Shown here: positions 1 to 24,157 of the stretch, piece by piece
Position numbering within the stretch: the stretch's first letter is position 1
How the letters are laid out: each line of letters starts with the position of its first letter
Assembly: GCA_028706895.1 (NCBI GenBank)
Contig: JAQTVG010000001.1
Location: 1 to 24,157 of the forward strand
Source of the DNA: Candidatus Omnitrophota bacterium
GTDB taxonomy: Bacteria > Omnitrophota > Gorgyraeia > Gygaellales > Profunditerraquicolaceae
DNA length: 24,157 nucleotides
Direction: 5' to 3'
The notes under the pieces: generated by a model
The model's input: only the letters and a program-made list of their open reading frames with translations
Databases searched by the model: none
Told to the model about the DNA's origin: nothing
Position numbers and translations under genes: made by a program

Positions 1-1542
1 GGGGCGATTGACGCTTCTAATATTTTGAAGCCCGCGTTGTCGCGCGGCGAGATGCAATGTATCGGCGCAACTACTATGGATGAGTACAGGAAGTATATTG
101 AAAAGGACGCAGCCCTTGAGCGCAGGTTCCAGACCATAATGGTTGAGCCTCCGTCTGTTGAGCAGACCGTAGAGATATTAAAAGGCCTGCGGGATAAATA
201 CGAAGCCCATCACCGCGTGACTTTTAAGGATGAGGCGCTTGAGGCGGCAGCAAAGATGTCGGATCGTTATATATCCGGACGCTTCCTTCCCGACAAGGCA
301 GTGGATTTAATGGATGAGGCGGGCTCTCGCGCGAGGTTAAACGTTTTAGTTGTGCCCCCGGAGATTAAACAATTAGAAGAAAAAGTAGAGTCTATCAGGA
401 AAGAAAAAGAATCTTATATCAAAAGCCAGCAATTTGAGAAAGCAGCGGCGCTAAGGGACCAGGAGAGGCAGGCGCGCCAGGATTTAGAGCAGCTAAACCG
501 CGAATGGTCACAGGCCAAAGATAAGATGCGGCCTGAAGTCGGGGAAGAAGAGATTGCTAAAATTGTTTCCCAGTGGACAGGTATCCCGATATTCCGCCTG
601 GAAGAAAAAGAGACTGAAAAATTATTAAAAATAGAAGAGGAATTGCATAAACGTGTAGTCGGGCAAGAAGAAGCGATATCCGCTATTGCCCATGCGGTAA
701 GGCGTTCGCGCGCGGGAATTAAAGACCCAAGGAGGCCAATAGGTTCATTTATATTCCTTGGGCCCACGGGCGTTGGTAAGACTCTTTTGGCGCGCGCACT
801 GGCAGAATATATGTTTGGCGACGAGGACGCGCTTTTACAGCTGGATATGTCCGAGTATATGGAAAAGTTTAATGTCTCGCGTTTAATCGGAGCTCCTCCG
901 GGATATGTCGGCTACGAAGAGGGCGGGCAGCTTAGCGAAAGAGTAAGGAGAAGGCCTTATTCAGTCATATTATTGGACGAAATTGAAAAGGCACACCCTG
1001 ATGTGTTTAATTTGCTTCTCCAGGTATTTGAAGACGGGCGCCTGACTGATAGTTTCGGTAGAAAAATAGATTTCAGGAATACGGTGATAATTATGACTTC
1101 TAACGTGGGAGCAGAATTAATCCGTAAGGCCGGTTCCCTCGGTTTTAAGACTCAAAAAGAAGAAGTGACTTATCAGGAGATGAAAGAAAAATTGTTTGAA
1201 GAAGTAAAGCGCACCTTTAAGCCGGAGTTTTTAAACCGTATAGATGATATTATTGTTTTCAGGCAATTGGTTAAAGAGGACTTGGTGCATATTATTGATA
1301 TTGAAATAGGCTTTGTCGCACAGAGGCTTAAAGAGCATAACATAATGCTTGAGGTGAATCAGGAGGCTAAGGATTTTCTGATTGAAAAGGGTTTTGACCC
1401 GGTGTTCGGGGCTAGGCCATTAAAAAGGACCATACAAAGGTTTTTGGAAGATCCTCTGGCTTCGGAAATAATCTCTAAAAAATTCAAAGAAGGCGCGACA
1501 GTTAAAGTGTCGCGGGGAAGCCAGGAACTGGTTTTTGAATAA
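1..1542 (+). CDS. clpC: ATP-dependent Clp protease ATP-binding subunit, ClpC type (5'-truncated by window edge)
   Basis: The frame is open from base 1 ([17 protein letters not shown]..., end of AAA1). It has a UVR-like coiled middle domain ([11 protein letters not shown]), second Walker A GPTGVGKT, Walker [10 protein letters not shown], ClpP-binding-type loop GSLGF and C-terminal FGARPLKR. Confidence 0.95.
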
Positions 1543-2324
1543 TGAAAAAATTTATTATCCTTTTAGGCGCAAGGGTGTTGTCGCTATTATATTTTTTAGG
1601 CGGCTTAAGTTATCTGGCGGCGCAGACTTTCTACTGGATATTTATCCCGCCGTTTAAAAAAGAGCGCACCTTTGAACAATGCAAGAAGGTTGGTGTTGAC
1701 AGCCTCGCCATAGTTTCGCTGATAGCTTTTTTTATCGGTATAATTATGGCTTTGCAGACCGCTTATCAGATGCAGAAGCTCGGCTCTGAAATGTATATTG
1801 CCAGCATTGTGGCGCTATCCATGGTAAGAGAATTCGGGCCTGTTATTACCGCGCTAATAGTGGCCGGAAGAGTGGGCGCATCCATTACCGCGGAAATAGG
1901 CTCTATGCAGGTGACCGAGCAAATAGACGCGTTACAGACACTCGCTACCAATCCCGTAAAATACCTGGTAGTCCCGCGGTTTCTGGCTCTTGCCATAATG
2001 GCGCCGATTTTAACTTTATATTCAAATATAATCGGTATATTCGGAGGTTATCTTATCTGTGTATACAAATTAGGTGTTTCTTCCGGGTTGTACCGCCATA
2101 TTACTTTTAGCGCCCTTGTTTACAAAGATTTATTCACCGGCCTTATTAAAGCGTTATCCTTTGGCATGATTATCGCGCTTGTTAGTTGTTACGAAGGGTT
2201 CAACGTTGAAGGGGGCGCTGAAGGCGTAGGCAAAGCAACTGCGCGCGCTGTTGTAACGATGTTTATTTTGATTATTGCTTTTGACTGTTTATTCACAGCT
2301 TTATTTTATTTTATTTTCCCATGA
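1542..2324 (+). CDS. mlaE: MlaE-family ABC transporter permease (lipid asymmetry / Mce system)
   Basis: Hydrophobic 260 aa with the family motif REFGPVITALIVAGRVGASITAEIGSMQVTEQIDAL and C-terminal GAEGVGKATARAVV. The start overlaps the clpC stop (TAATG). Confidence 0.92.
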   Translation: MKKFIILLGARVLSLLYFLGGLSYLAAQTFYWIFIPPFKKERTFEQCKKVGVDSLAIVSLIAFFIGIIMALQTAYQMQKLGSEMYIASIVALSMVREFGPVITALIVAGRVGASITAEIGSMQVTEQIDALQTLATNPVKYLVVPRFLALAIMAPILTLYSNIIGIFGGYLICVYKLGVSSGLYRHITFSALVYKDLFTGLIKALSFGMIIALVSCYEGFNVEGGAEGVGKATARAVVTMFILIIAFDCLFTALFYFIFP

Positions 2325-3082
2325 TAGAAATAAAAGGCGTTTCCAAATCATTTGGCACGCATAAGGTTTTAGATAACGTCAGCCTTAAAATAGATAAAGG
2401 GACTACTTGTGTTATCATCGGGCGTTCCGGATGCGGTAAGTCCGTTTTATTAAAACACATTGTGCGTGTGTTGCTGCCCGATAAAGGCAAGGTCTATGTT
2501 GACGGTAAGGACCTTGATGCCTTAAATGAAAAAGAATTGGATAAATTAAGGTTAAAGATAGGCCTGGTCTTTCAGGGCGGCGCATTATTTGATTCTTTAA
2601 CCGTAGGCGAAAATGTAGGTTTTGGACTTATTGAACACGATAAGATTAGCAAAAAAGAATTGCTGGAGAGGATAGAAGAATCGTTGTGCCTGGTGAATTT
2701 ATGCGGCATAGGCAACCTTATGCCTTCTGAGCTAAGCGGAGGCATGAAGAAGCGCGTGGCGCTGGCGCGCGCGCTATGCGTGAAGCCCGATATTATACTT
2801 TATGATGAGCCTACAACCGGAGTTGACCCGATTACCGCAGACAGTATAAATGAGCTTATCAAAGGCCTGCACGATAAATTAAAAGTAACTTCTGTCGTGG
2901 TAACGCATGACATGAAAAGCGCTTATATGGTAGCTGATAAAATTTCCATGCTTTACCAGGGCAAGATTATCGCCGAGGGCACGCCCGAAGAAATCCAGAA
3001 GACAGAGCATCCGGTTGTGCACCAGTTTATAAACGGGCTGGCGCACGGCCCGATAACCGAAACATTGGATAATTTTAGATAA
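2321..3082 (+). CDS. mlaF: MlaF-family ABC transporter ATP-binding protein
   Basis: Walker A GRSGCGKS, Q-loop FQGGALFDSL, signature LSGGMKKRVALARAL, Walker B ILYDEPTTGVDP, H-loop VTHD. Lies between mlaE and mlaD. Confidence 0.92.
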   Translation: MIEIKGVSKSFGTHKVLDNVSLKIDKGTTCVIIGRSGCGKSVLLKHIVRVLLPDKGKVYVDGKDLDALNEKELDKLRLKIGLVFQGGALFDSLTVGENVGFGLIEHDKISKKELLERIEESLCLVNLCGIGNLMPSELSGGMKKRVALARALCVKPDIILYDEPTTGVDPITADSINELIKGLHDKLKVTSVVVTHDMKSAYMVADKISMLYQGKIIAEGTPEEIQKTEHPVVHQFINGLAHGPITETLDNFR

Positions 3083-3094
3083 GGGGAGGCCATA

Positions 3095-3706
3095 ATGATA
3101 TTTGGTCAATCAAAGTTAGAATTTAAAGTCGGTGTATTTGTTTTCCTGGGCCTTATAATTTTTGCTGTTTTTATTTTATCTATGAGGGATTTCAGGGGTG
3201 TAGCCAAAGGCTATGAGGTTAACTTTATCTTTAATTTTGCCAATGGCGTAAAGATGGGGGCGCCCGTAAGGTTTGCGGGTGTGGATGTCGGAGAAATCAA
3301 AGAAATAAGATTTATCTCAACTCCGGAAAACCCGCAGCTCAAGGTAAAAATAGCAGGTTTTATCAGGGATAGTATCAAGATCCCTGTTGATTCTTCGGTT
3401 TGGGTAAATACATTAGGGTTGCTCGGAGAAAAATATATTGAGATTATGCCGGGCAAGGATTACAACAATACACTTAAACCAAAAGATAGCATAGTAGGTG
3501 TTGACCCTATCCCTATGCAGGAGTTATCCGTCTTAGCCAGCAATATAGCCAAACACCTGGATGAAGGCCTTACCAGGATTATAAACAAGGAAGGCACATT
3601 GGGTAAGCTTCTTTATGACGATAAAATATACAATGAATTAGACGCGATGATTACGGATTTAAGAAAAAATCCGTGGAAATTATTCAAGCAGGGTAAAGAA
3701 AAGTAA
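3095..3706 (+). CDS. mlaD: MlaD/MCE-domain protein
   Basis: N-terminal TM helix (VGVFVFLGLIIFAVFIL), MCE motifs GVKMGAPVRFAGVDVGEI and LGLLGEKYIEIMPG, and a helical C-terminal extension. SD GGGGAGG upstream. Confidence 0.9.
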   Translation: MIFGQSKLEFKVGVFVFLGLIIFAVFILSMRDFRGVAKGYEVNFIFNFANGVKMGAPVRFAGVDVGEIKEIRFISTPENPQLKVKIAGFIRDSIKIPVDSSVWVNTLGLLGEKYIEIMPGKDYNNTLKPKDSIVGVDPIPMQELSVLASNIAKHLDEGLTRIINKEGTLGKLLYDDKIYNELDAMITDLRKNPWKLFKQGKEK

Positions 3707-3716
3707 AATAGATTGT

Positions 3717-5090
3717 ATGAAAACCAAAACAGTATTCTCTTGCCAAAGTTGCGGCTACCAGTCTCCCAAGTGGTTAGGCAGATGCCCTGATTGTAACAGC
3801 TGGAATTCTTTCGTGGAAGAAGATTATTCCGCGCCTTCGTCAAAAACAAAAGAAAGAAAAGCCCTCTATAAAGATGAGCCGGTTTTATTAAGGGATGTAG
3901 AGGTCAAGGAGGAAAACAGGCTTAAGACCGGGATATCAGAATTAGACAGGGTATTAGGCGGCGGCATAGTTGAGGGGTGCGTGGTATTAATCGGCGGAGA
4001 CCCCGGCGTCGGTAAATCTACGGTATCTTTACAGGTTTCTAACCAATTAACAGGACAGGGGCATACTGTTCTTTATGTCAGCGGTGAAGAGTCTGTTTCT
4101 CAGACAAAGTTAAGGGCGCATAGGCTCGGCGCCGGCAAAGACGGCAATCTTTATATAGTAAATCAGACGGACTTGTCTTTAATCATTGAGTATATAAAGA
4201 AAATCAAGCCCGATGTAGTAATTATTGATTCTATACAGGTAATATTTGAGCCTTCAATAAGCTCTTCACCCGGGAGTGTCAGCCAGGTAAGGGAATGCGC
4301 CGGCATATTGACGCAACTGGCAAAGACTTCAGGGGCATCTATTTTTATTATCGGCCATGTGACTAAAGAAGGGGCTATCGCGGGCCCCCGCGTTTTAGAA
4401 CATATCGTAGATACCGTGCTTTATTTTGAAGGAGACAGGTTCTCAATATACAGGATACTGCGCGCGGTAAAAAATAGGTTCGGCTCAACCAACGAAATCG
4501 GCGTATTTGAGATGACTTCGGGCGGCTTAAAAGAAGTAAAGAACCCGTCAGAAATATTTTTATCGGAGAAGCCGCATGATGTTTCCGGCTCGGTAGTGGT
4601 ATCTATTTTAGAAGGAAGCCGGCCGCTTCTGGTTGAAGTCCAGTCGCTTTTAAGCAGCTCGAGCTTTGGTTACGCGCGCCGGCGCGCGCAGGGGTTTGAT
4701 TATAACCGCCTTAGTTTGCTGGTCGCTGTTTTAGAAAAAAGAATAGGTTTACGCCTTGAGGCAGAGGATATATTTGTTAATGTAGCCGGAGGCATAAAAA
4801 TAGAGGATCCGGCGGCTGATTTAGGGGTAGCTGTAGCAATAGCTTCGGCTTTCCGCGGCCAGATTGCACTTGCCGAGGCGGTATTCCTTGGTGAAATTGG
4901 TTTAGCGGGTGAAATCAGGAGTGTATCGCAGGTAGGCTTACGCATAAATGAAGCGGCAAAATTAGGTTTTAAACATTGTATTCTTCCAAAGAATAACCTT
5001 AAGAACTTAGATTATAAAAAAGAAGGTATAGAATTAATTCCTGTTTCTACATTAAAAGAGGCATTAGATATTTCTATAGCTAAATCTTAA
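3717..5090 (+). CDS. radA: DNA repair protein RadA/Sms
   Basis: C4 zinc finger (CQSC...CPDC), Walker A GGDPGVGKST, RadA signature KNRFG and Lon-like C-terminal domain. Confidence 0.96.
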   Translation: MKTKTVFSCQSCGYQSPKWLGRCPDCNSWNSFVEEDYSAPSSKTKERKALYKDEPVLLRDVEVKEENRLKTGISELDRVLGGGIVEGCVVLIGGDPGVGKSTVSLQVSNQLTGQGHTVLYVSGEESVSQTKLRAHRLGAGKDGNLYIVNQTDLSLIIEYIKKIKPDVVIIDSIQVIFEPSISSSPGSVSQVRECAGILTQLAKTSGASIFIIGHVTKEGAIAGPRVLEHIVDTVLYFEGDRFSIYRILRAVKNRFGSTNEIGVFEMTSGGLKEVKNPSEIFLSEKPHDVSGSVVVSILEGSRPLLVEVQSLLSSSSFGYARRRAQGFDYNRLSLLVAVLEKRIGLRLEAEDIFVNVAGGIKIEDPAADLGVAVAIASAFRGQIALAEAVFLGEIGLAGEIRSVSQVGLRINEAAKLGFKHCILPKNNLKNLDYKKEGIELIPVSTLKEALDISIAKS

Positions 5091-5121
5091 CACCGTTTAT
5101 AGTTATTAATAAGGAATGGTG

Positions 5122-5185
5122 TAAATCGCAGACGCTTCGCTACAACTTATGTTGCTTACGCTTCCATAAGTTGTCTGCTCATTTA
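5122..5185. repeat. Intergenic bulged hairpin immediately upstream of the PIN/TRAM ribosome-binding site
   Basis: TAAAT(5122-5126)/ATTTA(5181-5185), GCAGAC(5128-5133)/GTCTGC(5173-5178) and AACTTATG(5144-5151)/CATAAGTT(5165-5172) are inverted pairs. The bulge reads GCTTCGCTAC and the loop TTGCTTACGCTTC. SD AAGGAGG is at 5185-5191. Confidence 0.7.
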
Positions 5186-5198
5186 AGGAGGTAAATAT

Positions 5199-6179
5199 AT
5201 GAACCTATTAGCAGTCCGTCTTCTTTTTATTATTGCCAGCGCCCTTGTCGGTTTTATGGCGATGGAGCCCAGAGGCTTGGGTATTGTGGGCGCGCTTTCA
5301 GGAGTTATTGTCAGCGGCGTTATCATACTTGCCGAGATGGGGATGCGCCGCGTATCTACGCGCGGCCTATCCAGCACCGTATTCGGGCTTATCCTCGGGT
5401 TAATTATGGCCAAGCTTGTCAGCGAAGCATTAACCCTGGCGCCTTTATCCAGTTCAGGATTATCGGTAGCAAAAGTTGTAGTTACGTTGATATTTTGTTA
5501 TTTGGGTATGGTTATAGGTTTGCGCGGAAAAGACGAGTTTAATATTATTATCCCTTATGTGCGCTTGCGCCGGCAGGACCAGTCGGCAGAGCTGACACTG
5601 GTTGATACCAGCGCCGTTATTGACGGCAGGATATTGGATATCTCTAAAACAAGATTTCTTGAAAACAAGCTTGTCATTCCTAAATTTGTTTTAAAAGAAT
5701 TACAGCAGATAGCGGATTCAACAGACCCTATCAAACGCCAGAGAGGGCGCAGGGGCCTGGAGATTTTGCATACGCTTCAGAAAGAGATGGGACAGGATAT
5801 AATGCTGCATGAAGAAGAGCTGCCTGATATCCCGGAAGTGGACGCGAAATTAGTAAAGCTCGCCAAGATATTAGAGGCAAAGATAATGACGGTAGATTTT
5901 AATTTAAACCGCGTCGCCAGCCTCCAGGGCATAAAAGTGCTTAATATTAATGAGCTCGCCAATGCCTTAAAGCCGATGGTTTTTCCCGGAGAAGAGATGC
6001 ACATTAAATTGCTCAAGGAAGGCAAAGAGCATAACCAGGCAATTGGCTACCTTGAGGACGGGACAATGGTCGTCGTAGAAGACGCGCGCAGGTTAATCGG
6101 CCAGGAGGTAAAAGTTGCGGTCACTTCGGTTTTACAGACCCAGGCAGGCCGTATGATTTTTACCAAAATTGAGAGATAA
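5199..6179 (+). CDS. Membrane-anchored PIN/TRAM domain protein (YacL family)
   Basis: About four N-terminal TM helices, PIN motifs [20 protein letters not shown] and RGRRGLEIL, and a C-terminal TRAM domain ([12 protein letters not shown]...[12 protein letters not shown]). Strong SD; the radA-yacL-ispD context is conserved. Confidence 0.9.
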
Positions 6180-6194
6180 AATACTAAGGATACA

Positions 6195-6884
6195 ATGTAT
6201 GTTACGGCAATAGTCCTTGCGGCGGGAGAGGGGTTAAGGTTAAAGTCAAAAGTTCCCAAGCCGCTGGTCAAAATAAATTCCAAACCGCTTATAATTTACT
6301 CTCTTAGCACTTTAAGTAAGCATCCGTATATTAAAGATATTATCGTAGTAGTTAACCAGCGGAATTTAAAAGATATACGCGATAAGATAAAGCAATACCG
6401 CATAGGCAAGGTCAGGGCTATAGTTTTGGGCGGCCGCTTGCGCCAGGATTCGGTCTTTAACGGTTTAAAGAATATGGATAGCCGGACAGACACGGTCCTG
6501 ATCCATGATGCGGCGCGTCCCTTTGCCGCAAATAAATTAGTATCGTCGCTGATAAAGGCAGCCAGGGCTTATGGCGCGGCTATTGCCGGCGTGCCGGTTA
6601 AGGCGACAATAAAAAAAATCAGGAGCGGGAATAAAAAAATAAAAGCGGTAGATAAAACAATAGAAAGAAATACGCTCTGGGAGATTCATACCCCGCAGGT
6701 TTTTAAGAAAGATTTGATATTAATGGCATATGAGAAATTCGGAAATATAGGCGTCACCGACGATGCGATGTTAGTTGAGAAACTTAAAAAGAACGTAAGG
6801 GTTGTTTTAGGCGCGTATAATAACATAAAGATAACTACGCCTGATGATTTGATGATAGCCCGGGCAATAGCAAAGGGTTTATAA
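6195..6884 (+). CDS. ispD: 2-C-methyl-D-erythritol 4-phosphate cytidylyltransferase
   Basis: VLAAGEGLRL, GGRLRQDSVFNG, LIHDAARP, TPQVF, TDDA and NIKITTPDDL motifs. Adjacent to ispF. Confidence 0.93.
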   Translation: MYVTAIVLAAGEGLRLKSKVPKPLVKINSKPLIIYSLSTLSKHPYIKDIIVVVNQRNLKDIRDKIKQYRIGKVRAIVLGGRLRQDSVFNGLKNMDSRTDTVLIHDAARPFAANKLVSSLIKAARAYGAAIAGVPVKATIKKIRSGNKKIKAVDKTIERNTLWEIHTPQVFKKDLILMAYEKFGNIGVTDDAMLVEKLKKNVRVVLGAYNNIKITTPDDLMIARAIAKGL

Positions 6885-6887
6885 GGC

Positions 6888-7376
6888 ATGGGATACCGCA
6901 CAGGAATAGGTTATGATCTCCACCGTTTAACGAGCGGGCGTAAATTATTTCTCGGAGGGATAGAAATTCCGTATATACACGGTTTACTGGGCCACTCCGA
7001 CGCAGATGTGCTCTTGCACGCGATATGCGACGCATTGCTGGGAGCCATAGGAGAAGGCGATATAGGGGAGCTTTTTCCTGATACGGATCCCAGATACGAC
7101 GGGATTTCAAGCAGGGAATTATTAAAAATAGTTTATGAGCTGGTAGCAAAGAAAAATTTTTCAATTGTTAATGTGGATACGGTGGTAGTCGCGGAAGAAC
7201 CGAAATTATTCCCCTTTAAAAAACAAATGCGCCAGGCAATAGCAGGGATATTGAACATTAAAGAAGACAGCGTTAATATAAAGGCCAAAACCAATGAAGG
7301 GATAGGCGAGATTGGGGATAAGCTGGCTATAGCAGCCTACGCTATAGTTACAGTAGTATCCGGGGAGGATAAATGA
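6888..7376 (+). CDS. ispF: 2-C-methyl-D-erythritol 2,4-cyclodiphosphate synthase
   Basis: [39 protein letters not shown] and NIKAKTNE motifs. Confidence 0.95.
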
Positions 7377-8062
7377 CACTCTTTACGCTTTTAATACAAA
7401 TATTAATTATACTTTTAGTTTTGTTTGTATTGAAAATTGTTCTTATATCCATATTTTTCTTTAAAGAAATTCAGGCAGCGCGCGCCAAGGACCCGGCTGC
7501 CAAGGGGTTCTTAGAGATACTATTGCTTTATCCGGGTTTGCACGCTTTGATACACCACCGCGTCGCGCATTTTTTCTATAAGATACACCTCTTTTTTATA
7601 GCGCGCTTCATAAGCCAGGTTTCAAGGTTCTTTACCGGTATTGAAATACATCCGGGCGCTAAAATCGGCAAAAGGTTATTCATTGACCATGGTATGGGTG
7701 TGGTTATCGGAGAGACCGCGATTATAGGGGATGATGTGCTTTTGTATCAAGCAGTCACCCTCGGTGGGACAGGTCTGGTAAAAGGCAAGCGCCATCCTAC
7801 TATCGGCAATAATGTTGTTGTCGGAGGCGGAGCCAAGATATTAGGCAATATAACCATCGGAGATAATTCATATATCGGAGCAAACGCTGTAGTAATCAAG
7901 GATGTACCGCCGAATTCTACGGTTGTTGGCGTGCCCGGGAGAATCACAAAACAGGACGGCAAGAAAATTGACATTGGCCTGGACCACAGCCATGTGTTTG
8001 ATCCCATAATGCAGAATATAGAAGAGCTACAGAAGAGGATAGAGAAGTTAGAAAATAAATAG
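7373..8062 (+). CDS. cysE: Serine O-acetyltransferase with an N-terminal hydrophobic extension
   Basis: DPAA...YPGLHA...[37 protein letters not shown]...KRHPT and left-handed beta-helix repeats. ATGA overlap with ispF and SD GGGGAGG at 7362-7368. Confidence 0.93.
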
Positions 8063-8069
8063 CTTATTC

Positions 8070-9509
8070 ATGCCTATTTCCATATACAATTCCCTCACCC
8101 GAAAGAAAGAAGAATTTGTTCCTCTAAAACCGCCTGCGGTAAATATGTATGTGTGCGGGCCGACGGTTTATGATGAGCCGCATATCGGCCATGCCAGGAG
8201 CGCCTATATATTTGATGTAATACGCAGGTATCTTATATGCAGGGGCTATAAAGTAAAATTTGTCAGGAATGTTACCGACGTAGATGACAAGATTATTGAT
8301 AAGGCAAAAAAAGAATTCCCTGGTAAAGATTTGCTCAGCGCGGTCAAAGAAGTATCTAATAAATATCTCGATGCTTATCACGAAGATATGAAGCAGCTGG
8401 GTATTACGGCTCCTGACGTAGAGCCTAAGGCAACCGAGTTTATAAGCAAAGACAATCCTTCAATGCAGAAATTTATAACGCAGCTTATAGAACGGGGCGC
8501 GGCTTACGTCTCCGGAGGCGATGTGTATTTTGATATTAAAAAAGCGAAAAATTACGGAAAGCTATCAAACCAGTCTTTGGATAAAATGGAAGCAGGCGCA
8601 AGGGTTTTGGCTGGTGAGAATAAAAAAGACCCGTTAGATTTTGCTTTATGGAAAGCAGCAAAAGAAGGCGAGCCCGCCTGGGATAGCCCGTGGGGCAAGG
8701 GGAGGCCTGGCTGGCACATAGAGTGCTCCGTAATGAGCTCGGATATACTCGGAAAAGAATTTGATATCCACGGCGGAGGCATAGATTTAATATTCCCTCA
8801 CCACGAAAACGAAATCGCGCAGTCAGAAGGCGCCGGCAATACTTTTGCCAAATATTGGATTCACCACGGCCTTTTGACCATCAACAGCCAGAAGATGGCC
8901 AAGTCGCTTGGTAATTTCATTACGATAAAAGGTTTTATAAATAAATATAAATATCCGGACTTATTAAAATTATTTTTTCTCTCTACTCACTATGCTCATC
9001 CTATAGATTATACTGAAGAGAAAATTGAAGAAGCTAAAAAGGAATATGAGCGCATTGATATTCTAATGAGAAAATTAGATAGAGTATTTGGGACTAGGGA
9101 TATAAGTAAAACGACTACTGGAGGAATGGGTGATATAGGAAAATTTAAAGAAAAGTTTATTGAATATATGGACGATGATTTTAATACTCCGCGGGCATTA
9201 TCAGTTTTATTTGATATGATAAGTAGATGTAATATAGAATTGGATAGCGAAGACGAGTATAAGAATTTTAAATTGCGCTATGCTATGGATATAATAAAAG
9301 AAATAGCGGATATTTTCGGTTTAACTTTTCTTAAAGAGACGTCAACCGAAATGTCGGATACAAAAGTCACAGTTGCTATAGCTATGCGGGAACAATTAAG
9401 AAAAGAAAAGAAATTTAAGGAAGCTGACGAAATCAGAAGAGCGTTGGAAGAAAAAGGCGTTATTCTAGAAGATACAAAAAACGGCGTAACTTGGCGTCGT
9501 AAGTTATAA
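8070..9509 (+). CDS. cysS: Cysteine--tRNA ligase
   Basis: YVCGPTVYD, HIGH, DFALWK, WDSPWGKGRPGWHIECS, HGGGIDLIFPHHENE, KMAKSLGN and DDFNTPRA motifs. Confidence 0.97.
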   Translation: MPISIYNSLTRKKEEFVPLKPPAVNMYVCGPTVYDEPHIGHARSAYIFDVIRRYLICRGYKVKFVRNVTDVDDKIIDKAKKEFPGKDLLSAVKEVSNKYLDAYHEDMKQLGITAPDVEPKATEFISKDNPSMQKFITQLIERGAAYVSGGDVYFDIKKAKNYGKLSNQSLDKMEAGARVLAGENKKDPLDFALWKAAKEGEPAWDSPWGKGRPGWHIECSVMSSDILGKEFDIHGGGIDLIFPHHENEIAQSEGAGNTFAKYWIHHGLLTINSQKMAKSLGNFITIKGFINKYKYPDLLKLFFLSTHYAHPIDYTEEKIEEAKKEYERIDILMRKLDRVFGTRDISKTTTGGMGDIGKFKEKFIEYMDDDFNTPRALSVLFDMISRCNIELDSEDEYKNFKLRYAMDIIKEIADIFGLTFLKETSTEMSDTKVTVAIAMREQLRKEKKFKEADEIRRALEEKGVILEDTKNGVTWRRKL

Positions 9510-9511
9510 TA

Positions 9512-9679
9512 TTTAGCGGATGGCTTGGCTTGATTCACGCAGCATGTAGTTTATGCGAGCGGCCAGGGTTCACCTGCTAAGACGAAGTCGGTGAGAGCGA
9601 GCATAAACTCCAAGCGAGATTTTCCTCGGCGGGGAAAATCGAGCGGTGCTGCGGGAAGCAAGACAAGGCAACCGCTAAA
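9512..9679 (+). repeat. ~165-bp structured dispersed element, copy 1 (MITE-like element or ncRNA, unresolved)
   Basis: Closing stem 9516-9544 pairs with 9647-9675 (24/29 WC), extended by TTTA/TAAA. Inner 9-bp stem AGTTTATGC(9548-9556)/GCATAAACT(9601-9609) and hairpin GATTTTCC(9618-9625)/GGAAAATC(9633-9640). About 82% identical to the reverse complement of 23416-23574. Confidence 0.9.
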
Positions 9680-9692
9680 ATAGGCACAAATT

Positions 9693-10313
9693 ATGCAAGG
9701 AAAATTCATTACATTTGAGGGTTCCGAAGGCTGCGGCAAGAGCACACAGTCAAAACTCCTTTACCGCTATCTAAAAGGTAAGGGGCTTAAAGCAGTTTAT
9801 CTGCGCGAGCCGGGCGGCAACAAGATAAGCGAAAAGATACGCAAGATTTTATTAGACCACAGGAACGATTCTATAACTCCGGTAACCGAGACGCTCTTAT
9901 ATATGGCAGCGCGCGCCCAGGTAGTAGATGAAATCATAGCTCCGGCTTTAAAACAGGGGAAAATAATCGTCTGCGACAGGTTTATGGACTCTACTATTGC
10001 TTACCAGGGTTACGGGTTAGGGATAGATATCAATCTTATTAAATGCGTCGGGAAATTTGCCACCTCCGGCATAAAACCCGATTTTACCATATTTTTGGAT
10101 TTACCTCTTAGAAAGGGGCTTAGATACCGCCAATATACAAAAGACCGTATAGAAAGGCGCTCTCTTAATTATCATTCGCGTGTTTTAAAAGGATATCTTG
10201 AGCTCGCTCATAAAGACCCCAAGAGGATAAAAATCGTAAAAGTAGAGAAGGATATAGATAAGACACAGTCTGAAATAAGAAAATTAGTGGATAAATTGCT
10301 ATGTCATTCTTAG
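9693..10313 (+). CDS. tmk: Thymidylate kinase
   Basis: FITFEGSEGCGKST P-loop, REPGG and CDRFMDSTIAYQGYG motifs. Confidence 0.96.
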   Translation: MQGKFITFEGSEGCGKSTQSKLLYRYLKGKGLKAVYLREPGGNKISEKIRKILLDHRNDSITPVTETLLYMAARAQVVDEIIAPALKQGKIIVCDRFMDSTIAYQGYGLGIDINLIKCVGKFATSGIKPDFTIFLDLPLRKGLRYRQYTKDRIERRSLNYHSRVLKGYLELAHKDPKRIKIVKVEKDIDKTQSEIRKLVDKLLCHS

Positions 10314-11314
10314 ATATCAAGGGTCAGGATAGGCCAATACAAATACTTAAAGAATACATAAAACATTCCCGCCTTACAGGCAGTTATCTTTTTGCAGGCG
10401 AGGACGGCATAGGCAAGAAGTCTGTGGCTAAGACGCTAGCCAAGGCATTGAATTGCGAAAGCAGCACGCTTGATTCGTGTGATAAATGCGCATCCTGCCT
10501 GAAAATAGAAAAAGGCCAGCATCCTGATATACATATTATTGACGGTTCCGGTTCTTCCGGAGGCCATCTTGAGCACACTCAGGATATAGCCGCCCAGGAT
10601 AACGACTCCATAAAAATAGAATATATCCGCCAGCTGCAGAAAGAGATTAATTTAAGGCCGTATGAAGCCAGAAGAAAGGTTTTTATTATTGATAACGCGC
10701 ATTGCTTAACTGCCGATGCAGGCAATGCCCTTTTAAAGACACTGGAAGAGCCGCCGGCGGGAAGCTTGATTATCCTGATTACTTCAAAACCCGCGTTATT
10801 ATTTAAAACTATAATTTCGCGCTGCAAGATTATAAAATTTTACCCCTTAGAAAGGCAAGAACTAGAAGAAGCCCTGAAAAAAGATTTCCATCTTGACGAT
10901 AGCCTCTCTCATTACCTGGCTTATTTTTGTGAAGGCAGGATAGGCCGCGCCCTGAAACTAAAAGATACGGACATATTAAACCAGAGGAATAAGGTTATTG
11001 AGGCATTTATCCCGCAAGGCAGGGCATCTTGCGACAGGGGAGTTACGGAAAACAGGAACAATGTGCGCGCCTATTTAAATATTCTGGCAGCATGGTTCAG
11101 GGATATGTATTTAATAAAAATAGGAGCGCCTCAACGCGAACTTATTAACCTGGACCGTAAAAATGAGTTATTAAAACTTGTGAGCCGTTATACATTCGTA
11201 GATTTAAATGAGGCATTTAACTCAATCTCCAGTTCCTTATTATATTTAGAGCGTAATGTCAATACCAGGCTGCTCTTATCTAACTTAAAATCTTCATTAA
11301 AAATTGAGGCATAG
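10301..11314 (+). CDS. holB: DNA polymerase III subunit delta'
   Basis: YLFAGEDGIGK, zinc module C-X8-C-X2-C-X2-C, HPD and NALLKTLEEPP. The tmk-holB order is conserved. Confidence 0.93.
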   Translation: MSFLDIKGQDRPIQILKEYIKHSRLTGSYLFAGEDGIGKKSVAKTLAKALNCESSTLDSCDKCASCLKIEKGQHPDIHIIDGSGSSGGHLEHTQDIAAQDNDSIKIEYIRQLQKEINLRPYEARRKVFIIDNAHCLTADAGNALLKTLEEPPAGSLIILITSKPALLFKTIISRCKIIKFYPLERQELEEALKKDFHLDDSLSHYLAYFCEGRIGRALKLKDTDILNQRNKVIEAFIPQGRASCDRGVTENRNNVRAYLNILAAWFRDMYLIKIGAPQRELINLDRKNELLKLVSRYTFVDLNEAFNSISSSLLYLERNVNTRLLLSNLKSSLKIEA

Positions 11315-11322
11315 AGAATAAT

Positions 11323-12123
11323 ATGGATAATTCTGTTTTTGTAAGGCTAAGAGATTCGGGCCAGACATATCTTTATAATCCCGTGAATTTAACCGTTAAG
11401 GAAGGCGATTATGTTATCGTCGAGCATGACCGCGGCCTGGATTACGGACAGGTAGTTTCTCCAAAGGATAAAGACGCGGCTACGCAGACAAAATCCAAGG
11501 AGAAAGAACCATTAAAGAAAATAATCCGCCTCGCAAGAGACCACGATTTAAAACAGATTGAAGATAACAGGGGTAAATCCAAGGAGGCATTTAATACCTG
11601 CGTTAAGAAGATAACAGAGCATAAGCTGGATATGAAGCTTGTGCGCGCGGAATATTCTTTTGACCGCACCAAAATTATATTCTATTTTACCGCCTCGGGC
11701 CGGGTTGATTTCAGGGAGTTAGTCAAGGACCTGGCTAAGATTTTTAAAGCCAGGATTGAATTGAGGCAGATCGGTGTCAGGGATGAAGCGAGGCTCTTTG
11801 GCGGCTTTGGCCATTGCGGCAGGCAGCTTTGCTGCGGGACATTTTTAAAGGATTTTGAGCCGGTTACTATCAAGATGGCAAAAGAAGAGGGACTGCCTTT
11901 AAATCCGCCTAAGATATCGGGCCTTTGCGGGAGATTAATGTGCTGCCTTTATTTTGAATACGAGTCGTATAAAATCATGGCTAAAGGCCTGCCCAGAGAA
12001 GGCGAGCACGTAACTACTAAACAGGGCAAGGGTAAAGTGTTAAGCGTAAATGTTTTTAAGCGTACTGCAGCAGTTGAGCTGGAAGACGGCTCGCAGATAG
12101 AGGTTAGTTATAATGAGGGATAA
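11323..12123 (+). CDS. PSP1-domain protein (RicT/YaaT family)
   Basis: YFTASGRVDFRELVKDLA, RIELRQIGVRDEA, CGRQLCC and KISGLCGRLMCCL motifs. The holB-yaaT-metG order is conserved. Confidence 0.92.
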   Translation: MDNSVFVRLRDSGQTYLYNPVNLTVKEGDYVIVEHDRGLDYGQVVSPKDKDAATQTKSKEKEPLKKIIRLARDHDLKQIEDNRGKSKEAFNTCVKKITEHKLDMKLVRAEYSFDRTKIIFYFTASGRVDFRELVKDLAKIFKARIELRQIGVRDEARLFGGFGHCGRQLCCGTFLKDFEPVTIKMAKEEGLPLNPPKISGLCGRLMCCLYFEYESYKIMAKGLPREGEHVTTKQGKGKVLSVNVFKRTAAVELEDGSQIEVSYNEG

Positions 12124-13612
12124 ATTTTATATAACGACTCCGCTATATTACGTTAATGCTTCTCCGCATATCGGCCACTCTTATACTACTATTGCCGCTG
12201 ATTGCCTGGCGCGTTATATGCGTAAAAAGCTGGGTGAAGAAAACGTGTGGTTTCTTACCGGCACCGATGAACACGGCCAGAAGATACAAAGGGCAGCGGA
12301 TGCCAAGGGGTTAAGCCCGCAGGATTTCGCGGATAAAACTTCAGTGCAGTTTAAAGAACTCTGGAAGGCCCTGGATATTTCTTATAATGATTTTATCCGC
12401 ACTACCGAACCCCGTCACGTAAAAACCGTTCAGAAAGTTTTGGATATCCTTTTAAAAAAAGGCGACATTTACGAAGGCAAATACGAAGGCCTCTATTGCA
12501 CTCCTTGCGAAACATTCTGGCTTGAATCTCAGTTAGTAGAGGGCAAATGCCCCGATTGCAAGAGAGCGGTAGAAAGAATAACGGAAAAGAATTATTTTTT
12601 CAGGTTATCCAAGTACCAGGGTTGGCTCCTTAATTACATAAAAAACGAGAAGGAATTTATCCAGCCTGACAGCCGTTATGAAGAGACTTTAAGTTTCCTG
12701 GAATTAAATAAATTAAATGATTTGTGTATCTCCCGCCCCGGGGAACGCCTGAGCTGGGGGATTCCTTTGCCGTTTGCTCCGGACCACGTGACTTATGTCT
12801 GGTTTGACGCCCTCATTAATTATATAAGCGCTGTGGGTTCGTTTGATGATAATGATAAATATCATTCCAAGTGGTGGCCGGCAGAATTGCATTTAATGGC
12901 CAAGGACATATTAAGGCAGCACACTGTATATTGGCCGATTATGCTGCACGCCTTGGATATTGAACTCCCTAAAAGAGTTTTTGCCCATGGCTGGTGGTTG
13001 ATTAATGAAGATAAAATGTCCAAGTCCCGCGGGAACGCAGTAAACCCTTTAGAGATGGTCCAGAAGTACGGCCTTGATGCTTACAGGTATTTTCTTTTGC
13101 GCGATGTTCCTTTTGGCAGCGACGGTAATTTTTCTGAAGAATCCATCGTTAAAAGGTTTAACGGCGATTTAGCCAATGATTTAGGAAACCTTGTGTATCG
13201 CACGCTTACAATGCTTGAGAAATATTATCAGGGCGCGATACCCGAAAAAGGAAAGTTAAATGAACAGGCAGGTAAAATAGAAGAGAAGATAAAATTATTG
13301 CCGATAGAAGTGTCCGCCGCAATGGCTTATCTTGATTTTAGTTTGGCGCTTGAACATATATGGGAATTAATAAATATGGCTAATAAGTATGTTGAAGAAA
13401 CCAAACCCTGGAATCTTGCTAAAGAGAACAAAACGGATGAGCTTAAGAGCTTTATCCGTTTATTAGTAGATGTTATCAGAGAAGCCGCTGAACATATTTA
13501 TCCTTTTATGCCGCAAACAGCCGAGTCTATAAAAGAACAGATGGGCCAGGACAAAATTAACAAGGGCAAACCTTTATTCCCGCGCATAGAAAACCCAAAA
13601 CCAGGCGCTTAA
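12113..13612 (+). CDS. metG: Methionine--tRNA ligase, short form without the C-terminal tRNA-binding domain
   Basis: FYITTPLYYVN, HIGHSY, TGTDEHGQK, one zinc knuckle (CTPC...CPDC), YVWFDAL and KMSKS. Ends shortly after PLFPRIE at 499 aa. Confidence 0.96.
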   Translation: MRDKFYITTPLYYVNASPHIGHSYTTIAADCLARYMRKKLGEENVWFLTGTDEHGQKIQRAADAKGLSPQDFADKTSVQFKELWKALDISYNDFIRTTEPRHVKTVQKVLDILLKKGDIYEGKYEGLYCTPCETFWLESQLVEGKCPDCKRAVERITEKNYFFRLSKYQGWLLNYIKNEKEFIQPDSRYEETLSFLELNKLNDLCISRPGERLSWGIPLPFAPDHVTYVWFDALINYISAVGSFDDNDKYHSKWWPAELHLMAKDILRQHTVYWPIMLHALDIELPKRVFAHGWWLINEDKMSKSRGNAVNPLEMVQKYGLDAYRYFLLRDVPFGSDGNFSEESIVKRFNGDLANDLGNLVYRTLTMLEKYYQGAIPEKGKLNEQAGKIEEKIKLLPIEVSAAMAYLDFSLALEHIWELINMANKYVEETKPWNLAKENKTDELKSFIRLLVDVIREAAEHIYPFMPQTAESIKEQMGQDKINKGKPLFPRIENPKPGA

Positions 13613-13624
13613 CAGCCGGCAGCT

Positions 13625-14386
13625 ATGTTGGTAGATACCCATTGTCATCTTGATTTTCCCGATTTTGACCCGGACCGCGAAGAAGTCATCAGGCGCGCGG
13701 AAACCGAAGGCATAGGTTGTATAGTTAATATAGGTTCCAGCCTCGAGGGTTCAAAAAGAGCAGTAGAATTATCCCGCCAGTACAATTCCATATACGCAAC
13801 CGTAGGCCTGCATCCGCATGAAGCAGATGGATTTGATGATAATGCGAAGATAATTATAGAAAAGCTCTCCAGGGAAGATAAGGTAGTAGCGATTGGAGAG
13901 ACGGGCCTTGATTATTTTAAAAATTATTCTAAAGCAGAAAACCAGAAAATATTATTCAGGTATTTAGTAAAGTTGGCCAAAGATTTAAATCTGCCGTTAG
14001 TCATACACAGCCGCCAGGCGCAAGATGATACTCTGCAAATTCTGAATGATGCCATGCCGGTAAAATGCGTGGTGCATTGTTTCTCCGGAGACGAGGATTT
14101 TCTGAAAAAATGCCTGGATTCAGGCTTTTTAATTTCCTTTACTTGCAATATCACCTACAAAAAAGCCCAAGGGCTAAGGGATATTGTAAAATTAACGCCG
14201 TTAGACAGGATGATGTTAGAGACGGACGCGCCTTTTTTGCCTCCGGAAGGGTTCCGCGGTAAAAGGAACGAGCCTGCATATGTAAAAATCCTTGCTGAAG
14301 AGGTCGCCCGTATAAAAGCAATAGGTATTGATGAGATAGCCAGGGTTACTACAGAAAACGCAAAGAGGTTTTATAATTTACCATGA
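13625..14386 (+). CDS. tatD: TatD-family hydrolase (DNase)
   Basis: DTHCHL, VGLHPH, AIGETGLDY, VIHSR, VHCFSG and LETDAPFL motifs. Confidence 0.93.
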   Translation: MLVDTHCHLDFPDFDPDREEVIRRAETEGIGCIVNIGSSLEGSKRAVELSRQYNSIYATVGLHPHEADGFDDNAKIIIEKLSREDKVVAIGETGLDYFKNYSKAENQKILFRYLVKLAKDLNLPLVIHSRQAQDDTLQILNDAMPVKCVVHCFSGDEDFLKKCLDSGFLISFTCNITYKKAQGLRDIVKLTPLDRMMLETDAPFLPPEGFRGKRNEPAYVKILAEEVARIKAIGIDEIARVTTENAKRFYNLP

Positions 14387-15501
14387 ACGCCAAAGTTTCT
14401 ATTGTTAAATGTAAGGATTATGAGCCTGGAAGGGTTTTAGAAGCAACCCGCAGGGCAGTAGATTTAATCGGAGGCATATCCAGTTTTATCCGGCCCAAAA
14501 GCAGGGTATTGGTTAAGCCCAATCTTTTAATGGCTATTGAGCCGGAATCCGCGGTTGATACCCATCCTGAAGTTGTGCGCGCGGCGATAAAAATATTAAA
14601 AGATATCAATTGTGTAATTTATGTCGGCGACGGCCCAAGCGCTTTTGGGAGTGAAGCCGAAAACATAGACGAAGTCCACAGGCGTTCAGGGATGAAGAAA
14701 ATTTGCGAGGAAGAGGATGTTGAGCTGGTAAAATTTGATAAGAGGCGCTGGAGAGGAAAATTCCCCTTGTCAACATGGCCGGATGATTGCGATTATGTAC
14801 TGAATTTGCCAAAATTAAAGACCCATAATTTTATGCTTATGACCGCCGCCATAAAAAACCTCTTTGGGCTGGTCAGCGGAACATTTAAAACCGAATTGCA
14901 TAAAAAATATTTTCCCCCGCATGAGTTTGCCAGGATAGTAGTTGATATATATGAAAAAGTAAATCCCGCCCTGACTATTATTGATAGTGTTTTAACAATG
15001 GAAGGAGATGGCCCGGGCTCAAGCGGAGAACCGCGTAATACAGGGTTGATTTTAGCGGGTTCAGATTGCGTGGCGTTAGATACAGTTTCGGCTTTAATTA
15101 TGGGGCTTAATCCGTTTGATGTATTGATTACAAAAGAAGCGTCTATCAGGGGATTGGGCGTATCAGACATTAATTCTATTTCAATCGTAGGCCAGAGGCT
15201 GGATAGTGTTATCGGCGAGCCTTTTAAGCTGCCCGCCACCTCAATGGTGAGAAAAATTCCGCGTCCGGTTATTGAAATAGTGAAGAAATTTATCAGATAT
15301 TACCCTCATGTGAAGCACGATAATTGTACCAGGTGCCTTGCTTGTGTTGAGGCCTGTCCCAGTAAAGTAATAAGCCTGGAGAAAAACAGGATTACCATTA
15401 AATACGCAAAATGCATAGCTTGTTTTTGCTGCCAGGAAGTTTGCCCCAGCGCGGCAATAAAGGTTAGAAAGAGTATCCTCGCTAAAATGATAGGATTGTA
15501 A
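14383..15501 (+). CDS. DUF362-domain protein with C-terminal 2x[4Fe-4S] ferredoxin-like domain
   Basis: VLVKPNL, THPEVV, LPKLKTH, KNLFG, MEGDGP and DCVALD match DUF362 from recall. The C-terminus has CTRCLACVEACP and CIACFCCQEVCP. Confidence 0.82.
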   Translation: MNAKVSIVKCKDYEPGRVLEATRRAVDLIGGISSFIRPKSRVLVKPNLLMAIEPESAVDTHPEVVRAAIKILKDINCVIYVGDGPSAFGSEAENIDEVHRRSGMKKICEEEDVELVKFDKRRWRGKFPLSTWPDDCDYVLNLPKLKTHNFMLMTAAIKNLFGLVSGTFKTELHKKYFPPHEFARIVVDIYEKVNPALTIIDSVLTMEGDGPGSSGEPRNTGLILAGSDCVALDTVSALIMGLNPFDVLITKEASIRGLGVSDINSISIVGQRLDSVIGEPFKLPATSMVRKIPRPVIEIVKKFIRYYPHVKHDNCTRCLACVEACPSKVISLEKNRITIKYAKCIACFCCQEVCPSAAIKVRKSILAKMIGL

Positions 15502-16112
15502 TGAGTAAACAAAGTGACTTGCTTGATTTGAGGATTAAACTTGATGAGGCGATTACTTACGGGACGCACCAGGAAGCGGTTAAGCTTGCCAGGCGTGGCT
15601 TGAAGGAAGCCGGAGAGAAAGGCCTTAAAGGCGAGACGGAATATTTTAAGGGGCAGATTGAACTCTTGAATAAAAATCTCGTTACTGCTATAGAGCATTT
15701 TGACCTGGCGATAAAATACAATCCTAATGATGGCGCCGCGTATAATGACCGGGCGTTGTGTATGGTAGAATTAGGCATAATTGATAAGGCATTGTATTAT
15801 TTTGACAAAGGCATTGAAGTAGAGCCGGATTATGCTACTATTTATCATAACAAGGGGTGGCTTTTAAATAATATAGGCAGGCACACCGAGGCCATAAAAT
15901 GTTTTAAAAAGGCGCTGGAGCTGGAGCCAGGCAGGGCAGTAACCTACGATAACCTTGCTGACGCGCTTTTTAATCTTTCTGATTATCAGGGCGCAGTAGA
16001 CGCATACAAAAAAGTGCTTAAGCTCTTAAAGCCGGGCTGCTGCCTTGGTATAAGAAAACAGATAACCAGCCGTATTAAATCAATAGAGGGAAAATGGATA
16101 TCAAAACCATAG
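15501..16112 (+). CDS. Tetratricopeptide repeat protein
   Basis: About four TPR-like repeats (e.g. AYNDRALCMVELG, IYHNKGWLLNNIG, TYDNLADALFNLS). No signal peptide; overlaps both neighbours. Confidence 0.85.
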   Translation: MSKQSDLLDLRIKLDEAITYGTHQEAVKLARRGLKEAGEKGLKGETEYFKGQIELLNKNLVTAIEHFDLAIKYNPNDGAAYNDRALCMVELGIIDKALYYFDKGIEVEPDYATIYHNKGWLLNNIGRHTEAIKCFKKALELEPGRAVTYDNLADALFNLSDYQGAVDAYKKVLKLLKPGCCLGIRKQITSRIKSIEGKWISKP

Positions 16113-17143
16113 AGTGGAAGAATAACAGCATTAAGATAATTGACCAGACAAAGCTTCCTGCTAAGCTGGAGTATTTATATATCAGGGACCTGAAGGCCCT
16201 CTGGAATGCAATAAAGGAACTGAAGGTGCGCGGAGCCCCGGCCCTGGGCGCAGCTGCGGCGCTTGGTATATATTTGGGGATTAAAGATTATAAGGCGAAG
16301 AATTTAGCAGGGTTTAATAAGGAATTGCAAAAAATATCACGTTATATTGCTTCTTCGCGGCCAACGGCGAGGAATCTTTTTTGGGGTTTAGAAAGAATGA
16401 AGAATGTTGCCGTAAAAAACCAGGATAAACCGGTATCAGCTATAAAAGCAATGCTTTTTAAGGAAGCGCAAAAAGTAATCAAAGAAGATATGCTCGCCTG
16501 CCGCTTGATGGCGGGGTATGGCGCGAAATTGATTAAGAATAAAGATACAATATTGACTATTTGTAACGCAGGAATCCTGGCTACTATTGATTATGGCACG
16601 GCATTAGGCATAATATACAAGGCAAAAGAAGAAGGCAAGCGTTTAAAAGTTTATGCCTCTGAAACCCGGCCTTTGCTGCAGGGCGCCCGTTTAACTGCCT
16701 GGGAATTAAAGAAGAACAATATTGATGTTACTCTTATTTGTGACAATATGGCGGCAACATTAATGCAGCAGGGGAAAATAGATAAAGTGATCGCGGGTGC
16801 CGACAGGATTGCGGCAAACGGCGACGCTGCCAACAAAATAGGCACTTATAATCTGGCGGTCTTAAGCAGTTACCATAAGGTGCCTTTTTATATAGCAGCA
16901 CCAGCCTCAACATTTGACCTGAAGATTAAATCAGGGCGCGATATACCTATTGAAGAACGCAAAGCGCAGGAAGTCACGGAGTTATTTTTTAAAAGTCCTA
17001 TATCGGCTAAAGGCATAAAAGTATTTAACCCGGCTTTTGATGTGACACCGCACAACCTGATTACCGCGATTATTACGGACAAAGGCATTATCAGGCCGCC
17101 GTATATAACAAATATCGCAAAACAATTAAAGAAAAATAAATGA
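16094..17143 (+). CDS. mtnA: S-methyl-5-thioribose-1-phosphate isomerase
   Basis: IDQTKLP, VRGAPALG, SRPTARNL, LTICNAG, ETRPLLQGARLTAWEL, GADRIAANGD and NPAFDVTP motifs. Confidence 0.93.
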   Translation: MDIKTIEWKNNSIKIIDQTKLPAKLEYLYIRDLKALWNAIKELKVRGAPALGAAAALGIYLGIKDYKAKNLAGFNKELQKISRYIASSRPTARNLFWGLERMKNVAVKNQDKPVSAIKAMLFKEAQKVIKEDMLACRLMAGYGAKLIKNKDTILTICNAGILATIDYGTALGIIYKAKEEGKRLKVYASETRPLLQGARLTAWELKKNNIDVTLICDNMAATLMQQGKIDKVIAGADRIAANGDAANKIGTYNLAVLSSYHKVPFYIAAPASTFDLKIKSGRDIPIEERKAQEVTELFFKSPISAKGIKVFNPAFDVTPHNLITAIITDKGIIRPPYITNIAKQLKKNK

Positions 17144-18039
17144 CGCTGTTAAAAGATATCGGGGAATTCGGCTTGATTAGCAGGATAAGAAAATCAATAA
17201 AGACCGATGCCTCGGTTATAAAAGGTTCAGGCGATGATTGCGCGGTTTTAAAACTTGACAAAAACAGGTATCAGCTTTTTACCTGCGATATGATAGCAGA
17301 GGGAGTAGATTTTACGCTTAAAGATGGCCCGTATCTTATCGGTAGAAAGGCTTTGGCGGTTTCTATCAGTGATATTGCCGCTTGCGCAGGCCTGCCGCGT
17401 TATTGTGTTGTATCTCTGGGTATATCTAAACATACCCCGGTTAAATTTATAGATAAACTTCTTAAAGGTATTTTAACTATAGCCAAGAAATATAATGTTA
17501 ACCTTGTAGGCGGTGATATCAGCCGCGCAAAACAATTAACCATTGATGTGAGCATGCTGGGCGTTGTGGAGAAAAAGAATCTTGTATTAAGAAGCGGAGC
17601 CAGGGTGGGAGACGTTATTTTTGTTACGGGTAAACTCGGAGGCTCTATTCTGGGCAAGCACCTTAGCTTTACGCCGCGTTTAAAAGAAGCAAGGTTTTTG
17701 ACAAAGAATTTTAAGATAAATTCAATGATTGACATATCTGACGGCCTCACTCAGGACCTCGGTCATATCCTTGAAGAGAGCGAAAAAGGCGCGGTGATTT
17801 ACGCAGATTTAATCCCGGTAAGCAGGCAGGCACGTAACTTGAATGACGCGCTTTCTGCGGGCGAAGACTTTGAACTGCTTTTTACGATGCCTTTTAAAGA
17901 GGCAAAGAGGTTCCATAAGCGGGAGCTGCCCGGTTTTAAGGTTATCGGAGAAATCGTAGATAAGAAATATGGTTTCAGGTTGGTGGATAAACATGGTAAA
18001 GAAGAAGCTGTTAAGGCAAAAGGTTTCCGCCACTTTTAG
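17140..18039 (+). CDS. thiL: Thiamine-monophosphate kinase
   Basis: GEFGLI, GDDCAV, SISDIAA, GGDIS, IDISDGL and GEDFELLF motifs. Confidence 0.93.
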   Translation: MTLLKDIGEFGLISRIRKSIKTDASVIKGSGDDCAVLKLDKNRYQLFTCDMIAEGVDFTLKDGPYLIGRKALAVSISDIAACAGLPRYCVVSLGISKHTPVKFIDKLLKGILTIAKKYNVNLVGGDISRAKQLTIDVSMLGVVEKKNLVLRSGARVGDVIFVTGKLGGSILGKHLSFTPRLKEARFLTKNFKINSMIDISDGLTQDLGHILEESEKGAVIYADLIPVSRQARNLNDALSAGEDFELLFTMPFKEAKRFHKRELPGFKVIGEIVDKKYGFRLVDKHGKEEAVKAKGFRHF

Positions 18040-18122
18040 GGACGGTTCTCATTTACGGTTAAAAGTGTCCCTTTTAAATCGTAACGGGGACAGTTTTAAC
18101 CGTGTTTCAGAACCGTCCCTAA
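18036..18122. repeat. 87-bp REP/REPIN-like nested palindrome
   Basis: Perfect 14-bp terminal inverted repeat TTAGGGACGGTTCT(18036-18049)/AGAACCGTCCCTAA(18109-18122). Inner arms ACGGTTAAAA-G-TGTCCC(18055-18071) and GGGACA-G-TTTTAACCGT(18087-18103). Confidence 0.85.
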
Positions 18123-18128
18123 TGTAGA

Positions 18129-18599
18129 ATGAAAATAATTTCTAAATCAGCTAACGACACTTTAAATATAGGCAAGGCAATAGCAAAAAGCCTGCGAAAG
18201 GCAGATATCATCTGCTTATTCGGTGAGCTAGGTTCGGGTAAGACCGTATTAACTAAGGGCATTGCTTCGGGGCTTGGAATTAAAAAAAACAAAGTTATAA
18301 GCCCGTCATTTGTCCTAATTCGCCAATATGATTCAGCTAGGATACCGTTTTACCATTTTGACCTTTATAGATTAGATACGCCGGAAGATATCCTTGCTTT
18401 AGGATACGAAGAATATCTCTATGATGACGGAGTGACCGTAATTGAATGGGCAGATAGATTAAAATATATCCTGCCGAAGGAATATTTAAAGATAAGCTTG
18501 CGCGTTGACTCTACTTTAGGCAGGTCGCTTGAATTTAGCGCGTTCGGTAAACGCTATAAAGAACTCTTGGGTGAAATCTATGAAAATCTTAGGCATTGA
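18129..18599 (+). CDS. tsaE: tRNA threonylcarbamoyladenosine biosynthesis ATPase TsaE
   Basis: GELGSGKT P-loop, SPSF, HFDLYRL and IEWAD motifs. Confidence 0.94.
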   Translation: MKIISKSANDTLNIGKAIAKSLRKADIICLFGELGSGKTVLTKGIASGLGIKKNKVISPSFVLIRQYDSARIPFYHFDLYRLDTPEDILALGYEEYLYDDGVTVIEWADRLKYILPKEYLKISLRVDSTLGRSLEFSAFGKRYKELLGEIYENLRH

Positions 18600-19257
18600 T
18601 ACAAGCACCAGGTTTTTGTGCATTGGCATCTACGATGGCAGCAGGATTTATGAGTATAATCTGGACCTGAACAGGAACCTTTCGGCCTTGCTTACGCCGA
18701 CTATAAACAGGATTCTAAACGCCCTGGGTTGGCAGGCAAGTGATATTGATTATTTTGCCTGCGGCTTGGGCCCGGGGTCTTTCACGGGTATGCGCGTAGG
18801 AATAGCCGCTATAAAGGGCCTCGCATTTTCTTTAAATAAGCCGGTTGTGGGCATACCTACTTTAGACATATTAGCTAAAAATGCCTCAATCCACGGCGCA
18901 TATGTTATACCTGTTGTTGACGCAAAAAGGAACCTCATCTATACCAGCATTTATAGAAACAAAGATGCCGGAGTCAAACGTATAAAACCATATATGCTTT
19001 TGACCGCAGATGAATTTATTAAAAAGGCCAAGATTAAGGGAGAAGCGGTAATATTGGGCGATGCGGTTAACCTATATAAACAAAAGCTCCTGGCGGGCAT
19101 GAAGAGAATTATGATTTTGGATAAGGATTACTGGTATCCCCGCGCAGGCAATATTATTAATTTAGCCATAGAAAGAATCAAGGATAAGAAGATAAATAAC
19201 GCCTTTGATATTGAGCCTATTTATCTTTATCCTAAAGAATGCCAGGTCAGAAAATGA
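18580..19257 (+). CDS. tsaB: tRNA threonylcarbamoyladenosine biosynthesis protein TsaB (start moved to ATG 18580)
   Basis: MKILGIDTS at 18580 is the canonical family start, followed by GLGPGSFTGMRVG and DAKR. The ORF-track start at 18529 lies well inside tsaE. Confidence 0.92.
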   Translation: MKILGIDTSTRFLCIGIYDGSRIYEYNLDLNRNLSALLTPTINRILNALGWQASDIDYFACGLGPGSFTGMRVGIAAIKGLAFSLNKPVVGIPTLDILAKNASIHGAYVIPVVDAKRNLIYTSIYRNKDAGVKRIKPYMLLTADEFIKKAKIKGEAVILGDAVNLYKQKLLAGMKRIMILDKDYWYPRAGNIINLAIERIKDKKINNAFDIEPIYLYPKECQVRK

Positions 19258-20372
19258 AAAACAATATAATCGGTTACAGGCCAACCTGGGCTGAGGTCAA
19301 TTTGCGTAACCTGGCATACAATTTTAGCCAGATAAAAAAAATACTGGCGCCAAAAACCATGATGATGGTTTGCGTCAAAGCAGATGCCTATGGGCACGGT
19401 TTGATACCGATAAGTAAAAAATTAGTATCATGTGGTGTAGATTATCTGGGAGTTGCTTCAATTGACGAAGGCATAAAATTAAGAGAGGCGGGTATAAATG
19501 TGCCTGTTTTAATATTAGGCCTTATATTAAAGAAAGATATCCAGCCTTTATTTAAATACAGGCTTACCGCTACCGTCTGCGACGAAGAATTGGCCCGCGC
19601 ATTAAACAATAAAGCAAAGTTATCGGGCGCTCCCATAAGTGTGCATATCAAGGTTGATACAGGAATGGGCAGGATCGGGGTTTTACATCAGGATGCCCAT
19701 AAGCTTTTAAGAAAAATACACAAATTGAAATTTATAAATATAGAAGGCATATTCACGCATTTTGCTTTTGCGGATATGAACAGGGATTTTACGCTATACC
19801 AGATAGATTTATTTAACCGCTTAATTGATAAATTGGGCAAAGAGGGAATCCGCGCGCCTTTAATCCACGCGGCAAACAGCATGGGTGTTATCGGTTACAA
19901 GAACAGCCATTTTAACATGGTTAGGCCCGGCCTTGCGGTTTACGGCCTACAGCCTAAAAAGAACCTGAAGACGGCGCTTAGGCCCGTATTAAGTTTAAAA
20001 ACAAAAATTTTATTTAAGAAGAGATTGCCCGGGGGTTATGGTATAAGTTACGGGCATGATTACTTTACTAAAAAAGACACCACAATCGTGACTCTGCCTA
20101 TTGGTTATGGAGATGGCTATCCGCGCAACTTGTCAAATTGCGCGCCGGTCCTGATAAGAGGCAGGCGTTTCAAAATAAGCGGAAGAATATGCATGGACCA
20201 GATAATGGTGGATGTGGGGAACTTTAAAGTTAAAGTAGGCGATGAAGTTGTATTTATCGGCTCTCAGGGTAAAAACAAAATTACTGCCGAAGAATTGGCC
20301 CAGCTTGCCGATACTATTCCCTATGAAATTGTTTGTGGTTTGGGCAGCCGCGTGCCGAGGATTTATATTTGA
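19254..20372 (+). CDS. alr: Alanine racemase (start likely ATG 19254)
   Basis: VKADAYGHG PLP-lysine motif, HIKVDTGMGRIG, VRPG, GYGDGY, GRICMDQ and TIPYE. ATGA overlap with the tsaB stop at 19254-19257. Confidence 0.95.
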   Translation: MKNNIIGYRPTWAEVNLRNLAYNFSQIKKILAPKTMMMVCVKADAYGHGLIPISKKLVSCGVDYLGVASIDEGIKLREAGINVPVLILGLILKKDIQPLFKYRLTATVCDEELARALNNKAKLSGAPISVHIKVDTGMGRIGVLHQDAHKLLRKIHKLKFINIEGIFTHFAFADMNRDFTLYQIDLFNRLIDKLGKEGIRAPLIHAANSMGVIGYKNSHFNMVRPGLAVYGLQPKKNLKTALRPVLSLKTKILFKKRLPGGYGISYGHDYFTKKDTTIVTLPIGYGDGYPRNLSNCAPVLIRGRRFKISGRICMDQIMVDVGNFKVKVGDEVVFIGSQGKNKITAEELAQLADTIPYEIVCGLGSRVPRIYI

Positions 20373-20373
20373 T

Positions 20374-21474
20374 TTACGGAAGGGAGCGTATTAGAAGTAT
20401 GGCTGCGGTGAATGCTACTATATGGCTAAAAAAAGCTGCCAGGAATGGCGGAAAGACGCCCCCCTTACCGAGGGCCAGGCTCACAGCATTAAGCACGTAA
20501 TAGAAAAATCCTACCATAATTGATAAACCTACCGAAGACATACCTGTCGCGCGTTTTTTCATCATCATGGAGAAGGGTATCCCGATAAGAATAATTATTA
20601 TGCTTGTAAGGGGCGATGCGAACCTGGCGAAGAGGTCAACCTTCATGTTTCTTATTACAGTGACTGCTCCGCTCTTGGCTAATTTGTCAATATAGCTTTG
20701 TAATTGCGCTATAGTCATATAATCCGGGCGCAATATCTGGTGCAGGAAATCGTGCGGAGACTCCGGTATATCCATTATTTCTTCTTCCTGGTATTTGGGT
20801 TCTTCTTTTATCTGCACGTGTTCGTCAAAGGCATAAGTGATGCATTGATAAAAGGTCCATTGCCCGTCTTTATAAACCCCTTTATTCGCTACGATTTTCT
20901 TGGTTATATTTTGTTTTTCGTCGTGCTCCAGGATAATTATGCCTTCCATGGTATTGGTGCTAAGGTGGAACTTATTTACAAAGAATAGCCTGTTTTTTAA
21001 CCCGTACATGGACAGGTTAGTGATAATATCCTGTTTTTTGTCTTTATTTTTCCTTGATTCGGCATCCATTTGTTTTTTGATATTCTCTGTCAGATTCATT
21101 GAAGAAGGCACGAACCTGTCATTGACCCAGAATACACACGCGCTGATTATGACGCCGAATATAATTACGGTTTTAGTTATCTGGAATATGCTCATGCCTG
21201 CCGAGCGCATGGCGATGAGTTCATTGCTGCGGTTTAATTTTCCGAGAGTATAGAGCGTGCTTAAGAGACAGGCGATGGGGGAGACCTGGACGAATATAAT
21301 AGGTAAATATGCCGCGTAATACCTTAGTAATATATCTATATTGGCTTTTTGTTTCAGGATTTCGTCTAAGTTGGAGAATACATCTATGATAATATACAGG
21401 AAGAGGAATGTAAAAAGGCATTGAAAGAAGAGGGCAAGGACTGATTTTAATATATAGCGGTCTAAGATGCGCAT
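20374..21474 (-). CDS. lptG: LptF/LptG-family LPS export permease (LptG-like)
   Basis: MRILDRYI start, three TM helices, ELIAMRSAGMS, periplasmic beta-rich domain, then three more TM helices. Second gene of the pair. Confidence 0.82.
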   Translation of the reverse strand: MRILDRYILKSVLALFFQCLFTFLFLYIIIDVFSNLDEILKQKANIDILLRYYAAYLPIIFVQVSPIACLLSTLYTLGKLNRSNELIAMRSAGMSIFQITKTVIIFGVIISACVFWVNDRFVPSSMNLTENIKKQMDAESRKNKDKKQDIITNLSMYGLKNRLFFVNKFHLSTNTMEGIIILEHDEKQNITKKIVANKGVYKDGQWTFYQCITYAFDEHVQIKEEPKYQEEEIMDIPESPHDFLHQILRPDYMTIAQLQSYIDKLAKSGAVTVIRNMKVDLFARFASPLTSIIIILIGIPFSMMMKKRATGMSSVGLSIMVGFFYYVLNAVSLALGKGGVFPPFLAAFFSHIVAFTAAILLIRSLP

Positions 21475-22559
21475 AATCTATAGGTTAAAAACGCTCCGAT
21501 TGACCCTAGTATAATATTGGGTATCCACATTGCGATTCTGGGGTTGATAACGCCTTGCATGCTCAGGGCCTCGGAGCCAAGCAGCATAAGGTAATATACG
21601 CCTACAGTAAGAAATGCTATCCCGAAATTAATTGATTTTTCGCGGCGGCGCGTAATTATTGCCAGGGGTATGCCAAATAGCATCAGCACAAAGCAGGAGA
21701 AAGCAAGTGACACTTTTTCATTTATTTCAGTAATAAGGGGTGCCGGGTCAATACCTTCTTTTTCTATTTTCTTGATTTCATTTCTTAGTTCTTTTATGGT
21801 CATATCCTTGGGTTTTTTTTCAATCTTGCCTTTGTTCTGCATCTGGCCTAAATTAAGCGACATGAAATAGGTCTTGAAGTTTAATTTGAAGAAATTACTG
21901 GGGTTTTCGGGGTCGGGCTCATCAGATGTGCCTTCCATGAGCTTTAGTTTAATCATGTTTTTCTCGGGCAGGGCGATAAATTCTCCTCTTTTTGCCACAA
22001 TGGTGCGGGCGGATTTATTCTCGCCTTGCGGTTCATATATACGAATGTTGGTCATCTTGTTGCCGTCTATGCGGTATATGAACAAGATATATTTTTCAAA
22101 GGAATTAATAAATATTCCTGGCTCAAGGGCGGCAGTGGGATTTTTTACGCCTATCTCCATTATTGTTTTCCTGGAAGCAAAATGCGCGTAAGGTATGACG
22201 CGGTCGTTAAATATGACCAGAACAAGGCTTAACATTAAGCCGACAGTAAGCAGGGGCATTATCAGGCTAAACAGGTGTATGCCGCTTGCCCGTATGGTTG
22301 TAATTTCGTTGTCGCTTGAGAACCTGCCTAAAGACAGAAGTACAGCAGTTAATACGGAAATAGGCAGGGTATAAGTTAATAGATAAGGGACCATAAATAA
22401 GAGGAGCTTGGAGACGTGGACTATATCAACGCCTTTATTAATGACCATATCGGCGATTTTGATGAGGTTTCCCAGTATCATTACAAATGTAAGCACGCCC
22501 AGCGCCAAAAATAATGGGCCGATAAATTCTTTTAAGAAATAATTGCGCAGTATTCTCAT
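21462..22559 (-). CDS. lptF: LptF/LptG-family LPS export permease (LptF-like)
   Basis: MRILRNYFLKE, LGRFSSDNEITTIRASGI, periplasmic domain and C-terminal TM helices. First gene of the pair; the F versus G label comes from gene order. Confidence 0.82.
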   Translation of the reverse strand: MRILRNYFLKEFIGPLFLALGVLTFVMILGNLIKIADMVINKGVDIVHVSKLLLFMVPYLLTYTLPISVLTAVLLSLGRFSSDNEITTIRASGIHLFSLIMPLLTVGLMLSLVLVIFNDRVIPYAHFASRKTIMEIGVKNPTAALEPGIFINSFEKYILFIYRIDGNKMTNIRIYEPQGENKSARTIVAKRGEFIALPEKNMIKLKLMEGTSDEPDPENPSNFFKLNFKTYFMSLNLGQMQNKGKIEKKPKDMTIKELRNEIKKIEKEGIDPAPLITEINEKVSLAFSCFVLMLFGIPLAIITRRREKSINFGIAFLTVGVYYLMLLGSEALSMQGVINPRIAMWIPNIILGSIGAFLTYRLCAS

Positions 22560-22566
22560 TGGTCTT

Positions 22567-23292
22567 TTAATTAGCCAGGGTTAAAACGAATACGATACCT
22601 GCTCCGGCGTCTTTTAATGAACGGGCCGCTTCTGAACAGGTAGCGCCTGTAGTTAATACGTCATCAACCAGCAAAATATTTTTTCCTTTTATACCCTCTT
22701 TTTTATTTACCGTGAAACTATCCATTACATTTAAGAAACGCTCGCCTGTTTCTAATTCTGTCTGCGTTTTTGTCGGGCGCAGGCGGCTTAAGGCATCGGT
22801 GGATATTTGTTTGTTAAACTTACGGCAGATATGCTCGCTTAGGATTTGCGCCTGGTTAAATTCCCTTTCGCGTAACCTTGCTTTGTGTAATGGCACAGGC
22901 ATGATTAAATCCAGCATATCCATCGGCAGGTTGTATTCTTCTATAAATTCTGTCATTAATCCGGTTAAAATATGGCCAAGGTAGTCTTTGCCTTGATATT
23001 TAAATGCGTGGATTAATTCTTTAATCGTGCCTTCATATATGCAAGGGCTGAAGGCGCGGTCAAAATGCAGTTGTTTTCTTCTGCAGGCAGCGCAGACATT
23101 ATGCGTAACGGGTTTTTTGAGGTGCCTGCCGCAAGAGAAGCAGAAGGGGGGCGGGTTCTTTTTAATCTTGCCCCAGCATTCTATACATACAAAGTTATCT
23201 GCGCGCTCTTGTCTATCCAGTTGCTTTTTGCAGACAAGGCATGTCTTGGGATACATAATATCCGTCAGGACACCTAAAAACCTGCGCAACAT
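22567..23292 (-). CDS. comF: ComF-family protein (double zinc ribbon plus PRTase-like domain); start likely the second ATG at 23292
   Basis: Four CxxC pairs, FKY, VPLH...RLREREFNQA and PRPP-binding LLVDDVLTTGAT. The ORF-track start at 23298 abuts the predicted -10 box. Confidence 0.9.
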   Translation of the reverse strand: MLRRFLGVLTDIMYPKTCLVCKKQLDRQERADNFVCIECWGKIKKNPPPFCFSCGRHLKKPVTHNVCAACRRKQLHFDRAFSPCIYEGTIKELIHAFKYQGKDYLGHILTGLMTEFIEEYNLPMDMLDLIMPVPLHKARLREREFNQAQILSEHICRKFNKQISTDALSRLRPTKTQTELETGERFLNVMDSFTVNKKEGIKGKNILLVDDVLTTGATCSEAARSLKDAGAGIVFVLTLAN

Positions 23293-23298
23293 ATGCAT

Positions 23299-23327
23299 AT
23301 GATAACAATTAAAACAAGATTTGTCAA
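23299..23327 (-). promoter_or_regulatory. Sigma70-type promoter for comF-lptF-lptG
   Basis: The minus strand reads TTGACA(23327-23322)-17 nt-TATCAT(23304-23299), with TG at the extended -10 position. Confidence 0.8.
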
Positions 23328-23410
23328 ACCATTCAATAAGAGACGATTTCCGAAGATATCGGTAAGATTATTAACCTAGGAAATTGTCTCTGACAATCGA
23401 TAGATAGAAT

Positions 23411-23574
23411 TTTTAGCGGCTGCCAAGGCTGTTTTCTCCCAGCACCGCTCGATTTTCCCCACCGTGGAAAATCTCGCTTGGATTTTCTGCTCGCTCTCAC
23501 TGATATCCTGATAGCGGGTGAACCTGGCCGCTCGCATAAACTACATGCTGTCCGAAAACAGCCTTGCCATCCGC
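23411..23574 (-). repeat. ~165-bp structured dispersed element, copy 2 (inverted relative to copy 1)
   Basis: The reverse complement aligns to 9516-9680 with one gap. Closing stem 23416-23444 pairs with 23546-23574 (24/29 WC), with compensatory changes relative to copy 1. Confidence 0.9.
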
Positions 23575-23595
23575 GAACAAACATCCCAAATTCGC

Positions 23596-23623
23596 TTGAC
23601 AATATATTCCATTTTGTTATATT
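23596..23623 (+). promoter_or_regulatory. Sigma70-type promoter for the pilin gene
   Basis: TTGACA(23596-23601)-16 nt-TATATT(23618-23623), with TG at 23615-23616. A second TATAAT lies at 23629-23634. Confidence 0.7.
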
Positions 23624-23632
23624 GAATATATA

Positions 23633-23651
23633 ATATTCCAGTATGGAATAT
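23633..23651. promoter_or_regulatory. Operator-like palindrome ATATTCCA-N3-TGGAATAT
   Basis: Perfect 8-bp inverted repeat between the promoter and RBS. A degenerate second copy ATATTCCA-N3-TGTTATAT is at 23604-23622. Confidence 0.6.
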
Positions 23652-23670
23652 AGCAAAAGAGGTAATAAGC

Positions 23671-24111
23671 ATGAAGATGGAAAAAGGTTTTACTCTCCTT
23701 GAATTAATCATCATAATTATTATTGTAGGTATCCTTGCTACCTTAGGCTTTACCACATACACTAATCAAATTGAATATTCTCGTACTGCCGAAGCCAGGG
23801 CGAAAATAAGTTTTATGCGTAAACTCGCGTATGAATATTACTTGAAGAATGGTTCGATAGATAGTATGACTAGTTCTGACCTAGGCATGAATACAGCTTG
23901 TCAGTCCACCGATTATTTTAGTTATTGGTATACTACTGGATATGGTTATCAGATAGGCGCTCGTAGGTGTACTAGTGGAGGGAAGTCACCAAATTCGGCT
24001 AGGGTCTATTTATTTGGGATTGTTATCGGAACTGATGTGTCTGGTAGCGTATGGCATTGTAGGTACAACGACGGTGCGTCTGAGGCTTGTTTCGGGTATC
24101 CCTCGTGGTAA
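23671..24111 (+). CDS. Type IV pilin (prepilin N-terminal cleavage/methylation domain protein)
   Basis: Short leader MKMEKG then FTLLELIIIIIIVGILA (G/F cleavage site, Glu5), helical SRTAEAR segment and four Cys in the C-terminal domain. GAGGT SD-like site upstream. Confidence 0.92.
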   Translation: MKMEKGFTLLELIIIIIIVGILATLGFTTYTNQIEYSRTAEARAKISFMRKLAYEYYLKNGSIDSMTSSDLGMNTACQSTDYFSYWYTTGYGYQIGARRCTSGGKSPNSARVYLFGIVIGTDVSGSVWHCRYNDGASEACFGYPSW

Positions 24112-24157
24112 GATAACGTGGTAAATAGGGACAGCGCCCATTTTCTCATTTTCTTGG

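Follow-up and report, generated by a model that had tools for sequence, protein, structure and literature searches.

A Family of Folded Intergenic Repeats in Omnitrophota with Features of Non-Autonomous Mobile Elements

Introduction

Two inverted copies of a folded element of about 170 nt lie in a stretch of DNA from a Candidatus Omnitrophota bacterium, and the question they raise is whether the element is a mobile repeat acting through a folded single strand or a multi-copy family of noncoding RNA. The window, by which we mean the whole stretch that was analysed (24,157 nucleotides), is contig C150 of the MAG G000 (1.31 Mb, 80% complete). DNA related to the window occurs in landfill and groundwater samples; the window itself had no match among public RNA runs. 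The original prediction, made from the sequence alone, had put forward both alternatives and had named the element the best candidate for an undescribed system in the window.

Omnitrophota and their neighbours, from groundwater and sediment, are uncultured and have small genomes with spacers full of folded repeats, among which the family described here is one of the best defined. It is carried by about one genome in three of the phylum, its copies are far better conserved than silent sites, and no enzyme, RNA family or paper in the literature searched accounts for it. The identity of whatever recognises its core would reveal either a new DNA-moving mechanism or a new and widespread RNA-protein system, and would also explain the slotting of accessory and defence genes between repeats. 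In practice, the family also interrupts MAG assemblies and yields spurious ORFs.

Results

Two Copies in the Window

A covariance model was built from 11 copies of G000 and was used, together with BLASTN, on the genome. In the window it delimits two full-length copies:

9512..9680, plus strand: copy 1, full length (covariance model, 190.5 bits)
23411..23578, minus strand: copy 2, full length (covariance model, 171.7 bits)

Copy 1 occupies the whole spacer between cysS and tmk, starting 2 nt after the cysS stop and ending 12 nt before the tmk start. Copy 2 is flanked by divergent genes, a comFC-like gene (22567-23298, minus strand) and a gene for a prepilin-type N_methyl protein (23671-24111, plus strand). 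A copy upstream of comFC is also present in G001, and none is found there in the other members of the genus.

The predicted similarity of the two copies was reproduced exactly by global alignment. Positions 9516-9675 align to 23416-23574 in reverse complement, with identity at 90 of 102 positions of the core (11 substitutions and one gap) and at 21 and 20 of the 29 positions in the two arms. Each copy keeps 24 of 29 Watson-Crick pairs in the closing stem, and the mismatches at stem positions 5, 8 and 22 are common to both. The same inverted pair was returned independently by a repeat finder, and with BLASTN (E = 3e-42) this places the similarity far above chance. Fold energies relative to shuffled sequences correspond to z of -6.6 for copy 1 and -4.5 for copy 2. 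The predicted internal stems fared unequally: the 9-bp stem and the GATTTTCC/GGAAAATC hairpin held, and the AGCGG/CYGCT stem is not supported by the family alignment, which favours a TCACC/GGTGA helix instead and places GAGCGG in a conserved internal loop.

ORFs of 86 aa (9278-9538, minus strand) and 107 aa (23333-23656, minus strand) cross the two copies; both are in all likelihood spurious, with a risk of being mis-annotated as genes. Copy 2 and three other copies or derivatives in G000 (on C95, C226 and C236) adjoin prepilin-type (N_methyl) genes, and the flanks of these copies carry sigma-70-like hexamers (TTGTAA-17-TATAAT). G000 has many such genes, and the adjacency may be no more than coincidence.

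Copy Number and Distribution

The expectation of further copies was met. G000 has 12 full-length copies with mutual identities of 70-88%, and four that are internally deleted, namely one on C185 and three derivatives of about 85 nt (on C95, C103 and C226) that have lost the core between two CGAGCGG direct repeats. The covariance model detects the element in 28 of the 41 close relatives, at 1-24 copies per genome, and in 54 of 151 genomes sampled across Omnitrophota. Among metagenome contigs, a pattern with 27 specified bases matched at least 120 stretches. A looser genome-wide pattern matched many GC-rich genomes by chance, and only matches confirmed by the covariance model were counted.

Confirmed copies outside the phylum occur in MAGs labelled Aminicenantes (G043), Acidobacteriota (G045) and several CPR groups, the CPR assignments resting on depositor labels only. 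In contigs with CPR labels the element lies inside core operons, at rpmC/rpsQ, near adk-secY, at rpsP/rnc and at folD/glyA. G043 has at least 90 copies of a version of about 148 nt, often within a hairpin of about 245 nt, and no match was found in 100 other genomes sampled from its phylum; such a distribution is typical of an element that was acquired horizontally and then burst. A MAG deposited as 'uncultured Planctomycetia bacterium' (G041, which is the same as G154; L154, CAZDBQ010000036.1) belongs to the same GTDB class as G000, and the G041 and G154 entries have identical coordinates and score. Deposited labels thus need care, and the Planctomycetia label is no evidence for another phylum.

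With Rfam 15, in gathering-threshold and E-value modes, no family matched anywhere in the window, where both copies gave only noise (E 0.9-8.6), and none matched the divergent copies of other genomes, though tRNA and 6S RNA were detected in the same loci. A tRNA/tmRNA scan was likewise without result. A genuine 6S RNA (61.9 bits; L206:511-670, G021:C40) was found 1.3 kb from a copy and is separate from it, so the element is not the 6S RNA of this lineage. Plasmid and phage collections gave no match, a pattern scan of viral contigs returned 0 hits, and the literature searched on Omnitrophota repeats and noncoding RNA holds nothing on the element. The family is therefore uncatalogued as far as Rfam and the literature searched are concerned, and to that extent the element's standing as a candidate for an undescribed system held.

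Fold of the Element

The element consists of a long closing stem, P1, that leads into a three-way junction from which two arms emerge, P2, which ends in an apical hairpin (P2b) beyond a conserved internal loop, and P3, a hairpin. In the coordinates of copy 1 the parts are as follows:

9512..9545, plus strand: P1 5' strand (TTTAGCGGATGGCTTGG...GCAGCAU); every P1 pair covaries
9547..9556, plus strand: P2a 5' strand (UAGUUUAUGC), partner at 9601-9609; compensation between subfamilies
9557..9569, plus strand: conserved GAGCGG and bulge (GAGCGG-CCAGGGU); columns nearly invariant
9570..9594, plus strand: P2b hairpin (UCACC ... GGUGA) with variable loop; 98% paired, double changes in 4 of 4 pairs
9595..9609, plus strand: conserved GAGCGAG, then P2a 3' strand; from the family alignment
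9610..9645, plus strand: junction CCAAGCGAG, P3 hairpin (AUUUUCC-UCGGCG-GGGAAAAU) and second CGAGCGG; P3 covaries fully
9646..9680, plus strand: P1 3' strand (GUGCUGC...CCGCUAAAA); covariation

This fold is established by covariation, and the inference that structure is being maintained held. Double compensatory changes were found in 25 of 50 predicted pairs among the 11 copies of G000 and in 48 of 50 in an alignment of 117 sequences drawn from numerous genomes and metagenomes. In the latter alignment 91% of cells are paired; shuffling lowers this to 59.6%, and sliding the partners by 1-3 columns to 48% or less. P2a is fully compensated between subfamilies (GUUUAUGC/GCAUAAAC versus GAAAAUUC/GAAUUUUC), and P3 has AU, UA, GC and CG alternatives at several positions. 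P1 ranges from 25 to more than 100 bp and varies in sequence as well as length among lineages, with the core of about 105 nt conserved; the whole element is about 170 nt long, and up to about 300 nt.

The conserved segments that are mostly unpaired are GAGCGG-S-CA-N-GGU, AGAGCGA, GAG, the P3 loop (consensus CC-N-CG-S-Y-GGGG) and CGAGCG. GCGAGC stands opposite GCGAGC twice, which read directly gives G-C, C-G, G.A, A.G, G-C, C-G; the GAGC within 9557..9569 opposes that of 9595-9601 and so forms tandem G.A pairs. A mutual-information scan returned one strong pair beyond the secondary structure, between the S of the bulge and the S of the P3 loop, with states GC in 163 sequences, CG in 17, U.G in 1 and mismatches in 3. 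In a tree from the remaining columns the C-G state is spread over about 6 separate clades. Together with its invariant neighbours, this covarying pair makes up a 3-bp pseudoknot between G-S-C of the bulge and the P3 loop.

The long form in Aminicenantes had suggested a core that inserts into the tips of pre-existing hairpins. This idea was ruled out because the 'empty' outer hairpins proved to be internal-deletion derivatives that still have the P1 stem.

Conservation in Place

The element is conserved in place. Between G000 and G005 the orthologous copies at cysS-tmk show 91% identity, compared with 77% for the flanking genes and 55-56% for their fourfold-degenerate sites. Homogenisation within a genome does not explain this value, since the paralogues of G000 are less alike (70-88%). 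In G006 the copy at the same locus is of the other subfamily, which indicates core replacement or conversion.

Some junctions are occupied repeatedly. Three genera carry a copy at the C124 junction, G000 and G017 at the identical point, and four carry one at the 5' side of a helicase gene. The cysS/tmk junction is also occupied in G022, with opposite orientation and different spacing, and this insertion is therefore independent. Repeated occupation of the same junctions could reflect a local function rather than tolerated sites of insertion.

Empty Sites and Target Duplications

Both the copy number and the gain and loss of copies between species are shown by the data. An empty-site comparison at cysS-tmk, proposed with the original prediction, found the two genes overlapping (ATGA) in G003, an empty site, and the element between them in G000, G005 and G006; the element is thus mobile. 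It also gave the cleanest case of target duplication, of 12 nt: the G003 target GTCGGAAAATAT is found on both sides of the element in G005, as GTAGGAAGTTAT and GTAGGAAATTAT. Among the genus relatives that matched, the C185 site is empty in five of five and the C98 site in three, the C98 insert in G000 being flanked by a 15-nt direct repeat. Flanking direct repeats of at least 10 nt accompany 3.5% of 142 copies versus 0.14% of mismatched controls. The lengths detected are 11, 11, 12, 15, 18, 22 and 36 nt, and most copies have none.

In each of three public runs, one contig joins 9475 to 9692 of the window and skips the interval of copy 1. It may represent the empty cysS-tmk site of a related organism; the content between the two sides is undetermined, and the public contigs matched to the window were only short and noisy. 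At the C185 spot (G000 C185:10540-11060), G002 and G003 carry a hairpin of about 45 nt with ends like the base of P1 (AAAGCGG…CCGCTTT), and G001 carries an unrelated hairpin. They may be what is left of old copies, or small hairpins of independent origin that share a favoured spot.

Orientation, Neighbours and Pairs

Most copies are solitary, and they are found within housekeeping operons such as cysS/tmk, rpmC/rpsQ, rpsP/rnc and folD/glyA. With genes called simply as longest ORFs, the folded strand is antisense rather than sense to co-directional genes by about 2:1 (58:31 in relatives, 21:14 in metagenomes). The bias is 8 to 2 in G043 and antisense in 18 of 20 in G030, whereas G000 itself leans the opposite way, towards sense. 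A copy between divergent genes trivially scores as 'upstream opposite, downstream same'. No gene is linked to the element, and no recurring neighbour protein family was seen in 80 metagenomic loci. A cis-regulatory leader or riboswitch would keep a constant orientation upstream of related genes; the element does not, occurring in both orientations beside unrelated neighbours. The possibility that the long-form copies of G043 precede one gene family was likewise ruled out, the downstream genes being unrelated.

A second, unrelated palindromic repeat of about 230 nt (…GCTGTRGGATTTGCTCGCGTGCTGAAAATCTTTGCC…) often lies directly 5' of the element, at six or more loci in four genomes, so that the spacers are mosaics of several hairpin families. 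The loci are:

G000 C164:2150-2420: second repeat
G000 C98:2940-3200: second repeat
G000 C147, upstream of 4679: second repeat
G005:C65, G006:C2 and G003:C3: second repeat

Doublets of the element were noted at C135, L207, L097, L129 and L074. Pairs within about 3.5 kb are head-to-head in about 15 cases, tail-to-tail in 2-3 and direct in 4-5. The head-to-head pairs either nearly touch (27-35 nt apart) or bracket 0.8-3.2 kb of DNA that encodes AbiGi, MazE with a PIN protein and an ATPase, a Zeta toxin, a trypsin-like protein or a tRNA. Neither four genus relatives nor G000 yielded the cargo of the pair at G002:C12.

These pairs suggest a rival explanation, that mobile gene cassettes use the elements as their hairpin ends or recombination sites, with a head-to-head pair delimiting a slot for the exchange of accessory genes. 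The excess of head-to-head pairs, the nature of the genes between them and the absence of the G002:C12 cargo from relatives speak for it, as does the core, a Y-shaped hairpin with repeated GAGCG. By analogy only, the T-shaped terminal hairpins of parvoviruses with their GAGC repeats, pdif and attC would be of similar design. Against it, the majority of copies stand alone within housekeeping operons, linkage to a recombinase or Rep gene is lacking, the terminal sequences depart from the R''/R' consensus of attC, and at least one doublet looks like a second insertion beside the first, with an 18-nt duplication. We regard the cassette explanation as very unlikely.

Strand Specificity: RNA or DNA

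Only one strand of the element folds well. In 136 of 137 copies the given strand has the more stable fold of the two, the mean difference from its reverse complement being -10.8 kcal/mol under RNA and -6.6 kcal/mol under DNA parameters, and G.U pairs number 205 versus 82 for A.C. This asymmetry, in folding energy and in the excess of G.U, does not separate RNA from single-stranded DNA. With T before it and A after it on both strands, the hairpin is not an intrinsic terminator in either direction. In metatranscriptome runs of three studies, 24-48% of sampled words of a G043 copy were present, with strand and ends undetermined.

A second rival explanation is that the element is a functional noncoding RNA family in many copies, or a set of RNA modules embedded in transcripts, which binds a host protein or acts in processing or stability, its spread being secondary. 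It is supported by the complex architecture, a branched fold with a tertiary pair and tandem G.A pairs, by purifying selection at single loci, by a hairpin that is compatible with read-through and lies inside operons, and by the metatranscriptome words. Against it stand the antisense bias of the folded strand in co-directional contexts, the lack of a conserved upstream promoter, which follows from flanks that differ from copy to copy, and the patchy burst in one genome of another phylum, which resembles a mobile element. The last three points, with the duplications, doublets and deletion derivatives, favour DNA. Whether RNA or single-stranded DNA is the acting form is undecided, and the reading as a mobile repeat holds either way. 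Between the two alternatives with which the inquiry opened, the evidence favours the mobile element that acts through a folded strand; a multi-copy noncoding RNA remains possible and is not excluded.

Candidate Enzymes

The original prediction had suggested looking for copies beside an HUH/RAYT transposase, a GIY-YIG or HNH nuclease or a reverse transcriptase, and no such linkage was found. A third rival explanation is that the elements are REPIN-like and are moved by resident RAYT-type Y1 (HUH) transposases. Y1_Tnp genes are present in 32 of 41 relatives, with 4 in G000 and 12 in G030, which is also the richest in copies (24). Single-strand folding, inverted doublets and long persistence are features of REPINs (PMC3116915; bioRxiv 10.1101/2021.07.10.451892), and the strand-specific fold, the doublets and the persistence of the element recall them.

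Several observations speak against this explanation. The Y1 genes of G000 (C15, C189) and G043 (C191) are flanked by short REP-type inverted repeats of their own, and no copy of the element adjoins any Y1 gene. G028 (94% complete) and G022 each have 10 copies and no Y1 gene, whereas G019 has 8 Y1 genes and no copy; among CPR-labelled genomes too, copies occur without any Y1 gene having been found. Target duplication is not a product of HUH transposition, and yet one is seen here. Across the 41 genomes, element and Y1 gene occur together in 23, the element alone in 5, the Y1 gene alone in 9 and neither in 4, a count that rests on related MAGs in which several other repeat families share the Y1 genes. 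We consider mobilisation by the resident RAYT-type enzymes unlikely.

The RAYT-like Y1 genes with their own repeats are at G000 C15:1-900 and C189:3100-4320. One has a 30-nt inverted pair that also occurs on C203, C40, C65 and C153, and the other has 70-nt palindromic repeats downstream. The window itself contains a different imperfect palindrome, at 18036-18122 before tsaE, whose 41-nt arms are 83% complementary and contain GGGACGGTT. The latter resembles the inverted repeats (AATTGGGGACGGTTTA) that flank the RAYT-like Y1 gene in G043:C191, and the palindrome may belong to a true RAYT-associated repeat family.

The last rival is a SINE-like non-autonomous retroelement, copied via a structured RNA. 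Target duplications of variable length and the RNA-like fold would suit it. Reverse transcriptase (PF00078) occurs in only 4 of 41 relatives, and was found neither in G000 nor in G043 with its copies numbering at least 90. For lack of the enzyme this model was rejected, and we consider it all but excluded.

Discussion

On balance, and with moderate confidence, we prefer to regard the element as an uncatalogued family of non-autonomous, structure-dependent mobile repeats of the REPIN/ERIC/bcr1 type, moved in trans and partly domesticated. In the proposed mechanism one strand, as transient single-stranded DNA or as RNA, would fold into the long imperfect P1 hairpin capped by the core of about 105 nt. 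With its three-way junction, its two self-complementary GCGAGC/GCGAGC modules containing tandem G.A pairs and its bulge-loop pseudoknot, the core would be a platform for recognition by a factor encoded elsewhere. This factor would copy the element into spacers between genes by way of staggered cuts in the target, which would leave direct duplications of variable length, and the copies retained would then come under purifying selection. It is because they are kept under such selection that we consider them at least partly domesticated. The trans-acting factor, the insertion at staggered cuts and the host role of retained copies are inferred only.

Several points weigh against this reading. No mobilising enzyme was identified among the candidates examined (reverse transcriptase, Y1 and the neighbouring genes). 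Duplications accompany only a minority of copies and are 11-36 nt long; to our knowledge no well-known class of bacterial transposase gives duplications so variable, apart from a few IS4/IS1182-type elements. A purely selfish repeat would not be expected to keep its old copies so strongly conserved, and a bulge-loop pseudoknot with tandem G.A pairs is more typical of functional RNAs.

A bolder reading can also be entertained, and it is offered as a possibility only. The core could be recognised by an unknown kind of trans-acting system for mobilisation or maintenance, either a protein or a hijacked host machine, that copies a folded single strand into staggered cuts across phyla; or the head-to-head pairs could be the hairpin ends of a new class of mobile cassette for defence genes.

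Comparison with Known Systems

Returning to the preferred reading, that of a mobile repeat moved in trans, the nearest comparison is with REP and REPIN sequences. The element shares with them a gene-less, intergenic existence, single-strand folding, occurrence singly or as inverted doublets, long persistence and vertical inheritance (PMC3116915), and RAYT-like genes occur in genomes that carry it. In contrast to REPs, which are simple hairpins of 20-40 nt, it is about 170 nt long and branched, with a three-way junction and a pseudoknot, and unlike REPINs, in which the mobile unit is the inverted doublet, it is mostly single. It departs from REP/REPIN-RAYT systems also in that the resident RAYT genes are flanked by other repeats, that copies occur where no Y1 gene was found and that targets are duplicated.

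ERIC or IRU of enterobacteria, the bcr1-type elements of the Bacillus cereus group and Correia or NEMIS of Neisseria are imperfect palindromes of 100-170 bp. Like the element, they are intergenic, often transcribed, found in both orientations, provided with compensatory stems and gained or lost between close relatives. They are not known to have transposases of their own, and the same is true of the element. There is no sequence similarity between them and the element. Those repeats are essentially rod-shaped, keep their terminal inverted repeats conserved and make short duplications of fixed length (TA, TTTAT). In the element, by contrast, conservation lies in the branched apical core and the ends differ, duplications are long and of variable length, and the distribution extends across phyla.

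MITEs derived from DDE insertion sequences are likewise small, have terminal inverted repeats, duplicate their targets, burst in single genomes and can flank cargo as pairs. The terminal repeats of the element differ from theirs in that they covary and vary by lineage (TTTAGCGGNTGGCTTGG versus TTAAGGGGAGAGGGCAAGGG), and the length of the duplication is not fixed. No parent IS with the ends of the element was found; in G000 no half-sites flank an ORF, and no neighbouring gene recurs.

With the attC sites of integrons (57-141 nt, an overlapping length) the element has in common a fold of one strand, which in attC is the recombination site, and the link of attC to small accessory and toxin-antitoxin genes recalls the cargo of the pairs. 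By direct reading of the sequence its ends, TTTAGCGG ... CCGCTAAA, do not fit the consensus RYYYAAC/GTTRRRY. Its copies are dispersed or in inverted pairs rather than in direct arrays, no integrase is linked and, unlike attC, the core is strongly conserved in sequence. By the features tested the element is thus a member of none of these families, and in kind it stands closest to the REPIN, ERIC and bcr1-type elements.

What the first reader, a model, noticed from the sequence alone, without database searches (positions are those of the whole stretch)
23411..23574. Strand-specific signature of the element: all stem mismatches are purine-purine, with RAGCG motifs at the junctions
Seen: on the strand matching copy 1 (+), the closing-stem mismatches are A.A, G.G, G.A, A.G, A.G in copy 1 and A.G, G.G, G.A, G.G, A.G in copy 2. 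The changes that break inner stems in copy 2 also give G.A, A.G and A.G. All 13 are purine-purine. RAGCG occurs four times at or next to helix junctions (9557, 9595, 9612, 9641) and is unchanged in copy 2, while an 11-nt segment (9580-9590) is about half diverged. Inference: one strand is the functional fold, with tolerated G.A-type pairs and sequence-specific junctions that could be protein recognition sites. Both copies also point toward the nearest downstream gene (tmk, comF), though n=2.
Basis: partly seen in the sequence, partly recalled or inferred. Interest (0 to 1): 0.7.

Follow-up and report, generated by a model that had tools for sequence, protein, structure and literature searches.

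The report
Purine-paired, strand-specific hairpin repeat of Omnitrophota
The two look-alike stretches belong to a 170-base repeat family found across the Omnitrophota, and nearly all imperfections in its stems are purine-purine pairs on one strand, which shows that one single strand folds and is under selection, although whether that strand works as DNA or RNA is still open.

Summary
I aligned 154 full copies from 56 genomes of the same family. At normally paired stem positions, sporadic mismatches are purine-purine 239 times and pyrimidine-pyrimidine 26 times. G.U outnumbers A.C 332 to 94. The purine strand folds more stably than its complement in 151-152 of 154 copies, under both RNA and DNA parameters. 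The pattern also holds in 29 copies from other Omnitrophota families and in a second, unrelated hairpin repeat.

The four RAGCG motifs are the two strands of two copies of one module: a tandem G.A pair in a Y-GA-R context, then G-C and C-G, then a single G.A. A bulge-loop tertiary pair also covaries.

The claim that copies point at the downstream gene fails: 52 copies are sense and 53 antisense to co-directional neighbours. I found no conserved promoter, no general target duplication, and no link to Y1/RAYT genes.

This scan had already noted the same element family, on this window and on other genomes.

The parts
9512..9679 (+). Copy 1 of the ~170-nt element. The purine strand is the + strand. 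It lies between the cysS stop (9507-9509) and the tmk start (9693).
   Evidence: CM R1 scores 190.9 bits on + and 59 bits on -. RNA MFE is -76.6 on + and -64.5 kcal/mol on -.
23412..23578 (-). Copy 2. The purine strand is the - strand. It lies in the divergent spacer between comF (-) and a pilin gene (+).
   Evidence: CM score 167.2 bits on -. About 82% identity to copy 1 in BLAST. MFE is -68.5 on - and -60.1 on +. Coordinate map.
9512..9544 (+). P1 5' arm of the closing stem. Single purine-purine mismatches occur about every 5 bp (9520, 9523, 9528, 9533, 9537). The arm shows a pentamer rhythm, GCTTG.
   Evidence: Pair table. Sites 13.164, 16.161, 21.156, 26.151 and 30.147 are R.R or Watson-Crick, and almost never Y.Y.
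9647..9679 (+). P1 3' arm, with pentamer rhythm CAAGR. Mismatch partners lie at 9671, 9668, 9663, 9658 and 9654.
9545..9612 (+). P2 arm: covarying helix P2a, G.A module, 7-nt bulge, helix P2b and a variable loop. It contains the conserved Y.Y exception U.C at 9547.9610.
   Evidence: Compensatory changes in RNAalifold and the pair table. U.C in 121 and U.U in 25 of 154 copies.
9557..9561 (+). GAGCG (RAGCG no. 1), the 5' strand of the P2 module. It pairs with AGCGA at 9596-9600.
   Evidence: G.A and A.G in 147/154, G-C in 143, C-G in 147, G.A in 152/154. Kept in 25/29 copies from other families.
9595..9600 (+). GAGCGA (RAGCG no. 2), the 3' strand of the P2 module. G9595 also forms the conserved U.G wobble with U9569.
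   Evidence: U.G in 142/154.
9562..9568 (+). Conserved 7-nt bulge G-N-C-A-N-G-G. 9562-9564 are candidate tertiary partners of the P3 loop.
   Evidence: G55, C57, A58, G60 and G61 are invariant or nearly so. Residue 56 covaries with residue 122: G-C 95, C-G 54 of 154. In other families: 24 G-C, 3 C-G.
9575..9589 (+). Variable terminal loop of P2.
   Evidence: Low conservation and indels. 5/11 identical between the two copies.
9613..9645 (+). P3 hairpin. AGCGA (9613-9617) pairs with GAGCG (9641-9645, RAGCG no. 4). RAGCG no. 3 starts at 9612. Then comes a covarying 8-bp helix and the loop 9628-9631.
   Evidence: A.G at 106.138 in 153/154 copies and 29/29 in other families. Tandem G.A/A.G in 138/110 of 154. 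Helix pairs covary.
23446..23533 (-). Core of copy 2, holding the four unchanged RAGCG motifs (23529-23533, 23492-23496, 23475-23479, 23446-23450).

Best explanation
The element is a dispersed, structured hairpin repeat. Its selected form is a fold of one single strand, the purine-rich one.

The fold has:
- a long closing stem (P1);
- a three-way junction;
- two arms (P2 and P3);
- probably a 3-bp bulge-loop tertiary contact.

Purine-purine oppositions are structural parts of this fold, not decay. Three tandem G.A/A.G pairs sit in the Y-GA-R context, which from general knowledge of nucleic-acid structure favours sheared pairs. Two of them lie within the repeated 5'-GAGCG/3'-AGCGA module, which accounts for the four RAGCG motifs. 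In this bacterial family there are also single R.R pairs about every 5 bp along P1.

R.R pairs stack inside a helix, while their complements (C.T, C.C, T.T) do not. The same positions therefore keep the purine-strand hairpin stable and weaken the complementary hairpin: by 11 kcal/mol with RNA parameters and 7 kcal/mol with DNA parameters. This is inferred to act as a strand-choice device and to limit cruciform formation. The invariant GAGCG modules are inferred to be docking sites for a protein or for tertiary contacts.

The signature does not depend on the direction in which neighbouring genes are transcribed. The fold therefore serves the element's own biology, not the host mRNA.

My odds:
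- Strand-specific selected fold: about 0.9.
- The folded strand is handled as single-stranded DNA by a strand-specific enzyme, following REP/IS200/attC-like logic with unknown machinery: about 0.5.
- It is handled as RNA: about 0.35.

Shown: the fold, its covariation, the R.R excess, motif conservation and orientation independence. Inferred: the strand-choice role, protein docking and the type of molecule.
For: - Covarying structure: 30 of 44 RNAalifold pairs carry compensatory changes.
- Pair table on 154 copies from 56 genomes.
- Sporadic mismatches: R.R 239 against Y.Y 26. G.U 332 against A.C 94.
- Alignment-free count: R.R 882 against Y.Y 88.
- The purine strand is more stable in 151/154 copies with RNA parameters and 152/154 with DNA parameters.
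- RAGCG is kept in 122-135 of 154 copies.
- Y-GA-R context on both strands: 141/154 in P2, 93/154 in P3, 88/154 in P1.
- Out-of-family test set of 29 copies: R.R 237 against Y.Y 40, with 26 of the 40 at the U.Y site; P2 module kept in 27/29.
- An unrelated hairpin family B shows 73 R.R against 1 Y.Y on its own strand.
- Orientation: 52 sense against 53 antisense. Antisense copies are at least as well paired, with 50.1 against 48.4 Watson-Crick pairs.
- No position-specific promoter or terminator signal; information content is at most 0.23 bit.
The cysS-tmk site is filled in G000, G004, G005 and G006 but empty in G001 and G003.
- Precedent: E. coli TnpA-REP acts on folded single-stranded REP and not on the inverse strand. 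Its conserved stem mismatches are required for activity (PMC8266576, read).
Against: Against the DNA reading:
- None of 12 Y1/RAYT loci in 4 genomes is flanked by the element.
- Y1 genes show no association with element presence. Y1 genes occur in 125/151 genomes and the element in 115/151.
- A three-way junction with a tertiary pair, a conserved U.G wobble and sheared G.A pairs is typical of functional RNAs. Known folded-ssDNA sites are simpler.
- Copies on one contig have mixed orientation, unlike the lagging-strand bias of IS200/IS605.

Against in-situ selection: the R.R bias could have been filtered in master copies only. Orthologous copies are about as conserved as their coding flanks, not clearly more so.
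Confidence: 0.55

Rival explanations
1. The element works as a structured RNA. The purine strand is transcribed, by read-through or from a few master loci. It folds into the three-way junction, and the tandem sheared G.A modules and the bulge-loop contact form a protein-binding or possibly catalytic core. The many copies are dispersed gene or pseudogene copies.
For: - RNA-like architecture: compensatory covariation in P2 and P3.
- Conserved U.G wobble in 142/154 copies.
- G.U exceeds A.C.
- Three Y-GA-R tandem G.A motifs.
- Covarying tertiary pair 56-122. These are the only unpaired positions that distinguish the two subfamilies, and they are complementary in both.
- Found in many families of the phylum (58 of 151 sampled genomes), with a conserved core.
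- No transposase link was found.
Against: - 52 sense against 53 antisense relative to co-directional neighbours.
- No conserved promoter or terminator.
- Some copies are wedged 3 nt after a stop codon and 13 nt before a start codon.
- Head-to-head doublets leave only about 25 nt for two promoters.
- Antisense copies are as intact as sense copies.
- No Rfam family matches.
- A reverse transcriptase was found in only 1 of 5 copy-rich genomes, so retro-dispersal is unlikely.
Confidence: 0.35
2. The element is an ordinary MITE moved as double-stranded DNA by a DDE transposase. On this view the closing stem is just a pair of terminal inverted repeats and the fold is incidental.
For: - Long terminal inverted arms.
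- Insertion polymorphism at cysS-tmk.
- A direct duplication of about 14 nt (GTAGGAARTTATRR) flanks the G005 copy at that site.
Against: - The internal helices P2 and P3 covary.
- Differences between the arms are systematically R.R on one strand. A symmetric dsDNA-binding transposase gives no reason for this.
- There is no general target-site duplication: best flank matches are close to shuffled controls.
- The single duplication lies at a stop/start overlap, where only an insertion that duplicated the overlap could survive.
Confidence: 0.05
3. The purine-purine excess is a by-product of base composition or of strand-biased mutation (for example C to A), and is not under selection.
For: The element is 57% purine. 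Many R.R pairs differ from G-C by a single C-to-A change.
Against: - Composition predicts a ratio of about 1.8, not 9 or more.
- The R.R sites are position-specific and conserved across 56 genomes and into other families. The R.R type turns over at a site (G.A, A.G, G.G, A.A) without Y.Y appearing.
- The G.U excess would need damage on the opposite strand from the one needed for C to A.
- One Y.Y site is itself conserved.
- Orientation is random with respect to transcription, and copies on one contig have mixed orientation. Neither process could therefore give a consistent strand bias.
Confidence: 0.03

Closest known systems
REP / BIME / REPIN elements with RAYT (TnpA-REP, Y1 HUH) enzymes
   Same: - Dispersed intergenic imperfect palindromes in many copies.
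- The enzyme reads the folded single strand and rejects the inverse strand.
- Conserved stem mismatches are needed for activity (PMC8266576; PMC3116915).
- Inverted pairs are common.
- RAYT-like genes are plentiful in these genomes.
   Different: - About 170 nt with a three-way junction, not a simple hairpin of roughly 20-40 nt.
- No GTAG-type tag at the 5' foot.
- Not found next to any of 12 RAYT loci.
- No association with RAYT presence.
- Doublet partners are only 54-62% identical and so are not REPIN-like hairpins.
- The RAYT genes of this genome are instead flanked by other short repeats, such as GGGGACGTTTC.
IS200/IS605 ends and their non-autonomous derivatives (PATEs); integron attC sites
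   Same: These are strand-specific recombination substrates made of folded single-stranded DNA, in which unpaired or mismatched bases decide which strand is used (established knowledge; summarised in PMC8266576).
   Different: - No adjacent TnpA or IntI.
- No RYYYAAC/GTTRRRY ends.
- No visible lagging-strand orientation rule.
- A much more elaborate fold.
- Asymmetry comes from stacked purine pairs, not from extrahelical bases.
Structured MITE-like repeats such as Correia/NEMIS, ERIC, RUP, bcr1 and EFAR (named from my own knowledge)
   Same: Intergenic repeats of 100-170 nt with long terminal inverted arms that fold as hairpins. They are inserted in either orientation.
   Different: As far as I know, those families show target duplications and no reported one-strand purine-pair rule, conserved tandem-G.A modules or tertiary pair. 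Here, conservation extends across many families of the phylum.
RNA tandem sheared G.A motifs / kink-turns
   Same: Tandem G.A/A.G pairs flanked by C-G in a Y-GA-R context. The motifs are invariant while neighbouring helices covary.
   Different: No 3-nt bulge lies directly next to the tandem G.A on the required strand, so this is not a kink-turn. The module is symmetric: G.A, A.G, G-C, C-G, G.A.

Membership tests
REP/REPIN-RAYT system | Short (about 20-40 nt) imperfect palindrome with a conserved 5' tetranucleotide (GTAG/CGTC) | tested here: not met
   The element is about 170 nt with a three-way junction. The 5' foot reads TTTAGCGG, with no conserved tag upstream.
REP/REPIN-RAYT system | Copies flank the cognate RAYT gene (REPtron) | tested here: not met
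   No CM hit at E<=0.01 in 74 kb around 12 Y1/RAYT genes in G000, G082, G043 and G104.
REP/REPIN-RAYT system | Element presence goes with RAYT presence | tested here: not met
   At least 17 of 26 genomes without Y1 carry the element, against 92-98 of 125 genomes with Y1. G046 (94% complete, 12 copies) and G106 (93% complete, 9 copies) have no Y1 hit.
REP/REPIN-RAYT system | REPIN: two near-identical inverted REPs that together form one hairpin | tested here: not met
   Doublet partners are 54-62% identical, less alike than they are to other copies in the same genome.
REP/REPIN-RAYT system | Only one strand's fold is the substrate, and stem irregularities are required | tested here: met
   One-strand signature. 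The biochemical requirement itself cannot be tested here.
IS200/IS605-type single-strand transposon end | No target duplication, Y1 transposase, insertion biased to one replication strand | tested here: inconclusive
   No general duplication. Y1 is not associated. Orientation is mixed within contigs. Flank GC skew is dominated by coding strand, with a residual of -0.011.
DDE-type MITE | Fixed-length target-site duplication and a related autonomous IS | tested here: not met
   Best flank repeats are close to the shuffled control (k=10, 8 or more matches: 31% against 19%). Only one clear duplication of about 14 nt, at cysS-tmk. No autonomous relative was looked for beyond Y1 and RT.
Integron attC | R''/L''...L'/R' boxes (RYYYAAC...GTTRRRY), arrays in one orientation next to intI | tested here: not met
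   The ends read TTTAGCGG...CCGCTAAA. Pairs are inverted, not tandem. intI was not searched for.
Any Rfam RNA family | Match to a curated covariance model | tested here: not met
   No hit at gathering thresholds over the whole window. Over the element at E<=10, only a 9-bit chance hit.
Kink-turn | Canonical stem, 3-nt bulge, then tandem G.A/A.G on the bulged strand | tested here: not met
   Tandem G.A pairs are flanked by Watson-Crick pairs on both sides. The 7-nt bulge lies on the other side of the module, 3' of the single G.A.

The most novel reading that the evidence does not exclude
Omnitrophota carry a set of elaborate single-strand folds (family A, family B and probably more). All are built on one design rule: stacked purine-purine pairs, including tandem sheared G.A modules, mark the active strand. 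An unknown strand-specific machinery unrelated to RAYT reads them, or the fold is a new class of functional, possibly catalytic, RNA carried by a mobile element. Head-to-head pairs of these folds would then define slots where small accessory genes are exchanged.
Probability: 0.3. Interest if true: 0.8.

Novelty: new variant of a known kind. Interest (0 to 1): 0.62.

Why it matters
- It identifies the active strand of an uncatalogued repeat family found across the Omnitrophota, from sequence alone and with very strong statistics. It also gives a simple diagnostic, R.R against Y.Y mismatches, that can be applied to other palindromic repeats.
- It turns four 'motifs' into one defined structural module, and it predicts a tertiary contact. 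Both can be tested directly by probing or by structure determination.
- The orientation independence narrows the possible functions. A role as a cis-acting element of host mRNAs is very unlikely.
- If the machinery is new, this would be a new way of handling folded single strands in a phylum with almost no experimental genetics.

Tried and rejected
- **Rfam:** no family matched.
- **RAYT/Y1 as the partner enzyme:** present in the genomes, but not adjacent to the element and not associated with it.
- **Reverse transcriptase:** found in 1 of 5 copy-rich genomes.
- **Upstream promoter or downstream terminator:** no positional signal.
- **General target-site duplication:** not above control.
- **Precise empty sites:** filled sites in other genomes compared with G000 were too diverged to define insertion points, except at cysS-tmk. 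The comF upstream region has lost synteny in sister genomes.
- **Flank GC skew as a replication-strand proxy:** swamped by coding-strand composition.
- **Strain-level variants through exact protein look-up (tmk, pilin):** none on record.
- **A common gene inside head-to-head slots that could be the mobilising enzyme:** the slot genes are unrelated to one another.
- **RNA against DNA energy parameters as a discriminator:** both favour the purine strand.
- **Literature:** no paper on such a repeat in Omnitrophota and nothing on purine-purine rules in bacterial repeats.
- **The two other palindromes in the window (5088-5200, 18034-18130):** they gave no clear purine asymmetry.

Full report
**What is there.** The window comes from an Omnitrophota MAG. 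The closest CysRS relatives are Candidatus Omnitrophota MAGs. The assembly has 1.31 Mb in 236 contigs, 42% GC and 80% completeness. Window 9512-9679 (+) and 23412-23578 (-) are two copies of a ~170-nt repeat, about 82% identical in BLAST.
- The MAG holds about 10 full and a few partial copies.
- A covariance model built from 24 copies finds the element in 115 of 151 genomes of the same family, about 730 matches.
- It also finds the element in 58 of 151 genomes sampled across the phylum, in many families.
- Rfam has no match.
- Earlier notes of this scan describe the same family, on this window and on other genomes.

**The fold.** RNAalifold and my hand-curated structure agree.
- P1 is a long closing stem.
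- A three-way junction follows.
- P2 consists of helix P2a, an internal module, a conserved 7-nt bulge (G-N-C-A-N-G-G), helix P2b and a variable loop.
- P3 consists of a module, an 8-bp helix and a 4-nt loop.
- P2a, P2b and P3 carry many double compensatory changes: 30 of 44 predicted pairs (full table).
- Residue 56 in the bulge and residue 122 in the P3 loop are G-C in 95 copies and C-G in 54 of 154. They are the only unpaired positions that distinguish the two main subfamilies. Their neighbours, C57-G121 and G55-Y123, are also compatible with pairing. In other families the pair is G-C 24 times and C-G 3 times.
- I read this as a candidate 3-bp bulge-loop tertiary contact. It may rest on a single ancestral double change, so support is moderate.

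**Check of the observation.** The mismatch lists, the RAGCG coordinates and the half-diverged loop segment are all correct. Two mismatches were missed: a U.C near the base of P2 in both copies (9547.9610) and a C.T near the outer end of copy 2's stem. The first is a conserved feature of the family, with U.C in 121 and U.U in 25 of 154 copies.

**The larger copy set.** I fetched 150 loci and aligned 154 full copies from 56 genomes to the model.

| Measure | Purine strand | Contrast |
|---|---|---|
| Sporadic mismatches at 49 sites that are at least 80% paired | R.R 239 | Y.Y 26 |
| Same, collapsed to one per site, type and genome | R.R 193 | Y.Y 25 |
| Wobble against its complement | G.U 332 | A.C 94 |
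| 17 recurrent mismatch sites | R.R 1518 | Y.Y 163 (160 at the U.C site and its neighbour) |
| Alignment-free count on each copy's own MFE fold | R.R 882 | Y.Y 88 |
| Same count on the complementary strand | R.R 78 | Y.Y 672 |

- The purine strand is more stable than its complement in 151/154 copies with RNA parameters (mean difference 11.1 kcal/mol) and in 152/154 with DNA parameters (6.8 kcal/mol).
- Under strand-symmetric mutation, R.R and Y.Y should arise equally often. The 57% purine content predicts a ratio of only about 1.8.
- An independent test set of 29 copies from other families gives R.R 237 against Y.Y 40, with 26 of the 40 at the U.Y site.
- Kinship among copies inflates the p-values. 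However, the effect is seen in every helix, in both subfamilies and in distant families.

**What RAGCG is.** GAGCG at 9557 pairs with AGCGA at 9596-9600. AGCGA at 9613-9617 pairs with GAGCG at 9641. Each pairing forms G.A, A.G, G-C, C-G, G.A.
- The four motifs are thus two copies of one module. The single G.A end abuts a bulge or the junction, and the tandem end abuts a regular helix.
- The tandem pairs lie in 5'-CGAG-3'/5'-CGAG-3'. From general knowledge of nucleic-acid structure, this Y-GA-R context favours sheared tandem G.A pairs in both RNA and DNA.
- Both strands show that context in 141/154 copies (P2) and 93/154 (P3). A third tandem G.A lies in P1 in 88/154 copies. Copy 1 has A.G plus C-G at that place.
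- Full RAGCG is kept in 122-135 of 154 copies.
- Across other families the P2 module (27/29) and the A.G at the base of P3 (29/29) remain. The P3 tandem pair is often replaced by Watson-Crick pairs, and the single mismatches every ~5 bp in P1 are mostly paired.
- The deep, conserved features are therefore the P2 module, the P3 base pair, the bulge and the loop. The P1 rhythm (GCTTG/CAAGR pentamers) is specific to this family.

**Orientation and context.**
- With ORF-based neighbour calls, checked by the sign flip of flank GC skew, copies lie sense to co-directional genes 52 times and antisense 53 times. They lie in divergent spacers 19 times and in convergent spacers 9 times.
- The downstream gene is co-oriented in 77 cases and not in 68, so the 'points at the downstream gene' idea fails.
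- Antisense copies are as well paired as sense copies.
- There is no positional promoter or terminator signal.
- The 3' end lies closer to the next gene (median about 25 nt) than the 5' end does (about 96 nt). This is partly because a partner element often sits on the 5' side.
- When two copies lie within 3.5 kb, their 5' ends face each other in 17 cases, never the reverse, and they share orientation in 2 cases. Partners are only 54-62% identical.
- Slots between such pairs hold unrelated orphan genes, an ORF6N gene and a zeta-toxin-like gene.

**A second family.** A distinct ~215-nt hairpin repeat, family B, lies 5'-adjacent to and inverted relative to several copies. It has the same signature on its own strand: 73 R.R against 1 Y.Y, and it is more stable by up to 25 kcal/mol in 11 of its 12 copies. 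The purine-pair rule is therefore a class property here.

**Mobility and machinery.**
- The cysS-tmk junction is filled in G000, G004, G005 and G006. It is empty in G001 and G003, where the stop and start codons overlap.
- In G005 a direct duplication of about 14 nt spanning that overlap flanks the element. No general target duplication is seen across the copy set.
- Orthologous copies are about as conserved as their mostly coding flanks: 62-93% against 66-95%.
- Y1/RAYT-like genes are common: 4 in this MAG and present in 125/151 genomes. None of 12 such loci is flanked by the element, and their presence is unrelated to its presence.
- In this MAG the RAYT genes are flanked by other short repeats.
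- Reverse transcriptase is rare.

**Interpretation.**
- *Shown:* one strand's fold is under selection, purine-purine pairs are part of it, the RAGCG modules are conserved, and none of this depends on host transcription direction.
- *Inferred:* the purine pairs stabilise one hairpin while weakening its complement. That would give a strand-specific enzyme its cue and would limit cruciform formation. The closest documented logic is TnpA-REP acting on folded single-stranded REP but not on the inverse strand, with conserved stem mismatches required (PMC8266576).
- *RNA or single-stranded DNA:* this stays open.
  - Orientation independence, the absence of promoters, insertion polymorphism and inverted pairing favour DNA.
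  - The three-way junction, tertiary pair, U.G wobble and absence of any transposase link favour RNA.
  - I put DNA at about 0.5 and RNA at about 0.35.

**Verdict.** Its main interpretation is supported and sharpened, and its side remark on gene direction is refuted. The element family is uncatalogued in Rfam, and I found no paper on it. This scan had already noted the family. The strand signature, the module reading of RAGCG, the tertiary pair and the shared rule in family B add to what those short notes record.

Noticed in passing
L003:1683-1900 (G000 contig C147:4692-4913); also G000 C98, C103, C160 and C164: A second, unrelated ~215-nt hairpin repeat (family B, TTTTGCTGCGGG...CAGCAAAA). 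It often lies 10-25 nt from the 5' end of family A in inverted sense, and it shows its own purine-purine mismatch signature (73 R.R against 1 Y.Y).
   Followed up: partly
L008, L055, L075, L095, L109, L115, L117 (adjacent pairs); L057, L061, L067, L021, L060, L085, L092, L093 (slots): Pairs of copies always have their 5' ends facing each other (17 cases, none reversed). Partners belong to different subfamilies (54-62% identity). Slots of 0.6-3.2 kb between them hold unrelated orphan genes, an ORF6N gene (L105:924-1430, in a same-orientation pair), a zeta-toxin-like gene (L029:341-916, also in a same-orientation pair) and a DUF6941 gene.
   Followed up: partly
window 9495-9515 and 9680-9700; L014 (G005), L176 (G003), L177 (G001): The cysS-tmk junction is an insertion polymorphism within the genus. 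In the empty alleles the cysS stop overlaps the tmk start (ATGA). In the filled allele of G005, a direct duplication of about 14 nt spanning that overlap flanks the element and restores both genes.
   Followed up: partly
G000 contigs C22:1867-2388, C189:3158-3853, C201:14434-15378, C15:158-850: This 1.3-Mb MAG has four RAYT-like (REP-associated tyrosine transposase) paralogues. The C22 gene is flanked by a 22-bp inverted repeat. The C189 and C15 genes are flanked by GGGGACGTTTC-type or GGGACAGCG-type motifs resembling the REPIN-like doublet at window 18036-18122.
   Followed up: partly
window 9563 and 9629 (copy 2: 23527 and 23462): Candidate tertiary base pair between the P2 bulge and the P3 loop. 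It is G-C in one subfamily and C-G in the other, 149/154 Watson-Crick, with compatible neighbours on both sides.
   Followed up: partly
window 9547.9610 (copy 2: 23543.23481): A conserved pyrimidine-pyrimidine opposition (U.C or U.U in 146/154 copies and in 26/29 copies from other families) two pairs above the three-way junction. It is the one systematic exception to the purine rule and is probably a specific structural feature.
   Followed up: partly
L057:694-877 against L061:1126-1305: At one orthologous site the flanks are 87-96% identical between two genomes, but the element copies are only 64% identical. This suggests replacement or re-insertion at the same place, not vertical descent.
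   Followed up: no
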